Part shown: in pieces, positions 1-64,000 of the stretch | Numbering within the stretch: position 1 is the first letter of the stretch | Layout: the number at the start of each line of letters is the position of its first letter | Origin: a virus | Taxonomy: Duplodnaviria > Caudoviricetes | DNA: 64,000 bases | Virus record (IMG/VR): IMGVR_UViG_3300037067_012456 | Span: 1 to 64,000 of that record | Strand: one strand, 5' to 3' | Program-made: the position numbers and the translations under genes | Notes under the pieces: generated by a model | Database searches by the model: none | Told to the model about the DNA's origin: nothing | What the model saw: the letters and a program-made list of their open reading frames with translations, nothing else

Positions 1-18
1 TTAGATAATCAGTTTTGT

Positions 19-276
19 TCATGAACATTCCCTACAATAAGAAATACCTTTACCTGAATTCTTCAACTCAGTAACAGGAAATAATTTACCACATTTAGAG
101 CAAAAACCTGTATATTCTTCTAACTTGGGTCTTTCCAGACCCAGTTGCCATAGTTCACAGTTTAAACCCTCTTCATCAGAAAAAGATTTCTTTTTACCAT
201 AATCTCCATTAGGATGAAAACAATGATAAATACCAATAAAGACACAGTTATTACAATGTTGCATTTTTATTCTCAA
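19..276 (-). CDS. small Cys-rich (zinc-binding) hypothetical protein
   Basis: CxxC pairs (CNNC, CSKC, CREC) in 85 aa. Confidence 0.5.
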   Translation of the reverse strand: MRIKMQHCNNCVFIGIYHCFHPNGDYGKKKSFSDEEGLNCELWQLGLERPKLEEYTGFCSKCGKLFPVTELKNSGKGISYCRECS

Positions 277-294
277 GATACTTTATTAAAAATA

Positions 295-324
295 TGGTGT
301 TCTTAGTTAAAACTAAGAACACCA
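295..324 (-). terminator. intrinsic terminator hairpin after the ARPP-1-like gene
   Basis: perfect 13-bp inverted repeat tggtgttcttagt/actaagaacacca, followed by a T-rich run on the minus strand. Confidence 0.7.
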
Positions 325-336
325 TTACAATATACA

Positions 337-1425
337 TTAAACTCGTGATAACGTCAAATGAATTATTTTACCATTAAACTCTACAGCTTCGCCAATTATC
401 CTTTTTTTACTCTTTTCATCAATTATTTCACGAATTTCGATAATTTTATATGCTTCTCCCTGCTTTTCTCCATAAATTATTTTTTCTTCAAATTTTCCAC
501 CTAATTCTTTACCAATAAGAGCTTTTACTCTTTCTGGTTTAAAATCAAATATAGAAGTATCATCTTTCTTCATAAAAGAACTACCTTCTTTAGCTATTGT
601 TTCTTCTTTAACAGATGACCAAGAATCCGGTACATTATATATATCTAATCCTTGAAAACTGTTTTCATAAAGAAATATAGCACCTACTTGATTTTCAATA
701 GGCGGTATCTTTTTCATTGCTTCTTTAATTCTAGTGGTCATATCATCAATAGTATTAACCATATCATCTGAAGATCCTATATTAATACTATTTAAATCAG
801 CCATTGGCATGATAAAATCATTAGTATTCATAGTATTAGTAAAATAAGCTCTATTTGTTGGATTAGTAGAATTAGTAAGGGCATCTAAAGTAATATTATC
901 TGATCCTTGTGATCCTCTCCACGATGATTTAAGATTTGTAGTTCTTGGATTATTATTATAATAACAAGTATTATAAGTCTCAACCGATCTCCAAGTAGCT
1001 CCCTGATCATTCAAATTATTATATACATAAAATGGAACTTTTCCACCAAAAGTCATTTCTGCTCCTTTTTGTATCCCCTTTGAATTATGGATACAACGAA
1101 CAGATACTCTCATTCCTTTCCCAGCCATAATAATGTGACCATGAATTGCAGCCCTTTCTTGTGTCTTACCCCTAAAGATCTCACCACGACTAATATAAAG
1201 TGGTTTATCTTCATTGTTGTGAATATAGATGCTGTCAATTTGACCAGTATCCTCTATTTTCACATCTTTGGCCTCAGCCAAAGTAATATAATTCCTTTCT
1301 TCTTTTGTTGTTCTTGAGATAGGAATTACAACTCCTAAAGACCCCTCGTTAACTCTCCAAGGAGATTCTATCACGAAACCATTACGCTCTAATAGAATGT
1401 CCTCGATGAAATTTTGTGTATTCAT
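337..1425 (-). CDS. ARPP-1/DUF6569-like domain protein
   Basis: motifs NYITLAEA..., LYISRGEIFRG-TQER, VSVRCI and NQVGAIF resemble the ARPP-1 family as recalled; RBS gagg upstream. Confidence 0.6.
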   Translation of the reverse strand: MNTQNFIEDILLERNGFVIESPWRVNEGSLGVVIPISRTTKEERNYITLAEAKDVKIEDTGQIDSIYIHNNEDKPLYISRGEIFRGKTQERAAIHGHIIMAGKGMRVSVRCIHNSKGIQKGAEMTFGGKVPFYVYNNLNDQGATWRSVETYNTCYYNNNPRTTNLKSSWRGSQGSDNITLDALTNSTNPTNRAYFTNTMNTNDFIMPMADLNSINIGSSDDMVNTIDDMTTRIKEAMKKIPPIENQVGAIFLYENSFQGLDIYNVPDSWSSVKEETIAKEGSSFMKKDDTSIFDFKPERVKALIGKELGGKFEEKIIYGEKQGEAYKIIEIREIIDEKSKKRIIGEAVEFNGKIIHLTLSRV

Positions 1426-1792
1426 TTATACACCTCTTCTTTTTTATTTTTATAATTCAATTAGAATTATAAATTGCTTTATTTTTATTTAAAGTCTCTT
1501 TCAATGAGACACTTATCCTATTTTTAACCTCCGCTGTTCTGGGTTTTCCTCTTGATCCCTTACCCATCTCTATCTTTATCTAAATATTTCATTTTTTATA
1601 TTCTTTCAATTTTTTCATTTGGTTTGTCTTTATAATTTTCTTCAAAGAAATTATATAAGATCCTTTTTATAAACTCTTTACCTTCTTTATTACAACAATA
1701 TGATAAAGAAATTAAATCATATATTCTTACCGGTGTTGTCTTTGTTCCATCAAAAGTTCCACCATTATCATGATATAGATGGATATTCATAA

Positions 1793-1945
1793 TTATTGAG
1801 CTTGCTCAATTTTTTCGTATCTACTTTTGATTCCAATAGCACCATTAGATTTTTTATAATAAAAATAATGAAGAATTGTATCATTTTTCTTTTTTAATTT
1901 TTTCTTATCTGATTCAGATGCATTACTTTTTTTAGGACCAGCCAT
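1793..1945 (-). CDS. small basic hypothetical protein (50 aa, MAGPKKSNASES...)
   Basis: read manually; ggagg RBS upstream; below the ORF-track size cutoff. Confidence 0.55.
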   Translation of the reverse strand: MAGPKKSNASESDKKKLKKKNDTILHYFYYKKSNGAIGIKSRYEKIEQAQ

Positions 1946-1965
1946 TATAAACCTCCATTAAAAAT

Positions 1966-2053
1966 AGAAGGGGCCATTTTCTTACTACAGATCCAAGTTA
2001 GGCCCCTTCTGAGCAAACTCCTAGAGTTTCTCTTTGGTTTAGTTAGGATCTGA
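1966..2053. ncRNA. putative pseudoknotted structured RNA
   Basis: interleaved helices agaaggggcc/ggccccttct (10 bp) and cagatcc/ggatctg (7 bp), plus an internal hairpin aaactc/gagttt, in an AT-rich intergenic gap. Confidence 0.5.
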
Positions 2054-2078
2054 GAGCAGTTATATACTATTCTGCATG

Positions 2079-2151
2079 AGCCACCGGGAGAAATTGCATC
2101 CCCAACATTCTGATTACAGGTCAGACGCTCTACTTGTTGAGCTACGATGGC
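2079..2151 (-). tRNA. tRNA-Thr(UGU)
   Basis: cloverleaf GCCATCG/CGGTGGC; anticodon arm tctga-ccTGTaa-tcaga; atypical C33 and T-loop TGCAATT. Confidence 0.85.
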
Positions 2152-2178
2152 ATTTTAATTTGAATGTTCAAATTAAAT

Positions 2179-2249
2179 TTGCGGGTGCAAGAGTCGAACT
2201 TGCTTAAGGAAGGTATGAGCATCCTAACTGACCGTTAGTTTAACCCGCT
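2179..2249 (-). tRNA. tRNA-Met(CAU), initiator-like
   Basis: acceptor AGCGGGT/ACCCGCA with 1:72 mismatch; A11:U24; loop ctCATac; T-loop TTCGACT. Confidence 0.85.
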
Positions 2250-2264
2250 ATATTTCCTAGTACA

Positions 2265-2292
2265 AATATACTATAATTATTTTTATTGTCAA
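2265..2292 (-). promoter_or_regulatory. sigma70-type promoter upstream of tRNA-Met/Thr
   Basis: TTGACA-16-TATATT. Confidence 0.65.
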
Positions 2293-2308
2293 GTAAAATA
2301 TTTTAATG

Positions 2309-2380
2309 AGCAGGTGAGGCGATTTGAACGCCCAACGAACAGTTTGGAAAACTGCCCTTCTACCCTTGAATTACACCTGC
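2309..2380 (-). tRNA. tRNA-Gly(UCC)
   Basis: GCAGGTG/CACCTGC, U73, loop ttTCCaa, T-loop TTCAAAT. Confidence 0.92.
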
Positions 2381-2382
2381 AT

Positions 2383-2628
2383 TTAATATTCCCAATCTAT
2401 TTGATCTGCTTTAATACTTTGATTATCTGGATTAGGCCAATTTCGCATCCAATATGAACTAGAAGATAAATTTTGTTTTCTTAGTATTCCATCACGTTTG
2501 CTTTTTTCTTCTTCTGTATCTGAACTTTTATATTTGTAGTGAGACTCCCCCCAACTTTTTAATATTGATAATCTTTTCTTTAGTATTTTTTTATTACAAT
2601 GTCTTTTATAGGCTAATCCTCTTCCCAT
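2383..2628 (-). CDS. small basic hypothetical protein
   Basis: Lys/Arg-rich 81-aa ORF directly coupled to the upstream ORF. Confidence 0.6.
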   Translation of the reverse strand: MGRGLAYKRHCNKKILKKRLSILKSWGESHYKYKSSDTEEEKSKRDGILRKQNLSSSSYWMRNWPNPDNQSIKADQIDWEY

Positions 2629-2841
2629 TTAACTCCATTCCCATTCATTAGTTTTTTTAAATATAGGAATATTTACTTCTTCAATATCGATGTGTTTAAG
2701 AGCATTATGTTCTTTTGCTCTTATAGTTTGTCTTTTTAATTTTTTAAAATAAGATGGTGGTTTTGCATGACTTTTTTTATCTCGTCTTTTAAACTTATCA
2801 TTAAAAAACAAATCTCCATTCTTTCGTATAGTTCTACTCAT
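2629..2841 (-). CDS. small basic hypothetical protein (MSRTIRK...)
   Basis: Lys/Arg-rich 70-aa ORF ending in W-x-W; RBS gagg. Confidence 0.65.
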   Translation of the reverse strand: MSRTIRKNGDLFFNDKFKRRDKKSHAKPPSYFKKLKRQTIRAKEHNALKHIDIEEVNIPIFKKTNEWEWS

Positions 2842-3669
2842 GTTTAGTACCTCTATACATATTTAATTATATAATATTATTTATTATCTTTATTTAATTG
2901 TAAAGAATAATTATTTATATAAGATATATTCTCATTATTTTTTAAAATATTATATTGTCTATTTTGTTTAGAAATAGACAATATTTTTTTAATAATTTTA
3001 ATATTATTGTGCTTTTTGAAGAAATTTTTTCTCAAATTGTTAAATCCTTTGAGATTGGGGGATTAACTGAAGTTTTTTTCTTCTTCATATTAATAATTCT
3101 CTCTACATCCATTTTTTGAAGAGATAATTTACTCATTTTTTGTAAAATTTCATTATTTACCCAATCATTCCCCCAATCACTTACTCTACCTTTTTTTAAT
3201 AAAGACATGTGTTTTATAGACATTTTTATTCCTTAACTACAATTAAATTTTAAATTCTCTTTTTACCATTTTAATAATTGCATCTGCAGTAGCCAAAATA
3301 TCTTCTCTCTCCAATGCTTCAAAAAAATCAAGATCTTTTGAATTTTTTTCAAATAGTGATTGTCCATCCTCATCAATAAGGTATTCTTTTTCAATTTTCT
3401 CGGCAATTTTACGTCTAAGTGATTTTTGTTCTTTCATATTAGTCTCCTTTAATTTTTTTTATTAATTATCAAATAATTTTTGAATTTCTTTTTTAAATGT
3501 ATTTTTTCCTAATTTTTCATGACATTCTTTAATTTTATCTATACAATATTTTAAAGAATAAGTCTTTTTTAGTTCAAGAGAAAAACCACCAATAGTATTA
3601 CCATAATAAGCATAATTTTCATATAAAGTAAAACCCATTTCTTTATACATTTGTTTAGTCATTTTCATA

Positions 3670-4722
3670 TTATTCTTCCTTTAATAAATAATTATTACTA
3701 ATTGATTTAAAAGAAATAATTCTTTCATCATTAAAAACTTCTATATTATTTATAGATTTATATACAACACCTTCTCTTTTTCTATCTGGATTAATAAGAG
3801 ATTGACCATTAGCATGGTTTAACAATAAATCCATTGTAGGATATTTTTGAAATATTTTACTTATAGATATAATAGGAACATGTGGTATATGACTAAAATA
3901 TACATCTAATATAGCTTTTCTTTCTTTTGTAGATAAATAGGATTGAATATTAATATTATAAATATTAAATATAAAAAAAGTAATTTCTTTTAATCCTAAT
4001 CTATTTTTTTGAATTCCAGGACCGGCTATTTCTCCTTGAATAGCTATATTTAAATTAGCACTTTCTAAAGATTTTCTTATATCATATTTTTGCTCAATTT
4101 GAAAATAAGTATTATCATTATTACTATCTATTTTAAAATTAATATTTCTAGAGCAAATACCAAATTCTCCAGAATTCCAATAATAAGTAGCTGAAGTTCC
4201 ATCTATTTTTTCACTTTCTTCAAATTCTTCATTTTCATAAATTGTAAAATATTCAGGAAAATTTTGAATTCTTTCTTCATCTGTTTTACGAATAAAAGAA
4301 GGAAAATTACCTCTTGAAACTCCACGTAATTGAGCTGGAATAGGAGCTTCATATTTCTTAATATTAAGAATAGAAGTAACATCATCACCCTCTACAACAT
4401 TTGTTTCTACAAAAAATAAAGATAAAGGCATTAATAATCCTTGTGAAAGAATTCCTTTAAGTTTTATAGTACGAAGTCTATATCCTTCTGTTCCATCTTC
4501 AAGAGTCTTTCTACCACGAGATTCCATAAATAAAAATGGTTCATTACATGGCAATAAAGAGTCAATTTCAAAATAAATTGCAAGGTCATTTACTTTAAAT
4601 TCATCTTTTTTTACAACACATTGCCACCCATCTATTTTAGCGAGTTCAATAGAATCAGCTCCTTCAATAGGCAGTATTTCAGATACTTTTCTAATAGTTG
4701 CTAATTTCCTTTCAATATTCAT
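3670..4722 (-). CDS. ATP-dependent RNA ligase (DRB0094/Rnl2-like, N-terminal OB domain)
   Basis: N-terminal RKLATIR...IEGAD.IE; motif I EKIDGTS; GEIAGPGIQKN; REGVVYK; FKSISN.YLLK. Confidence 0.9.
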   Translation of the reverse strand: MNIERKLATIRKVSEILPIEGADSIELAKIDGWQCVVKKDEFKVNDLAIYFEIDSLLPCNEPFLFMESRGRKTLEDGTEGYRLRTIKLKGILSQGLLMPLSLFFVETNVVEGDDVTSILNIKKYEAPIPAQLRGVSRGNFPSFIRKTDEERIQNFPEYFTIYENEEFEESEKIDGTSATYYWNSGEFGICSRNINFKIDSNNDNTYFQIEQKYDIRKSLESANLNIAIQGEIAGPGIQKNRLGLKEITFFIFNIYNINIQSYLSTKERKAILDVYFSHIPHVPIISISKIFQKYPTMDLLLNHANGQSLINPDRKREGVVYKSINNIEVFNDERIISFKSISNNYLLKEE

Positions 4723-5345
4723 GCTTTAATTCCAGTTAGTTCTTTGAAATAAGGAAGATTTTCAATCCATTTACAAAATTCTCCCCAATCTTCTTTTAAT
4801 CTATGATTTTTTCTTTGTTCGTAGATAGTTTTTAATTGTAAATAATTAGTTGTAATTCTCATTGTTAAAGTAAGACCCATAGGACAATTAGAAATTAATT
4901 TCATATAATTTTCATAAGTTGGATTAAAATTATATTCTTTTTGCAATTCAATAATAGTATCTATAATGGTATCATTTACATATTCATTCATTTGTTTTGA
5001 TAAATCAAGTTTAGATAGTACATGCATCTTGCTTTGAGAACTAATGATTTGTGAAAAATGATACCTTTGAAATTGCATTGACCAATATTGAGGATATGTA
5101 ATATCACATTGAACAATTATTCCTGATAATGCATTTCCATGTCCAGAATTAGAAGGAGAAGATCCAAGTTTAGTCATTCTTTGAAAATGATTTGATTCTG
5201 TTGATATTGAATTATATGGTGTATTTAATTCAGATAAAATTGTTTCATCAAGAGCATCAGAGATAAATTCTGTTTTTTTAGGATAACCAGATGCAATAAC
5301 AGATTCTTCAAGACCATAAACTCTAGTATTACTTAATTTTAACAT
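4719..5345 (-). CDS. ThyX-like phage protein
   Basis: GH..., QFQRYHF, SSQSKMH and NYLQLKTIYEQRKNHRL motifs typical of divergent phage ThyX-like proteins. Confidence 0.55.
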   Translation of the reverse strand: MLKLSNTRVYGLEESVIASGYPKKTEFISDALDETILSELNTPYNSISTESNHFQRMTKLGSSPSNSGHGNALSGIIVQCDITYPQYWSMQFQRYHFSQIISSQSKMHVLSKLDLSKQMNEYVNDTIIDTIIELQKEYNFNPTYENYMKLISNCPMGLTLTMRITTNYLQLKTIYEQRKNHRLKEDWGEFCKWIENLPYFKELTGIKA

Positions 5346-5535
5346 TAGAAATTTCTCCTTTTGGACAGCGAACTACAGAAGTACCATTTTTTATACCAGG
5401 AACATGATTAGAGGGCATAATAAGAGCCATACCAATATATAGCTTATTATTACATCTTACGGATGTATTATCAATGCCTTTATGGGAGGGACATTCTTTA
5501 CATTTATCTAATTTAATTTGTTTCATATAATTAAT

Positions 5536-5564
5536 AATTTAATACAATTATTAATAAAAGTCAA
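5536..5564 (-). promoter_or_regulatory. sigma70-type promoter for the ThyX-like/RNA ligase operon
   Basis: TTGACT-17-TAAATT. Confidence 0.6.
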
Positions 5565-5591
5565 GTAATTTTTTTACTTTTTTATTAAAAG

Positions 5592-5668
5592 CACCCCAGA
5601 AACGATTTGAACGTTTATGCATCCATTTACCCTTTCAACTGGTTCGTAGCCAGAGAGGATACTGGGGT
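5592..5668 (-). ncRNA. tRNA-like RNA with ACG (Arg) anticodon loop and no canonical D arm
   Basis: acceptor ACCCCAG/CTGGGGT; T arm aaacg-TTCAAAT-cgttt; anticodon hairpin ctgg-ctACGaa-ccag begins 8 nt after the acceptor strand. Confidence 0.75.
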
Positions 5669-5871
5669 ATTATTTACAACATTTCATTGCTTTATCTGCT
5701 CGGTCCCAGTATCCTTTATAATCATTTGGAGTATCCCAAATAGCTTTTGCTATTTCTTCAATATTTATTGTTTCTACATTTGATTCTAAACAATATTTAC
5801 ATTTATGATTATTAGGAGCATTACACGTTTTAGATGATTTCATAATAAAATATTTTGTTTTTTTCATATAT

Positions 5872-6222
5872 TTAACAAACCTTCCCATGTTTATATGGTC
5901 TTGTTTTATTATATTCCATTTTAATTCTAAGTGCTCCTTCTAGATCAATACTATATCTTCCACAAGTATCAAATACACGAATTAGAAGATCAGCAAATTC
6001 AATAGGAATACCACAAGGTTTCTTATTACCAGATCTATCCTCTTCAAAATATAATTCAGTCATTGATTTATTATCTCTATGATCTTCTAATACTTCTGAT
6101 AATTCAGAATGCATTAATGCTATTTGCTCACCAAAATTTCGTTCAGTATCCCACCAACCTTTATCTACTGCGGTTTCATGTGCTTCTTTAACTAATTCAT
6201 TTATATTCATATTATACTTCAA
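5872..6222 (-). CDS. MazG-like nucleotide pyrophosphohydrolase
   Basis: ALMHSELSEVLE...EFADLLIRVFD...KMEYNKTRPYKHGK. Confidence 0.85.
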   Translation of the reverse strand: MKYNMNINELVKEAHETAVDKGWWDTERNFGEQIALMHSELSEVLEDHRDNKSMTELYFEEDRSGNKKPCGIPIEFADLLIRVFDTCGRYSIDLEGALRIKMEYNKTRPYKHGKVC

Positions 6223-6401
6223 ACTCCTTTATTACTTTTTTTGGTTTTATTATCCAAGATTTTCTATTAATAAATTCTTCTGCAGCTTTTTCATTTGTAC
6301 AATAAATTTTATCTGAATCATTTTTATTTTCTTCATAAAAATATCTCCAAAAAAATTTTCCTTTCCATTGAGGCCAATAAAAATTATTTTTAAACAATAT
6401 T

Positions 6402-6599
6402 CTAACTTTCATTATATCTTCTCCTGATTCTATAAATATTTTGAATAGGATACCATTCATCTCCTATATATCTATCTAAATCAAATTTTACAAATCTAAT
6501 AAGATTTTCTTCTTGCATCATTCTAGAATTTTTAACTATAAAGTATTCTGGAGAATCATAAAAAAGAATTTCATAATCAAATTTATTTTTTTTATTCAT
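6402..6599 (-). CDS. hypothetical protein (start revised to ATG at 6599)
   Basis: aagga RBS before MNKKNKF; the longer ORF start runs into the structured RNA. Confidence 0.55.
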   Translation of the reverse strand: MNKKNKFDYEILFYDSPEYFIVKNSRMMQEENLIRFVKFDLDRYIGDEWYPIQNIYRIRRRYNES

Positions 6600-6624
6600 A
6601 TTAGTATTCCTTTTATTAAATAAT

Positions 6625-6777
6625 ATAGAAGATTTCAGGTGTACAATGTGCGAATAACCCTTTAGCCGATTTCTATTCCCCGTCACGGCATCGTATGATC
6701 ACTTCCACTTAAGGAGATTGTAACTTTGAGCCTACCTTATCAGGAACTTTAGCTTAAATTTAATAAGCATCTTCTAT
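6625..6777 (-). ncRNA. putative multibranched structured ncRNA (~150 nt)
   Basis: closing 9-bp helix atagaagat/atcttctat with nested helices gctta/taagc, aggt/acct, tacaat/attgta, gccg/cggc; GC-enriched relative to flanks. Confidence 0.55.
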
Positions 6778-6790
6778 TTTTTTACTTATA

Positions 6791-6988
6791 TTATGGTAAT
6801 CCTTGATAATCTTTTCCATATACATTATTGCAGATATTTAATGATTCACTTTTAAATTTATCTACATTAAATAAGGTACAAGAACTTTTATTTTTAGTAT
6901 ATTTCCAATAAGAACAATCAATCCATCCACAACCATCATAACAATGACCCCAACATTTTATAATTTTTTTATACACATTATACTCCAT
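6791..6988 (-). CDS. Cys-rich hypothetical protein (start revised)
   Basis: the track ORF's 5' part is the tRNA-Arg gene; ATG at 6988. Confidence 0.45.
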   Translation of the reverse strand: MEYNVYKKIIKCWGHCYDGCGWIDCSYWKYTKNKSSCTLFNVDKFKSESLNICNNVYGKDYQGLP

Positions 6989-6989
6989 G

Positions 6990-7074
6990 TACCCCAAGAA
7001 GGATTCGAACCTTCGACAGGCATAGCCATGAGGGATTAGAAATCCCTTGCCGTAATCCACTTGGCGATTGGGGC
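6990..7074 (-). tRNA. tRNA-Arg(UCU) with long variable arm
   Basis: GCCCCAA/TTGGGGT; aggga-ttTCTaa-tccct; A20; 16-nt variable region; T-loop TTCGAAT. Confidence 0.88.
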
Positions 7075-7083
7075 ATTTTTTTA

Positions 7084-7524
7084 TTATTTATCTATAATTA
7101 ATATTCCATTAATATGATCTATTTCTTGTTGTATTGCCCTAGATGATAATCCTTTTAATTCTAAAATAATTTTATTATTATCAATATCTAATCCAGATAC
7201 TGTTACTTCTTTCCAACGTATTATCTCTTTTTCTATACCAGGACAAGATAAACAACCTTCTTTTTCTTTTGTAGTTTCTTCACTATGAGATATTATTTCA
7301 GGATTACAAAGAGCTATTTTTATCCCATCTTTATATCCATTTGTATTTAAAACAATTATTTTTTTTGATACTCCAATTTGAGGAGCTGCCAATCCAATTC
7401 CTTTAGATTGAATTATATTATACATTCTTTCTATAAGATATTTTATTTTATTATCCACTACATCTACTTTATCAGCTGGAGTAGAAAGAATTGGATTTGG
7501 TTGTGTTATTATATTATAACTCAT
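7084..7524 (-). CDS. def: peptide deformylase (HExxH altered to QExxH)
   Basis: GIGLAAPQIG, EGCLS, QQEIDHINGIL. Confidence 0.9.
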   Translation of the reverse strand: MSYNIITQPNPILSTPADKVDVVDNKIKYLIERMYNIIQSKGIGLAAPQIGVSKKIIVLNTNGYKDGIKIALCNPEIISHSEETTKEKEGCLSCPGIEKEIIRWKEVTVSGLDIDNNKIILELKGLSSRAIQQEIDHINGILIIDK

Positions 7525-7529
7525 AGTAT

Positions 7530-8231
7530 TTATACATTAATATTATCAAATATTTTCCAATTTTGTGTTGGACCATAATTTTCTATTTCACCTGGGGAAG
7601 GATTATCATTTTCTGCTATAACAATACCAGCTATTTTACATGCATCATAACATTCTTCTGAACAATAATATGAATATGCATCATCTCCAGATTTAAAAAG
7701 CCACCCAATTAAACCAGTAAAATCATATTGTCTTCCAATAATATTAGCCAAATTTCCTAATATAATTTTATCTTGATCAAATGTAGTAGGTAGTTTACGA
7801 ATAGTCATTGTTCTATTTTGATACTGTGAAAAATCAAAGCATTGCATTCCTTCTTGATCAGCACTAGCTACTACTAGAGTTTTTATATAGTCTGTCAAAG
7901 GAATAGAATTATTATAATTAAGATTCCAATTATTTTTAATTCTTTGCCAATGAATTTCATTAAAATAATCTTTTATTTTATTAGAATAAACAAATATAAT
8001 AGTATGAGAAATACTATTACTAAATAAACCTATAAGTTTTCCAATAAATCCTTTTGATGCTTTTAATGAAACTAGATATGTTCCCTCTCCTATTTGTTCA
8101 AACAATTTACAAAAATTATCATTAAGAGGAACATGTTTTTTTAATCCTCGTTTCTTTTTAAATTCATCCGATATTTTTTGATTAATCCAATTTCTAATTA
8201 AACTACCCAATTTTTTAAAAAAATTAAACAT
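7530..8231 (-). CDS. permuted NlpC/P60 (YiiX/YebB-like) papain-fold enzyme
   Basis: His motif (ISHTII) precedes YDF and YYCSE Cys motif, the permuted order. Confidence 0.7.
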   Translation of the reverse strand: MFNFFKKLGSLIRNWINQKISDEFKKKRGLKKHVPLNDNFCKLFEQIGEGTYLVSLKASKGFIGKLIGLFSNSISHTIIFVYSNKIKDYFNEIHWQRIKNNWNLNYNNSIPLTDYIKTLVVASADQEGMQCFDFSQYQNRTMTIRKLPTTFDQDKIILGNLANIIGRQYDFTGLIGWLFKSGDDAYSYYCSEECYDACKIAGIVIAENDNPSPGEIENYGPTQNWKIFDNINV

Positions 8232-8618
8232 TAATATCTCCTTTTATTTTTATATTTCACTCCAAAACCAATCAACTTCTTCTGGTACTAATTGTAAATT
8301 TTTACGTACATCATTTTTTTGTTTATCTAAATCAATTATACCAGTTATTCCATTAAATCTCTGTTTAAATATTTTAGTTAAAGCATTTCTACTATCATCT
8401 GCTATAACATAAATATATTCTATAGTATCTTTATGCTGAATATGTGATTTAAATAATTTCATTATGATATCTTAAATTTATTACCACGAAATGAACAATA
8501 TTTCATACATCCAGTATTAGTTAGTCGTTTTAATTGCATTCTATTCCAATCAATATATAAATTAGCCATAATATAAATATCAAGTTTTTTACAAATCCAA
8601 CACAAAAGTTCTGCAAAA

Positions 8619-9335
8619 TTATTCTTTAGAAATTCTTTCATACTCTTTTTCCTCTTTATTTTCATTTATAATTAAATTCATCCACCATTTAGTATCAGGA
8701 ACACAATTTAATCCATACCATCTACAACCAAAAGATTCTCCTTGTATAAACTCATGCCAATGACCAAAATACCAATTTGAAGGATTTAATTTAAAAAATA
8801 TTTGATTTAATGCATACATTGAAGGATCTTTTGCTTTATCAAATATATTTAATCTTTCAAAAATTCTAAAATCAAATGGACATGTATGACTACAAATAAT
8901 GTCAATTTTATGAGGAGTTTGTAAGCAATAATTCATATCATGACTATTTAGATATTCTTGTTCCCACCAAGATACACCTATTAGCCTATTTTGTTTATCA
9001 ATAGAATCTGCCCCACCAATAAACATTATTCGTTTTCCATTTATTTCTAAAGTAGAACCTATGGGACAATAAAATATATTAGGTTCAATTTCAACTGGAT
9101 CTGGTCCTCGTCTTCCTACGTATTTTTCAATTTGATCCCAATTTTCATGGTTTCCCGGAATTAGGTAAATTTTGCAGTCTCCTGGTTTTATTTTTTCAAA
9201 ACCATAAATTTCTTCAGGAGAAAAGTAGTATGCGTTGTCTCCAAGTTGGATCAATATATCTGGTTTTTTATTATTTATAAGAGTATTTAAATCACCAAAT
9301 CTTCCGTGAATATCACCGCAAGCTATAATTTTCAT
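8619..9335 (-). CDS. calcineurin-like metallophosphoesterase
   Basis: GDIHG, LGD, GNHE, SHT, GHWH. Confidence 0.9.
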   Translation of the reverse strand: MKIIACGDIHGRFGDLNTLINNKKPDILIQLGDNAYYFSPEEIYGFEKIKPGDCKIYLIPGNHENWDQIEKYVGRRGPDPVEIEPNIFYCPIGSTLEINGKRIMFIGGADSIDKQNRLIGVSWWEQEYLNSHDMNYCLQTPHKIDIICSHTCPFDFRIFERLNIFDKAKDPSMYALNQIFFKLNPSNWYFGHWHEFIQGESFGCRWYGLNCVPDTKWWMNLIINENKEEKEYERISKE

Positions 9336-9434
9336 ATAATTTAATACCTTTTATGTAAAATCTGTAAAAAATAACCACCACAATAGAAAGGTAGAAATTA
9401 TTAAAAATAGAATTATTATAAAATAAATCATATA

Positions 9435-9755
9435 TTAATCTTTATCTTTTTTATCTTTCTTTTTATCTTTACCTTGATCTATACTAGGACCCTCACCTTC
9501 CATTTCTTTAGCATGAAGATCTGAATGACATTTCCTACATAGAATTTTACATTTTGCTGCTTCTTTTTTAAATCTAGCTGGTGCCCAGGACCATATCTTA
9601 TGATCTTCTTTTTTATGTTTATCTAAATGATGAAGTTCTAGATTTTTTGTAGATCCACATTTCTCACATTTCTTACCTTTAAAAAATACCTTTTTTCTAT
9701 CTTTTAACCAATTTCTTTGGTATTCTTGTTTATCTTCTAGTTTTTTAAAGGGCAT
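9435..9755 (-). CDS. HNH endonuclease
   Basis: CEKC...LELHH...LCRKCH...H. Confidence 0.8.
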   Translation of the reverse strand: MPFKKLEDKQEYQRNWLKDRKKVFFKGKKCEKCGSTKNLELHHLDKHKKEDHKIWSWAPARFKKEAAKCKILCRKCHSDLHAKEMEGEGPSIDQGKDKKKDKKDKD

Positions 9756-10191
9756 CTTTTGTTCCTTCCTGTTTTATTTTCTCTTTGACAATTTTTTCTT
9801 TAACTTTTTTTTCATTTTCATAGAACCACTGAACTCCAAGAATGGTATCTTTTGGTCCTTCCTTTTCATCTTTTCCATCAGAGATACTAAAAGCTAATCT
9901 ATCCCCAATAAGAATATCAGTAATAGTCGCTATAATACTGAGAGTGGAAATCCCAAATTTTACCATATTTGGATCTTCTGCAGTTCCCATATTAATCAAA
10001 CCAGATTCAGGATTTTCCTGTTCATATTCATATAGTTTATTACTATCAATAGCTTCTATTTTTTTATTAAATTCAGTATAAGTAATAGGTTGACACAATT
10101 TAATAAGATCATTTAGAACCCTAATAACTCTATCTTTTCTTTCTTTGAAATCCTTTTCTTCAGCTAAACGAGTAATTTCCCAAATATTCAT
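9745..10191 (-). CDS. hypothetical protein
   Basis: 148-aa ORF with gagg RBS. Confidence 0.6.
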   Translation of the reverse strand: MNIWEITRLAEEKDFKERKDRVIRVLNDLIKLCQPITYTEFNKKIEAIDSNKLYEYEQENPESGLINMGTAEDPNMVKFGISTLSIIATITDILIGDRLAFSISDGKDEKEGPKDTILGVQWFYENEKKVKEKIVKEKIKQEGTKDAL

Positions 10192-10224
10192 GAATAAGAC
10201 CTCTCTTTAAATAAAAGTGTACTT

Positions 10225-10566
10225 TTACTTCTTTTTATTAACTTTTTTATTACTCTTTTTAACCGTTTTTTTATTAATAAATTGCTTACAAAGTTTAAAA
10301 TTAAATCTTATTCCATACATCTCTTCATAATAAAAAAGAACTCTATGTAATTCATATGATTTATCATTACAAACTCTAAAATCTTCTTTATTCTTTAGAT
10401 GTTTATCACAATTATTATGAAAATCATCATATATAGAACATACATATCTTGTAAACTCATATTTTTCTTGTTTTGCTAATTGTTCATCTGCTTCTTGTTG
10501 AGCTTTTAATATAGCACAGGAACTAAAAGAAAATGCTATTATTAGTATAATTATTAATTTTTTCAT
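10225..10566 (-). CDS. putative lipoprotein
   Basis: MKK, hydrophobic stretch, lipobox-like FSSC. Confidence 0.65.
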   Translation of the reverse strand: MKKLIIILIIAFSFSSCAILKAQQEADEQLAKQEKYEFTRYVCSIYDDFHNNCDKHLKNKEDFRVCNDKSYELHRVLFYYEEMYGIRFNFKLCKQFINKKTVKKSNKKVNKKK

Positions 10567-10991
10567 ATTTTTTCCATTTGTTCTAATTCTTCAATTAAAA
10601 ACGAATCTTTACATCTTTTACAATAAACAATAGGTTCAAATGAATGACCATGAAAATCAGATGAATTACAAGTAGGACATTTATAATTATCATTAATATA
10701 TTTAATAGAAATCATATTAATTATCTTCTTTATTCAAGTTTTTTAAATCTTCTAATTCACCTTTATATAATTCTTCTACACTTAAATCCATAGAAGATTC
10801 TAATGTTGCTTTTTCTACAGTCCATAAAATATAAGTCAATCTAAAAAATATTAAAAACCAAATAGGAAATTTCTTTAATCTCTCTCTACCAAATATCTTA
10901 AATAATATTTTATGAGATAAATGTTCTTTAAATTTAATTGTTTTAGTAGTTATTTGAGGATCATAATATTGTTTCATATAATTCCTTTGAT

Positions 10992-11074
10992 TAGGTTGGG
11001 AGGGAGTCGAACCCTCAATCCGTAACGGCATCAGGGCTTAAACCTGATGTGTATGCCAATTCCACCACCAACCC
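10992..11074 (-). tRNA. tRNA-Leu(UAA)
   Basis: GGGTTGG/CCAACCT; tcagg-ttTAAgc-cctga; long variable arm. Confidence 0.93.
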
Positions 11075-11509
11075 ATATTTCAATCTTTAGGATTCATTGC
11101 TCTTCCATTAGGACAGATACAATAAACCTTTTTTCCAACTTTTAATCCTGCGGGAGTAATCGCTGTATTTGTAGTATCAATAAATCCAGTATTACCGCAT
11201 AAACAACAATGATGCCCAGTTACATCATCTAAATAATGAGTATACCAATAATCTCTTAATATTTTTTTAAACTTCATCTATTTTTTAATTTTTATCTATA
11301 TTATTTATATTAAAAATAATTTTTAAAACACCAATATTTTTTCTCAAAATTTGGAAATCTAACAAACCTAAATTCACAATTTTTACATAATTTAAATGGA
11401 GTTCGTATAAAGAATTTATACCATACTTTTTTATAAAATTTACAATCATTATTTTGGTTTAAAGGAAATTTATCAAATTCAATTTTTATCATATATCCTC
11501 TTTTTTATG

Positions 11510-11581
11510 AGCACGATATCCGATTTGAACGGATGAATAGGAGCTTTGCAGGCTCCTGCCTTTCCTCTTGGCCAATCGTGC
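11510..11581 (-). tRNA. tRNA-Cys(GCA)
   Basis: GCACGAT/ATCGTGC, U73; ggagc-ctGCAaa-gctcc. Confidence 0.93.
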
Positions 11582-11587
11582 TAAATG

Positions 11588-11658
11588 CAGACCCGAAACG
11601 AATCGAACGTTTGATATCGGGGCCAAAACCCGGTGCCTTACCACTTGGCTACGGGTCT
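11588..11658 (-). tRNA. tRNA-Gln(UUG)
   Basis: AGACCCG/CGGGTCT, G73; loop ttTTGgc. Confidence 0.92.
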
Positions 11659-11663
11659 AAAAA

Positions 11664-11759
11664 GAATGGTTTAGTTTGAGTGTACGTGCACTTTTTTTCA
11701 AATTTGTTTATACTCACGAAAAAGGTATTTGAAAACCTTGGAATAAAATTCCACCATTC
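11664..11759. ncRNA. putative four-way-junction RNA with loop-loop pseudoknot
   Basis: closing gaatggt/accattc; hairpins ggaat/attcc, aaggt/acctt, tgagt/actca; loop tttcaaat complementary to atttgaaa in the next loop. Confidence 0.55.
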
Positions 11760-11762
11760 AAT

Positions 11763-11827
11763 TGAAGAATTATGAGATTCGAACTCATGCTGCCTGCCGG
11801 AGTGCTACCGCTACACCAAATTCTTCA
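11763..11827 (-). ncRNA. anticodon-less tRNA-like RNA (His-like G-1:C73 acceptor)
   Basis: acceptor GAAGAATT/AATTCTTC; D arm gtgt-agcggta-gcac; T arm atgag-TTCGAAT-ctcat; anticodon arm reduced to cc-ggca-gg. Confidence 0.75.
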
Positions 11828-11854
11828 CTCGTTTTTTTGATCTGATCTAAATAT

Positions 11855-11883
11855 AATATACATCATGTATACCTTAAAGTCAA
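11855..11883 (-). promoter_or_regulatory. sigma70-type promoter
   Basis: TTGACT-17-TATATT. Confidence 0.7.
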
Positions 11884-11916
11884 GTAATTTTATTATTATT
11901 TTTAATAATTTTAATG

Positions 11917-12009
11917 CGGAGCAGGAAGGCATCGAACCTTCACACCAGCTTACTAGGCCAATGACCAGTTTTCAAGACTGGGCCGATACCAGTTTCGGTT
12001 GACTGCTCC
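11917..12009 (-). tRNA. tRNA-Ser(UGA)
   Basis: GGAGCAG/CTGCTCC, G73; ccagt-ctTGAaa-actgg; long variable arm. Confidence 0.93.
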
Positions 12010-12012
12010 ATG

Positions 12013-12096
12013 CGGAAGGTATAGGAATTGGACCTATGTAGGAGTTACCCCGCCTCGGTTTAGCAAACCGGCCTATTACCACTCTAGCAACCTTCC
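12013..12096 (-). tRNA. tRNA-Ser(GCU)
   Basis: GGAAGGT/ACCTTCC, G73; loop ttGCTaa; long variable arm. Confidence 0.92.
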
Positions 12097-12098
12097 AT

Positions 12099-12169
12099 TA
12101 GGGCTACCCAGGATTGAACTGGGACTGCCTGGCTGAAAACCAGATGTTCTACCATTAAACTATAGCCCC
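12099..12169 (-). tRNA. tRNA-Glu(UUC)
   Basis: GGGGCTA/TAGCCCT; tctgg-ttTTCag-ccagg. Confidence 0.88.
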
Positions 12170-12173
12170 TTAT

Positions 12174-12245
12174 TGGACCTTACCGGTTATGCTCCGGTTC
12201 CTCCTGCTTGCAGGGCAGGGATTCTCCTGATTAAACTAAAGGCCC
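12174..12245 (-). tRNA. tRNA-Ala(UGC)
   Basis: GGGCCTT/AAGGTCC with G3:U70, A73; cctgc-ccTGCaa-gcagg; atypical T-loop AGCATAA. Confidence 0.88.
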
Positions 12246-12249
12246 TGTG

Positions 12250-12322
12250 TGTGTTGAGATGGATTTGAACCACCACCTGACGGGTTACAGCCGTGTATGC
12301 TACCGTTAAACACTATCAACAC
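12250..12322 (-). tRNA. tRNA-Tyr(GUA), short variable loop
   Basis: GTGTTGA/TCAACAC, A73; acgg-ctGTAac-ccgt; variable loop only 4 nt. Confidence 0.85.
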
Positions 12323-12324
12323 AT

Positions 12325-12355
12325 AAAAAAACCTAGGATTTTGGTCCTAGGTTTT
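12325..12355 (-). terminator. attenuator terminator immediately 5' of the tRNA operon
   Basis: aaaacctagga-ccaaaa-tcctaggtttt hairpin with a U7 tract ending 2 nt before tRNA-Tyr. Confidence 0.85.
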
Positions 12356-12381
12356 CGAAATATATTATAACAAAAATCGAA

Positions 12382-12507
12382 TCACATAGGACTTTTTATA
12401 CTCCCCAATGCTGCACGTTCGTTTTGTGAACTGGACACGGAGTATCTAGCACTATTTTGTAAATAGGCTCTCTGTTCGTAAGATTGATATGTAACTCGAT
12501 TTCTCAT
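12382..12507 (-). CDS. putative attenuator leader peptide (41 aa)
   Basis: MRNRVTYQSYEQRAYLQNSARYSVSSSQNERAALGSIKSPM*; ATG at the predicted +1; stop codon lies inside the antiterminator 5' strand. Confidence 0.75.
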   Translation of the reverse strand: MRNRVTYQSYEQRAYLQNSARYSVSSSQNERAALGSIKSPM

Positions 12508-12513
12508 ATTATA

Positions 12514-12541
12514 ATAATACCAATTATATCTAAAAAGTCAA
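12514..12541 (-). promoter_or_regulatory. sigma70-type promoter giving a leaderless leader-peptide transcript
   Basis: TTGACT-16-TATTAT with extended TGn; 6 nt between the -10 box and the ATG. Confidence 0.75.
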
Positions 12542-12572
12542 CCTTTTTATAGTAAAAAAATGGAAAAAATGA

Positions 12573-12743
12573 TTATTTTCCTCGTACAGATTTAAAATCA
12601 TCTGGAACTATAATAGGTGTATTATATATCCTTTTTGCCTTTTTACCACACTCACATTCTACAAATTCTGGAAAGTTTTCTTGACCATAAGGTTTCTTAT
12701 ATTCAATAATTTTTCCACATTCACATTTATAATCTGCTAACAT
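12573..12743 (-). CDS. FmdB-like zinc-ribbon protein (56 aa)
   Basis: MLADYKCECG...ECECGKKAKRIY; aggag RBS; read manually. Confidence 0.7.
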   Translation of the reverse strand: MLADYKCECGKIIEYKKPYGQENFPEFVECECGKKAKRIYNTPIIVPDDFKSVRGK

Positions 12744-13199
12744 TTAAATCTCCTTTAATAGTTTTGTTTCTTATTTGATTATGTATTCATCTAAATGATA
12801 TTTTAAATAATGTGTTAATCTTTTTGTTTGAATTTTTGATATTATTTCATCATTTCCTTTTATATCTTTATATGTTAGATTATCATGGTTTAAATAAACT
12901 TGAAGTTCAAAAATATCATGAAAATTAGGATCATTACTTATATCTTCTTTTTTACAGAAATTAATTCCGATTTTTCTTGCTGCTTTTTTATCTCTATTAG
13001 ATAAAGAACATTTTCCATTTCCTACATATATATGCTCATATACAGATTTGTAATTGTGTATAGCTACAAATCCTAATTTCGGACGTATTGATTTATTATA
13101 AAAACAATGTAAAATAGAACAATTAGATCCAATTTTTAAATATTTTTTTGCTGAATTATTTACAAATCTATCGATGGGAGATTTATTCATTTATATCTC

Positions 13200-13682
13200 C
13201 TATTTTGATTTTAATCTAAGTAATTTTCTATGTTCTTCTTCATGTTCTACGAATTCACGTTTATGATCTTCTGCTTGTTGTTGAATAGTATCAAAAGCTG
13301 CATAAATAGAAGCAGAAGTTTCCATCAATTTTTTAACTTGATATCCAAAATCTGCAGATATTCTAACATTCTTTTTTAAACCTTGCATATTAGTAATATA
13401 GACTTTTTCAGCATCTTTTACATATTTTTTCATATCAGTAATAATCATTTCCATATGACGAAGTTCTGCAGCTTGTTCTTCTAGTTCTAAAAGATGTTCT
13501 TGTTCTATACGAGCGAGATCACTTTTATGTTTTTCATCTAAATCATCTGAAATTCTTTTACGAATTTTATCTTCTCTTCTAGCTATAAAGTCATTAAGAG
13601 ATGCTTTTTCTACATAACCATTTTTTAATAATAAATTAACTAGAAATAATAAGATTGAGCTTTTTACTTTTTTTATTGTCAT
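13200..13682 (-). CDS. coiled-coil hypothetical protein
   Basis: charged helical 160-aa ORF with aagga RBS. Confidence 0.55.
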   Translation of the reverse strand: MTIKKVKSSILLFLVNLLLKNGYVEKASLNDFIARREDKIRKRISDDLDEKHKSDLARIEQEHLLELEEQAAELRHMEMIITDMKKYVKDAEKVYITNMQGLKKNVRISADFGYQVKKLMETSASIYAAFDTIQQQAEDHKREFVEHEEEHRKLLRLKSK

Positions 13683-14183
13683 TTTTGTTTTCCTTTTTTA
13701 TTATTTTAATTCCCTTTTCTCCATATTTATTATAATTTTTAGAACAATTAATTGGTAAATTAAATCCAATTTTTTTAGGTAACTTTTTTGCCCATTTATA
13801 TAATTTTCTATTCAAAAAATAAATTAAAATTGCTTTTTTAATTACCTTAATATATTCATAAATATTCCCATTAATATGTAAAAATATAAATTTTCTATGA
13901 TTATAATTATATGTCATAAATATATATGGATCTTTATCAAATCTGTTATATATCCTAAAATTTTTAGGGGGATTTAAATTTTTTTCATCAAATCCAATAT
14001 GTATTTTTGATCCATCTTCTAAATGACTTGAACAACAGGAAATTGTTTTATATCCCTTTTCATTTAGAATTTTTATAGTTAGATATATTAAATCATCTAT
14101 ATTTGCACGATCTTCACAATAATTCCAGCAATAATTAGGATTAAATCCATTTATTGGTTTAAATGTTTTTAAACAAGTTAACA

Positions 14184-16724
14184 TTAGTCTTCCATTAAAT
14201 CCTTTTTACTTGCATTAATCCTTTTTTGTTCTTCTTTATCCAATATTTGATAAAAACACGTAGTATTTGGATCAAATACAAAATTAACTAATTTATTACC
14301 TTCTCCCATACGTTGTTTTAGAAAGATAACTTCAGCTATATTTTTATTTATATCATCTTGCATAGCTACCAATGATGCATCTTGGTCACTAGGATCAAAA
14401 TTAAAACTACCTTGTTCTAATACACTTTCTTGTACATTTGTTTTAATTGCTGTTTTTGGATTATAAAATGGTCTATGAATACCAAATATTAAATCTGAAA
14501 TTTCCGTTAATGCTCCAGAGTTTTTAAGATCCTGCATTGTTGGACGAGTATCTTTTCTATTAGCAACATCTCTTCTAATCTGAGCAACTAAAGACATATG
14601 AACACCAAGTTCTTTAGTCATATTTTGAATTATATTACAATTTTTTTCATAATCTCTAGCAAAGTTATCACTACTTTGAAATTCTTTTATTTTACCAAAA
14701 AGGTCAATAAAACATACAATATATTCTGTTTTAAGATGATCTTGTAAAAGCATTATTTGTTCTCTTATAGTATTCAAACTAGGACTTGGTTTATCATTAA
14801 AGAATAGATTATAATTTTTTTCAAGACGTTTTACTTCTGCATAATAGAATGCTTGTTCTTCTTCTGTTAATTCACTTATATTTGATACTACTTTTGTTAT
14901 AGGCAATTGACTATTAAAAGCTAATAGTTTATGAATCAATGGAGTTGTATTCATTTCCAATGCAAATTGGGCTGCAATAATTCCTTTATTAGCAAGATTT
15001 TTCATAGAGGAAAGACAAAATGATGAATTATGTGTAACTGTGAAATCATCATGTAAATACAAACCATCTTTATCTAATTCAAATCCAAAAAATTCTTCTT
15101 TTCCTAAAAATTTTATTTTAATACGAGAAATTATTGGTTCATATTTTTGTAATCTTTTTTCTGCTTTTTTTCTTTTTACTTTACAAGGTATTGTATCATT
15201 ATAGCCACATATTCTAATTCTCCAATAATATCCTTCAAATCCAGTAGATTTTATTTGTTTTTTTTCATATTTTGCGGTACAATAAAATCCAAGACTTCTC
15301 CCAAGAAATAATATATCATCTTTTAATTTAGGATATTTAGTAGAAATTTCATGAATTTTTGATGTCATATATCCATCAGTATCTATCAAACCAGCTAATA
15401 ATTGTAATCTTAATTCTTTTGAATTATATAAATAATCTTTTGGTATATGTTTATTATTTATTAAATTATATTTTTGTAATTTATTAAAAATATAATTTTT
15501 TTCTTTATTATTTCTTTTTATTCTACAATTTGGACAATTTGGTTTCTCTTTAATATTATCTTCATGATAAAGCATTCCTAATCTATTTGCATATTCTTTT
15601 AAATAAGTTCTGATTTCAATATCAGGATTAGATATAGCAGTAGAATCACTATGGCCATCTCCAATCCAACATCCAATAAAATATGGTTCAATAGAAACTT
15701 CTTTTTCAGGAAAATCAATAATAGCTTTATAACCTGTATACTGTTGAAAAAAATAATTTGGTTTTTTCAATGCATCTTCTACAGATATATTTAATATTTC
15801 ACCATTTTCTTTCCACCCAATTGCTGTAGTACTCTTCTTTTTTGCTCCTATTTTAGTTCTAATTGATTCTCCGGTTTTTCTTAATGATAAAATATGATTT
15901 TTATTCACATAATAATCATTTCCTCTATTTTGATGTATTTTATATATATCTCCAAAACCATGATTTAAACTTAATACTTTCCTTGGTAAAGAATCTGGAC
16001 CCATTAAAAAATCACCAATTTTTATATCTTCAATCTTTTTAAAAGAACAATCATACATCATTATAAGTGTTCCTTTTCTTTCGCATTTCCCCATTCCTGC
16101 TAGGGCCGTTATTACAGAAATTTGTTTAGGAGCAAATCCTTCTGTACACAGTTCATCTAATGTAGAGAATCCTGTTGTATATTTATCTATGCTATTATTT
16201 TTATTTAAAAGATATTGAGGCATTAAATCCGCAACACTTTGAAAATCGAGTCTTGAACCAGAATATCCTCTTTCTACTACAGAATCAAAGTAATTTAATC
16301 TTTCTTCTATATCTGATAATTTTGTAGATGGATCACAACATACACTAATTAAAGCACTATTTTTTTCTATTAATTTAGTTTTAACACTATCTACTATTAA
16401 TTTTTGATAATGTTCTTTAAAATTTTCAAGAGGAATTTCTGTAAAATTAGTAATTAAATTAGATAGAAATTCAAAAGTAACATAGAATTTAAGAGGACTT
16501 CCTTTTGATTTTAAAAGAATAGCATCAATATTTACATCCATTTTACTATTAGATGCTTCTATTACTGACCATCCAATAGTTTGATATTCTTTATTTCTAA
16601 AAACTTGCCAGTTTCCTTGTCGTACAAAGAAATCTCTATTTTCTGAATTTAAAATAATATTTGAAGCTAATAGAGCTTCATTATCATTATCTATTGGATA
16701 ATCAAATAGCGTTGTATCAGACAT
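14184..16724 (-). CDS. dnaB: replicative DnaB-like helicase (intein-containing)
   Basis: Walker A ALAGMGK|SS split by an intein; FALEM, AQIRR, RPTMQDLKNSG, KQRMG. Confidence 0.92.
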   Translation of the reverse strand: MSDTTLFDYPIDNDNEALLASNIILNSENRDFFVRQGNWQVFRNKEYQTIGWSVIEASNSKMDVNIDAILLKSKGSPLKFYVTFEFLSNLITNFTEIPLENFKEHYQKLIVDSVKTKLIEKNSALISVCCDPSTKLSDIEERLNYFDSVVERGYSGSRLDFQSVADLMPQYLLNKNNSIDKYTTGFSTLDELCTEGFAPKQISVITALAGMGKCERKGTLIMMYDCSFKKIEDIKIGDFLMGPDSLPRKVLSLNHGFGDIYKIHQNRGNDYYVNKNHILSLRKTGESIRTKIGAKKKSTTAIGWKENGEILNISVEDALKKPNYFFQQYTGYKAIIDFPEKEVSIEPYFIGCWIGDGHSDSTAISNPDIEIRTYLKEYANRLGMLYHEDNIKEKPNCPNCRIKRNNKEKNYIFNKLQKYNLINNKHIPKDYLYNSKELRLQLLAGLIDTDGYMTSKIHEISTKYPKLKDDILFLGRSLGFYCTAKYEKKQIKSTGFEGYYWRIRICGYNDTIPCKVKRKKAEKRLQKYEPIISRIKIKFLGKEEFFGFELDKDGLYLHDDFTVTHNSSFCLSSMKNLANKGIIAAQFALEMNTTPLIHKLLAFNSQLPITKVVSNISELTEEEQAFYYAEVKRLEKNYNLFFNDKPSPSLNTIREQIMLLQDHLKTEYIVCFIDLFGKIKEFQSSDNFARDYEKNCNIIQNMTKELGVHMSLVAQIRRDVANRKDTRPTMQDLKNSGALTEISDLIFGIHRPFYNPKTAIKTNVQESVLEQGSFNFDPSDQDASLVAMQDDINKNIAEVIFLKQRMGEGNKLVNFVFDPNTTCFYQILDKEEQKRINASKKDLMED
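15027..16085 (-). mobile_element. intein with LAGLIDADG endonuclease in DnaB
   Basis: starts CERKGT, ends VTHN before Ser; LAGLIDTDG block. Confidence 0.92.
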
Positions 16725-16786
16725 TAATAATTTTCCTTATATTTCCGAACTTTTCGTAATATCTCAATTTACATAAAATATTTATA

Positions 16787-16957
16787 TTAGTCAACCGGTA
16801 AATTTAAATCTTTATCAAATTTTCCATCTAAAAATTCTTCAACCAAGTAGAAAATGACATCTTTCATAGGAATGTCATAAAAATGACATTTATTTTTAAG
16901 AGCTAAATACATATCTTCTGTTAAATTAATACCTAATTTATATGTTTTTTCATTCAT
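16787..16957 (-). CDS. ribbon-helix-helix-like DNA-binding protein (56 aa)
   Basis: MNEKTYKLGINLTEDMYLALK...MKDVIFYLVEEFL; read manually. Confidence 0.55.
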   Translation of the reverse strand: MNEKTYKLGINLTEDMYLALKNKCHFYDIPMKDVIFYLVEEFLDGKFDKDLNLPVD

Positions 16958-16958
16958 A

Positions 16959-17681
16959 TTATACTGGTATCAATCCTGTACTAGATATATAATAACCACA
17001 AAATATATTCTCATGAAAGAATTCTTTAGTATCTTCTTTAATACTATTTATCTTTTGATATACAGCATGATAAGATATATCAAGTCTTTTAGCTATGGTT
17101 GAGATAGAATCTGGACCTAAAAAGTAATTTAAACAAACTTCTTTATTTGTTTTACTTTTAGATCGTTCATTTGATTTTTTTCTAATAAATTCAATATATT
17201 CTTTATTTATGATATGACTATCTAGATAATCTTCAACACTCATACTAGAATCTATATTATCTTGGAAGAGATCAGTATTATAAGTAAATGGTGCCATATG
17301 TGAATTATACATCATTTCTTTATTAATCCATTTTATCATATATCTCGGTAACATTTTATGAATATAATATGAAAATTCTGATTTTGTTTCATCATATTTA
17401 TTAACAAGAGATATAAAATTTAAGCATATTTCTTGTTTAACATCTTCAAATTCTGAACTTCCTGATACTTTCTTAAAGAGACTAAAAGCTATAGATGATA
17501 TAAATGGTGTATACAATTCAATTAAAAATTGCATTGCTTTTTCTGTGTCTTTTGATTCTTTATCTCTAGCTTTTTTAACCGCTTGCTTTATTATTGCATA
17601 AAGTTCTTCGGTTTCTTCTAATTTTCTTTTTTTGTGATTTCTACTAATCTTTAATCCTTTGGTATAATTTTCTGAATGCAT
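16959..17681 (-). CDS. phage RNA polymerase sigma factor (sigma70-like)
   Basis: region 2-like FEDVKQE...KYDETKSEFSYY and C-terminal HTH (ISTIAKRLDISYHAV). Confidence 0.8.
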   Translation of the reverse strand: MHSENYTKGLKISRNHKKRKLEETEELYAIIKQAVKKARDKESKDTEKAMQFLIELYTPFISSIAFSLFKKVSGSSEFEDVKQEICLNFISLVNKYDETKSEFSYYIHKMLPRYMIKWINKEMMYNSHMAPFTYNTDLFQDNIDSSMSVEDYLDSHIINKEYIEFIRKKSNERSKSKTNKEVCLNYFLGPDSISTIAKRLDISYHAVYQKINSIKEDTKEFFHENIFCGYYISSTGLIPV

Positions 17682-17708
17682 TATGAAATGCCTTTATATA
17701 TAAAGCCG

Positions 17709-19187
17709 TTATACAACGGTGTCTAAAAGTTCATCCTCCTCCTGTGGAGTAGAATTATATTCTGTTTGTAATTGTTTATAGAATTTTATTCGTTTAATAG
17801 CCATATATTGCAGTAATGCAACTTTATCTCCTTCTTCATTTATGTAATATGCTAAATTATCACATACATCATGAATAACTGGAAGTTTCTTACCTTTAAG
17901 TCTTCTTCTTATTCTTCCTAATTGTTGTTTTACTTTAGGTAAATTTGAAGTTGGGCAAGTTGGTATTAATGAAGATAATCTTGGTAAATCAAGAGCTTCA
18001 CTAGCTATTTTGGTATTTGCTACAATACATTGAATAGAATCATCAGCCTGAATTTCTTCCCATTTTGTTTTTTTACGTGTATCCCCAATTAATAAAACAG
18101 ATTTATACCCTAATGAAACTAAATGTTCATGTAGATTCTTATTATGTTCTACTCTATCACTTAAGATTAATGGGAAATAACCAGCTCTTATATCATCTAC
18201 TGCTTTTTCTATTATTAAATTATTCCTTTTAGTATCCTTTGTTATATACTCAATACATCCCGTTATATCCAATACATTCTCACGTTTTTTTCCTGTACAT
18301 CTTCTAATTGTAGGTATTTCAAAAGGTATGTTAGTATTAATAACATCAAATTGAAAATTAGTTATCCTGTTTTTTGCATTTTCTGCTTCTATCCCTAATA
18401 GTTTTTCCCCTAATACATCATAAATTAAAATATGTTTCCCATCTGATCTTTTTATTGTTCCAGTAACTCCAGCTCTATATTTTGATGCATTATTATTAAC
18501 AAAATTTAAAAAAGTATCTGCCGGGACATGATGGCATTCATCAATAATTAACATTCCAAATTTATTAAAATAATCTGGATCATTCTTATACATAATATCA
18601 GCACTATCTATTATTGCAATAACAATATCACCATCTTTCTTAATATCACCATTTAATTCTCCTAAAGTATAATTTCCTATTAAACGATCATTAAACTCTT
18701 TTTTCCATTGATTACTTAATCTAAATTCATGTACTAAGATAAGTGTTGGTTGCTTTATTTTAGAAATCAATCCAAGTACTGATATTGTTTTACCAATACC
18801 AGGTGCAGCTTCTATTAAACCACCATCATTTTTAACTAATGTATTAATTATATCATTTTGATTATTTTCTAATACAGTAGTATTTATTAATGAACAATCT
18901 ATTTGTTTATGTTCAATACGTCTATCTATAATAGAAAGATTAATTTTATGTCTAGTACAAAATTCCAATACTTTAGACAATCCACCACGAGGAAGAATAA
19001 GCATATTATTCCCAAGTTTCTGTTCTATTCTATAATGGTATAGAATAGGATTTATATTCTTAACAGATACTTTGAGTCTTTTATTCTTAGCATATTCAGG
19101 ATTTTTATATGTAAAACCCTGACATAATTCTTTAAGATTCGGACCCAGTTCTTGAGTATTGATGTATAGTTTGTCTTTTATTATCAT
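17709..19187 (-). CDS. SF2 DEAD/DEAH-box helicase
   Basis: AAPGIGKT, DECHH, TGT, QQLGRIRR. Confidence 0.9.
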   Translation of the reverse strand: MIIKDKLYINTQELGPNLKELCQGFTYKNPEYAKNKRLKVSVKNINPILYHYRIEQKLGNNMLILPRGGLSKVLEFCTRHKINLSIIDRRIEHKQIDCSLINTTVLENNQNDIINTLVKNDGGLIEAAPGIGKTISVLGLISKIKQPTLILVHEFRLSNQWKKEFNDRLIGNYTLGELNGDIKKDGDIVIAIIDSADIMYKNDPDYFNKFGMLIIDECHHVPADTFLNFVNNNASKYRAGVTGTIKRSDGKHILIYDVLGEKLLGIEAENAKNRITNFQFDVINTNIPFEIPTIRRCTGKKRENVLDITGCIEYITKDTKRNNLIIEKAVDDIRAGYFPLILSDRVEHNKNLHEHLVSLGYKSVLLIGDTRKKTKWEEIQADDSIQCIVANTKIASEALDLPRLSSLIPTCPTSNLPKVKQQLGRIRRRLKGKKLPVIHDVCDNLAYYINEEGDKVALLQYMAIKRIKFYKQLQTEYNSTPQEEDELLDTVV

Positions 19188-19359
19188 CTGTTTTATTTGT
19201 ATTTTGTAATGATTCTTTTAAATAAATTAAAGCTTTTATTATCATACTTCCAAGAGATAGACTTTCACCATATCTTTTATACCATAATTCTTTTATTTCT
19301 ATTTTTAATGAAGTAAAAGTTGCATCAGATTTATTAGGTATATATAAAGTTACTCGCAT
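19132..19359 (-). CDS. small putative DNA-binding (RHH-like) protein downstream of tubulin
   Basis: beta-strand MRVTLYI followed by two helices. Confidence 0.4.
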   Translation of the reverse strand: MRVTLYIPNKSDATFTSLKIEIKELWYKRYGESLSLGSMIIKALIYLKESLQNTNKTDDNKRQTIHQYSRTGSES

Positions 19360-19360
19360 A

Positions 19361-20431
19361 TTAATCTACCAAAATTCCATCAACATCTGAAAAATCCATT
19401 GCTTCTACTTTAGTTTTCTTTTGAGCATGTCTAACAGCATCTCTTTTTAAATTATTAATTCTAGATCTAATAATTCTTTTTGGTAGTTTCAATCCAGAGT
19501 TAATAATAGAAACTCGTACAGAATTAGCTAAAAGAGGATCAACAAACATTCCCAATCTTGATATAGAACTTCCACAAACATTCTTTGTTATATCAAATAC
19601 TTTTGAAGCAAAATCAGTATAAGATCCACCTTTAGGAACATCTATATTAACAAGATAAGCAAGAGTATCTTTATAATTAAATCCTTCCATAAGACTAGGA
19701 GTAAACAATCTATCTCTTATTTCTTCATCATCCATTTCTGTAGTTTCTTGTACATTAAAATAGATATCTCGTATATCTGTTAAACCTTTACCATATTCAA
19801 GAATACGCAATATTTCAGCATGGTCAATAGAACCTACACCACTTTGACTCACTTTACCTTCTCTAATAAGATTGAAAACAGATATTAAACGAACTACTAT
19901 AAATTCATTAATTTCTTTCCACCATTCATCACTAAATCCAATCTTTTTTCTAAGGTGTTCATTATCTGCTAATATAAACATATTAACATCATATGTCTTA
20001 AGATTTCTGAGAGTTTTCATGGCATTATCCATTGAAAGCATACCCTGAAATTTAGGAGGTAATGTTAAAATAAGACCAATTTTATGGCCTTGTTCTTTAG
20101 CTATTTCAATAGCTGGAATAATAGAACTTCCACCAGTTCCACCACCCAAACCAGCTATAAATACCTGCATCTTTCCTCTTTCCATTTTACTTATTAGAAA
20201 ATCTTTAAATGCAGTTCCATTTGTATCAATAATTTCCTTTCCTCGTTCTGGTTTTCCTCCAGATCCTTCTCCAGATAGCAATAATAGATCTTGTTCTCCT
20301 ATTCCAGATCCACGAAAATCTACTATGTCACTATTATAATAAGAAACCGAATATCCCAAACGAGCAAATTCCAATCCCAAACGAGATCCACATTGCCCAA
20401 ATCCAAAAAACTTTACACTATCTTTTAACAT
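19361..20431 (-). CDS. tubulin/FtsZ-family GTPase (TubZ/PhuZ-like)
   Basis: GFGQCG, GEGSGG, signature GLGGGTGGS, DN, and T7-like IDHAE. Confidence 0.9.
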   Translation of the reverse strand: MLKDSVKFFGFGQCGSRLGLEFARLGYSVSYYNSDIVDFRGSGIGEQDLLLLSGEGSGGKPERGKEIIDTNGTAFKDFLISKMERGKMQVFIAGLGGGTGGSSIIPAIEIAKEQGHKIGLILTLPPKFQGMLSMDNAMKTLRNLKTYDVNMFILADNEHLRKKIGFSDEWWKEINEFIVVRLISVFNLIREGKVSQSGVGSIDHAEILRILEYGKGLTDIRDIYFNVQETTEMDDEEIRDRLFTPSLMEGFNYKDTLAYLVNIDVPKGGSYTDFASKVFDITKNVCGSSISRLGMFVDPLLANSVRVSIINSGLKLPKRIIRSRINNLKRDAVRHAQKKTKVEAMDFSDVDGILVD

Positions 20432-20848
20432 AAATATCCTCTTATTTGTTCTTATTTGTTAATAATACTGTAAGTAAATAATTAGTTGTAAATTGACTAC
20501 AAGTAATTCTTACTTTACAATTATTACATTTTATTATATGATCTACATATTTTTTTACTAAATTATTTTTATGTTCTTCTATTTTATCTTTTCCTTCTAT
20601 AGTTAAAACATATTTATTATTAAATATTTCTGTTTCTCCCAATAATTCCTTTAAATCTATATCTGTTCTTTGACTCTCTGGAACTTCATATTTAATTTTA
20701 ATAAAATCTTCTGCTTCACCGGATAAATAATTACTTAATAATGTAGGAGATTGATAACCAAAACAACCTGGAAGTTGATTAGATTCCAATTTTAAAGAAA
20801 TTGCTTCTTCTATTGTTTCACCAACCGCATTTATATTCATATTAATTT

Positions 20849-21016
20849 TCATTTCCCTTGTCTTCTTTTTTCATTTTCTATATAAAGATCTTTTTTATCA
20901 TAATGAACATCCATTATTCTTCTTATTAACTCAGATTTTGTAATTCCAAGTTCACCAGATTCCATTGATAAATTATAATCTATTTTTTCTGTTAGATATA
21001 TTTGTGTTCGTTTCAT
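20849..21016 (-). CDS. CopG/RHH DNA-binding protein (55 aa)
   Basis: MKRTQIYL...LGITKSELIRRIMD; read manually. Confidence 0.7.
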   Translation of the reverse strand: MKRTQIYLTEKIDYNLSMESGELGITKSELIRRIMDVHYDKKDLYIENEKRRQGK

Positions 21017-21031
21017 ATGTATTTATCCAAA

Positions 21032-21244
21032 TTAAGAAATCTTTTTAAATCTAAATTTCTTTCTTATATTAGTACTAAAGAAATTACCTATAGAGGGTGC
21101 TTTTAACAAATCAATATAATATTCTTCAGGAACTTCTTGAAATTCATATATTGATCCAGATTTAAAAGCTATAATTAATGTTTGTGATTTTTTGTCATAA
21201 CCAACTTTTGATAAGTTAGATGATCTTACGCTTTGTAATTCCAT
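21032..21244 (-). CDS. KTSC domain protein
   Basis: VRSSNL..VGYD...L.I.FKSG..Y....VP...Y..LL.APS.G.FF...IR. Confidence 0.9.
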   Translation of the reverse strand: MELQSVRSSNLSKVGYDKKSQTLIIAFKSGSIYEFQEVPEEYYIDLLKAPSIGNFFSTNIRKKFRFKKIS

Positions 21245-23306
21245 GTTTTTTCTCCAGTATATATTGTACTATTGGTATTTCTTTATATGTCGATTCTAAT
21301 ATTTCTTCTAAAGAACACATTGCTGCATCTTTTTTATTAAAAGGTAATTTACATACAAATAAATTTTTTGTATGATGTATTAATTGATATACTGATGTAA
21401 CTAATTTATCTCCTTGTTCATCATTATCTGGTACAACAACAATCTTTTTATATTGTTTTAATATTTTTAATTGTTCAGGGAGTAAATTATTTGATAAAGC
21501 TGCAACACATTGATTTCGTGTTCTTTGTACAAATATTGAATCAAAAATACCTTCTGTTATATATAAAGGTTTTTCAAAATCATTCATTTGATCAATACCA
21601 AATAATATATCTTGTCTAGAATAAGGACCATACATTTTACCAGAACCAAAAGAATTTCTTAAAAAGTAATTTCTTAATATATTATTTTGATAAATTGGTA
21701 TTATAATCCAACCCATATTTCTACCAGATTCAATTATTCCCATATTCCATTTTTGTATTTCTTCTTGAGTTAATCCTCTTTCTTTTTCTAAAAAATAATT
21801 AAATGATTTAATTAATTTATGGGGAGGTAATTCAATTTCAATAGAAGAATTTATAGAAACATCGTTTCCTCTTAATTTAATAAAATCTTCTAAAAAATTA
21901 TATCTTTCTTCTACTGTATCTCCACCAACAAGAAATTTCTTTAAATATGGTTTTATTGCATTACTTGCGAATCCAGATTTACTTAATAAAGTAAAAATAT
22001 TTCCAGAAAAATGACAATTATGCACAGAAAAACCATAAATTAAATATGAAGAATCTTTTTCAATTTCTAAATCATAAACTTTTGTATTTGTTGTTATTGT
22101 TTCTTTTTTATCTAATACACGAAATAAAACTTTGTCCTCTAATATAATTGTATTAGATATTTTATTATTATTAGCTTGCCAAGCAATTTCATAATAATCT
22201 TTATGATTTACACCAGTTTTTCCTGTATATCCTTTTCTATAACACAAAGATGGACAATAATTTAAATTAATTAATAATAATCTAATTTGATAAGCCAATG
22301 TTTCAGAAATAGTAGTTATTTTGTGTCTATTAGAACTATTTACTACATTTCCATCTCCTGCATAATATCCATCTAATAATGATTGTAATATTTCCTTGTT
22401 ATAACTTAGAAAATTATAAGGTAGATGCTTATTAACAGCTGTATGACCACAAATATCTCGTAGCCACCTTCCTATAATTACATTTGGAATTAATACAGAT
22501 TGTTGATTATTTTTATTATAATTATATATTTTACAATCTATATTAAATATGTTTCTTACATATTTAATTATTAAATTTGGAATATGTTTTTTAGTAGTAG
22601 AATTAATATTATATAAACATCCTCGTAAATAACTACCTTCAGCTACATATAAACCAATTAACCAAGCCAATTCTTTAGTTAATTGTATTTCATTTGGAAT
22701 TGTTTTTGGTGTTTTACCTCTTTTTTTTATATATTTATCAATATCTATCTTAATTTCTTCTTGAACTTCATTTAACTTTATTTTTGGAATATATACCCAA
22801 TCACCAATTTTTATATTCTCAGCACAAACTTCTTCTGGAACAGAATTTTTTATTAAAATTCTTTGTGTTTTAAAAGATCTTTCATCAACTCCTTTTTTAT
22901 ATCTTCCAGAAAAAATATCTTTATCTCGTATTATAAAAAATTTATGTTCAGGAGTACATGTAAAAGGAATATTTAATTTTGATATATTAAATGTTAATAA
23001 TTTTCCTTTATATTCCTTTTCTAATGTTCCTGTAACTAAATTAAAATTACCAGTATGCGATAAAACAAAATCTCCAATATTAATATCTTTTATTTTTTTA
23101 ATAGAAGTATTGGTAATTATTTTAGTGTCTTCTAAAAAACAACCAAAACAATAAATTTGTCCAGTATCCTTATGTATAGACATAGAAGGATGTGTTTCAT
23201 GATGATGTGGATTTAGACATTTTATACGATAATTATTTGGACCAGCATTTTTATATTCTATGCCCAAATCATTTAAAATATCTATAACTTTAAATCCCAG
23301 TTGCAT
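21216..23306 (-). CDS. DNA primase (CHC2 zinc finger + TOPRIM), intein-containing
   Basis: CLNPHH...CFG|CH; TEGIFD; PDND; KKD. Confidence 0.9.
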   Translation of the reverse strand: MQLGFKVIDILNDLGIEYKNAGPNNYRIKCLNPHHHETHPSMSIHKDTGQIYCFGCFLEDTKIITNTSIKKIKDINIGDFVLSHTGNFNLVTGTLEKEYKGKLLTFNISKLNIPFTCTPEHKFFIIRDKDIFSGRYKKGVDERSFKTQRILIKNSVPEEVCAENIKIGDWVYIPKIKLNEVQEEIKIDIDKYIKKRGKTPKTIPNEIQLTKELAWLIGLYVAEGSYLRGCLYNINSTTKKHIPNLIIKYVRNIFNIDCKIYNYNKNNQQSVLIPNVIIGRWLRDICGHTAVNKHLPYNFLSYNKEILQSLLDGYYAGDGNVVNSSNRHKITTISETLAYQIRLLLINLNYCPSLCYRKGYTGKTGVNHKDYYEIAWQANNNKISNTIILEDKVLFRVLDKKETITTNTKVYDLEIEKDSSYLIYGFSVHNCHFSGNIFTLLSKSGFASNAIKPYLKKFLVGGDTVEERYNFLEDFIKLRGNDVSINSSIEIELPPHKLIKSFNYFLEKERGLTQEEIQKWNMGIIESGRNMGWIIIPIYQNNILRNYFLRNSFGSGKMYGPYSRQDILFGIDQMNDFEKPLYITEGIFDSIFVQRTRNQCVAALSNNLLPEQLKILKQYKKIVVVPDNDEQGDKLVTSVYQLIHHTKNLFVCKLPFNKKDAAMCSLEEILESTYKEIPIVQYILEKKHGITKRKII
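22017..23141 (-). mobile_element. intein with LAGLIDADG endonuclease in the primase zinc finger
   Basis: starts CFLEDT, ends SVHN before Cys; IGLYVAEG and LDGYYAGDG blocks. Confidence 0.92.
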
Positions 23307-23515
23307 ATTTTTTAATAAATCCTAATTCAATTAAAGTATTTAATTGTTCTTGAGATGTAATTACAGTAATATTATTTTTAATCATCCATGCTTCTACTTG
23401 AGCAAATAATTTAGGAGTTAAGTAATATCCAGTTTCTTTTTTTAATACACGATCTGAATCATGATAATCTATATTAATTTTTAATTCTGGACAATTTATA
23501 GAACAAATATACATA

Positions 23516-24214
23516 TTATTTCATTAACATGGTACTAATAGAACCACGTAACTCCATTTCAATATTATTACGAGATAATACAATAGCTGATTGTATATAA
23601 GATTTTGATATTTCTCTGATAGGAACATTAGAAGTACAAATAAATATCTTTCCTTGACTGATTTGATTATCTAACCAATTAAAAATATTAATAATTGAGT
23701 ATTCTTTAGCTGTGCTTCTGGTAACATCAAAAGCATCATCTAATATAAATACCTTATATGTATTTAAATTATCAAAAAATTCTTTTTTTGCATCAAAATT
23801 TGTACATGCTTCTATTAAAGCATTCATTTTTATAAATCTAACTTTAATATCATTTTTAAGAAAAGATGTACCTAGAATAGTGGCTAATGTAGTATGACAA
23901 GCATTTGATTCGTTTCCCCAAATCCATAAAACTTGTTTTTTACTCTCTAGTAATAATTTAGGATCTTTTATAAAAGAAATTAATAATTTAATATTACGTT
24001 CATTAAAAGCAATAGATTCTGGATTAAAAGGAAGTTTGAGATAATGATCTATATCATAATCCCAAAATATTGGAGGAATATGAGCATCAATAAGTTTATT
24101 TTTTAGAGTTATTTCAGCATCCCTTTTACTTCTACAAACACAAGGAATAGCTATCATCTCTCCATCTTTTTCTTGGAAAGTAAATGTTGTATCGTGACAA
24201 ATAGGACAAGCCAT
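23516..24214 (-). CDS. DnaC/IstB-like helicase loader, degenerate P-loop
   Basis: N-terminal CPIC...PCVC, Walker B ILDD, ICTSN; Walker A region reads WGNESNACHTT. Confidence 0.7.
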   Translation of the reverse strand: MACPICHDTTFTFQEKDGEMIAIPCVCRSKRDAEITLKNKLIDAHIPPIFWDYDIDHYLKLPFNPESIAFNERNIKLLISFIKDPKLLLESKKQVLWIWGNESNACHTTLATILGTSFLKNDIKVRFIKMNALIEACTNFDAKKEFFDNLNTYKVFILDDAFDVTRSTAKEYSIINIFNWLDNQISQGKIFICTSNVPIREISKSYIQSAIVLSRNNIEMELRGSISTMLMK

Positions 24215-24244
24215 GTATATATCCTTTTATTAATTATTAAATCA

Positions 24245-24273
24245 AATATACATTACCTATACATCTTTGTCAA
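24245..24273 (-). promoter_or_regulatory. sigma70-type promoter of the loader-primase operon
   Basis: TTGACA-17-TATATT. Confidence 0.7.
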
Positions 24274-24286
24274 TAAAAAAATCATA

Positions 24287-24805
24287 TTAAACGGAAATTA
24301 ATAATTCTAATTTTCTCTCGTGAAGCATTAATTCTAGGAAATCCTTATAATACATTAATATATACGTTTTGTCGAAATGTTCATAATTTAATGTTATAAA
24401 CATTCTTACATTCGATCCATATAAAGCATATAAAGATTCATCGTCAAATCTTTTACTTTTACCAGTAATATTAACGAAAGAAGGACTGTTTTTAAAATAA
24501 TCTTGTGGTAATAGAGGAAAGACATCTTGAATCCTCATAACTACATAATCTCTTTGTGTTTTAATAAATCCAAATCTTAAAACTGGTATTTTATTTACTT
24601 GTTTTGCTTCTTTTTCTATTTTATTTAAAATATCAATATTAATAGAATAGTATAGATTATGGGTAAATTTATCTTCATATTGATAATAGATATCTGAAGC
24701 ATCTGATTTTTTAAACCAAAACCCACCTGATCGAGCGTGGGCTTTTCCATTTACATCTTTTGCTAATTTCTTTTCTCTTTTTTTAGATATAATTTTATTG
24801 TTCAT
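24287..24805 (-). CDS. PD-(D/E)xK nuclease, Holliday-junction-resolvase-like
   Basis: REKKLAK...SGG...SD...EDK. Confidence 0.6.
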   Translation of the reverse strand: MNNKIISKKREKKLAKDVNGKAHARSGGFWFKKSDASDIYYQYEDKFTHNLYYSINIDILNKIEKEAKQVNKIPVLRFGFIKTQRDYVVMRIQDVFPLLPQDYFKNSPSFVNITGKSKRFDDESLYALYGSNVRMFITLNYEHFDKTYILMYYKDFLELMLHERKLELLISV

Positions 24806-25728
24806 TTTATACCTGTTTTAATTGGATGTCTTAATAAATATTTTTTTATCTCAAATAAATATTCTTTTTCTGTTAATCTCTTTAAATTATTTAAATTTAA
24901 TTGTTTTTTTAGATCATCAGAATTTATTATTTGTTTCTCTTTTAGTTTCTCAAGAAGATTTTCAGATCTTCCTCTATTAATAACAATATCTAAATCTGAA
25001 AGAGCAACATGATTTTCAGATATATTTTTTATATACCAAGTAAAATCATCGTTTTTATTTAAAAAAACTGATTCTTTTCTTTTATTTACTCCAACTTTTT
25101 TATTTAATTCTTTCTTTCTTTTTTTAGCTGCTTTTATAATTTCAGGATATTGATTCAATATATCACTCCCAAATATATAATTAAAATCAGTTTTTTCTAA
25201 TTTTTCATTTTCCATCCACTCAATAAATTCAGTAGAAGACCAAGACAAATGACTGTATTTAGTATCTTCAGATAAACGTACTTTTTCTATTTTATCTAAT
25301 AAAGATGTGCTAATTTGTAATTTAATTATATATTTTTCTTGAGAACAATCAAAAAAGAATCTATTACTATCTGGAATCCTTTCTAAAATACCTTTTAATA
25401 AACATTCTTTATTATAAGTGCAACTTGGAAATAATTCTTTTTTTGTTATTGCACATGCTACACAATTACTTTTAAAATTATCAGCAATAGTACCAGAAAG
25501 TTTATTTTGTTCAACAAACTTAAATAAAACTACAAAATCATGTAATATATAATCTAATCGTTGTTCTAAATTATGCTTTTCCCAATCTAATACACTTTTT
25601 TTTACCTGTGTATCTTGTAGAATCTTATTCCTTTCATTCAATTTAATAGTTAAATCATCATAAGATAAAGTATCTTCTGTATATCCACGTAACCAATTGT
25701 TTTTAATAAGTTTTTTAATTAGATTCAT
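24802..25728 (-). CDS. hypothetical protein
   Basis: 308-aa ORF overlapping both neighbours. Confidence 0.6.
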   Translation of the reverse strand: MNLIKKLIKNNWLRGYTEDTLSYDDLTIKLNERNKILQDTQVKKSVLDWEKHNLEQRLDYILHDFVVLFKFVEQNKLSGTIADNFKSNCVACAITKKELFPSCTYNKECLLKGILERIPDSNRFFFDCSQEKYIIKLQISTSLLDKIEKVRLSEDTKYSHLSWSSTEFIEWMENEKLEKTDFNYIFGSDILNQYPEIIKAAKKRKKELNKKVGVNKRKESVFLNKNDDFTWYIKNISENHVALSDLDIVINRGRSENLLEKLKEKQIINSDDLKKQLNLNNLKRLTEKEYLFEIKKYLLRHPIKTGIK

Positions 25729-26324
25729 AGTCTTTTCTCCTTTAACAATCTTTTCTTACATCGTTTAGATGCATCTTTAACAGTATATAATGGTATATTT
25801 AATAATTGAGATATTTCTTTTTGATTTTTACCTAATTTTTTTAATTTTTCTATTTCAATATCAAGTTTTTTTGTTTCTTCTGGTTTTAGATAAATTTTTC
25901 CTATTTTCAATCTGGTTATTATACATCTAACCAATACTTCTGTTATCTCTAATTTATTAGATATTTCTTTATTAGACAATCCCTGTTTTTTTAATACAGA
26001 AACAGGAATTTCATTTGATTTACCTAAAATTGCTTTTTTTGTACTTCTTGATTGATCACTTTTTGTTACCCATTTACAATTTTCTGGAGTATAATTTTTT
26101 GTTGGATCTATTCTATCTAATGAATATTTTTCTTTCCATCCATTATTTATAGCCCAATCAAAAAAATTAATATAATTATCTTTCCAATGAAAACAAACTA
26201 TAATGCCTTTAGCACCCCAATGTTTATAATCAGGATGACTTTTTTTATAACAACGCCTCATCATAGCATAATAATTTTGATAAAGTGGATGATGAGTATC
26301 TTTTCCTATTGGATATTTTCTCAT
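25725..26324 (-). CDS. HNH homing endonuclease with C-terminal HTH
   Basis: MMRRCY...YKHWGAKGI.VC..W...SLDRID...YTPENCKW. Confidence 0.85.
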   Translation of the reverse strand: MRKYPIGKDTHHPLYQNYYAMMRRCYKKSHPDYKHWGAKGIIVCFHWKDNYINFFDWAINNGWKEKYSLDRIDPTKNYTPENCKWVTKSDQSRSTKKAILGKSNEIPVSVLKKQGLSNKEISNKLEITEVLVRCIITRLKIGKIYLKPEETKKLDIEIEKLKKLGKNQKEISQLLNIPLYTVKDASKRCKKRLLKEKRL

Positions 26325-27670
26325 TTTCGTATCTCTTTATAGATATTTCCAACAAATTCGGGTTCTTTTCTCATATATTCAAGAAGAGATGACATTCCCT
26401 TAAATTGATCTCCAGTAGAAAGATTATAATATGGACCTGCTCTTTCTATAATATTTTTTATTATTCCTAATTTAACTATTTCTTCTGTATGGTCAATTTC
26501 TCCAGTTTGACAAAAATCTCCATCTCTAAAATAATAATCATATTCAAACATATCACCTGGAGCTGAAATTTTACTTTTTTCTGCTCTTATTCGGGTTCTC
26601 TGACCAACAAAAGTATCTGTAAATTTAGATTCCGTGCCATCAGCTTTTAAAAATGATTCTTTTTTTAATTCTAATATAAAATCCATTAAATGTGCAACTA
26701 CGTGTCCACCAGAATAGCTATCTTTAACAATAAAAGAACCCAATGTACTTCTCATTTGAGAAGTCATAAAAAAAGCTGGTTTATAGGCTTCTGATTCTAA
26801 TTCTAAATCTTTAGAAGCAAAAGCAGCACACATATGTCTTAATAATAAACCATTACTTTTTGGTTCACTACCCATTGTAGCTTGTGATGCATCTCTTTCT
26901 TTTACATATCTAGGTAAACTAGCTTGTACACTGTCCCAAATAATACCATCAATATCATTTGCTTTTATTAATGGCATTATTAATTCTATTCCTTCTTCTG
27001 TATCTTCGGGGTCGCAAACAAGGAGTTCTGAAACAATAACACCACATTTAGTTAAATAATCTTTTGTTGAATCGTGTTCTATTTTATTTATTTCTATGTT
27101 TATATCTTTAAACCACTTTTCGAATAATTTTAATTCTTTTTTTTCTTCGTCAGATATATCTATTTTAGTACTTAGTATTTCAAATAGAGCTGTTTTTTCA
27201 TCATATTCAGATTCTTGAATAATTTCTCCTGTTTTATTTAGAGTTATATTTCTAATAATTTTAATTGCGGGAGTTTCTATTGATAACGACTTTTCATAAT
27301 CTGCTATTAGAAATTTTTTACTTTCAGGAAGATCACATTTACATTCTTGTAGTCCTAAAACATAACGAAGAAATATTGCTCGTTTATCAGAAGAATTATA
27401 AAAATTTGGAAGAATTTTATGACATTTTCTACATAATCTTTGATTATAGGCAATTGTTTGACTCAATAAAGCGTTTTTTCCTGAACTTTTTTGACCAAAA
27501 AGTAAATGTCTTCTTTTATACCCCCAACCTCCTCCAGTTAATTCATCTACTAATACTGATCCAGAAAACATTCTTTTTAATTGGAATGAATTTGCCTTAT
27601 CTAAGGTTGTTATTTTAGTAGTTTTAAATGATTTATTAATCTCTTTAATACTTGCTGGTAATTCAAACAT
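26321..27670 (-). CDS. recA: RecA/UvsX-like recombinase with large insertion
   Basis: SGS..VD...GGG, FGQKSSGK, IWDSV, SQMR, SGG. Confidence 0.85.
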   Translation of the reverse strand: MFELPASIKEINKSFKTTKITTLDKANSFQLKRMFSGSVLVDELTGGGWGYKRRHLLFGQKSSGKNALLSQTIAYNQRLCRKCHKILPNFYNSSDKRAIFLRYVLGLQECKCDLPESKKFLIADYEKSLSIETPAIKIIRNITLNKTGEIIQESEYDEKTALFEILSTKIDISDEEKKELKLFEKWFKDINIEINKIEHDSTKDYLTKCGVIVSELLVCDPEDTEEGIELIMPLIKANDIDGIIWDSVQASLPRYVKERDASQATMGSEPKSNGLLLRHMCAAFASKDLELESEAYKPAFFMTSQMRSTLGSFIVKDSYSGGHVVAHLMDFILELKKESFLKADGTESKFTDTFVGQRTRIRAEKSKISAPGDMFEYDYYFRDGDFCQTGEIDHTEEIVKLGIIKNIIERAGPYYNLSTGDQFKGMSSLLEYMRKEPEFVGNIYKEIRK

Positions 27671-28178
27671 GTTATTCTCCTATTTTAATTAATTGTAGCA
27701 TATGTTCGGGTTCTTTTGTTGTTTTATCAAAAGTTTCACTCATTAAATCATATTGATTAAAATAACAAGTACGATAATTATCATTTTCAATATGTTCACA
27801 TTTAGTAATAATATATATTGTATTATCTGATTCTCCTGTTGCAAGTATTGGTATTAATTGGTTTTTTATTTTAACTTTATCTCCTAATTTAAATTTAAAG
27901 GGGTTTTCTAAATCCCATAGTCTTTTATTTACTCTTTTTTGGTAGTTATAAAATTCTTTTTCTAATTTATTATTTTTTCCAAACATGTTATTTACTCCTT
28001 TTTTTATTCTTTTTAATATATTTTTGACAATCTTTAAGATCTACACATTCCATTTTAATTTTATGATGTATAACTCCCTCAATATTTAAAAGTACTTCAG
28101 GATACATTCTTCCACATCTAGTACATTCAGAATGTGACCAATATGGCAATCTATTAAGATCTAAATTTATATTATTTT

Positions 28179-28538
28179 TCATTTTTGTTCTTTACTCCAT
28201 TCCCATATCATTCTAGGGAATGATTTATTTTCATCAAATAATTCATTTTTTAAAATAATAATTTTTTTATTTAAAGCAAAAGCCATGCCAAGATCAAAAT
28301 GAATTCCTTGAGAATCAGAGGAATAAAATACAGCAATTTCATCAGCATCTTGAATTGCTTGTTTATTTTGTAAACAAATATCAAATCCTCTTGCTTCTTG
28401 ATTAGTATCTCTATGAGGAAGATGGACTTTATATCCATTTTCTTCTAAATCTTTTACAAATTCCTCCAGACTTCTTTTATATTCTTCATCTGCATTTCTT
28501 ACTTTACATATAATAAACATTTTTTTCATTTTTGCCAC
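28179..28538 (-). CDS. nucleoside 2-deoxyribosyltransferase-like protein
   Basis: VHLPHRD...AIQDAD...SQGIHFDLGMAFALNKKI. Confidence 0.75.
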   Translation of the reverse strand: MAKMKKMFIICKVRNADEEYKRSLEEFVKDLEENGYKVHLPHRDTNQEARGFDICLQNKQAIQDADEIAVFYSSDSQGIHFDLGMAFALNKKIIILKNELFDENKSFPRMIWEWSKEQK

Positions 28539-31500
28539 CTATCTTGTATATCCAAATCTGCTTTCAACTTAATTGTTATTTTTGGTACATCTTTAGTTAA
28601 AAAAGAAACCATTTGTTGTGATGTATCATAAATTTCTGTTTCAGGACATTCTGTCATAATAGAGTCATGAATAGTAGCAACAACCATAGATTTCTTTTGA
28701 GCATCTTCTAACCAATTTGTTAATTTAATAACAGCCATATTAGTAATATCACCTGAACTATTATGAGTAATTACTCCTTCGCACATGAATTTTCCAGAAT
28801 CACTATTTATTACATCAAACATTTCTATTTCTTCATTATAAAATTTTATATCTTTTATTGAAAGAGATTCACCAATAACACCATCTTTAATTTTTCCAGT
28901 ATTTTTAGAAAAACGTCTTGTTTTTTTAAAATTTAAAAAACCTATTTCATTTTTAAATTTTATAGAATCTCTTTTTAATACTCTAACATTTATTCTATCA
29001 CTACAAAAATGCAATCTGGATCTAATACCAAATATTTCAAGAGCACGTTGAATATCTCTAGCATATTCTTCATAGAAATGTATTTTTCCAAATGTTAAAG
29101 TAATATTATTTTTATATCCAATTGTTCCATCTCCATCAAACATTCCTACAAGAAATCCCCTTAGTAATTCTTTATTTTGAAAACAAATATCTGGAATTTT
29201 TTGTTTAAAATTATAATTACATAATTGTCTTCCTAATAAAACAGATGAAATTGTATAACGAAATATAGTTTGTTTATTTGGTCTTTTAATAATTTGTTTT
29301 GAATATTTAAATGGAATTATATTTTCTATTATAGAACAAATATTTTTTTCATGTTCTGCTACTAATAAATAAACAAATTTATTACTAATAGACCCATCTG
29401 ACACAACACGCCCTAAAAAAATTCCTTTTTCATAATCATCCTTTATATCTTCTATAGAGTATAAAGATGTATTTGCTATACCATTTGGAGCTTTCCAATG
29501 AGTCGTTATTTTTTCTCTTAAAAAACTATTAGATTTAAATCCATTATTCTCTTTTTTGGAGAATCTAACTCTAATATTAGTTTGTTCTGACATTTTCTTT
29601 ACTGTTTTGAAAGATTCTTTTCCTTTTGTATTAATAGTTAAAAATTTATGATCTGGACTACATATTATTTTTTTATTTCCCCAAAAAATTACTTCTACTT
29701 TTTGTTTTAATCCCGAAGATGCTATAAAAGCAGATACATATTTATCTCCATCCCAAAGTTCTACCTTTTCATTAACTACATCTTTTATTTTAATATACCC
29801 TCTATTTTTTATTAAAATATGCATAGACCCTTCTAAACATCCCTGGACTCTCGTGTTGACTGCCCTACGTTCAGCTTCTGCTCTTGAAAACTCGTTTGAA
29901 CTATTAATTTTTGGTAAGTATCTTCTTCTACCATATAATGTTTCTACATATCCAAATTGTCTAGCAAATTCTATAGTTTCATTAATCCAACTAGATACTT
30001 TAGGATAGGCTGTAAAAAATTTATTCATGAATAATTGTGCTTTTTGAACAGAAATATTAAGATCTTCTGCTAAAGATTCTGCTGAAATCAAATAAGCAAT
30101 TCCAAAATTAATAGAGTTATGCACTAAAAGTCCATTTAACCAATATAAGTGATCTTTAGATTTAACTTCAATATCAACTAATTTTCCTGTTTCTATAGTA
30201 TCTATCCATCTAACAGTATTTTCATAATTTTTAACAAAAACTTTTTTTGTTTTAAGAGTATTTATATGTGTTAAATATCTTTTTTCTAAATTTTCTTTTT
30301 TCCATGAACATTTTATAACATTTGCCAAATGTAATTTTTTAATTGCCTCTGCTTGTAAATTTATAGTATAATACATTTTTTTATATTTTTTATTCCAACT
30401 ACAATTTATACTATATGGATAATCTAAAATTTTTAATAAAACAGTTAAATCTTGTAATAATGTCCAATGTTTTGTTGTTATTGATGTCATACTTATTGGA
30501 GATATGGTACCATCTGTATCAATCAAACCTCCAATAAAATTTTCCATTACTTTTTTTCCACCATTAAATATCCATAATGGTATTTTAAATGTTTTTGAAG
30601 TGGGTGTTGCTAATTCTAAAAAATTAAAGAACCTTCTTATCTTTGTACTACCAATATAAATAGAAGCAGAATAACTTGAACCATTTTTACCTCTTTTATA
30701 TTCTTTTTTTATTGTTTTAATTCCTACATCTAAAAATGCATTAGAAATAGTCTCTCTCCAAATATCATAATTATCTGTTCCAGCACCTGTTGATATAGAA
30801 ATATATTTACCACCCCAACAACCATCTCCTGTAAAAATACCTGCTATATAAGCCCATCGTTCATCTAATGTTAATTCAAAATCAGTAGCTCCTACATCAT
30901 CAAAAAATGGATTAAATTTAAGTTTAACTGGATTGGTCTCTAATAATTCTTTAGTATTTATTATGGGTGCTTCATATAAAACATCTTCTGTTGTTATATC
31001 ACTTGCTTTTTTAATAATATTATTTTTTAATTGTATTTTATGATTCAAAGAACATACAATAACATTTCTTTTAGATACAATTAATATTTTTTTATCATTA
31101 TTATTTTTATAATTTGATTTTATTTCTATATTTTCTTCTCCATTCCAAATAATACCATCTTTTTTAACAAAAGTATCATTTTGTTGATTAATATCTATTA
31201 AATTACCAATTCTATTTATTTTATTATTATAAATTAATAAAGAATCTGGATCTACACATTTGGCTGCGGATCTAGCTTCACTATGTTTTGGATTTTCTTT
31301 ATCAAAATCTTTAATATTAATATTATTAAATTCACAAGCTGTACGAGTATGAAAATCATGACCACTTTCAAATGCATTAATCATATTTTCATCACCAGAC
31401 AAAAATGCCAACATCCTTAGTTCTATTTGACTTAAATCTGCAAGTACAAGTTTAGATCCTTTTTCTGGTATAATAATTCCTCTTATTTTATTATCTTTAG

Positions 31501-33265
31501 GAATTGTGTGAATAGCACTACTTAATCTTCCAGTTACTGTTAATTGTTTATATTCTGGATAATATCTATGAGTTTTTTTATCAGCTTGTTTTTTTAATCC
31601 AATTAAATAAGTAGAATTTTGTTTTTGTAATTCTCTGTATTCTAGAATACCTTTAAGTATTGGTTTTTGTTTCATATAAAATTCAATAGCTGCTTCATTA
31701 GCTGCTGGTTTTTTACCTTTTTTAGTTGTAAATTTTTTATTTGGTATTAATCCCAATTTATTATACATTAAATTACCAATTTCTTTACTAGAATTTAAAT
31801 TAAATTCATAACCAATTTTAGTAAAAAATTTTGTTTTTATCTTTTCTATTTCAATATCATTTTCTACTTTTATCTTATCTATATAATTAAAATCTAATTT
31901 TATACCAGTAAGTCTAACTTCAACTAATGAACGACACAATGGCATAATAATACCATAATATAATTCTGAATTATTCTTATCTATTATTGTTTTTAAATTT
32001 TTAGCTATACGATAAGTAACATCAGAATCCATTGCAGAGTAATACTCACCTGGAGTTAATTCAAATTCCTTTAATTTTGCTTCTTTTGTAGTAGCTAAAT
32101 AATCTCTTATACCTACCAAATATTTATCATATTCAGTAATAGCATCTTTGTCTAATACAGTATAATCAGCACTATTAAATAATTCCATTTGGGAGTCTTT
32201 TTCTCCCTCTTCCTCTTCTTCAATAAGAGCATCTTGATATGCTTTTATACCACCATATTTATTTAGAATACTTTTATAACCACCTTCTGTAGTTAATAAC
32301 CAAGACATTGTATCCAATGCAAATAAGGAGTTTCCAGCACCACCTTCTGCTTTCATATTTAACATATGAAATGCTAACATTGTATCAAATATTTTTTTAT
32401 TTACTTTATATCCACATTGTCTTAAAAACATTAAATCAAAATGAGCATTATGTAATATCTTTTCATTGTCTGTTATTAAAAATTCTGAAAATAAATCATT
32501 AAATTCCAATAGATCTGACCATTTAATGTGTACTCCCTCACCAATAGCCTTACAAAAGGAGATATCTGTAATTCTATCTTCTCTATGATTTAAACCGGTT
32601 GTTTCTATGTCTAATGCTACGGATGGGGCTTTTATTAATTCAGTTAAATAATTCTTAATTTTAACTGGATCTTTTAACGTAATAGGTTTACTTTTAATAG
32701 TTCTTGCTTGTGGTAATTCTGATATTTTTTTTGCTAATTCTAAATCAGAAATAAATTCATTTAAAAGTTGATTATCCTGTTGTCTTATTAAATAAGCAGG
32801 ATGATATGTAGGTATTACAGTAGTATTTAATTCAGGAATATAAAATTTTTGACCACGAGCTACTTCTATACTTATACCTAATTTTAATAATTGTACAGTT
32901 GCTATTTTACCAACAGCAATAATAACTGTAGGTTTAATTTTTAATACAGTTTCCATTGTAAATGCTCTACAACATTCAATTTCTAATGGGGAAGGAGTTC
33001 TATTAGAACCATCTGAATTTGAGGGTCTGCACGATACTGAATTATCTATATAGCAATCTATATTAAGTTTAGTTAGATAGTTTTGTAACAATGAACCAGA
33101 AGATCCTATAAATGGAGTATTTGCCATATCTTCATCTTTCCCGGGTGCCTCGCCCAATACTAGAATTTTGGCATTAGGATTTCCTCTTCCATTTAAATGT
33201 GGATGTATACATTGTTTAAAAAGACCACAACGAGTACATAAAAAGTTTTTAGTATTATAATCCAT
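28526..33265 (-). CDS. polA: family A DNA polymerase with N-terminal family-4 uracil-DNA glycosylase domain and two inteins
   Basis: GEAPG/HPAY UDG motifs; exonuclease DIETTG and HN..FD; TGRLSS; DLSQIELR; RSAAK|SINFG; HDS. Confidence 0.93.
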   Translation of the reverse strand: MDYNTKNFLCTRCGLFKQCIHPHLNGRGNPNAKILVLGEAPGKDEDMANTPFIGSSGSLLQNYLTKLNIDCYIDNSVSCRPSNSDGSNRTPSPLEIECCRAFTMETVLKIKPTVIIAVGKIATVQLLKLGISIEVARGQKFYIPELNTTVIPTYHPAYLIRQQDNQLLNEFISDLELAKKISELPQARTIKSKPITLKDPVKIKNYLTELIKAPSVALDIETTGLNHREDRITDISFCKAIGEGVHIKWSDLLEFNDLFSEFLITDNEKILHNAHFDLMFLRQCGYKVNKKIFDTMLAFHMLNMKAEGGAGNSLFALDTMSWLLTTEGGYKSILNKYGGIKAYQDALIEEEEEGEKDSQMELFNSADYTVLDKDAITEYDKYLVGIRDYLATTKEAKLKEFELTPGEYYSAMDSDVTYRIAKNLKTIIDKNNSELYYGIIMPLCRSLVEVRLTGIKLDFNYIDKIKVENDIEIEKIKTKFFTKIGYEFNLNSSKEIGNLMYNKLGLIPNKKFTTKKGKKPAANEAAIEFYMKQKPILKGILEYRELQKQNSTYLIGLKKQADKKTHRYYPEYKQLTVTGRLSSAIHTIPKDNKIRGIIIPEKGSKLVLADLSQIELRMLAFLSGDENMINAFESGHDFHTRTACEFNNINIKDFDKENPKHSEARSAAKCVDPDSLLIYNNKINRIGNLIDINQQNDTFVKKDGIIWNGEENIEIKSNYKNNNDKKILIVSKRNVIVCSLNHKIQLKNNIIKKASDITTEDVLYEAPIINTKELLETNPVKLKFNPFFDDVGATDFELTLDERWAYIAGIFTGDGCWGGKYISISTGAGTDNYDIWRETISNAFLDVGIKTIKKEYKRGKNGSSYSASIYIGSTKIRRFFNFLELATPTSKTFKIPLWIFNGGKKVMENFIGGLIDTDGTISPISMTSITTKHWTLLQDLTVLLKILDYPYSINCSWNKKYKKMYYTINLQAEAIKKLHLANVIKCSWKKENLEKRYLTHINTLKTKKVFVKNYENTVRWIDTIETGKLVDIEVKSKDHLYWLNGLLVHNSINFGIAYLISAESLAEDLNISVQKAQLFMNKFFTAYPKVSSWINETIEFARQFGYVETLYGRRRYLPKINSSNEFSRAEAERRAVNTRVQGCLEGSMHILIKNRGYIKIKDVVNEKVELWDGDKYVSAFIASSGLKQKVEVIFWGNKKIICSPDHKFLTINTKGKESFKTVKKMSEQTNIRVRFSKKENNGFKSNSFLREKITTHWKAPNGIANTSLYSIEDIKDDYEKGIFLGRVVSDGSISNKFVYLLVAEHEKNICSIIENIIPFKYSKQIIKRPNKQTIFRYTISSVLLGRQLCNYNFKQKIPDICFQNKELLRGFLVGMFDGDGTIGYKNNITLTFGKIHFYEEYARDIQRALEIFGIRSRLHFCSDRINVRVLKRDSIKFKNEIGFLNFKKTRRFSKNTGKIKDGVIGESLSIKDIKFYNEEIEMFDVINSDSGKFMCEGVITHNSSGDITNMAVIKLTNWLEDAQKKSMVVATIHDSIMTECPETEIYDTSQQMVSFLTKDVPKITIKLKADLDIQDRWQK
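28760..29839 (-). mobile_element. intein 2 in PolA
   Basis: NTRVQG|CLEGSM...ITHN|SSGDI; LVGMFDGDG. Confidence 0.92.
30116..31258 (-). mobile_element. intein 1 in PolA (motif B)
   Basis: RSAAK|CVDPDS...LVHN|SINFG; IGGLIDTDG. Confidence 0.92.
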
Positions 33266-33431
33266 TATTGTATATCCACAAAATCTCCATCATCATTTAA
33301 AACTTTACCTTCAGAGAAATTTTCAAGAATTTCATCTATTATATCTACTATAAATACAGCTCCTGCATAACTACTACCAAGTAACATTTCTTCGTTTATT
33401 AATTCTTCACGTTCTTGTTTACTAAGAAAAC

Positions 33432-33971
33432 TCATATTAAATTTTTGTCAATACTTTCATTTATTTTATTTAAAACATCTATTTGATATTTTTTTAAATC
33501 AACATTAATTTTTCTATTAAAAATATAATCAAAATCATGAGCGATTCTAGAAAGAACATATGCATCTGCTTGGTCATTTTGTCTTATTTCTACACCAAAA
33601 TTTTTAAATACATCTAAAATAATTAATCCTTTTTCTCCTTTACCTTGACCAGATACATATTTTTTTAATTGTAAAGGAACCACCTTTAATAAAGGTAATC
33701 CCATTTTAAATAGATTGGTTTTAACCAATCCTGACCATTCTCCCATAGAAAATTGTTGACCGTCTGCTCTAAAAGCGGGAGTTTCATATGCTGATAAAAA
33801 TATTTTCTCTTTATAAGGAGAAAGTATTTTTAATAACATCTCTTCTAAAAAGAAGAGTCTTTCTGTTTCTCTGGCCTCTACATGTAATAATTCTTTAATT
33901 ATAATATTATAATCATCATCAATTATTACAATACCCGTTCCAGTTAGTGATAAATCTAATCCTAGATACAT
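33432..33971 (-). CDS. RuvC-like Holliday junction resolvase
   Basis: LGLDLSLTGTG, YE, LKKYVSG.G...K, DQADAY. Confidence 0.88.
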   Translation of the reverse strand: MYLGLDLSLTGTGIVIIDDDYNIIIKELLHVEARETERLFFLEEMLLKILSPYKEKIFLSAYETPAFRADGQQFSMGEWSGLVKTNLFKMGLPLLKVVPLQLKKYVSGQGKGEKGLIILDVFKNFGVEIRQNDQADAYVLSRIAHDFDYIFNRKINVDLKKYQIDVLNKINESIDKNLI

Positions 33972-33979
33972 TATTAAAT

Positions 33980-34013
33980 TAAATAAACCCCTATTTTACT
34001 AGGGATTTATTTA
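33980..34013 (-). terminator. intrinsic terminator after the SSB-like gene
   Basis: hairpin aaatcccta/taggggttt followed by T-rich sequence. Confidence 0.55.
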
Positions 34014-34020
34014 TCCTTAT

Positions 34021-35190
34021 TTATTGATATACTGCTCCGCAATGTGGGCATACTGTAGCTTTTGTACTAAAAAGATTGTTACATACACTACAGGGTTCTA
34101 GAAGTTTATCACCACATTTAGGACAGATAATAGAATCTTCTGGAATCAATACAGCACAAGTAGGACAAGGAATCATTTTAGTATTTGCAGGTACCGCAGG
34201 AGTAGTACTAGGGGTTACTAAACGCCTACCACTAGATACAGGAGGAGTTACAGGAGCTTTTGAAGCCTCAAAAGGTATATTATTATCATTAAAAGGATTA
34301 TCTATTGGTGCTTGCATAGGAGGAGTTACTTGCATAGCTGTTTTATTATCTTTGTTTTTTTCCCAAAGTTCTTGTTCAATAGATGCTTGTTTTTCCATTT
34401 CTTGATAATAATTTGTTCCCATAGCAACATCCATTCTTTTTATTTTATTAGGAATATGCTTTAGGCAATAATATGCAGATGAAAGTCGTGTAACTTCTTT
34501 TAGGTCATATTTCATATATTGCTTTTCGTCAACAGAAAGTTCACCAGCAACAGCATGAGCTACACCAGGACCTGCTTTTAGCATAGAATGAACTGTTTTA
34601 GAACCAGCTCCTTGTTTAATATAATTAATATCATATTCTTCTACTTTAGGACCATCATTTTCCATAACTGCTTTAAGAGCAGTAAGAGCTTTTTGTCCCA
34701 ATTTAATAATTTTAGTGTGCTTATTAGCCATACACCAATAAACATTTTGATTATCAACTATTTCGGGTGTACGCTGAATAGCATTATACATCCATTCATC
34801 TTTGGGTTTAGCAGAACCAGTTCCTTGATAAGAATCATTCCAATATTCAGTCATTATTTTATACAATTCAGGATCTTTTGCTTGATATGTAGGAGTTGCA
34901 CCAAATTTAGTTTTTTTGGTTTCAAAATATCCACCATTATAAAAATTCTTTTTATCTCCAAACATCCTACCTAAAATACTTATTCCTTCATGTTCATTTT
35001 TTATAATGAATGGACGAATAACATTATCATCGCACATAATCCAAGATATATTGTAAGAAATTAGAGAATCTTTTCCGTCAACCAATCTAAATACGTTAGG
35101 TACATTAGTAGTTACTTTAATTTCCTTTGCATATTCCCGTTCTCCCCCAGTTTCTGGAAACCCTCCAGTGATTTCTTCAAATTTTCCCAT
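34021..35190 (-). CDS. putative single-stranded DNA-binding protein with C-terminal double zinc ribbon
   Basis: position in the replication cluster, Pro-rich linker, four CxxC pairs at the C-terminus; SSB role inferred. Confidence 0.5.
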   Translation of the reverse strand: MGKFEEITGGFPETGGEREYAKEIKVTTNVPNVFRLVDGKDSLISYNISWIMCDDNVIRPFIIKNEHEGISILGRMFGDKKNFYNGGYFETKKTKFGATPTYQAKDPELYKIMTEYWNDSYQGTGSAKPKDEWMYNAIQRTPEIVDNQNVYWCMANKHTKIIKLGQKALTALKAVMENDGPKVEEYDINYIKQGAGSKTVHSMLKAGPGVAHAVAGELSVDEKQYMKYDLKEVTRLSSAYYCLKHIPNKIKRMDVAMGTNYYQEMEKQASIEQELWEKNKDNKTAMQVTPPMQAPIDNPFNDNNIPFEASKAPVTPPVSSGRRLVTPSTTPAVPANTKMIPCPTCAVLIPEDSIICPKCGDKLLEPCSVCNNLFSTKATVCPHCGAVYQ

Positions 35191-35217
35191 GTTTAGTCTC
35201 CTATTTTATTATTTATA

Positions 35218-35781
35218 TTAATTTCTGTACCATGTACAGTTTATTAATTCTTGTTTATTATTAAATTTTTGCAAATAATTAAATCCGTAAAATCCAGTTT
35301 TTGTTCCTTTTTTTCTTAGATTATCATTTAAAATTAAATTATCATCTTGAAATTTTTTTAATGTTGGAATAGAAGCAAATCCACATATTAAAACTGTATT
35401 ATAATTCCAAATTATTGTTATTATTTCTGGTCTTTGTACTTTTTTATGTACTATTGGGAATTTACCATATTCAACTGCCTTTATTCCTATATTTAATCCT
35501 AAAGGGAGTAAATCTGCTTTATTATAATCTTTAGAATCTCCAATAGACCAATCAATAAAAGATTCTTTTAAAAAGAGTTCTACTGCTATTTCTCCTTTAA
35601 TTCCAGTTAAAGTTCTTTTATATTCTTTATCTCCATCTTTTTGATGTTGATATTCAGATAATTTTCTATCTGCTTTTTTAATAGCAAAATTAATTGCTAT
35701 TTCTATATTTTTTTCTGATAGCGTTATTTTTATATAATCTTTAATATATTTTTCTATTTCTTCTTTATAATTATGAAACAT
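35218..35781 (-). CDS. PD-(D/E)xK-like hypothetical protein
   Basis: GIKGEIAV...ADL...GIK pattern. Confidence 0.45.
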   Translation of the reverse strand: MFHNYKEEIEKYIKDYIKITLSEKNIEIAINFAIKKADRKLSEYQHQKDGDKEYKRTLTGIKGEIAVELFLKESFIDWSIGDSKDYNKADLLPLGLNIGIKAVEYGKFPIVHKKVQRPEIITIIWNYNTVLICGFASIPTLKKFQDDNLILNDNLRKKGTKTGFYGFNYLQKFNNKQELINCTWYRN

Positions 35782-35783
35782 GA

Positions 35784-36278
35784 TTATCTTGGAACAGTAT
35801 TAAAATCCTTCATCGCATGAAGTTTAAAACCAAAACTTTCTAGGCTAGAAACAACTCGTTTCATAACTCCATGTTTATATTTTTCTTTACTTATCAAATT
35901 TTTATATTCTTGATATTCTTTTTCAAAATGCGTTTTAATGAGATTTTCTTTCTCTTTCTCAGTACGTTTATTTTTTGAAGGTAAAGGAAATATAGTATCT
36001 ATTTCAATATATTTTTTAGATTGCCACAGATCAAATTCATCTTCAAGAAGTTGAAGTACACGACTTTGAGATTCTAAAATTATGCTATAAATAAATAATT
36101 TTCTAGAAATCTCATTTATTTCTTTCATAACTAATAGTGGATCACCATAGTTAGCTAATTCTAGTATTTTAGAATCGAAAGAAACGTGTTCAGATGGTAG
36201 AGAGGTATAAGTATTGTTTTCTTTAAAAAGTTTATATTCCTCTGATATAGTCCCAAAAATATCTTCTATTTTTCCCAT
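35784..36278 (-). CDS. helical protein, possibly a UvsY-like recombination mediator
   Basis: helical composition, TEKEKE motif, location near SSB. Confidence 0.4.
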   Translation of the reverse strand: MGKIEDIFGTISEEYKLFKENNTYTSLPSEHVSFDSKILELANYGDPLLVMKEINEISRKLFIYSIILESQSRVLQLLEDEFDLWQSKKYIEIDTIFPLPSKNKRTEKEKENLIKTHFEKEYQEYKNLISKEKYKHGVMKRVVSSLESFGFKLHAMKDFNTVPR

Positions 36279-36331
36279 ATTTCCCCTGTTTGTTTACTTT
36301 ACTTTCCATAAATTTACTCAATATTCTTTTA

Positions 36332-36526
36332 TTAGTCAACTGTTTTTTGATTTTCTTCTTCAATTAATATTTGCATTTCTTTTTCTATTAATTTTTGGAT
36401 TATGTCAGATGTCTTTGTAACATGTAATTTTTTACCAATTTCTTCCAACATTAGCTTATGTTTTGGAAGTAATGATACTGACAAATTTTTTGCTTTTCTT
36501 TCATCTGATATTTTTACTCTTCCCAT
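36332..36526 (-). CDS. RHH DNA-binding protein
   Basis: NLSVSL...SDIIQKLIE. Confidence 0.6.
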   Translation of the reverse strand: MGRVKISDERKAKNLSVSLLPKHKLMLEEIGKKLHVTKTSDIIQKLIEKEMQILIEEENQKTVD

Positions 36527-36563
36527 AATATTTTATTTTCCTTTCATTTTTAAAATTAAATAC

Positions 36564-36622
36564 TTGACTTATTTTGTCATTATTATTATATAATATATAA
36601 TATATTATTAGTAATTTGTCAA
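36564..36622. promoter_or_regulatory. overlapping opposed sigma70-type promoters
   Basis: plus-strand TTGACT at 36564 and minus-strand TTGACA at 36622 share an AT-rich -10 region. Confidence 0.55.
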
Positions 36623-36651
36623 CTAAAAAATAATATTAAGGGGAAAATTTT

Positions 36652-37935
36652 ATGCCCAAAACTGTACAGATGGTTAAAAATGAAGATAAAATTATTACAA
36701 ATGAAGAGTTATTTGAAGATTTAAAAAAAGTTGTAGATAAATATAAAAAAAAGAACCCAAAAGCTAAAAATTTACTTACTAGGGATTTTTATAGAAAAAA
36801 TAGTAATTATAAAGAGTCTGATTATAGTAAATTTGGTTCATTTAAAGATTTTATAGAAGTTTTTAAAAAAGGAAACAAAGAAATTCAAGAATTTGAAAAT
36901 GAAAAACAATTAATAATATTACAAGATGAAATATCAAAATTAAAACAAGACAAAGATAAATTACTTAAAAGATCTATTACTGAAGATAATCTTCTAGATA
37001 TCTACAAAGAATCTGTTGTTAAAGAATTTAAATACAAAGTATTCCCCCTTAAAAAAGAATCAACATCTAATAAAGATTTTATACTTAATTTTTCAGATTT
37101 ACATCTTGGAGAAGTTGTTATTCCAGAAGAAGTAAATTTTGTTAATGAATTTAATAAAAATATAGCTATTAAAAGAATGGATCAATTATTTGATAAATTA
37201 GTAAAATATGCTAAAAAAATCGTTGTTAGAGATCTTCATATAGAAATGAATGGAGATTTATTTTCTGGGGGTATTCATCAAGAACTTGTTAGAAATAGTG
37301 ATCTTAATGAAGTAGATGCTATATTCTATCTTCAACATTATATGATTCCAAAATTATGCTCTTTATCTGAATACTTTGATCACATTTTTGTTGATGTTCT
37401 TGTCGGGAATCATCCAAGAATTCTTATAGGTAAACCGTATTTTAAAGAACAAGTGAAAATGAATTTTGAATATATATTTGGTAAACAATTACAGATGTAT
37501 TTTGATTTATTATCAGAACAAGGTAAAAATGATAAAATAAGAATTAATATACCAGAATCTCCTTTTATGATTAAACAAGTTAGAAATACTAAGTTTCTTG
37601 TAACTCATGGTGATATTCTAACTGGTGCTGGAACTGGTGGTTTTCTTGGATTACCAGCATATTCAACAGCAATGTCTGCAGCAAAATTATATGGGATATT
37701 GCATCAATTGGGTATTACAGAAGAAACTAAATTTGATCATATTATTGCAGGACATCTTCATACAACAAGCAAAATTCCTATTTTTAATGGAGGATTCTGT
37801 TTCTATGGTGGATGTATAATTGGAACGAACGAATTTAGTTTGTTTAAAATGAAATCGGTTGCTAAAAAGGAACAATTAGTTTTAATTATAGACGATCAAG
37901 GTATTGATGGAGAAATTAATATTAGATTAGATTAA
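36652..37935 (+). CDS. metallophosphoesterase/nuclease with N-terminal coiled coil
   Basis: SDLHLG, NGD, GNH, THGD, GHLH. Confidence 0.85.
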   Translation: MPKTVQMVKNEDKIITNEELFEDLKKVVDKYKKKNPKAKNLLTRDFYRKNSNYKESDYSKFGSFKDFIEVFKKGNKEIQEFENEKQLIILQDEISKLKQDKDKLLKRSITEDNLLDIYKESVVKEFKYKVFPLKKESTSNKDFILNFSDLHLGEVVIPEEVNFVNEFNKNIAIKRMDQLFDKLVKYAKKIVVRDLHIEMNGDLFSGGIHQELVRNSDLNEVDAIFYLQHYMIPKLCSLSEYFDHIFVDVLVGNHPRILIGKPYFKEQVKMNFEYIFGKQLQMYFDLLSEQGKNDKIRINIPESPFMIKQVRNTKFLVTHGDILTGAGTGGFLGLPAYSTAMSAAKLYGILHQLGITEETKFDHIIAGHLHTTSKIPIFNGGFCFYGGCIIGTNEFSLFKMKSVAKKEQLVLIIDDQGIDGEINIRLD

Positions 37936-37957
37936 TTTCTATTAAATCCTATGAAAT

Positions 37958-37986
37958 AAAAAAAGCCCTCTTTATGGAGGGCTTTT
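37958..37986. terminator. bidirectional terminator between convergent genes
   Basis: aaaagccctc-tttatg-gagggctttt. Confidence 0.85.
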
Positions 37987-37995
37987 AATTTAATA

Positions 37996-38214
37996 CTACT
38001 TACTCTTCTTTTTGTTTTTTGCTTGATCGTTCTTCCACTTATCTCCACCCTTTTTAGGGGTAGTAGCTTTTTCTGGTTTTGAACCCTTTCCGATACCATA
38101 AGCTTTAAGAACATCTTTCCCACCAACAGTTGGTGTTTTACCTGTAGATTTCTTCATTTCCATTTTTTCAGGGATGGAAACTTTCTTCCCTTTTTGTGTT
38201 TTTACTTCTGCCAT
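37996..38214 (-). CDS. small Lys-rich protein
   Basis: aggag RBS; highly basic 72 aa; followed by a terminator. Confidence 0.65.
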   Translation of the reverse strand: MAEVKTQKGKKVSIPEKMEMKKSTGKTPTVGGKDVLKAYGIGKGSKPEKATTPKKGGDKWKNDQAKNKKKSK

Positions 38215-38348
38215 CTAATTTCTCCTTTAGATATATATTTATAATCCATTTTTTGGAATTATTTATTCTTGGTCTTGGTGGCGATAAATTTTTTGGTCTT
38301 TTTCCAATAACATTTTCTACTAATATTGAAGACTCTTCTTTTTTCATA

Positions 38349-39713
38349 TTATCCTATTGCTTTTAATGTTTGATAATCACCATCTATTGTCATTATATCT
38401 TCAAATGCTGGTATATAACAAATTGGTTTCTCATATTCTTTTGCTTGTAATATTATTCCATATTCTCCATCAACTTCAATAAATGAATTAGCATCTGCCT
38501 TTTCATTAGTTGGTACAAAATTTAAATAATTTAACATTGTTTTAGGAACATCTATAATATGCCCTAATGATGTTAAATAAATTCTTGATATTTTATCTGT
38601 CTTAGATAATTGAAATCCTATATATGATTTTGGAACAGGTGTTAAAATACCTGGAAATTGATAATACATAAAATTTTGAGTTAATTTTATAGGTCTTATA
38701 TCTTCTTCCCACACCTGATCTGCTGTTTTTCTAATTATATTCATTAATTCTGCATAAGTTGATTCTTCTGGTAGATTCTTTAAAAAAGTTTGTCTCTCTA
38801 TTTCTTTTTTTAATTTTTCTTTTTCTCTTTCTTGTATATTAAAAAGTTGTTGTTTAGAAGTATATGGTAAAGCTTCATCTATATCTTTTTGTGTTATAAA
38901 TGACCATCTATTAACAGTTACTTCAGTAAGTTTATCATATAATTCTTTCTTAAAATTTGTCAAGGACTTTTTATCCGCATACATAGGTAAACCAGGAGCA
39001 TTATCAGGAATACTTTGATAATTAGTTGGTTTTGGAAATACTAACGAACAATTACACGAAGGGTGGCTGAGTGCTATAATAGGTTTAGCAGGAGAATACC
39101 CATGTTTTTCTGCGTGATTTTGAGCATTTTTTAATATAGAATTAATATTATATGTATTACCAGATCTTATTAAACAAATTGGGGTACTAACTTTTTCTCT
39201 TGTTCTATTTCCATATGCATCTGTTATAAATATATATTGTCTGTGTAAATGACAGTTATTGGAATCCCATTCTGGACCCAATACCCATGTTCCTATTCTA
39301 TATCCCATAGCTTTTAGATACTCTAATACTGTAAGAGAAGAATCTTTATGTTGATCTTCATCTATGTCAAATTCAGCTTGATTTACAATAGATGGAAAAA
39401 ATTGATTTAAAACACCAAATTCTGGTGCTCTTTCTTCTATTGGAGGCTTTTTTTTAAGTTTTGGTGCTATAGGTTGTTTACGTTGTAAAGTTTCTTTATA
39501 TTCTTGTTCTGGTGTTTTTGGAGGAGAAATAGGTTGTACTGGAGGTTGTACTGGAACCGCAGTTACTGGTTTTTTTGTAATTATTTGTGGAGTTAGTGGA
39601 TTAGATTCAAGATCAGACGCACGTTCTTCTATATCTTTATTAGTTAATGAATTTTGAATATTCTTTTCAAAATTAGAATAATCAAAAAGTGCTGCTTGTT
39701 TTTTAGAATCCAT
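38349..39713 (-). CDS. hypothetical protein with a minor-head-protein-like HPxCxC motif
   Basis: HPSCNCSL resembles the HPNCRC motif of Mu gpF-like head proteins. Confidence 0.45.
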   Translation of the reverse strand: MDSKKQAALFDYSNFEKNIQNSLTNKDIEERASDLESNPLTPQIITKKPVTAVPVQPPVQPISPPKTPEQEYKETLQRKQPIAPKLKKKPPIEERAPEFGVLNQFFPSIVNQAEFDIDEDQHKDSSLTVLEYLKAMGYRIGTWVLGPEWDSNNCHLHRQYIFITDAYGNRTREKVSTPICLIRSGNTYNINSILKNAQNHAEKHGYSPAKPIIALSHPSCNCSLVFPKPTNYQSIPDNAPGLPMYADKKSLTNFKKELYDKLTEVTVNRWSFITQKDIDEALPYTSKQQLFNIQEREKEKLKKEIERQTFLKNLPEESTYAELMNIIRKTADQVWEEDIRPIKLTQNFMYYQFPGILTPVPKSYIGFQLSKTDKISRIYLTSLGHIIDVPKTMLNYLNFVPTNEKADANSFIEVDGEYGIILQAKEYEKPICYIPAFEDIMTIDGDYQTLKAIG

Positions 39714-40663
39714 TAAATTATATTTCCAGATAATATTTGGTAAATATTAACTACATCATTGGCTGTTAAATAGGTATTTTTATAGAGGGCATAAATTTCA
39801 AATATGATCTTTAAATAACCATATCTTTGTAAAACTTTATAAATCAAATTTCCCTCAGAATAATTAATAGATCCCATTAATTTTTCAAGATCACTATTAA
39901 GTTCTTTTTTAGTAAATTCACTTTTCCTTAAAATTTTAACAATATTTCTATCTTTATTAATTTCTTCAATATCTTTATTTATATTTTGTAATGATGTTTT
40001 TATATCATTATGTAATAAAGCAAGATCATCTTTATCTAAAGTTTTCATATAATCTCTAAGAACTAAAAAATCTATGCTATCTCTTTTTGCTCTTTCTATA
40101 TCAACAACTATTTTTTCAATATATTTTTGAGCTTTTTCTTTAGCATAGTTTAATACATAGGATGAAGACATTTTACCTTCAAATTTTTTTGGTTCTTTAA
40201 TCCATTTATCGGTTATAAGATTATATAAACTATCATATTTAATTAAACTACTTTCACTTGCTTCTTCTTCTGTAAAGAAATAGAAATCTAAAGGATGTAA
40301 AGTTCTTGGTATAAAATCAGTTAAAAAATGACTTTTTCTACCAGCTTCAATTAATTCATCACAAATATCTTCTCCAGTAGAATCTCTATATTCAATATTA
40401 TATGATTTAAAATTATTAATATTTATAACTACTTTTATATCCAAATCAGAATCATCTCTATAAAAATAGGTGGCTAAAGAAGATCCTATAAATAAATGCG
40501 AAACAAATTCATTTGCAGCTTTTATACTAATACTAGTAAAAAATCCCATAAGAGCTTTATAAATATAAGATTTAATATATGGGTGTATTTTATTATTTTC
40601 CCAAATTTCTGGACATAGAATAGTCCGTTGATAATCTAAAATAGAGGATTGTTTATTCATCAT
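39713..40663 (-). CDS. Pol-beta-superfamily nucleotidyltransferase
   Basis: IGSSL...DSDLD motif. Confidence 0.75.
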   Translation of the reverse strand: MMNKQSSILDYQRTILCPEIWENNKIHPYIKSYIYKALMGFFTSISIKAANEFVSHLFIGSSLATYFYRDDSDLDIKVVININNFKSYNIEYRDSTGEDICDELIEAGRKSHFLTDFIPRTLHPLDFYFFTEEEASESSLIKYDSLYNLITDKWIKEPKKFEGKMSSSYVLNYAKEKAQKYIEKIVVDIERAKRDSIDFLVLRDYMKTLDKDDLALLHNDIKTSLQNINKDIEEINKDRNIVKILRKSEFTKKELNSDLEKLMGSINYSEGNLIYKVLQRYGYLKIIFEIYALYKNTYLTANDVVNIYQILSGNII

Positions 40664-41329
40664 CGTCTGAATTTTTGTAATCTTGAATGATATTTGTAAG
40701 TTTTTCTGTTTTCTTTAGTAGTAGAATAGATTGATCATGAGATATATTTATATTAGCAAACCATTCATCACTTGTATACATTATTTCAACTATTGCATCA
40801 CGGATTTCATTTAAGAAAAAAACCAAATTTCTATCTTTATTCATACGATCAATTTGTTCTAATTGACCAATTGAATATTCACATTTTTGACGAATAATAT
40901 TTTCAAATAATTGTGTCATTAATCTATATCACCATAAGGTTCTGAAGTTGTGTGTACTTTAGTAAAATCACCTTCTTTTAATTTAAATACACTTTCTTTT
41001 GATAGCAACTGTGATCCACCAGTATCCCATTTAACTAAAATGGTATCACCATCATTTTTAATTCCTTTTACTGTTCCCTCACGACCAGTCATTCTTGATC
41101 TGACACTATTACCAATAGCGATATCTTCTTCTTTAATAAAAGTAGAAATTAGATCTTCTCTTGCAGCTTTCTTAAATGTATTTTTAATAGCAGTTGTACT
41201 ATATTTATATCCATAAGTAGCAAACCAATCTGCTAATTTATCCATTTCAAAATTTCTTTCTAACATTCTATATAATGTATCTATATAATCTTGTTTACTT
41301 TCTTTATTAATTGGTCTCATTTTTTACCT

Positions 41330-41998
41330 CTATGTTTCTATTAAAATTGGAGTATCTTGATTCATTTTATCTATTATTAAATATTTTAAATTAGCTCTTT
41401 TTTCATCTTGTCCTAATGAGTATTCTGCTGGTAAGTCATTACTTCTTGTAAATTTTCCACCAAAACAAAATTTTATTGCTGTATCTCCAGATTTAAATTC
41501 AAATTCATACCATGATTTTTTATCAGGATTATCAAATAAATAAAATCTACTATCTTTATCATAATCTCCTATATTATAAAACACATCAGGAGATTGTTCT
41601 TCTAATTTTTTATTTGGCTCTGCTCCAGAATTAACTATATAAATTTTATTTGTAGCTTTAATAACAAGAGGTAATTCTTCCAAATATTGCTTAATGGCAT
41701 ATTGATTTTCTGCAGTTTTAAACCATTGAGGAGTATTATTAATATTTTTATTAATTAAATTAAATTCATTTTTACCTTTAACAGAATAAGTATTATGATT
41801 ATTCATAATAAAATAAAGACATTCTAATGATAAATCTATATTTTCATCAATTATATTACCTGTAGCAATTAATGTATCATTTTTATTAAAATTTTGTTCA
41901 TAAAGAGCATCAATTAATAATTCATAATTGCCACAAATATCACCAAATATGAAATATCTATCTGTTTTTAAATTTGATAAATCTAAAACAAAATCCAT
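41330..41998 (-). CDS. degenerate Ser/Thr-phosphatase-like protein
   Basis: GDICG / GNIID / KGKNE in place of GDIHG / GDxVD / GNHE. Confidence 0.7.
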   Translation of the reverse strand: MDFVLDLSNLKTDRYFIFGDICGNYELLIDALYEQNFNKNDTLIATGNIIDENIDLSLECLYFIMNNHNTYSVKGKNEFNLINKNINNTPQWFKTAENQYAIKQYLEELPLVIKATNKIYIVNSGAEPNKKLEEQSPDVFYNIGDYDKDSRFYLFDNPDKKSWYEFEFKSGDTAIKFCFGGKFTRSNDLPAEYSLGQDEKRANLKYLIIDKMNQDTPILIET

Positions 41999-42309
41999 TA
42001 AATTATATACCTTTTATATAAAAATGAGTAATTTTCTTACTTTGTTAAGTAAATAATTATACTTTTTCATATAAAACAAAATTGTTATTTTTTGTTAAAA
42101 AGAAATTGTATAAGTACCGTTTCCTTATAAGAATAGCACCAAAACCATATGGACATCTAAAATGAACAAAATTGCCTTTATCGTCATTTATTTCATAATC
42201 AAAAGTAAAATATTCTTCCTCATTTTTCATTTTAAGAATATCTCCGCTAGATAATTCTTGCATAGATTTAGATTTAAGTATTTCTTGTAATTTAAATAAT
42301 TTCATGATA

Positions 42310-43095
42310 TTATCCATTATTTATAAATCTTTTTGGAAGACCAGATTTTCCCTTTTGTATTAATTTACCAAATAATATCATTCCTTTCGGAGTCATATGA
42401 ACTCCATCAGAATTCATATCTGATTTAGGCAAAATATGATTTTTTTCTATAAAATTTTTAATAAGAGGTAAAAATACTGAATTTGAATCATTCAATACCC
42501 ATTTAATAAGATTAGTATCATAGGCAGTAAAATTTAATATGGCATAAGATATTAAAGTTGCTGGTAAACCATATAAAATTATTCGTGCTTGTGGATATAA
42601 TTCTCTAATTCGATTCAATAAAATTATACATTGTTCATTAACAGAATTAATCTCTTGATGAACAAGAATTGCATTTCCATTAGGAGTTCCAATAACAATA
42701 TTTTTAGGAATATAATTATATTGTTTAAAAAGAGGTTCTAAATCATTTACCAATTGTAGCATATGATGAGACCAGGCACCACCCAAAGCATGATTCATTT
42801 TAGGTTTTATACTATCTATTCTATCTCTACATTGAGCTAAAATAGAATCTCCAATACCCCAAGTTTTATCATTATCATTAGCCATATCTTTTTTAGCATA
42901 GCTAATAAAATTATTTTTACAGGTATTTAAATGATTAGTATAATTTGGATGTGGTATATATGGACCAATTTGAGGAGTTGGAATTTTAGACCACAAAGCT
43001 ATATCCATTTCTCGTATTTTATCTTTTTGAGATTGATATTTTTTTGCATAATATAAAGTTTCTATTTCTGCTATTATTCTAGAAAATAATCCCAT
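42310..43095 (-). CDS. SGNH/GDSL hydrolase
   Basis: IGDSI block I and C-terminal DGVH. Confidence 0.75.
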   Translation of the reverse strand: MGLFSRIIAEIETLYYAKKYQSQKDKIREMDIALWSKIPTPQIGPYIPHPNYTNHLNTCKNNFISYAKKDMANDNDKTWGIGDSILAQCRDRIDSIKPKMNHALGGAWSHHMLQLVNDLEPLFKQYNYIPKNIVIGTPNGNAILVHQEINSVNEQCIILLNRIRELYPQARIILYGLPATLISYAILNFTAYDTNLIKWVLNDSNSVFLPLIKNFIEKNHILPKSDMNSDGVHMTPKGMILFGKLIQKGKSGLPKRFINNG

Positions 43096-43573
43096 TTTTA
43101 TCTCCTTATTTTATTGAATATTTGCAATAATCAACTATTTCATTAAATTTATCTATATCAGCTTTACTATCACCGGTCATTTGAAATTCTAACATTTTAG
43201 AATTTATACATATTTCAAATTGTGCTTTAACTTCTGCATACGTTTTTTTAGTACAACTTTTATAAGAAAATACTGATACCAAGATAAAAACTATAATACC
43301 TATAAATATAGGAGATTTTGAACTCATACTATCCTCTCTTTTTTAATTAAATATTTTCTGATTTATCTAATGGACAAAAAGATGGAAATCCATCTTTTTT
43401 TATTGATTTTATATATTTTATTTTATATTTACTATCATGAAATTTTGGATGTTTACAAATTTTTACTTCTTCCCAATTATCTATTGTGTAATAACCACAT
43501 ATAGTATCACATCTAAATAATTCTAATATCCTTGGCATATATACCTCTATAAAATAATATAGTTATTTATACT

Positions 43574-43614
43574 ATATTGAAGAGTAAAAAATTATTAATT
43601 TTTCATTCTTCAAT
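43574..43614. terminator. hairpin/terminator downstream of the TerD-like gene
   Basis: inverted repeat tattgaaga...tcttcaata with inner aaaaatt/aattttt. Confidence 0.5.
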
Positions 43615-43678
43615 ATTTTTTACATAAACAGTTAAACCACATACACTACAAACTAAAATATGTGCATCTTCTATTTGT

Positions 43679-45601
43679 TCATTTTAATAAATTAATAATT
43701 GTATCTTTTTCTAATGATTCTGGTGATAAATCAATATCACATTCTAATTTATCATCAACTTTTATAGCTCCTGCTTTAAATATCAAATCGTTTAAAGTAA
43801 TCATATTAGTTAATGAATTAATTAGATATTTTCTACTATATTCTGTATATTCATTAACAGATGAAGTAATATTATTTCCTAAATATGATTCATTAAAATA
43901 AAATTTACATTCATTTGTTGTTACAACTACTAAACCTATAGTTTTCTGTTTTTGATCTATTTTAGAAGAAGCTATAGCTAATACATTATTAGGATCTACT
44001 AAACAATTTTTATTAAAAGGACCTGGAGCTTTTAATCCTACCATTATTTTAAATGGTACTTCTTGATCCATATATCCTTTAGAAAACGTAAAATTATTCA
44101 ATTGTACTAAATAGGATGATTTTATTTGTTTATGTATATAAAATAATTCTGTAGCTCCATCTGGTTTAGGAGCAGTAGTCATATCTCCAGAAAATAATAT
44201 ATTACTATTGCTAGTCCTATAAGCTCCATCCCATCCTATTTTACCTTCATTTATATTTAACATAGATAAATCTAAGTCAATTCTATCATCATTAGTATTT
44301 TCCCAATGCACACCAAAAATCATATCTTTTGGTGTGGATATACAAGTACCAGAAGGAAAATATCCAGTAAATCTTTTTTCAGTAGATGGTAATGTATATG
44401 TTATATAATTAGGAATATATACTTTTTTACCTTCAACATTGACTTTTAGATCTTGTATAATTGAATCTAGAACTATATTAAGAATCAATTTAGCATTGTT
44501 TTGATCTTCAAAAGAAAATTTTGTAGAAAATGCTTTATCATTTCTAATAGTATATTGAATAGAATCAAAATTTTTAGTTCTATATTGAAGAGCATATGCT
44601 AAACGAATCTTTCTAAAAATATTCGCTTTTGATAGTTCTTGTTTTAGAGTAGCTATCTTAATACCTTCGTTATTTTTTATTTTTGAAGTAATTTCATTTA
44701 AATAATCTATTGGCATTGGTTTATGATATGTATTAGCAAGTCTTCTAATTTTATTTATAATTGGATTTAAATCTACTTCTCTATTACGAAATGCTAAAAA
44801 TAATGGTTTAAATCTATAAAAAATTTCTGCTAATTTATCTAAACCATTTTCTTTGTTATATCTATTAAATAATTTATAAATATCATAATTAACTGTAATA
44901 GCTTGAATTGTTGTTTTATTTTTAATAAGTAAACTTTTTCCTGTACTTTTAAAGATAACATATCTTAAAAATTCAACAGGTTCATTAGGAATAATATTAA
45001 GAGCATCATATAATCTAATTTTTACTTCTTTATTTTTAATTAAATTAATATTAATACTATATTCAGGATTTTCAACAATAGATACAATATCTTTCATTGT
45101 ATCTTCATTTAAAGCAATACCAGATTGTAAAATATCAAGAATTTTATCTTTTAATTCCTCTACAGTATATCCTTTAATAATTGTAAAAATAAATTTATCT
45201 ATACCTATTTTTTTAAAAATGTTATTATATTCAATTTTCGGAATAACTAATTTTTCAGCAGGAATATAAACATAATTTTCATTATAAGCACCCAAAGACT
45301 CAAATCCATATGTAGTTAGATAATGAATAAATTGTTCCATTACGAGTTGATCTATAGAGGCTTCTTTAATCTTTTTCCAAGATTTGTGGAAAGAAGCATT
45401 CATTTGTTGAGGAGTTAAACCAAGATCTTTATTTATTATATTAATAATACTATTTAATTCTTCTTCTGAATAATTGTACATAACTTCAGGAGAAAAAATA
45501 AAACCATATTGTATGGTTTTATTAATTAGAGAAGAATTAATTTTCTTTCTTTTTGTTTTAATAGGAAGAGCTTTAAAAAGACGTAATGTTTGTTTTTTCA
45601 T
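43679..45601 (-). CDS. large helical protein with C-terminal TerD-like domain (possible TROVE/Ro-like-TerD fusion)
   Basis: C-terminal GVHW...IDLDLS...IGWD...FSGDMTTAP...GATE is TerD-like; the N-terminal ~400 aa look helical; TROVE assignment is inference. Confidence 0.6.
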   Translation of the reverse strand: MKKQTLRLFKALPIKTKRKKINSSLINKTIQYGFIFSPEVMYNYSEEELNSIINIINKDLGLTPQQMNASFHKSWKKIKEASIDQLVMEQFIHYLTTYGFESLGAYNENYVYIPAEKLVIPKIEYNNIFKKIGIDKFIFTIIKGYTVEELKDKILDILQSGIALNEDTMKDIVSIVENPEYSININLIKNKEVKIRLYDALNIIPNEPVEFLRYVIFKSTGKSLLIKNKTTIQAITVNYDIYKLFNRYNKENGLDKLAEIFYRFKPLFLAFRNREVDLNPIINKIRRLANTYHKPMPIDYLNEITSKIKNNEGIKIATLKQELSKANIFRKIRLAYALQYRTKNFDSIQYTIRNDKAFSTKFSFEDQNNAKLILNIVLDSIIQDLKVNVEGKKVYIPNYITYTLPSTEKRFTGYFPSGTCISTPKDMIFGVHWENTNDDRIDLDLSMLNINEGKIGWDGAYRTSNSNILFSGDMTTAPKPDGATELFYIHKQIKSSYLVQLNNFTFSKGYMDQEVPFKIMVGLKAPGPFNKNCLVDPNNVLAIASSKIDQKQKTIGLVVVTTNECKFYFNESYLGNNITSSVNEYTEYSRKYLINSLTNMITLNDLIFKAGAIKVDDKLECDIDLSPESLEKDTIINLLK

Positions 45602-45613
45602 ATTAATTTCCTT

Positions 45614-45794
45614 ATAAGGCGAGAGGTAAATTCAGTGTTATAGAGTTATAAATAGGAACCTCTTATGCCTTATTATTTTAAATGGCGAAAAGTAAATACA
45701 TAAATGGTTTGTTTAATAGGAACTTTTTATGCCATTTTTAAAGCGGGTGGTAGATCACCTATAGATTTTTTTAATAGGAACCACCTTTGCTTTA
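45614..45794 (-). repeat. array of three covarying hairpin ncRNA units (45614-45673, 45680-45737, 45739-45794)
   Basis: shared GC-AWA-[6-bp stem]-UCCUAUU...AUYU-[stem]-C-GC architecture with compensatory stem changes. Confidence 0.85.
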
Positions 45795-45797
45795 TAT

Positions 45798-45828
45798 ATT
45801 ATATAATATATTTATTCAAATTTGTCAA
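45798..45828 (-). promoter_or_regulatory. sigma70-type promoter starting transcription at the first hairpin unit
   Basis: TTGACA followed by TATATA (17-nt spacer) or TATAAT (19-nt spacer). Confidence 0.7.
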
Positions 45829-46811
45829 GAAAATATTATAAAGTTTCTGAATCTATTTCAAAATCTTCTTCTGGCACATCTGAATCAAAGTTATCAAAGT
45901 CTATATCAAGATCTTTAAATATAATATTTTCATCATCAGCATATGCTCCAAGACCATTAAGTATAGTTTCTTTAGTAAAACTCATACCCAACATAGCTCT
46001 AACAAAAACATTTATAAATTCATATACATTAGAAGAAGAGTCAAAAGAACTATCTGATATAAGACTTACATTTTCATTATTTGCTTCATTATTCTCAATA
46101 AAAGGATTTGTTGCTTCAATACTAATTGTTAACATTATATTCTCCTATTTTTATATTAATTTTCCATACTTAATTTTTTTCTATAAAATTTTATTTCTTC
46201 TTTAATTCTATCAGATTTTATCCAAGGATTATAATTAATTTCTCCAGGAATAAGCATATTTACACATTTTTCCCAAAAAACAGCATTAGCTAAACATTGT
46301 ATTTCTTCACCAGGCCAACCTTCAATAATTTTATCATTTATTGCTACGGTTGCTATTTTTTTATTATCTTTCTTAATATCAATCTTCATCTTTAAACACT
46401 TTATTATATGATAAATCATTAAGAATTTGCTCTCCCGCAGAAATAAATAAATCTACATTATCAGAGAGTTCTGGTTGTATTTGATTTTTATTTCTTTCTG
46501 TAAGACTTTCAATTTCAGCCATCATTGCTTTCATAATCCACATGAGAGCTTTTTTAATAGTTATAAGATCTTTATCTGTCATAGTATATATTATTATATC
46601 CTTAATTATATATCTCTATAATCTTTAAAATTTTTTCCAAGAAATTCTAATATTTTAGTTCTATAAGTATCTATTTCTTCTTTTGTAGAAAGCCAAATAC
46701 GGTATCCTTCTATTTCTTTTGTATAAAAGAGTTTATTAAAAATTTCTATAGCTTTATCAATAGCAGCATCATTTGTTTCTTCATTTAAAGCAATTGCTAA
46801 GTGAATTGTTC

Positions 46812-47363
46812 TCATTTTGCTGTTCCTTTTAATATTTTATTATAAAAAACTAAAATTTCTTCCATTGATACTGGTCTATAATTCCAAACATCAACCCCAA
46901 CATTTATAATAGGAATATTAACAATTTTAGGATCTTCGGTATTATATTGAAATTTCCAAAGATTATGTATATGACCACATAATGCAAAATCACAAAACTC
47001 TGGTACTTCTGGTCGCATCATTGGAGGTCTATGTTGAGCAAAAACTTGATATCCACCAAATTCTAATAAAGCAGCCATTAAAATAGATTTAACTCCATTA
47101 TTAATATCATGATTTCCTGTTATATGGATAATCTTTCCATTTAATTTCTTTTCCCAATAATGTGCTTTATTATTTCCTCCTTCTTTTCCTCCACGAAAGC
47201 ACCAATCTCCTAAATTATATACAATATCATCTGGTTTAACTCTTTGATTCCAATTATTTATTAATTTACTATTCATATCATCCACATTTTTAAATGGACG
47301 ATTACAAAATTTAATTATTGATGCGTGTGCAAAGTGAGTGTCTGCACAAAAGAAGGTTTTCAT
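46812..47363 (-). CDS. calcineurin-like phosphoesterase
   Basis: ADTHF.H, LGD, GNHD, GHIH, NVGVD. Confidence 0.9.
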   Translation of the reverse strand: MKTFFCADTHFAHASIIKFCNRPFKNVDDMNSKLINNWNQRVKPDDIVYNLGDWCFRGGKEGGNNKAHYWEKKLNGKIIHITGNHDINNGVKSILMAALLEFGGYQVFAQHRPPMMRPEVPEFCDFALCGHIHNLWKFQYNTEDPKIVNIPIINVGVDVWNYRPVSMEEILVFYNKILKGTAK

Positions 47364-47647
47364 ATCATTACCATGTTTTAGTTTTTTTAATTACTTCTAA
47401 AAAATGTTTCAAAGTATCTTCAGTTTTATATTCTTGATTAATACCATCTATATAATATAAAGTATCTGTTTTTCCAATACCTATTCCTTCATGAGTTTTA
47501 TGTACAATAACTTCTTTTTGAACACCAAGTTTTTTATCTCTATAAGTTGTAATCCACTTTGTTTCTTGAGATTCAAATGCTGTTTTTTTCCATTCAATCA
47601 TTCTTTTACACACAAAAAAGGTATTATATACACATCTATTTAATGAC

Positions 47648-47676
47648 ATAATACCTATAATAAATTTAAATGTCAA
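47648..47676 (-). promoter_or_regulatory. sigma70-type promoter
   Basis: TTGACA-17-TATTAT. Confidence 0.65.
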
Positions 47677-47701
47677 TAAAAATTTTTATTAATTTAAAAA
47701 T

Positions 47702-50700
47702 TTATCCACATTTACTAAACCCACACTCCATATTAGAACATTTTACACACCCATCAAAATAGATCAATTTACTACCACATTGTTGACATTTACCAGCATC
47801 TTCACCATCAGATATATATTTTTTTAATGTTCTAGCAATAACTTTAGCAAAATGAGTAATACCACCCTCACTTTTATTTAAAGTTTCAACAATAAATTTC
47901 AAAGGTATTCCATGACGTAATTCTAATGAAATTGATCTAGCAAAAGCATCATGTTCTTTATTTGCAAATGTTTTCATTATATTATTAACTATTATTTCAT
48001 CATCAAATTTAAAGGAATAATGACTTGATTTCTGTTTTACAATAAATCCTTCAGTTATATTTTTAGGAATATTCACATCTTCAACTGCTCCAGCAAATAC
48101 TTCAAATGGTTTATTTTCATATAATCCTACAAATGCAATCCACATTTTACCTTGATATACAACTCGGTGAATCTCACATGGAAGTTCTTTGGGTCGTTTT
48201 GGAGCATTTCTTAGTGTTTTATTATCATTATTATGTGTTAATATACCTTCACGACATCCATCTCTATAACAAGTAACCCCGATAATACCTCTTTTATTTG
48301 CTTCTAAAAACACTTGTGACACTTCTTCTGGTGAAATATTTGATGGCATATTTATTGTATTATGAGAAATAATATTATTTATTAAATAACTGTTTGTATC
48401 TTCGACTTCTATATCATAAACTTCATTTTCATTATTTTCTATTTTTTTTATTTTTATTAAATAAAGATCTTTATCAAAATTTGGAAAAAAGTCTAATAAA
48501 ATTCTATTATTAGTTCTAAGTGGATTCTCATTTTTTTGTTGTATATTAAAAGTTTTATGTGAATGTGTATATTTTTCTATATTAGTTGAAACAATATCAC
48601 ATATTTTTATATTTTTCAATTCTTTTGGAAATGGAATTAAATTATATCCAGCAATTTTAATTTGTTTGTGTTTTTCAATTGGAGTAAAAAAAGATTCATT
48701 AATAGATACTCCATAAGTATATTTTGAAATTCTTCCATTTTTTACATATTTTTTCATTTTATATGGTTTTAAACCAAGTTCACAACATATAGAAAAAATA
48801 GAATCAACTAAAGTTTTTGAATATCCTTCGTATAGTACTAATGTATTTCTTTTTATATATCCATCCAAAGATAATCCATTAATAAAATTAATTTTTTCTT
48901 CTTTTGATCCATATAAAATTTCTTTTGGTATTGTTTTATCAAGACAACCATTTCCAATTAAATTTTTTATATATCTCATTAATTTTCTTGAAGTAATATA
49001 TACAGATCTTGTATTTTTTGTTCTTTTATCTTTTATTGTATTAACTTTTTTACATTTAAATAATTTGAAACATAATTGAGTAAAAATATTTTCAACTAAA
49101 TCATCTGCAGTTGTAATACCAACATGTCCTGTACTTTCAACTAATGAGCCATCTGAAACAATCATACCCAAAAATAATGCCAAATCTTCTGACATTATAT
49201 TAGGTAAACAAATATCATTAGAATTTGATTTGTTAGTAAAATCTACACATAAAGATTGTTTACCTATAAACTCTTCTGAATAATCTCTACTTCTACAATA
49301 AATATAATCATTTTCTTTTAAATTTTTTGATTCTATCCATCCATTTTTTGTATATAATTTATGTGTTTCAGAACATTCAAGAATATCACCATTATCAAAA
49401 TATATTATTTTTGTTGGTTTTATACCACCAGAATAATGTTTTTTTATTTTCTTCCAATCACCATTAATATCTCTAACTTTCAAATCTTTAGCTTTTCCAA
49501 AAACATCATTACCACTAGCATCTCCCAATTCTTCTATAGAGAATATTCCTTTATTAGTTTGTATCTTTGTTCCTTTAGCAACACATTTACTTACACTAAG
49601 AGATACATTATTTGCTACAGATTCTAAAATATCTAGATGTTCCATTGGTTTCAGATCACCCGCAGTTACAAAGACTTTTCTCATTTCTTCTGGAATATCT
49701 TTACAAGTTTGACAAGATCCATTATTTTCTGATACTTCTTTCATTATTTTAGTTTTTATTTCAGCAGAAAAATTTTCATTTAAATATTCTTCAAATATAG
49801 GATCTGATAGATATACTGTTTCATATTCTTTATTCAATTTTTCTATTTTTCTAGAATATACTAAACCGAATACCGGTTCAATTCCACTAGATACGTCAGC
49901 TATAAAACTAATTGTTCCTGTAGGAGCTTGGCTAGTAAAACAACTGTTTCTTATACCATGTTTTTTAATATCTTTTTTTAATTGATCTATATCAATATCT
50001 CTACAATTTTTAGTAAAAAACCTCTCATTAGCTTTCATAAATAGATTATAATTAAATGCAGGATAAGCACCAACTTCTGCTGGATTTGCAAGACATTCCC
50101 ATTTTTTGTCTCTTTCTATTTGTTCCTTTCTATATTCTTTTGACAATTCTATAGATTCTTTCATTGAAATTAATGTAAAATATCTAAATAGTTCTTCTGT
50201 GAACTTTATGGCTTTTTCTGAATTATATGGTATTTTTTTCTTAAAAAGAATGTGAGCTAATCCCATTGTACCCAATCCAATGGGTCGTGTATCAAGAGTT
50301 ATTTTCTTTATTTTTGATAGAGGATATATATTAATATCTATGGCATTATCAATAAATCTAGTTGATTCTTTTATTAATTCAGTAAATCGTTCCCAATTAA
50401 ATTTAGATCCATCAAGCATTTTAATTAAATTTATTGAGCCTAAATTGCACGATTGATAAGGAATTCCTGTAAATTCGCTGCAAGGATTACAAATAACTTG
50501 ATCATTTAAATTTGTTACAGTACATCTATCGTGTGCTATTGTTTCATTAAATATACCTGGTTCAGCACATTTCCATGCTTGTTTAATAATGAGATCCCAA
50601 ACTTCTTTAGTAGTATATGTTTTTCCTGTTTTATCCTGAACTGCATATTCAAGACCATTTTTACTCCTTACCATATGAGGACAATTAGGATCTTTTTCAA

Positions 50701-51253
50701 GTTTTTCATAAAATGAAGAAGGAATTTTAATTGAGAGATTTAATCTATTAATTTTTGAAGTATCATCTTTTACTTTAATAAAATCAAGAATATTTGGATG
50801 TTCTATAGAAAGAAGAGCCATTCCAGCTCCCCTTCTTTTACCCCCTTGACGAATACTATCAAGCATTGAATTAAAGTTTTCTATGAATGCAAGAGGTCCA
50901 CTAGAATTAGCACTTAGACTTAATATATTTTCTCCAGAACCACGTAATGACGAAAAATCATATCCAACACCACCACCAGATTTTGTTACTAATGCTCCCT
51001 CTTTTAGAGATTCAAAGATTTCTTCTATGGAATCTTCTATTTGCATTGGAAAACAGGAACTTAATGTTCCTTTTCTTTCAGAAGTTCCCCCATTCATAAG
51101 AGTGGGGGAAGATGGGATAAACCATTTATTTTTAATATATTCTTTAATGGGAGGATATATATTACTAACTCGTTCTGCTAGTTGCTCCCATGTTTCTTCA
51201 TTTTTTAAGAAATAACGTTCCTTAAGAAGTTTTAAAATTGCCCCTTCATTCAT
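47702..51253 (-). CDS. nrdJ: class II (B12-dependent) ribonucleotide reductase, intein-containing
   Basis: PSSPTLMN, SSCF, GGGVG, NPCSE, CNLGSINL, APTGTIS, C-terminal CxxC...C..CGFSKCG; no small-subunit gene nearby. Confidence 0.88.
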   Translation of the reverse strand: MNEGAILKLLKERYFLKNEETWEQLAERVSNIYPPIKEYIKNKWFIPSSPTLMNGGTSERKGTLSSCFPMQIEDSIEEIFESLKEGALVTKSGGGVGYDFSSLRGSGENILSLSANSSGPLAFIENFNSMLDSIRQGGKRRGAGMALLSIEHPNILDFIKVKDDTSKINRLNLSIKIPSSFYEKLEKDPNCPHMVRSKNGLEYAVQDKTGKTYTTKEVWDLIIKQAWKCAEPGIFNETIAHDRCTVTNLNDQVICNPCSEFTGIPYQSCNLGSINLIKMLDGSKFNWERFTELIKESTRFIDNAIDINIYPLSKIKKITLDTRPIGLGTMGLAHILFKKKIPYNSEKAIKFTEELFRYFTLISMKESIELSKEYRKEQIERDKKWECLANPAEVGAYPAFNYNLFMKANERFFTKNCRDIDIDQLKKDIKKHGIRNSCFTSQAPTGTISFIADVSSGIEPVFGLVYSRKIEKLNKEYETVYLSDPIFEEYLNENFSAEIKTKIMKEVSENNGSCQTCKDIPEEMRKVFVTAGDLKPMEHLDILESVANNVSLSVSKCVAKGTKIQTNKGIFSIEELGDASGNDVFGKAKDLKVRDINGDWKKIKKHYSGGIKPTKIIYFDNGDILECSETHKLYTKNGWIESKNLKENDYIYCRSRDYSEEFIGKQSLCVDFTNKSNSNDICLPNIMSEDLALFLGMIVSDGSLVESTGHVGITTADDLVENIFTQLCFKLFKCKKVNTIKDKRTKNTRSVYITSRKLMRYIKNLIGNGCLDKTIPKEILYGSKEEKINFINGLSLDGYIKRNTLVLYEGYSKTLVDSIFSICCELGLKPYKMKKYVKNGRISKYTYGVSINESFFTPIEKHKQIKIAGYNLIPFPKELKNIKICDIVSTNIEKYTHSHKTFNIQQKNENPLRTNNRILLDFFPNFDKDLYLIKIKKIENNENEVYDIEVEDTNSYLINNIISHNTINMPSNISPEEVSQVFLEANKRGIIGVTCYRDGCREGILTHNNDNKTLRNAPKRPKELPCEIHRVVYQGKMWIAFVGLYENKPFEVFAGAVEDVNIPKNITEGFIVKQKSSHYSFKFDDEIIVNNIMKTFANKEHDAFARSISLELRHGIPLKFIVETLNKSEGGITHFAKVIARTLKKYISDGEDAGKCQQCGSKLIYFDGCVKCSNMECGFSKCG
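48359..49585 (-). mobile_element. intein with LAGLIDADG endonuclease in RNR
   Basis: SVSK|CVAKGT...ISHN|TINMP; LGMIVSDG. Confidence 0.92.
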
Positions 51254-51279
51254 ATATTACCTCAATTTAAAATTATCTA

Positions 51280-52026
51280 TTAGAAATTACCAGCAAAAAG
51301 ATCTGTATCCATTTCAGCTATATATACTATATGTCTATCATAAAACCTAATAATATTAAGTGTTTCTGTTCCAGTTTGTACTTCTACACTTGCATAGCGT
51401 ACCCAACCATTTGGAGTTATATCTGTAATCATACCAATATGTCTATTAATATGAGGAACAGTTATATATTCACCATTTTTCATTTTAACTTTTTTGTAAC
51501 TAGAATAATCTAAAATTATATAATCTCCAGCACAAACTTCACTTGGTTTTCGTCTAATAATTTTAGTTTGTGGATTATCTCTTTTTATTTTAGTTAATCT
51601 ATAAGTTAAACCAGGAATAGATGCATTTTCTAATCTTGCACCAAATTTTGCATAAAAGCCCTTAAATGAATTTAAACAATCTATAGTTTTTGCTCGTTCG
51701 TTTTTACCATATGCCCATTTCCAACCATTATACATAGTTGCAAATTGAATTCTTTTTTCCATTGGAGAAATTTCATTATAAAAAATATCATGATTTTTTT
51801 GAGCTTCTGATTTAGCCAAATCAAGAGAAAAAGTAAATGATATCATTGAAGAAAAAATTATAATACAAATTACTGATAAAAATACTAATAAAGTAATTGG
51901 ATTATATTTAGAGCATACATTTGAAAAATATTTTTTTTCATTTTTTAGAAAAAAATTATATCTAAATTTCATAAAGTTGTAACGATCTTTAAGTTTTTTT
52001 GAAAATATTTTTATTATAATATCCAT
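51280..52026 (-). CDS. membrane-anchored NlpC/P60-like peptidase
   Basis: TM helix, YG...IDC, GD.I, HIG. Confidence 0.6.
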   Translation of the reverse strand: MDIIIKIFSKKLKDRYNFMKFRYNFFLKNEKKYFSNVCSKYNPITLLVFLSVICIIIFSSMISFTFSLDLAKSEAQKNHDIFYNEISPMEKRIQFATMYNGWKWAYGKNERAKTIDCLNSFKGFYAKFGARLENASIPGLTYRLTKIKRDNPQTKIIRRKPSEVCAGDYIILDYSSYKKVKMKNGEYITVPHINRHIGMITDITPNGWVRYASVEVQTGTETLNIIRFYDRHIVYIAEMDTDLFAGNF

Positions 52027-52204
52027 TTTATTAACCCTTTTTAAAATTTTTTATGGTATATAAAAAAGAATTCCTTTTTTAGTCTTCTTTTTAATAAAAC
52101 TTTTTAATAAATATACATTTTTATTAAAATATATATTTATCTTTTTCTATCATAAAAAATATGAATGTAGGCTTTATTTCTATAGCTGCCATTCAAGTTA
52201 TTAA

Positions 52205-52233
52205 AATATATCATAATTTTTAGTACAAGTCAA
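52205..52233 (-). promoter_or_regulatory. sigma70-type promoter
   Basis: TTGACT-17-TATATT. Confidence 0.6.
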
Positions 52234-52444
52234 TAAGAATTTTAATTATTATTAATAAAAATTTTATGATTTAACGTAGCTTTAATTAATTTTCTTTCGT
52301 TAGTTTTAGCAGTAATATTTGAAATTAGCCATTGTTTTTTTAATTTTCTTAATGCTTTTTTATCGGGTAAATTTAAATGTGATGCATAACGTATTAATAG
52401 TGTGGCTGTTTTACCATTCATATTATTCTCCTTTAATTATCATC

Positions 52445-52726
52445 TTATCCTTTATGAATATCATTTTCCCACCCTTTTGAAATAATATAGAGACAACAAT
52501 AACCCATTAAATCTACAATGGTATCTCTAAATGCAGCAGTAGTTGGATCTAAATTTTTTAGACGGAGCAGTTTATCATCCAAACGGGAGGCTATTTGTTG
52601 ATAATTAGTATTTTTGCAAAAAATTCCAAGTGGAATTATTGCGGAGTCTCCATATTGTTCATTCTTTTTTAATACAACTTTGCAAATAGTATCAAAAACT
52701 AATTTAATTTTTTCTTGTGTACTCAC
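52445..52726 (-). CDS. DUF1599/nucleotide-modification-associated domain protein
   Basis: KKNEQYGDS...RLDDKL.RL...DTIVDLMGY. Confidence 0.8.
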   Translation of the reverse strand: MSTQEKIKLVFDTICKVVLKKNEQYGDSAIIPLGIFCKNTNYQQIASRLDDKLLRLKNLDPTTAAFRDTIVDLMGYCCLYIISKGWENDIHKG

Positions 52727-52727
52727 T

Positions 52728-53519
52728 TTATACTATCTCCATTTCCTTTTTTCGTAAATAAGAGTTTCTTCTAGATTCATTTAACTTTCTTTGGTGTTCT
52801 TCAGAACGTATCCTACCCCTTAGAGATATACTTATTTTATTTTTAGTTTCTTCAGACATTAATTGGCCTTTATGAGATCTACTTAAATTTTCTTTCCATT
52901 CTTCAGAAAATGTAGGACGGTTTTTTCCTTTTGTTTTTTTACTTAAATTATCTTTCCATTCTTGTGTATGTAGTCTCCCTTTTGAAGCTTCCCCTATTTT
53001 CTTTCTTGATTCTATATTTTGTTTTTTTCCTCTCATTCCAAAATTAGGATTATTTTTTATATTTTCTTTAAATTTTCTTTTGGTTTCCTCCGTGGGTTTA
53101 TAACCTTTATGAGATTCACTTAATTTTAATAATGTTTCTTTTGTACGAATTTTTCCTTTATTACTTTCACCTATTTTTTTCTTATGATCTTCTGTTAATT
53201 TTGAACCTTTACGAGAAGGAGGACCGTTTCCACCTTTTGCTATATTATATACATTATTTTTATTTAAAATAAAATATTCTGAAATTATAAATTCTTCCAG
53301 TTCATTTAAATCTTCTATACAATTACATTTATCATAAATAATCTCCCATTTAAAATTATTAATACCATATTTTAAAATGGCTTTATGAAAATACATATTA
53401 TCTTGAGATCTAGCTTGATATAAATGTCCTAATTTTCTCTTTTCAAGAGATTGTGTAGTTTTACCAATATAAATTTTTTTATTTATATTATTTGTAACTT
53501 TGTATAGTATCATTGTCAT
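52728..53519 (-). CDS. GIY-YIG homing endonuclease with NUMOD3 repeats
   Basis: ILYKVTN..NKKIYIGKT, YN...GG, repeated (H/T)xEExKxK(I/L)S motifs. Confidence 0.9.
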   Translation of the reverse strand: MTMILYKVTNNINKKIYIGKTTQSLEKRKLGHLYQARSQDNMYFHKAILKYGINNFKWEIIYDKCNCIEDLNELEEFIISEYFILNKNNVYNIAKGGNGPPSRKGSKLTEDHKKKIGESNKGKIRTKETLLKLSESHKGYKPTEETKRKFKENIKNNPNFGMRGKKQNIESRKKIGEASKGRLHTQEWKDNLSKKTKGKNRPTFSEEWKENLSRSHKGQLMSEETKNKISISLRGRIRSEEHQRKLNESRRNSYLRKKEMEIV

Positions 53520-53998
53520 ATGTTTGAAAAAGATGTTCTATTATATGCATCTTTTATTCTAAAAATATCATTTTCGTCGTTGATTCCGAAAGCCACATCT
53601 AAAATCATTCCATATTCTTCTTTTCCAACATATTTAGCTCTATGAATAACATATTCATGAAATCCGAACATATCTAATTTATTAGCTTCTATTGTTATTA
53701 AATTTATATCTAAAAAATTTTCAATAAGTTTAAATTTTTTATCATCAAAATCAGACATATTTACTATATCTAATGGAATTGGCGTAGAACTATATTGAAT
53801 AATAAAATTATCTGAAAGTAATAAATAAAATTGTGCTCTTTTTAGATGATATTGTAAAGATAAAGTTTCATTCTTTTTAACATATAAAATTTTAGTAGTT
53901 GATTTGACATTATCTGCATAGAGGCCATAATATCCCCAAGGTCTAATAACTTCTTCAAATTTAAATGGTTCTACATTTTCGCCTTTTTTTAATCTCAT
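53516..53998 (-). CDS. cupin, mannose-6-phosphate-isomerase C-terminal-like
   Basis: RPWG.Y, K.L.V, LSLQYH..R, END.FR..D.Y.R. Confidence 0.75.
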   Translation of the reverse strand: MRLKKGENVEPFKFEEVIRPWGYYGLYADNVKSTTKILYVKKNETLSLQYHLKRAQFYLLLSDNFIIQYSSTPIPLDIVNMSDFDDKKFKLIENFLDINLITIEANKLDMFGFHEYVIHRAKYVGKEEYGMILDVAFGINDENDIFRIKDAYNRTSFSNI

Positions 53999-54765
53999 TT
54001 TATATCTCCGCTTTTAATATAAGTTATTTTCTCAGCTGGTTTCTCAATAAAACCACCTGATTTTAAAACACTCTCCTCTAAGTAGTTAAATCTTTTTGAT
54101 AAAGTATATCTTAGTTGTCTTATTAATTCAGTATAATTTGGATCTTTTTCATATTCTAAAAGCTCTAATTGAACATCATTTATCATTTTTTCCAAAGCAT
54201 CTATTTTAAAAGATAGAAAAGCATTTGCCAACCCTTCTCTACTGTTTAAAGGATATAGATTATCTCGTACAGTTTGATATGTTTTTACAATTTGTGTTTC
54301 AACTTTTCCGCATAAAAGATGTAATTGATTATATTCAATAGTTTCTTCTTGAGACAATATTCGTGATTCTTGATAATCTCTTAATTCTTTTAATCTATCT
54401 TGTATCATTTTTAATCTTAAACCCAATGATTCAAGAACACCAGAAGCACCTGCATAAATATCCAAATTTCCTTCAAGAATAGAAGTTATAATAGCTTGAG
54501 ATTCTTGAGTATTAGATTCTTTTAAATTAATAATTTTAGAAACTGATGGAGCTAATATAAAATGACTATCAAAATGAGTTTGAAGCATATTTAGAGAAAT
54601 ACCTTTTAATTGACTTATATCATCTAAACTCATATGTTGTTTTGCTCTAAGCATATTAATTTCCATATGATTAGAAAGAGTACAAATAGAACATGCTCTA
54701 CTTTTTCTAGTATATCGACCATATAATTCAGAATCATCTTCAATTAGATTTGTTATATCACTCAT
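53995..54765 (-). CDS. hypothetical protein with N-terminal CxxC...H zinc/HTH motif
   Basis: CSIC...HF.SH followed by a coiled coil. Confidence 0.55.
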   Translation of the reverse strand: MSDITNLIEDDSELYGRYTRKSRACSICTLSNHMEINMLRAKQHMSLDDISQLKGISLNMLQTHFDSHFILAPSVSKIINLKESNTQESQAIITSILEGNLDIYAGASGVLESLGLRLKMIQDRLKELRDYQESRILSQEETIEYNQLHLLCGKVETQIVKTYQTVRDNLYPLNSREGLANAFLSFKIDALEKMINDVQLELLEYEKDPNYTELIRQLRYTLSKRFNYLEESVLKSGGFIEKPAEKITYIKSGDIK

Positions 54766-55152
54766 TTATTTATCCTTTTAGCTGTAACTATACGAATTTT
54801 ATCACCTTTATATTCTTTTTGTTCTTCTGTTGATAAAATTATTTTTGATCCATCAATAATAGGATATACATCAATATATGCAAAATCTTTTGTATTAATA
54901 TCTGATATATGTTTACATAATTTAATAATATCTTGTACTGAAATGTTTTCTTTTTCCATCATATCTAAAAAATCTGATAATGTTATAAAATATTCTTCTT
55001 TATTAGCTAATATAGCTTCAAATTCAATTTCATCAATTTTTTTCTTTTTTTTATTAATATCATCTGATAATATAGATAATTCTTTTATATTTGGCAATAT
55101 ATTATCCTTTAGTAATTTATTACCAAATAATTTTTTTATAAATGGATTCATA

Positions 55153-56613
55153 TTATTCTTTTGTAATAATTAAAGTATTTTTTATTTTATCGTGTTCTAA
55201 AATTGGAAATACAGAAAATACGGTATTAAGTGTTACATCAAATAAATCTAATAATATTAATTTTGATGCTAATGCTTGAATAATATAAATATTTTCATTA
55301 GGATTTTTATTTATTAATTCATTAGCTAATAATGTAACATGATAACAAAAATAGTATCTTAAATAATTTGATACTGTAGTTACTGATATTGGTTGTAAAG
55401 GAGTAGATAAATGATTTATAATTGAACCATTTTCAATTGTTTGAATAGTCATATCAGCATAAGTTTGTGCTTGTTCTATTTTTAATTGTTTATTAAGAGA
55501 TTGAGATTTTAATGATTTTAATTTAGAATCATCCCGTAGTAATTCTGCATAAAGACTATCTTGTTTATTATCTAATAATTTAATTTGATTATCCATATCA
55601 ATTAAATCATCTTCAGTAAGTTTTTCGCCAGATTTAATTTCCTTATCTATAGTATCAATAGAAATTTCAGATGTTTTTATTAATTTCAAAATATCTTGTT
55701 TTGTTTTTTCTAAAGATGTTCTATCATGTTCAAATACAATTCTTTTATCTTTTAAAAAACTTGTATCCTCCTCAGAACCACTTCTATCTAATGCCCAAGC
55801 AAGTTCAGAATCAATATCAGTTATAATTTTATCGAGTTTTTCAAGACGATTATTATAGTCATCAATAGTAACTCTAAGCATTTCATGTTCATTTATTAAT
55901 CTATTTTTCTCCGCTATTAATTCTCCTCTATTTTCTACAGATGAAAAAGATGCTTGTTTTTTATTTTTAATATTTTCTTTTTCTATTTTAATTTGTTCCA
56001 TTTGATTCATATAATTTGAAACTTGTTCTTCAAGAGCTTCTATTAAAAGTTTAGAATTAGAAATGTCTTTAGTAGTAATGTTTTCTTGATCAACAAATTC
56101 TTTTGAAGAATTAATATCAAATTTCTTTTCTAGAGCTGGAAATACTCTTTTTACTGTTGGCTTAAATTCATTTATAAAAGAAAATATATTATCATATTCT
56201 TCAAATATATCTCTAACTGGGTGTGTAATAAAAAATGTATTAAATATATTTCCAAATTTAAGAAATTGTATTTCATCAGGAACAATTGTTTCTTCATTAT
56301 TACAAATAATATTATATTCTTTATCTTGATATAAAAGACCTAAAGTAACAACAACAGATTTTGGTAATGTATAATAATTACCAAATGAGTTTTTTATCAA
56401 TTCAATTATATATAATGGAATTGTTTTTTCTTTTTTAAAATTAATAACAGATGTAGATGCTCCATCAGAATCCTTATCTGTATAAGTTAAATATAACCAT
56501 TGAATATCATTTAATTTTGTTAATGTCTCTGATATTTTAAAAAATACAGATTCATAAACAGAATCCTTTAATCCAGTGTGTTCACAAAAATCTTTATAAA
56601 TATTCTTTTTCAT
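55153..56613 (-). CDS. long coiled-coil protein
   Basis: central heptad-rich region; no Walker motifs seen. Confidence 0.6.
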   Translation of the reverse strand: MKKNIYKDFCEHTGLKDSVYESVFFKISETLTKLNDIQWLYLTYTDKDSDGASTSVINFKKEKTIPLYIIELIKNSFGNYYTLPKSVVVTLGLLYQDKEYNIICNNEETIVPDEIQFLKFGNIFNTFFITHPVRDIFEEYDNIFSFINEFKPTVKRVFPALEKKFDINSSKEFVDQENITTKDISNSKLLIEALEEQVSNYMNQMEQIKIEKENIKNKKQASFSSVENRGELIAEKNRLINEHEMLRVTIDDYNNRLEKLDKIITDIDSELAWALDRSGSEEDTSFLKDKRIVFEHDRTSLEKTKQDILKLIKTSEISIDTIDKEIKSGEKLTEDDLIDMDNQIKLLDNKQDSLYAELLRDDSKLKSLKSQSLNKQLKIEQAQTYADMTIQTIENGSIINHLSTPLQPISVTTVSNYLRYYFCYHVTLLANELINKNPNENIYIIQALASKLILLDLFDVTLNTVFSVFPILEHDKIKNTLIITKE

Positions 56614-56624
56614 AGAAACTCCTT

Positions 56625-58721
56625 TTAATTTACTATATAACTTTTATATTCTGAAGACATTCTAACATTTATTACATTTGGAAAACTATCAGAATCTTCT
56701 GTATGAGTTATAATTAATATTTGATTAAAATAATTAGATATTAATGTTAATATCTTTTTTATTAATGCTCTATTTTCTTCATCTAAGGAACCAAAAGGTT
56801 CATCCATTACAATAAATTTTATATTAGATTGAGATTGCATAGCTATTACTCTTGAAAATCCTAATCTAATTCCTATATTAACTATTGTTCTTTGTCCTCC
56901 AGATAATCTTTTATAACTTCTATATTTCCCATTTACTTCAAAACCAATAACAATAGGTAAAGATTTTTTACTAGTATCTTCATAAATAGTAACTGAAATT
57001 TCAGGCATAATTTGATGAATTAAATCGTTAGCAAGTTCTTCTATAGAACTAATAGAAGAATTAAATAATTGTCTTGGTATTTCTGAAAAGATTTGTTGCA
57101 AAACTTCATCATATTTTTTATTTTCTCTCATTTCCTTTAATAAAATTTCATCTGAAATTTTATCATTTATAAGTATTTGTTTTTGTTCTTCTTTTTCTTT
57201 TAAAATACCCAAATTAAAATTAATCTGATCTAATTGTTTAGTATATTTATTTAATTCAGATATATTATAATTATACTCTTGTTCGGTAATATTTATATCT
57301 TTAATTTGATTATTTAATTCTTTTATATCAAGTTCTAATGAAGATATTTTCTCTTTACTTAATTTTTGTTCGTTTTCTAATGATAGAATTTGATTAGTAT
57401 TTAATGTTATTTTTGATTGTTTTAGTTCTATTGATGCTTTTCTTTGTATTTCTTCAGAATTAATTTTATTAATTTTATCTATTGTTTCTTTTAAATTTTT
57501 ATTAAATTCTAATAACTTAGATTCAAAATCTTTTAGTTCCGCTTCTTTTTCTAAAAGAATATTTTTAATAATAGCTATATTATTATTAATATTAATAATA
57601 TTTTTATTTATATCTTCATTTTCTTTTTCAAGAAGTTCTATATTGACTTCTTGTTTACAAGTAGGACATTTACCAGAAATAATTTTATTTAATTGTGATT
57701 TATTATATTTTAAATCTGCTTCATAAGAATATAATTTTTGTGTATTTATATTAATTTCTGATTTAATATTTTTTATAGTTTCAACAATAGTATTTATACT
57801 ATCTTCTATATCTTTAATAAAAATATCATATTCTTTTTTATACTTTAATGATGCTGGTTCAACTAATAAATCATTTAATTCTTTTGTTAAATCATATTTA
57901 TCAATATTTAATGAATAAATAGATTTTTCATTTGTTTCAAATCTTTTTATTTCAAATTCAAGAATAGATTTATTACTTTTTAATGTAGAATTTATATACT
58001 TAATTTGATTATATTTATCAATATCTTCTTTTAATTTAAACTGTTTTTTATTTATTTCAATAATATCAGTTTGTAGTTTATCTTTATCTTTTAAGAGAGT
58101 ATCTATTTTTTCTATTTCTTCAATAGCTAAACTTATTTGAGTTTGCGTATTAAAAATTATATCATCTTCTTTTTTTATATCACTTGTTATCTCTTTTAAA
58201 ACCTTTCTCCAAATTTCTAATTGAATAACTTTATCAATATAATTTCTTCGTATACCTGGTTCTGTATTTATAAATTTATCCATACCAGATTGTTCAAAAA
58301 AATTAGATGCAGTAAGCATATTATAATCCATACCTATGGTATTAATTATAGCTGCTTGAGTGGTTTTTATATTATCTCCCAATCTATTGTTTTTATCATT
58401 ATTCATATAACATTCTAAATAGGATGTTTTTTTCCTTATACCCCTTTCAACAGTATAATCTACTCCATTCAATTTGTATTTAATACGAACATACATTTCT
58501 TCAGATTCATCATTAATAAACTCTGATATAGTGTCTGCTTCACCTTCTCCAAATAAAGCATACAAAATAGACATAACTATAGAAGTTTTACCAACTCCAT
58601 TAGACTTATTTAAATTACCATCAAAAGAACCTATAATACCAGTAATACCATTATTTATAGGAATATATGTATAGTCTTTATAAGAACCATATCCTTCTAA
58701 TTCAATAGAATTTATATTCAT
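56625..58721 (-). CDS. sbcC: SbcC/Rad50 (gp46-like) ATPase
   Basis: SNGVGKT, zinc hook CPTC, LSGGQ, MDEPF..LD, ITH. Confidence 0.92.
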   Translation of the reverse strand: MNINSIELEGYGSYKDYTYIPINNGITGIIGSFDGNLNKSNGVGKTSIVMSILYALFGEGEADTISEFINDESEEMYVRIKYKLNGVDYTVERGIRKKTSYLECYMNNDKNNRLGDNIKTTQAAIINTIGMDYNMLTASNFFEQSGMDKFINTEPGIRRNYIDKVIQLEIWRKVLKEITSDIKKEDDIIFNTQTQISLAIEEIEKIDTLLKDKDKLQTDIIEINKKQFKLKEDIDKYNQIKYINSTLKSNKSILEFEIKRFETNEKSIYSLNIDKYDLTKELNDLLVEPASLKYKKEYDIFIKDIEDSINTIVETIKNIKSEININTQKLYSYEADLKYNKSQLNKIISGKCPTCKQEVNIELLEKENEDINKNIININNNIAIIKNILLEKEAELKDFESKLLEFNKNLKETIDKINKINSEEIQRKASIELKQSKITLNTNQILSLENEQKLSKEKISSLELDIKELNNQIKDINITEQEYNYNISELNKYTKQLDQINFNLGILKEKEEQKQILINDKISDEILLKEMRENKKYDEVLQQIFSEIPRQLFNSSISSIEELANDLIHQIMPEISVTIYEDTSKKSLPIVIGFEVNGKYRSYKRLSGGQRTIVNIGIRLGFSRVIAMQSQSNIKFIVMDEPFGSLDEENRALIKKILTLISNYFNQILIITHTEDSDSFPNVINVRMSSEYKSYIVN

Positions 58722-59860
58722 TTAGAAACCTCAATAACTCTTTCTAATCTCTCTAATCCTCTTTTTATTAATTTTTCTTTATCTATAGAAAAATCTCCTG
58801 TTTTTACAAAATCAATAAAAGTATCTTGATGACTTTTTTTATTATTAATAAATATATTATCTATATTTGTACTTGATGCTTTTGTTCTTTTTTTAATAGA
58901 ACCAATTAAACAATTTTTTGATTTAAAAAATTTATATAGTTCATTTGTATCTATTTTTTCATTAAAAAAATAATCAATAAAAACAACAGAATTTGATAAA
59001 ATTCTCATTGTTTTTAAATGATCAATAGGTGTTATATCATCTGGTATAGAATATTTAATAAATCTTCTTATACCAATTATTTCTTCAAATTTTATATCTC
59101 CATTATGATCAATAAGACAATATCCTTTTTTAGTATTAATATCTGTAGCATCCATATAAGTTGGAGAACCAGAATAAACTACTTTAACAGAAGGAGATCC
59201 ATATATTTGATGCATATGAATATGACCAAGTAAGAAAAGAAATTTTTTATCAGAAGAAATTGTATTTTTATCTAAAAGAGGAACACCTCTTGATAGCATT
59301 CTACCTTCAGATCCAATTTGTGAACTAATTTCTTGTAAATGAGATACTATTATTGTTTTATCAGAAGATGTTTGAATTGCTTTATTTAAAGCGTCTTCAA
59401 TTAAGATATCTTTATCTTTTAAAGATTTACTAGGAATATAAGGTATAAATTTTATATTCCAATTATTCCATGATATAGATTCTATGGGATCTAATTTATC
59501 ACATAAATGAATATTATTTAATTTTAAATTATTTGTATAAATAATACTGTGTGCATACATACTTGTATCATGATTTCCAGTTATAAAATAGCAGGGTTTC
59601 CCTATTGTATTTATTTTTTGAAACCACCCTATCAAAAAATTTATAATTTGCGGAGTTGGATTATTTGTATGTGTCATATCTCCACCAAATATTAACATAT
59701 CTATATCTGGTTTAGATAGTCGTTCAGCAATAGCATTTAGAGCAACCATGCTATCTTGTTCTGCAGAATAAATACCATCCTCATTCTGTATTGAATGAGA
59801 TCTTAAACCCACATGAGAATCACTAAAAAATAATATCATTAATCTATTCTGTTTCTCCAA
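58718..59860 (-). CDS. sbcD: SbcD/Mre11 (gp47-like) nuclease
   Basis: SDSHVG, GGD, GNHD, GHIH, YSGS. Confidence 0.92.
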   Translation of the reverse strand: MEKQNRLMILFFSDSHVGLRSHSIQNEDGIYSAEQDSMVALNAIAERLSKPDIDMLIFGGDMTHTNNPTPQIINFLIGWFQKINTIGKPCYFITGNHDTSMYAHSIIYTNNLKLNNIHLCDKLDPIESISWNNWNIKFIPYIPSKSLKDKDILIEDALNKAIQTSSDKTIIVSHLQEISSQIGSEGRMLSRGVPLLDKNTISSDKKFLFLLGHIHMHQIYGSPSVKVVYSGSPTYMDATDINTKKGYCLIDHNGDIKFEEIIGIRRFIKYSIPDDITPIDHLKTMRILSNSVVFIDYFFNEKIDTNELYKFFKSKNCLIGSIKKRTKASSTNIDNIFINNKKSHQDTFIDFVKTGDFSIDKEKLIKRGLERLERVIEVSK

Positions 59861-60381
59861 TCAATTTGTTTTTTACATTTAGAACACTCTAATTGCCAAG
59901 GATCAAATATATTACCACAAGAACAAACATAATTAAAATTATAGAAATTATCATCATAAGTATCTCTAACTTTTTTATATTTTTTTGGAATACATACTTC
60001 TGATATTACAACCTCAGTTGGATTATATTTAAAATTTTTAACAAAATTAGTAAAACTTGATATTTGTTTAAATTTATCTGGAAGATCTCCAATTTTATGT
60101 TGTTCTAATGTATATTTTGCTGCTTCTAATAATTTATTTAATCCATGTTCTTCAGACAATAAATTAGTAATATTTTGAACTCTAGATTGAAATAAATTAT
60201 CTAAAGATTTAGATGCGGCTTTTTTTATTAATTTCCCATTAGAATCATAAGATGCTTGAAATTTAAATACTAATACTTTAGAATATAGATCATATATATT
60301 TCTATAATCATTTTCTCCAAAAGTATCAATACACCATTGTTTAAATTTATTATGAATTTTTATATAAGAATCTTGTGTCAT
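59839..60381 (-). CDS. hypothetical protein with C-terminal zinc ribbon
   Basis: CSCG...CSKC; ATG almost at the predicted +1 of the upstream promoter. Confidence 0.6.
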   Translation of the reverse strand: MTQDSYIKIHNKFKQWCIDTFGENDYRNIYDLYSKVLVFKFQASYDSNGKLIKKAASKSLDNLFQSRVQNITNLLSEEHGLNKLLEAAKYTLEQHKIGDLPDKFKQISSFTNFVKNFKYNPTEVVISEVCIPKKYKKVRDTYDDNFYNFNYVCSCGNIFDPWQLECSKCKKQIDWRNRID

Positions 60382-60386
60382 TATTT

Positions 60387-60415
60387 AATATAATATTATT
60401 TATTTTAAGTGTCAA
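60387..60415 (-). promoter_or_regulatory. sigma70-type promoter (leaderless transcript)
   Basis: TTGACA-17-TATATT with ATG 5 nt downstream of the -10 box. Confidence 0.7.
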
Positions 60416-61485
60416 GCACAATTTTTCTTTAAAGTGGCTTTATCTATTAAATTAAAATCAACAGTACGAGAACATTTTGGACAAACATCTTCTTTATCTA
60501 AATCAATTTCATAATTACACATACATTTATAATGTATATTACCTTCGGTAATATTAACTTCAGCTTTTTTATTTTTTGTTATAAATTGTACTAATAATCT
60601 TTTAGTAAAAAATGAAAAAATCTTGTTATCATATTGTTTTTTTAAATTAATAATTCCTTGAACTAATAAATCTACTCCATATTCTTCTCTCATTTCTAAA
60701 TAAGCTTTAGCTATCCACTTTTCTTTGTATTTCACTAAATGACCGCTTGCAAGTTCAATTCTAGTCATCTGTTTTAAAAACTCATAGTATTCTAAATATT
60801 TCTGATCAAAATCAAGTTTTTGTACAGAAATGAATTTTTGAGTTATATTAGTATTTTCTAAGTTAATTTCATCTTTACAAGAATTTTCTAAGGTAGTGTC
60901 GATCCCAGAGTCTTCTGCCTTTGGCACAAAAATCTTTGATGTAATCTCTTTAGTAGTCTTTATAGTAATCTCTGGTATTGCTGGTTCATTATAGTCCTTC
61001 ATAAGTGCTTCCTGGTCTTTTGTAGGTTCACTGGGAACATTCGTAAGTGCTTCACCATTTATAGAATAACCCAATTTAAATAGATCTTCCTGTATTTTTA
61101 AATTATTAATTCTATATTGATATGTTTTGTCCCATTTATACTTAGGATTTTTTCTTCTTAATATATATTCATTTTTTAATAAAATGTTCATTTTTCTGTG
61201 TATAGTATTTCTTGAGAAATCAATCATTAGTTCTTTAATAAGATCTTCTGCTTTTTTATAAATCCAACCAGATTTTAAACTTTCTATATCATTATCTAGT
61301 TCTTTTAGATTATTTTTTATTCTTCTATCATTTTCCTCTTTTAAATAATTATTAACATCATATACTCTTTCAGACCAATACATCATTTGATTAAGGATAA
61401 GAGCAGATAACCAATCTCCTGTTAATTCTACTAATTCTTCTTTAATTACAACTCTTTTTGATTTTTTTGGTTTATTTTGGGGCAT
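60412..61485 (-). CDS. replication initiator-like winged-helix protein
   Basis: ALILNQMMYWS...GWIYKKAEDL...WDKTYQYRIN pattern of phage initiator proteins; low-complexity linker; C-terminal zinc ribbon. Confidence 0.7.
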   Translation of the reverse strand: MPQNKPKKSKRVVIKEELVELTGDWLSALILNQMMYWSERVYDVNNYLKEENDRRIKNNLKELDNDIESLKSGWIYKKAEDLIKELMIDFSRNTIHRKMNILLKNEYILRRKNPKYKWDKTYQYRINNLKIQEDLFKLGYSINGEALTNVPSEPTKDQEALMKDYNEPAIPEITIKTTKEITSKIFVPKAEDSGIDTTLENSCKDEINLENTNITQKFISVQKLDFDQKYLEYYEFLKQMTRIELASGHLVKYKEKWIAKAYLEMREEYGVDLLVQGIINLKKQYDNKIFSFFTKRLLVQFITKNKKAEVNITEGNIHYKCMCNYEIDLDKEDVCPKCSRTVDFNLIDKATLKKNCA

Positions 61486-61520
61486 TCTTTTACCTTTTTA
61501 AGAAATAAGTATAATTAATT

Positions 61521-61549
61521 AATATATTACATAAATTAGGGAAAGTCAA
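61521..61549 (-). promoter_or_regulatory. sigma70-type promoter
   Basis: TTGACT-17-TATATT. Confidence 0.65.
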
Positions 61550-61653
61550 GAGAAAATTATCTTATAACTTTCTTAAATACTATTAAAATTTAACAAATTT
61601 ACGACATATTTATTATAAACTCATTGTTTAATTAGATTAATAGAGGTATTTAT

Positions 61654-62502
61654 ATGGCTGAAATAATAAAAATCAATTCAAAGAAAGCTATCGTATCATT
61701 GACGAGAGAAGATATATCAAAATATGACTTGGCTAGATGGATTAGAACAAATTCAAAAGGACAGGGACAATATGCTTTTACTAATTTGCAGCCATTTGAA
61801 AGAGTAGCTGCTCAATTATTTGGAGCAGAACACCCATCAATGCAAGTTAAAATAGCTGAAAATGTTATTTTTTACCCATTAGATGGAAATATAGATATCT
61901 TTTTACAAATTACTGATGATTTTTCAAAAGGGTATTATAATAATCATCCAACAAAACTTGTTTTTAATAAAGGAAAAAGTTTTGCTATTGAAGATTCTTT
62001 TAAACAAGCTGCTCTTGATGAAAAAGAGTCTGAAAAAGAGGAAGACTCTGAAGAAGATTCTGAAGAAGATTCTGAAGAAAAACCCGAAGAAACTTCTGAA
62101 AAAGAGGAAGATTCTAATTTAGAAGAAACACCAGAAAAAGAAGAATCTGAAGAAAACTCCGATGAAGAAGAATTTTTAACTGAAGTTAATACTTTCTTGG
62201 AAGAAATTAAAGACATGGCTCCAGAAGACATGGTTAAAAAGATAAGTCCAGAAGAATTACAAGCAATTAAAGATATGCTTCATATTACTAATACAGAAAG
62301 TGAAGAAAAACCTGAAAATGGTATTTTAAAAACAATTGATTTGAATGATGTTTCTGAAGAAGGTCCATCAGTTATAAAAATTGATTTATTAAAAGATAAT
62401 CCAGAAGAATTAGATAAATTTGTTTCAGATCATTTTCAAGATGATGCTCATGAATTTGGTTCAGATCAAATTAAAGATATAATGAAAAATGTTTTGAGGT
62501 AA
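61654..62502 (+). CDS. acidic hypothetical protein (possibly virion/scaffold)
   Basis: gaggt RBS; Glu/Asp-rich EEDS repeats. Confidence 0.7.
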   Translation: MAEIIKINSKKAIVSLTREDISKYDLARWIRTNSKGQGQYAFTNLQPFERVAAQLFGAEHPSMQVKIAENVIFYPLDGNIDIFLQITDDFSKGYYNNHPTKLVFNKGKSFAIEDSFKQAALDEKESEKEEDSEEDSEEDSEEKPEETSEKEEDSNLEETPEKEESEENSDEEEFLTEVNTFLEEIKDMAPEDMVKKISPEELQAIKDMLHITNTESEEKPENGILKTIDLNDVSEEGPSVIKIDLLKDNPEELDKFVSDHFQDDAHEFGSDQIKDIMKNVLR

Positions 62503-62506
62503 TTAA

Positions 62507-63895
62507 ATGATTAATTATAATTCTTTATTATATAATTTGAAAATAGCTAGTTTTGAGGATATATCTACTAGTTCTTCTTATACTACACCACAAAAAAAAG
62601 TAATATATAGAACTTTTATTACTTTTTTAAAAAATATTAATAAATATCCAAGTGCTTTTAGTAGATTAATTGATTTATTTAAAAAAGCAAAAGAATCAAA
62701 ATCAGAAACAGATCCATTTCATAAAAATACTTATGATCCATTAAAATATACTGCTGACTATATTAAAAAATGTATTGAAAATTATTTACAGACAGAATCT
62801 GGTTTAGATTTTGTTGGAACAGATACATCTTTAAAAAAAGAAGATATAACTGACGAACAAATTTCTAAATTAAGAGAAGAATCTCAAACACAAAAAAAGA
62901 AAGAACTTCAAGAAATGAAGGACAAAGGAAAGAAAAAAAGATTAACTGTTCCTCAAGACGAATTAAATGCATTACCTACACCCACTTCTAAAGAACTTAG
63001 TGGTATAACTACTAAATCTCTTAATAAAAGTAAATTTGTTGATCAATCTATTGTTGATAAAGCAATGGGTCTTCCTGAAGAAGAGGGTGGAGAAGATGTA
63101 GATTATATTGAAGAGGAAGAAGAACCAGTTGATATTCGTATACAAAAACATAAAAGACATAGCAATGAAGATTCTTTGATTAAGATAGCTATAGAATTAT
63201 TACAAGAAGATTATACTTTATTTGGAACATTAGTTTTACCAGCATTTTTTAAATTATGGTTAGAATCTTATGGTGATAAAATTATTGAACAATCTAATTT
63301 AACTAAAGAAGAAAAAGAAAAAGTAGAACATAGTGATACTTATAAAAAAACAGAAACAACAGATGCAACGGGTGCTCCTCTTAAAGTTGGTGATTCAATA
63401 AAATTAATACCAACATTTTCTGGTGAAGATAAAGACAATGCTGTTTTTACAGTAACAGATATTATTAATAAAATAGATGATATTGAACAAGATCCTACTA
63501 AAAGATTAGATTTTATATCTTATATGATTGGAAATGATCCAAAAAATACAAAAGTAGAACCACATTATATGGTTATAAAAGTTGATACAAATAAATCTGA
63601 AGCTATTGAAGAAGATCTTATACTTCATCAAGCTATTTATGATGTTCTTTCTAAAATGGCTATAGATTTAGGAATTGTTCAAAAAAATGTTGGAAATTTA
63701 AATCCAGGAGAAATTTCTGAAGCTACTGGTCCCGATAATACAAAATTACAAGTATCTAAAGATACAGAAGGTAATATTAGTGTTAAAGATGAAAAAACAA
63801 CAGAACCACCTATTACAGTATCAAAAGAAACCGCACCTCAATTAGACGAAACATTAAGACAGAAGAATATCAACTTAGTTCAAAATCAGGTATAG
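62507..63895 (+). CDS. acidic hypothetical protein
   Basis: gaggt RBS; 462-aa ORF in an operon with the previous gene. Confidence 0.7.
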   Translation: MINYNSLLYNLKIASFEDISTSSSYTTPQKKVIYRTFITFLKNINKYPSAFSRLIDLFKKAKESKSETDPFHKNTYDPLKYTADYIKKCIENYLQTESGLDFVGTDTSLKKEDITDEQISKLREESQTQKKKELQEMKDKGKKKRLTVPQDELNALPTPTSKELSGITTKSLNKSKFVDQSIVDKAMGLPEEEGGEDVDYIEEEEEPVDIRIQKHKRHSNEDSLIKIAIELLQEDYTLFGTLVLPAFFKLWLESYGDKIIEQSNLTKEEKEKVEHSDTYKKTETTDATGAPLKVGDSIKLIPTFSGEDKDNAVFTVTDIINKIDDIEQDPTKRLDFISYMIGNDPKNTKVEPHYMVIKVDTNKSEAIEEDLILHQAIYDVLSKMAIDLGIVQKNVGNLNPGEISEATGPDNTKLQVSKDTEGNISVKDEKTTEPPITVSKETAPQLDETLRQKNINLVQNQV

Positions 63896-64000
63896 AAATT
63901 ATGAATGATTTTAAATTTTCTTCTACTAATGAAGAAGATCTCCAAATATTATTAGATGCTGCTCAAGAAGAATATTTTATAAATTCTGTAGTAAAATATG

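Follow-up and report, generated by a model that had tools for sequence, protein, structure and literature searches.

In the enterobacterial leader attenuators (trpL, hisL, leuL, pheL, thrL and ilvL, of which thrL and ilvL are multivalent) a short open reading frame is placed at the start of the transcript, three mutually exclusive helices can form (1:2, the 2:3 antiterminator and the 3:4 terminator), the stop codon is positioned for the terminating ribosome to block the antiterminator, and residues matching the controlled genes, which are those of biosynthetic enzymes, are over-represented in a peptide that is free to vary. In the tRNA-sensing T-boxes of Firmicutes a choice between antiterminator and terminator in a structured leader is tied to the state of the tRNA pool; no open reading frame is needed, and aminoacyl-tRNA synthetase and amino-acid genes are controlled, not tRNA genes. 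In phage T4, stable small RNAs are located within the tRNA cluster and are co-transcribed; to our knowledge, neither an open reading frame nor a terminator/antiterminator switch has been described for them. Phage tRNA genes are usually viewed as passively expressed cargo offsetting codon bias or host tRNA cleavage. A small RNA derived from an attenuator is represented by rnTrpL of Sinorhizobium (PMC6614838). A full-text literature search turned up no account of tRNA genes, or phage tRNA clusters, being controlled by attenuation, an absence that is not proof.

Here, a leader preceding a tRNA block was analysed in a window of 64,000 nucleotides, the first 64 kb of an IMG/VR viral contig of 104.5 kb. 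An earlier note on this DNA had described a promoter, an ATG at the predicted +1, a 41-codon frame, a terminator 2 nt before tRNA-Tyr and a competing antiterminator, and had read them as a ribosome-sensing attenuator; every one of these elements was recovered at the same coordinates (Table 1). The explanation preferred here, in which we place slightly better than even confidence, is that the leader would act as a translation-coupled (leader-ORF) transcription attenuator of a tRNA-Tyr-led phage block. The parts, their conservation, co-variation and energetics rest on sequence and comparison.

The locus and its relatives

The source contig (GC 26.5%; genes nearly all on the minus strand) had a CheckV completeness of 38%, from which the source phage is probably very large. 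The useful anchor to relatives was a 56-residue Zn-ribbon gene located immediately upstream of the leader promoter. L006, a 161-kb IMG/VR contig, represents a distant lineage (Zn-ribbon protein 77% identical to that of the window), the tRNA block of which is syntenic with that of the window: Tyr, Lys, Val, Ala, Glu, Ser, Ser, Gln ... Cys, Leu; L008, of metagenome origin, is an identical copy of L006. L014 is a 706-nt ENA contig with a leader 91% identical to the window leader, the same strain being present in run X3; L015, partial (promoter and first 15 codons), is a third close lineage; L005 is identical to the window over the promoter and the first 65 nt. A fifth Zn-ribbon variant, P0002, was also seen; the DNA contigs covering the locus were strain variants, and runs X3-X5 contained divergent contigs. 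In relatives of the L002, L009, L011 and L012 type the Zn-ribbon gene is present but no tRNA island lies behind it, and they are therefore uninformative on the leader; L002 was also reached through the neighbouring helicase, the matches of which in GenBank phages were distant only and intein-driven.

GenBank phages showed no DNA similarity to the window locus, tRNAs excepted. Nothing new was obtained from a scan of viral contigs with a 20-mer of the P3 hairpin, from a scan with a 139-aa neighbour protein, or from alignment of the Zn-ribbon protein to metagenome contigs and viral contigs; a tRNA-Tyr pattern applied to viral contigs, metagenome contigs and genomes returned the L006/L008 phage alone. 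A covariance model of window and L014 detected no paralogue; it matched L006 with E = 0.002, chiefly via the terminator. Deeply separated lineages are two only, and the independent test of the open frame is mainly L006.

Homologues keeping the terminator without the frame and the antiterminator pairing had been named in the earlier note as evidence against its proposal. Both L014 and the distant L006 were found to keep all of it: promoter geometry, ATG at +1, open frame, stop inside the antiterminator strand, antiterminator, terminator and tRNA-Tyr.

Table 1. Features of the leader and tRNA block in the window (nt, position counted from the predicted +1; AT, antiterminator; T, terminator).
Feature	Position	Strand	Remarks
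−35 box TTGACT	12541-12536	minus	same box, same distance in L014, L015, L006
−10 box TATTAT with preceding TG	12519-12514	minus	16-nt spacer from −35
Leader ORF, 41 codons, predicted leaderless	12507-12382	minus	without Shine-Dalgarno; stop TGA at 12384-12382
P1 5′ strand (region 1, codons 2-7; nt 4-20)	12504-12488	minus	RNAfold
P2 hairpin inside ORF	12469-12448	minus	RNAfold
P3 hairpin inside ORF	12445-12398	minus	RNAfold
AT 5′ strand (last two codons, stop, next 5 nt)	12392-12377	minus	overlaps P1 3′ strand
P1 3′ strand (region 2; last sense codon and stop; nt 120-136)	12388-12372	minus	RNAfold
AT 3′ strand	12358-12344	minus	also terminator 5′ arm
Intrinsic terminator T	12356-12325 (hairpin 12356-12327)	minus	12-bp stem, 6-nt loop, U7
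tRNA-Tyr(GUA)	12322-12249	minus	first gene past terminator in all lineages
Ala(UGC)-like tRNA	12245-12174	minus	not called by ARAGORN; Rfam tRNA 44 bits
Block remainder: Ala(UGC)-like, tRNA-Glu(UUC), Ser(GCU), Ser(UGA)	12245-11916	minus

Promoter and open reading frame

The promoters of the window, L014, L015 and L006 have one geometry: TTGAC(T/A), a 16/17-nt spacer, TAnnnT, exactly 6 nt and ATG; the −10 box and the 6-nt gap before the ATG vary in sequence among these four lineages, and the size of the gap is constant. The A of the ATG at 12507, 7 nt past the −10 box, is the predicted +1. TTGAC-N16-18-TAnnnT sites were distributed genome-wide 20:5 in favour of the gene strand, and the next promoter-like site downstream of the leader promoter was found at 11883. 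An internal promoter candidate, TGTTATAAT at 12372-12364, was rejected: it is unconserved (TATCAT in L014), and its transcript would retain the whole terminator. Because the other genes of this phage have AAAGGAG-type ribosome-binding sites, a leaderless start would be an exception in this phage.

Read from the ATG, the frame runs for 41 codons in the window, 41 in L014 and 45 in L006, and the first 15 codons of L015 are open; the chance of an open frame in dinucleotide shuffles was 0.047 (window), 0.052 (L014) and 0.051 (L006). In L006 the two alternative frames are interrupted across this span by 6 and 2 stops. In the window, L014 and L006 the frame ends in Pro-Met-stop (TGA in the window, TAA in L014 and L006), inside the antiterminator 5′ strand. 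By our own estimate, open frame, start and end would coincide in L006 by chance with a probability of about 0.003-0.01, retention of the ATG by descent being allowed for. L006 has an internal GAGG-N8-AUG at codon 25; no equivalent is present in the window.

Terminator and antiterminator

In all lineages a terminator with a 12-14 bp stem and U6-7 lies 2-8 nt before tRNA-Tyr; that of the window (−15.5 kcal/mol) ends 2 nt before this gene. Between window and L014, no part of the leader has changed less than spacer and terminator, whose 59 nt contain 1 substitution and 1 indel.

The antiterminator pairs as the earlier note had proposed, and does so beyond chance: at −10.1 kcal/mol as drawn and −13.7 kcal/mol as the best fold of the segment, it was stronger in the window than when the 45 nt preceding the terminator arm were shuffled 3000 times with dinucleotides preserved (P = 0.002, or 0.004 with hairpin folding); the corresponding values were P = 0.017 in L014 and P ≤ 0.01 in L006. 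The core of the terminator stem is CCUAGGA/UCCUAGG in the window and GGCAUGGGA/UUCCAUGCC in L006, and the pairing of the antiterminator has changed in step with the terminator arm (GUCCUA/UAGGAC in the window, UGUUCCCAUG/CAUGGGAGCA in L006); a second inner helix is carried by the antiterminator in both. The energies of antiterminator and terminator track each other: −13.7/−15.5 kcal/mol (window), −15.9/−16.4 kcal/mol (L014), −22.3/−18.9 kcal/mol (L006). The antiterminator of L014 gains a G:C pair from an A-to-G substitution at nt 115, which in the peptide reads as an "amino-acid" change.

The closed leader domain

Folding of the window leader gave, in addition, a long-range helix P1 of 17 bp (12504-12488 with 12388-12372; duplex −19.9 kcal/mol), which rivals the antiterminator in pairing with the stop-codon region and was absent from the earlier note. 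P1 closes a domain containing P2 and P3, regions 1 and 2 being ~100 nt apart. As nucleotides of P1 are shared with the antiterminator 5′ strand, the leader has the topology of the trp attenuator, with P1, antiterminator and terminator as its three mutually exclusive helices. In L014, 16 of the 17 pairs of P1 are retained with two wobble-compatible changes (−16.1 kcal/mol); in L006 the P1-like pairing is about 6 bp (−6.2 kcal/mol).

The domain core folded at −37.4 kcal/mol against −24.7 ± 3.5 kcal/mol for shuffles (z = −3.66), and core plus terminator at −52.9 kcal/mol (z = −5.5). Substitutions between window and L014 break 2 of the 43 pairs of P1-P3 against 7.6 expected at random placement (P = 0.002), a test that applies to L014 alone, since it was the window sequence that supplied the structure. 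An A:U pair of P2 in the window is C:G in both L014 and L006, both sides being changed; in L014 this double-sided change causes Tyr15Ser and Asn18Lys. By manual alignment, P2 of L006 is the same (CCUCU/AGAGG), and all 11 aligned pairs of P3 between window and L006 remain intact, 3 of them with both partners changed and 2 with one partner changed. The covariance model of window and L014 did not reproduce this manual alignment, and for that reason the homology of P2 and P3 with L006 is probable, not proven.

A switch of this kind need not be set by a ribosome. Antiterminator and terminator could be real alternatives chosen by an RNA-binding protein of phage or host, by an RNA such as tRNA, or by a small molecule acting on P1-P2-P3, the frame being incidental; this explanation is considered unlikely. 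It would account for the selection on P1, P2 and P3, which the ribosome model does not need, for a structured domain closed by P1 with the 3′ strand common to the antiterminator (the layout of an OFF riboswitch), for a core more stable than its shuffles in a region of 38.9% GC in a genome of 26.5%, and for a leaderless start atypical of this phage. Against it, L006 again has an open frame that starts with an ATG at +1 and stops within the antiterminator, with the low chance probability estimated above. The substitutions between window and L014, moreover, fall mostly in unpaired junctions, loops and bulges (positions 22, 27, 34, 38, 74, 87, 102, 112, 115), which argues against a ligand-binding aptamer, and a P1 of 17 bp is not marginal and appears too stable to be tipped by a ligand; on these two grounds, the stems being conserved, a metabolite riboswitch of the OFF type was rejected. 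At E ≤ 1 in Rfam, the leaders of the window, L014 and L006 matched none of the leader families (Trp, His, Leu, Thr, Phe), the T-box model gave no match, and the UGGN bulge was not seen in the antiterminator; T-box, known leader families and riboswitches were set aside, the riboswitches being likewise unmatched and the substitution pattern contrary.

The tRNA block and its possible match to the leader

The earlier note had listed tRNAs for Tyr, Ala, Glu, Ser(GCU) and Ser(UGA) behind the terminator. Those for Tyr, Glu and both Ser were confirmed; the "tRNA-Ala" is non-canonical, with a T-loop AGCAUAA and C33, and keeps the G3:U70 pair and the UGC anticodon. In L014 a tRNA-Val follows tRNA-Tyr at the place where the window has the Ala-like tRNA, so that nearly identical leaders precede different tRNA blocks. 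The other tRNA sites of the window (tRNA-Arg at 7074, tRNA-Gly at 2380, tRNA-Met at 2250) have no such leader.

The composition of the window peptide was as previously counted (4 Tyr, 8 Ser, 4 Ala, 2 Glu, 1 Lys, 1 Ile). Of 40 residues, 18 are Tyr, Ala, Glu or Ser, where shuffles with an open frame gave 9.3 ± 2.4 (P < 0.001); the same residues make up 22% in the long ORFs of the phage (binomial P = 0.001 versus the window leader). The L014 leader has the same match count (P = 0.001). In L006, 20 of 44 residues match its eight downstream tRNAs against 17.9 expected (P = 0.27). The proposed correspondence between leader residues and downstream tRNAs thus reached significance in the window and L014 and failed to do so in L006; it is suggestive in one lineage and unproven overall. 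The regulatory codons of the window leader form no tight run in region 1.

What lies on either side of the leader bears on a further explanation, which we hold to be quite improbable: that the leader is a stand-alone gene of a small structured RNA with a constitutive terminator that also ends the upstream replication operon, the tRNAs being supplied by leaky read-through and RNase P, and antiterminator and frame having no function. A promoter, an RNA of ~135 nt closed into several hairpins, an AU-rich spacer and a terminator are the usual anatomy of such a gene, and the small RNAs within the T4 tRNA cluster offer a precedent. Between the Zn-ribbon gene and the leader promoter no terminator was found, and therefore T may also, or could simply, end the upstream replication-gene operon. 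Ahead of tRNA-Gln in L006, a hairpin resembling a terminator stands 8 nt from the gene, directly behind a promoter-like site, with frame and antiterminator both absent; hairpins before tRNAs may accordingly have a further role. If the leader were only such a gene, a pairing that competes with its terminator should be selected against; here this pairing is beyond chance in three lineages, co-varies and equals the terminator in stability. The ORF features are conserved as well, and in no lineage was a promoter of its own found for tRNA-Tyr in the 2-8 nt after the terminator.

The leader peptide

Window and L014 frames differ by 15 nt changes, distributed 6/3/6 over the codon positions, and these alter 12 of 41 residues; with dN/dS about 1, the peptide sequence is unconserved and under no purifying selection. 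The L006 peptide is alignable solely over the last ~12 residues, where conserved RNA helices overlap. An ordinary small-protein gene whose 41-residue product has its own function, for which an open frame with its own promoter and terminator in three lineages would speak, is very improbable in view of this divergence between 91%-identical strains without third-position bias and of the absence of any homologue of the product among 5.8 billion proteins or of a match of the peptide to PHROG, and the variant of a type I toxin mRNA with a 5′-3′ lock was ruled out by the polar character of the peptide. An unconserved peptide combined with conserved RNA helices fits a leader in which translation, not its product, would matter.

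Folding under ribosome masks

A ribosome-sized mask over the stop region gave the terminator in folds of both the window and L006, in line with the earlier proposal that a ribosome at the stop masks the antiterminator. The companion proposal, that stalling along the frame frees the antiterminator, was not supported in the window: the antiterminator 5′ strand is bound up in the stronger 17-bp P1, a stall at most codons still led to the terminator in silico, P1 and T remained under a mask over the Ser run (codons 23-27), and the antiterminator was the best fold of the nascent RNA solely when nt 1-35 were masked. The first ~10 codons of the window include Tyr7, Ser9 and Tyr10. For L006 the default fold of the nascent RNA was the antiterminator. 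Since the strength of P1 differs so greatly (−19.9 versus −6.2 kcal/mol), the lineages would behave differently without translation.

Proposed mechanism

The translation-coupled attenuator that we prefer may be outlined as follows, with the start site, translation, termination efficiency and direction of control being what we infer. A sigma-70-type promoter would start the RNA at the A of the AUG, so that a ribosome could enter at the 5′ end with no need of a Shine-Dalgarno sequence. The 41-codon frame would bring this ribosome to a stop within the antiterminator 5′ strand, the 3′ strand of the antiterminator being common to the terminator 2 nt before tRNA-Tyr. A ribosome at the stop codon would cover the antiterminator strand, the terminator would form and transcription would end; with no ribosome at the stop when the terminator arm is made, the antiterminator would form and the polymerase would read through into the Tyr, Ala-like, Glu, Ser and Ser tRNAs.

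In the window lineage P1 would add a state like the 1:2 state of trp, by which untranslated RNA would terminate too; the antiterminator would be freed solely while ribosomes occupy the first ~10 codons, by an early stall or, as might be supposed, by ribosomes queueing behind one stalled further on. In the L006 lineage the weak P1 would leave the antiterminator as the default fold. The net effect would be negative feedback: efficient decoding would turn the tRNA block down and slow decoding would turn it up. As judged from these sequences, the phage probably ties tRNA synthesis to the translation performance of ribosomes. The more specific proposal of a decoding-capacity sensor, three-state (P1/antiterminator/terminator) in the window lineage and two-state in the L006 lineage, by which the tRNA-Tyr-led block would be transcribed only when the leader is translated slowly, e.g. 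upon depletion or cleavage of host tRNA, is offered tentatively, with somewhat less than even confidence; a connection with host anticodon nucleases is purely conjectural.

If the mechanism is correct, a phage measures translation and adjusts its tRNA output, the logic of classical attenuation being applied to a new class of genes, and the questions of when and why phages need tRNAs become directly testable with simple reporters.

Comparison with known systems

The T4 small RNAs resemble the leader described here as structured non-tRNA RNAs adjoining phage tRNAs and releasable by RNase P at the tRNA 5′ end. The T-box has in common with it a choice between antiterminator and terminator in a structured leader that is tied to the tRNA pool; the specifier loop and the T-box bulge are not recognised here. 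Like rnTrpL (PMC6614838), the terminated leader would give a structured RNA, here of ~180 nt, that could act in trans, which might explain the conservation of P2 and P3 inside the frame, not required by the ribosome model; unlike rnTrpL, it allows no target or trans function to be inferred.

In its logic the present leader resembles the enterobacterial leader attenuators, from which it differs in several respects: the controlled genes are phage tRNAs, not biosynthetic enzymes; the frame is predicted to be leaderless and is long (41-45 codons); a tight run of regulatory codons in region 1 is missing, and two conserved hairpins lie inside the frame; regions 1 and 2 are far apart (~100 nt), and only one of the two lineages has a strong 1:2 helix, the other retaining little of it; and its sequence resembles none of the Rfam leader families. 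It shares with them a short frame at the start of the transcript, a stop codon placed for a terminating ribosome to block the antiterminator, a peptide free to vary and, in the window lineage, three exclusive helices and an over-representation of residues matching the controlled genes. Should the reading preferred here be true, leader-peptide attenuation, known for amino-acid supply, would also govern the supply of tRNAs and would operate in viruses.

Distribution and content of the leader and tRNA island

Zn-ribbon gene: In three relatives of ~63% identity (L002, 11026-11772; L009; L011), this gene, which in the window directly precedes the leader promoter, was retained with a 190-aa gene directly behind it; the leader and tRNA island is thus an accessory insertion present only in some lineages.

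tRNA block: Strains with 91%-identical leaders differed in this block; order in L014, a 706-nt ENA contig (452-676): tRNA-Tyr, 76-nt non-tRNA spacer, tRNA-Val; in the window (12322-12174): tRNA-Tyr, then the Ala-like tRNA.

Additional features of the window and its relatives
Feature	Sequence	Position	Strand	Rfam tRNA (bits)
Ala(UGC)-like tRNA	window	12174-12245	minus	44
tRNA-like RNA, anticodon arm truncated	window	11764-11825	minus	41.7
Internal GAGG-N8-AUG, codon 25 of leader ORF	L006	9470-9494	plus	
Extended -10-like TGTTATAAT, spacer separating P1 from terminator	window	12364-12372	minus	
Promoter-like TTGACA-17-TATTGT, immediately adjoining terminator-like hairpin	L006	10419-10496	plus	
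Promoter-like TTGACG-17-TATATT, then hairpin and U run	window	290-357	minus	
DnaB-like helicase	window	14184-16724	minus	
Helicase homologue	L005	3-2042		

Non-canonical tRNA and tRNA-like RNA: Neither the Ala(UGC)-like tRNA nor the truncated RNA was called by ARAGORN. The former retained G3:U70, carried AGCAUAA in place of UUCGAAU in the T-loop, and had the anticodon loop CCUGCAA (C33), common to it and the canonical tRNA-Ala of L006, a distant 161-kb relative. A promoter-like TTGACT-17-TATATT was observed ~20 nt upstream of the truncated RNA.

Variation inside the leader: The internal AUG of L006 would open a conventional Shine-Dalgarno-led frame of 21 codons in the phase of the leader ORF; the window's leader had no counterpart. 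The extended -10-like element was not conserved, since L014 has TATCAT at its position.

Terminator-like hairpins behind promoter-like sites: The L006 hairpin (12 bp, U run) lay 8 nt upstream of tRNA-Gln, with neither ORF nor antiterminator at the site. The minus-strand window hairpin (13 bp), a second example of this arrangement, began at most 5 nt past its promoter-like site, upstream of a protein gene.

Helicase gene: An intein appears to be present in the DnaB-like helicase. Its homologue in L005 matched Pfam Hom_end and Hom_end_hint, and residues ~200-460 were similar to 'terminase' PHROGs and intein-annotated phage helicases.

What the first reader, a model, noticed from the sequence alone, without database searches (positions are those of the whole stretch)
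43679..45828. Three covarying hairpin RNAs as the 5' leader of a helical-TerD protein gene: candidate Ro60/Y-RNA-like RNP system
Seen: between a TTGACA promoter and the gene's RBS lie three adjacent 56-60-nt units (minus strand): UAAAGC-AAA-GGUGGU-UCCUAUUA...UGAUCU-ACCACC-C-GCUUUA; AAAUGGC-AUA-AAAAGU-UCCUAUUA...GUAUUU-ACUUUU-C-GCCAUUU; AUAAGGC-AUA-AGAGGU-UCCUAUUU...GAAUUU-ACCUCU-C-GCCUUAU. Stems differ in sequence but keep pairing (GGUGGU/ACCACC, AAAAGU/ACUUUU, AGAGGU/ACCUCU). The AWA/C internal loop and the GUUCCUAUU/AUYUAC core are conserved and the apical loops vary, which indicates selection on RNA structure and a protein-binding site. Known: Y RNAs are end-paired stems with a conserved bulged helix bound by Ro60/TROVE proteins and are usually encoded beside the gene. 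The protein's C-terminus is TerD-like. Inference: the N-terminal helical region is a divergent TROVE-like ring and these are its cognate small RNAs or autoregulatory operators. The last unit abuts the RBS (AUAAGGAAAUUAAUAUG), which fits translational feedback.
Basis: partly seen in the sequence, partly recalled or inferred. Interest (0 to 1): 0.88.

Follow-up and report, generated by a model that had tools for sequence, protein, structure and literature searches.

The report
Phage handle RNAs with TerD-fold partner
Three small folded RNAs in front of an unstudied phage gene belong to a widespread, undescribed RNA family that travels with that one protein in phages and bacteria, often among tRNA and RNA-repair genes, so the pair probably forms an RNA-protein particle that works like Ro60 with its Y RNAs but is not related to Ro60.

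Summary
Three 56-60-nt hairpins (minus strand: 45794-45739, 45737-45680, 45673-45614) lie between a TTGACA promoter-like site and the RBS of a 640-aa ORF (43679-45601).

They are not chance. A covariance model built from them finds 214 matches in 80 phage loci and 74 in 72 bacterial or archaeal loci that encode homologues. All but one lie on the gene's strand, nearly all directly upstream, and 10-11 of 12-13 base pairs show compensatory changes. No Rfam family matches.

The protein has a helical N-terminal domain with no known fold and a C-terminal TerD fold (Z 10.8). The TROVE/Ro60 reading fails: no Pfam hit, hhalign probability 0.1-0.2%, and only background-level structural matches. True Ro60 coexists with it in two of five bacterial genomes checked.

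The Y-RNA analogy does hold for the RNA. In about 29 loci the same handle is fused to a tRNA-like body, in YrlA order (Rfam YrlA 42 bits, below its cut-off) or inserted in a tRNA anticodon loop. Neighbours include tRNA arrays, RtcB, RlaP, a CCA-adding enzyme and a phosphoesterase.

The pair is most likely a new RNA-protein particle acting on tRNA or damaged RNA. Binding is inferred, not shown. The scan has noted this pair before on other DNA.

The parts
45823..45828 (-). -35-like hexamer TTGACA
   Evidence: Read. It lies directly after the stop codon of the upstream 99-aa ORF. Not listed by the strict scan. Plausible, not tested.
45798..45805 (-). -10-like region: TATATA after a 17-nt spacer, or TATAAT after 19 nt
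   Evidence: Read. A start about 7 nt downstream would fall on the first bases of unit 1 (inference).
45739..45794 (-). Handle RNA unit 1 (56 nt)
   Evidence: Fold -16 kcal/mol, z -3.76. Model R1 scores 72.7 bits in the search of the phage's own genome.
45680..45737 (-). Handle RNA unit 2 (58 nt)
   Evidence: Fold z -3.19. R1 scores 81.9 bits.
45614..45673 (-). Handle RNA unit 3 (60 nt), next to the RBS
   Evidence: Fold z -4.88. R1 scores 78.8 bits. In most related loci the last unit ends 11-32 nt before the start codon.
45608..45613 (-). Shine-Dalgarno-like AAGGAA, 6 nt before the ATG
   Evidence: Read.
43679..45601 (-). 640-aa protein of an unnamed family, the conserved partner of the handle RNAs
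   Evidence: ORF. No Pfam or PHROG hit. More than 2,000 homologues and 1,421 cluster representatives. AlphaFold2 model with pLDDT 86.8.
44417..45601 (-). N-terminal, mostly helical domain (about residues 1-395), no known fold
   Evidence: Best PDB matches have Z <= 7 and cover only residues 298-390. Foldseek finds no hit at E <= 0.001. Many invariant Arg, Lys, His and Tyr residues.
43832..44344 (-). C-terminal TerD-fold beta-sandwich (about residues 420-590)
   Evidence: VIA Z 10.8 to 2qz7_B and 10.2 to 2kxt, with 147-150 residues aligned. Foldseek probability 1.0 to 3ibz, 2kxt and 2qng.
46812..47363 (-). Calcineurin-like phosphoesterase (183 aa), a recurrent neighbour of the module; possibly a functional partner
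   Evidence: Pfam Metallophos_2 and phrog_547 phosphoesterase at E 4e-38. Homologues lie near the gene in loci L051, L052, L068 and L119.

Best explanation
The three hairpins are small 'handle' RNAs of a large family that is absent from Rfam. They are transcribed together with the 640-aa protein, which is their constant genomic partner.

Each handle presents one conserved surface. It consists of an outer stem ending in G-G-C, a 3x1 internal loop (A-W-A opposite C), a 6-bp inner stem closed by G-C and U-A, and single strands UCCUAUU and UU flanking a variable apical part.

The most likely mechanism is that the protein binds this surface and forms an RNA-protein particle. The protein has a new helical domain rich in invariant basic and aromatic residues, plus a TerD-fold domain. 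The apical part is a free slot: short and unstructured here, a GC hairpin in some relatives, and a complete tRNA-like body in others.

The tRNA-like bodies and the company of tRNA arrays, RtcB, RlaP, a CCA-adding enzyme and phosphoesterases point to a function. The particle most likely acts on tRNAs or damaged RNA, through surveillance, repair, or protection from tRNA-cutting defence nucleases. This is the way Ro60 works with Y RNAs, using an unrelated protein.

Shown: the RNA structure, the RNA-gene linkage, the folds, the tRNA chimeras and the gene neighbourhoods. Inferred: direct binding, processing into about 57-nt RNAs, and the RNA-repair role. Placement of the last unit beside the RBS may add feedback on translation (inferred).
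For: 1. Structure under selection. On 133 distinct units, 96.4% of cells pair, against 35-51% when partners are slid. 11 of 13 pairs show changes on both sides, and no shuffle out of 500 reaches the observed covariation score or percentage paired. MAFFT plus RNAalifold on 46 units recovers the same 12 pairs independently, 10 of them compensatory.

2. Linkage to the gene.
- 214 model matches in 80 phage loci, 213 on the gene's strand, nearly all within 600 nt upstream.
- 74 matches in 72 bacterial or archaeal loci, all on the gene's strand.
- An independent regex-plus-stem scan gives 203 hits on the gene's strand against 11 on the other.
- A handle core lies upstream in 130 of 144 loci.
- In five whole bacterial genomes, three of the four model matches lie beside the gene; the fourth was not placed.
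- The phage's own 104.5-kb record holds only these three units.

3. Not merely a leader element. Arrays lie downstream of the gene in L083, L029, L039, L011 and S-CRM01. They lie inside a tRNA array in S-CBWM1 and 1.4 kb away in Phass-1.

4. Link to tRNA.
- L016 3845-3958 scores 62 bits as a tRNA, with the handle circularly permuted into its anticodon loop. About 25 such chimeras were parsed.
- L059 3763-3866 carries a T arm, a closed acceptor stem and a D arm in YrlA order. It matches Rfam YrlA at 42.4 bits, E 3e-8.
- 29 loci hold a chimera of one kind or the other.

5. Gene context.
- tRNA genes occur in 36 of 152 loci, and the gene sits inside large tRNA arrays in S-CRM01, S-CBWM1 and at least 9 metagenomic phages.
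- RtcB occurs in 7 loci, a CCA-adding enzyme in 5, RlaP in 2 and a phosphoesterase in 4 plus this window.
- Chryseobacterium defluvii has the order RtcB, three handles, the gene, RlaP.

6. Protein. It is strongly conserved, with 52% mean column identity over 48 members and many invariant R, K, H and Y residues. It has a TerD fold at the C-terminus.
Against: No experiment or structure shows that the protein binds the RNA. No tool here could model a protein-RNA complex.

The N-terminal domain has no recognisable RNA-binding fold. TerD domains are known for calcium binding and stress resistance, not for RNA.

Most loci (about 70%) show no tRNA or RNA-repair gene within 4-6 kb. No protein neighbour is conserved across loci, so the functional assignment rests on a minority of loci.

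This window's array has only minimal hairpins and no tRNA-like member. Its nearest RNA ligase is 40 kb away.

The constant position just before the RBS would also fit a cis-regulatory leader.

The alignment used was fitted to the model, which inflates the pairing counts. offsets this.
Confidence: 0.65

Rival explanations
1. The units form a cis-acting 5' leader. They would be protein-binding operators, or mRNA-stabilising or ligand-sensing hairpins, that control translation or stability of the downstream gene and have no separate life as small RNAs.
For: The array and the ORF share one promoter-like site, with no terminator between them. In most loci the last unit ends 11-32 nt before the start codon, just ahead of the SD. 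Same-strand placement upstream is the rule.
Against: Arrays lie downstream of the gene in L083, L029, L039, L011, L073 and S-CRM01. They also lie 1.3-1.5 kb away or within tRNA arrays in L031, Phass-1 and S-CBWM1. Copy number varies from 1 to 7. Members are fused to complete tRNA-like bodies, some with an encoded CCA end, which a leader does not need. Autoregulation could still coexist with a trans-acting role.
Confidence: 0.17
2. One reading: the protein is a divergent Ro60 (TROVE ring) and the units are true Y RNAs.
For: Ro60 structures appear among the weak helical matches: 9l5y_B at Z 4.6 with 149 residues aligned, 1yvp_A at Z 5.7, and 9nep_A and 2i91_B at Foldseek E 0.55-0.67. The handle motif G-G-C-A-W-A-R-G loosely resembles the bacterial Y-RNA motif GNCGAAN0-1G quoted in PMC4201824. 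Relatives carry a YrlA-like tRNA domain.
Against: No Pfam TROVE or vWA_Ro60 hit appears in any of 48 members at E <= 1. hhalign probability is 0.1-0.2%, against 100% for the control. The Ro60 matches do not rise above dozens of unrelated solenoid proteins. The C-terminal domain is TerD, not vWA. True Ro60 coexists with this gene in Chryseobacterium defluvii, and lies 1.8 kb away in Bythopirellula. The window units do not hit Y_RNA or YrlA at E <= 10.
Confidence: 0.07
3. The array is a guide-RNA array of the CRISPR or TIGR type. The conserved hairpin is the scaffold, the variable loop is a guide, and the protein is the effector or processing enzyme.
For: The units are tandem, with a constant scaffold and variable loops. 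TIGR stem-loop arrays in phages have a similar look (PMC12045711).
Against: The units have no box C or box D motifs (reading and of the consensus). The protein has no Nop, RuvC or HNH Pfam hit. Loop length ranges from about 10 to more than 100 nt and is often a GC hairpin or a tRNA body. The three loops have no meaningful match elsewhere in the 104.5-kb phage record. Host targets could not be searched.
Confidence: 0.05
4. The repeats act as DNA, for example as operators, iterons or recombination sites, and the pairing is incidental.
For: They are direct repeats placed at a promoter.
Against: Stem sequences change freely while pairing is kept, including G-U pairs, which is selection at the RNA level. 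Orientation relative to the gene is strict, 213 of 214 matches. Some members are fused to tRNA-like bodies.
Confidence: 0.02

Closest known systems
Ro60 (Rsr; TROVE + vWA) with bacterial and phage Y RNAs, especially YrlA (Rfam RF02553; Chen et al. 2014, PMC4201824), as in the Salmonella rsr-yrlBA-rtcBA operon
   Same: One or more small RNAs are encoded beside the gene of one large protein. The RNA is modular: a paired-end stem with a conserved internal loop (the presumed protein site) plus a variable module that in some members mimics tRNA in the same strand order as YrlA. Both associate with RtcB and other RNA-repair genes. Both occur in bacteria and phages.
   Different: The protein is not TROVE plus vWA. 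It has an unclassified helical domain plus a TerD fold. The handle sequence and shape differ from the Ro60 site, and Rfam YrlA and Y_RNA do not match the window units. Most members, including all three here, are minimal hairpins of 55-65 nt without a tRNA-like domain. They come in tandem arrays of 2-7. A circularly permuted form sits in a tRNA anticodon loop. True Ro60 can coexist in the same genome.
TerD family tellurite-resistance proteins (PDB 2qz7, 2kxt, 3ibz)
   Same: The C-terminal domain, about residues 420-590, has the TerD beta-sandwich: Z 10.8 and 10.2, Foldseek probability 1.0. Dx-D-x-S and S-G-D motifs are conserved in the family alignment.
   Different: There is no Pfam TerD hit by sequence. 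The domain is fused to a helical domain of about 400 residues that stand-alone TerD proteins lack. The gene is not in a ter operon. Its partner is an RNA, which is not known for TerD proteins.
TIGR-Tas tandem stem-loop guide-RNA arrays of phages (Faure et al. 2025, PMC12045711)
   Same: Tandem stem-loop RNAs lie next to one protein gene in phages and are processed as single units in that system.
   Different: There are no box C/D motifs, no dual spacers and no Nop-domain protein. The variable part is not of guide-like constant length.
SPFH/Band-7 module with a tRNA-like RNA, and Rot/TROVE scaffolds in RNA-repair operons (Burroughs and Aravind 2016). Recalled from memory; the paper is not in the library.
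   Same: The idea of a scaffold protein plus a cognate noncoding RNA next to RNA ligases and RlaP.
   Different: The protein fold differs. Whether that survey lists this family could not be checked.

Membership tests
Ro60 / TROVE proteins | TROVE domain recognisable by sequence or profile (Pfam PF05731) | tested here: not met
   No hit at E <= 1 in the window protein or in 47 homologues. hhalign of the family alignments against 12 true TROVE proteins gives probability 0.1-0.2%, with a positive control at 100%.
Ro60 / TROVE proteins | C-terminal vWA domain with a MIDAS site (PF25045 vWA_Ro60) | tested here: not met
   The C-terminal domain is a TerD beta-sandwich, Z 10.8. No vWA hit.
Ro60 / TROVE proteins | Closed ring of HEAT-like repeats | tested here: inconclusive
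   Ro60 chains match only weakly: Z 4.6-5.7, Foldseek E 0.55-0.67, TM 0.21-0.23. This is the level of many unrelated helical-repeat proteins. The model's coordinates could not be inspected for a ring.
Y RNA / YrlA (Rfam RF00019, RF02553) | Match to the family covariance model at its gathering score | tested here: not met
   The window units give no Y_RNA or YrlA match even at E <= 10. A relative with a tRNA-like domain (L059) reaches 42.4 bits against a gathering score of 69. Only the tRNA-like part aligns, not the Ro60-binding stem.
Y RNA / YrlA (Rfam RF00019, RF02553) | 5' and 3' ends paired in a stem that carries a conserved internal loop or bulge (the protein site) | tested here: met
   The outer stem, the 3x1 loop and the inner stem are supported by covariation.
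Y RNA / YrlA (Rfam RF00019, RF02553) | Ro60-binding motif: GGUCCGA in vertebrates, GNCGAAN0-1G in bacteria (PMC4201824) | tested here: not met
   The consensus here is G-G-C-A-W-A-R-G, and the first loop base is A in 149 of 150 units. The motif text is quoted.
Y RNA / YrlA (Rfam RF00019, RF02553) | Length of 80-130 nt with a large internal loop or a tRNA-like domain | tested here: not met
   The window units are 56-60 nt with an 18-20-nt variable insert within the apical loop. Met only by some relatives.
Y RNA / YrlA (Rfam RF00019, RF02553) | Encoded next to the gene of the protein partner | tested here: met
   Units lie adjacent to the gene, on its strand, in about 90% of loci. The partner, however, is not Ro60.
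TerD family | TerD beta-sandwich fold | tested here: met
   2qz7_B: Z 10.8, rmsd 3.1, 147 residues aligned. 2kxt: Z 10.2. Foldseek probability 1.0.
TerD family | Sequence match to Pfam TerD | tested here: not met
   No Pfam TerD hit at E <= 1 in 48 members.
TIGR-Tas | Nop-domain protein, and box C/D motifs flanking dual spacers | tested here: not met
   No Nop hit. The unit consensus has no RUGAUGA or CUGA boxes. Definition taken from PMC12045711.
tRNA | Cloverleaf recognised by ARAGORN or Rfam RF00005 | tested here: not met
   No tRNA call overlaps 45614-45794. Met only by chimeric relatives such as L016.

The most novel reading that the evidence does not exclude
Phages, bacteria and some archaeal bins share a second Y-RNA-type particle that does not depend on Ro60. 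A protein with a new RNA-binding fold, fused to a TerD domain, grips a universal 'handle'. The handle can be attached to anything from a bare loop to a whole tRNA mimic, in either circular permutation. Phages would deploy arrays of these RNAs, with tRNA genes and RNA-repair enzymes, to repair or shield tRNAs from host anticodon nucleases.
Probability: 0.45. Interest if true: 0.9.

Novelty: new variant of a known kind. Interest (0 to 1): 0.8.

Why it matters
If the pair forms a particle, it is a widespread ribonucleoprotein missing from the family libraries and papers searched here. It has over 2,000 protein homologues, occurs in cultured cyanophages, Campylobacter and Lactobacillus phages, and is found in bacteria of several phyla.

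It would show that the Y-RNA design, a protein handle plus an exchangeable module that is often a tRNA mimic, arose or was adopted with a protein unrelated to Ro60. It would give TerD-fold domains an RNA-linked role. It would also help explain genes that sit inside phage tRNA arrays.

The handle is small (about 35 conserved positions), modular and tolerant of circular permutation and large insertions. That makes it a tractable model for RNA-protein recognition and possibly a useful tag. A cultured host, Chryseobacterium defluvii DSM 14219, carries RtcB, three handles, the gene and RlaP in a row, so the question can be tested directly.

Tried and rejected
- Rfam at gathering score over the whole window, and at E <= 10 over 45500-45900, gave only tRNAs elsewhere and noise here: snoR16 at 17 bits, RsaF at 14 bits.
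- Pfam and PHROGs on the protein gave nothing.
- A profile search of PDB sequences gave nothing below E 0.69.
- blastn of 43000-47000 against phage records gave no match.
- The ESM Atlas returned only unnamed viral clusters.
- Foldseek and VIA on the N-terminal domain alone found no fold above background. When that domain is folded without the TerD domain, residues 62-136 lose confidence.
- A conserved protein neighbour was sought by clustering all ORFs of 152 loci. None exists beyond the gene itself.
- Guide-RNA idea: the loops have no match in the phage's own record.
- HEPN idea: the invariant R286 and H293 fit an Rx6H spacing on one helix. No HEPN Pfam or structural hit supports it, so it remains only a lead.
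- The HEPN survey paper mentions TerD only in an unrelated context.
- The Burroughs and Aravind 2016 RNA-repair survey could not be read.
- The three tRNA-mimic families of a 2026 preprint (skipping-rope, DUF2693-FD, salivarius-1) are different RNAs.
- The phage record holds no TROVE, RtcB or CCA-adding enzyme gene, but it is only about 38% complete.
- Complex prediction was not used. Two copies exceed its size limit, and its listed chain types (protein, reference protein or ligand) do not include RNA.
Full report
**What is there.** On the minus strand, a TTGACA hexamer (45828-45823) follows the stop codon of a 99-aa ORF. After it come TATATA (17-nt spacer) or TATAAT (19-nt spacer), and then three adjacent units at 45794-45739, 45737-45680 and 45673-45614. 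The units are separated by 1 and 6 nt. An AAGGAA Shine-Dalgarno-like site (45613-45608) and the ATG of a 640-aa ORF (43679-45601) follow directly.

The z-scores against dinucleotide shuffles are -3.8, -3.2 and -4.9. The strict promoter scan did not list the site, and such hexamers are common in this AT-rich DNA, so the promoter is plausible but untested. No terminator-like site lies between the array and the ORF.

**The window.** It is part of a 104.5-kb record of an uncultured large phage, estimated about 38% complete. It holds 10-11 tRNA genes, an RNA ligase among them, a ribonucleotide reductase with an intein, and several phosphoesterases.

**The RNA is a real, conserved family.** The protein has more than 2,000 homologues in metagenomes and 1,421 representatives at 50% clustering. 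I fetched 80 phage loci and 72 loci from bacterial and archaeal genome bins.

- A covariance model built from only the three window units found 214 matches in the phage loci, 213 on the strand of the gene and nearly all within 600 nt upstream.
- It found 74 matches in the genome loci, all on the gene's strand.
- A separate scan that uses only a short core pattern plus a pairing test gave 203 hits on the gene's strand and 11 on the other.
- Of 144 loci with enough upstream sequence, 130 have a handle core.
- In five whole bacterial genomes of 3.7-7.5 Mb the model gave four matches. Three lie beside the gene in Chryseobacterium and the Melioribacteraceae genome. The fourth, a weak match (E 0.004) in the Geminocystis genome, I could not place relative to the gene.
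- The phage's own record holds only the three units.

**Covariation.** On 133 distinct units, 96.4% of cells form standard pairs, against 35-51% when the partners are slid by 1-3 columns. Eleven of 13 pairs show changes on both sides. One pair, for example, reads AU 52, GC 29, UA 27, CG 23. That alignment was fitted to the model, so I repeated the test with MAFFT and RNAalifold on 46 units. The same 12 pairs came back, 10 of them with compensatory changes.

The consensus is an outer stem ending G-G-C, then A-W-A, an inner stem R-G-N-R-G-U, then UCCUAUUAAA, a variable part, U, the return strand A-C-Y-N-C-Y, the lone C, and G-C-C of the outer stem. C12, A13, A17, U25-U29, A152, C158 and G159 are invariant or nearly so. 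No Rfam family matches at gathering score or at E <= 10.

**The protein.** It has no Pfam or PHROG family, and none of 48 members hits TROVE, vWA or TerD at E <= 1.

The AlphaFold2 model is confident, with pLDDT 86.8 and pTM 0.87. Residues of about 420-590 form a TerD beta-sandwich: 2qz7_B at Z 10.8, rmsd 3.1, 147 residues aligned; 2kxt at Z 10.2; Foldseek probability 1.0.

The first 395 residues or so are mostly helical and match nothing clearly. Folded alone, the best Z is 7.0 and covers only residues 298-390, and Foldseek gives no hit at E <= 0.001.

Ro60 chains do appear: 9l5y_B at Z 4.6, 1yvp_A at Z 5.7, 9nep_A and 2i91_B at E 0.55-0.67. They sit among TPR, HEAT, exportin and Pumilio proteins at the same level, which is what any helical repeat gives.

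A profile-profile comparison with 12 true TROVE proteins, taken from Bacteroidota genomes and a Bythopirellula genome, gives probability 0.1-0.2%. The control, TROVE half-set against half-set, gives 100%.

True Ro60 genes coexist with this gene in Chryseobacterium defluvii. In Bythopirellula one lies 1.8 kb downstream on the other strand.

Full-length structural relatives exist in Campylobacter phages IBB35 and CP21 and in Lactobacillus phage LpeD. All are unannotated.

**The tRNA link.** In Synechococcus phages S-CRM01 and S-CBWM1 the homologue sits inside the tRNA gene array. The same holds for at least nine metagenomic phages, where a tRNA often ends a few bases before the first unit and another starts just after the gene. 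tRNA genes occur in 36 of 152 loci.

More telling, the arrays themselves contain handle-tRNA chimeras.

- In L016 the element next to the gene scores 62 bits as a tRNA. It has acceptor, D and T arms, and a 48-nt insertion in place of the anticodon loop. Read out, the insertion is the handle in circular permutation: UUU, the inner-stem return strand, C, a short outer stem closed by a loop, A-A-A, the inner stem, then UCCUAUU. I parsed the same arrangement in 25 of 29 candidates from other loci, some with an encoded CCA end.
- In other loci, such as L059, the handle keeps its ends. Its apical slot holds a T arm, an acceptor stem closed by a loop, and a D arm, which is the strand order of YrlA. 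Rfam's YrlA model matches this element at 42.4 bits (E 3e-8 for the stretch; gathering score 69). Only the tRNA-like part aligns, not the Ro60-binding stem.
- A strict pattern census finds 11 loci with the YrlA-like order and 22 with the tRNA-terminal order, 29 loci in all.

The three units of this window are the minimal form, and the available part of this phage has no chimera.

**Neighbours.** No protein-coding neighbour is conserved across loci. A minority of loci carry RNA-repair genes: RtcB in 7, a CCA-adding enzyme in 5, RlaP in 2, a calcineurin-like phosphoesterase in 4, and Ro60 in 1.

The window's own 183-aa phosphoesterase (46812-47363), about 1 kb upstream of the array, belongs to that recurrent phosphoesterase group. 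In the cultured Chryseobacterium defluvii DSM 14219 the order is RtcB, three handles, the gene, RlaP. This parallels the Salmonella rsr-yrlBA-rtcBA operon described in PMC4201824.

**How it most likely works.** The linkage of one RNA surface to one protein family holds across phages and distant bacteria, whatever else is nearby. That is best explained by direct binding, with the handle as the protein's docking site (inferred, not shown).

The apical position tolerates anything from 10 nt to a whole tRNA body, and the handle works in both circular permutations. This fits a modular adaptor: a constant protein handle plus an exchangeable module. The tRNA mimics and the tRNA and repair context point to a role with tRNAs or damaged RNA, as for Ro60 with Y RNAs.

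In this phage the three minimal RNAs would be made from the same transcript as the protein. The predicted start falls on the first bases of unit 1 (inference). The last unit's conserved position 11-32 nt before the start codon allows feedback on translation.

A purely cis-acting role is unlikely. Arrays also lie downstream of the gene, more than 1 kb away, or inside tRNA arrays.

A guide-RNA reading is weak. There are no box C/D motifs and no Nop or nuclease domain, loop lengths are irregular, and the loops match nothing in the phage record.

**Comparison and novelty.** The system works like Ro60 with Y RNA but fails the membership tests for TROVE, vWA, and the Y_RNA and YrlA models. It is a TerD-fold protein by structure only. 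I found no paper that describes the pair. One relevant survey could not be read.

Earlier notes of this scan report the same RNA-protein pair on other DNA. I used them as leads for the RtcB and YrlA checks and tested those here.

I class it as a new variant of a known kind: a Y-RNA-type particle with an unrelated protein and a new handle. Binding and function remain to be shown.

Noticed in passing
L016:3845-3958 (also L008, L014, L023, L075, L099, L104, L115-L117, L126, L129 and others): tRNA-like RNAs of 110-133 nt with canonical acceptor, D and T arms. Their anticodon loop is replaced by the circularly permuted handle hairpin, and some have an encoded CCA end. ARAGORN calls them tRNAs with about 40-nt 'introns' and assigns them inconsistent anticodons.
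   Followed up: yes
L107:9690-11339 (Bythopirellula chromosome): A true Ro60 gene (TROVE + vWA_Ro60) lies 1.8 kb downstream of the TerD-fold family gene on the opposite strand, with a PcfJ-like gene between them. About 13 tRNA genes are also nearby.
   Followed up: partly
window 3670-4722: An RNA ligase (PHA02142 OB-fold + RNA_ligase domains) sits among the phage tRNA genes. A calcineurin-like phosphoesterase lies at 8619-9335 and an ARPP-1 domain protein at 337-1425. Together these may form a tRNA-repair set 40 kb from the handle array.
   Followed up: partly
window 47702-51253 and 14184-16724: The large subunit of ribonucleotide reductase is interrupted by an intein. A DnaB-like helicase is interrupted by a Hint/LAGLIDADG homing-endonuclease intein. 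A free-standing GIY-YIG/NUMOD3 endonuclease lies at 52728-53519.
   Followed up: no
window 2079-2250 and 11916-12245: ARAGORN and Rfam disagree on some tRNA calls. Only Rfam calls 2079-2151 and 12174-12245. Only ARAGORN calls tRNA-Met at 2178-2250 and tRNA-Ser at 11916-12009.
   Followed up: no
window 43679-45601, residues 283-295: N283, R286, A289, H293 and P295 are invariant on one helix, giving an R-x6-H spacing like the HEPN RNase motif. No HEPN hit by Pfam or by fold search, so this is an untested lead for a catalytic site.
   Followed up: partly
L084-L092, L095, L119, L134 (genome contigs): Many homologues with about 50% identity sit on contigs binned as DPANN, Asgard or other archaea. 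Several are short contigs with phage-like content and may be mis-binned phage DNA. Whether archaea truly carry the module is open.
   Followed up: no
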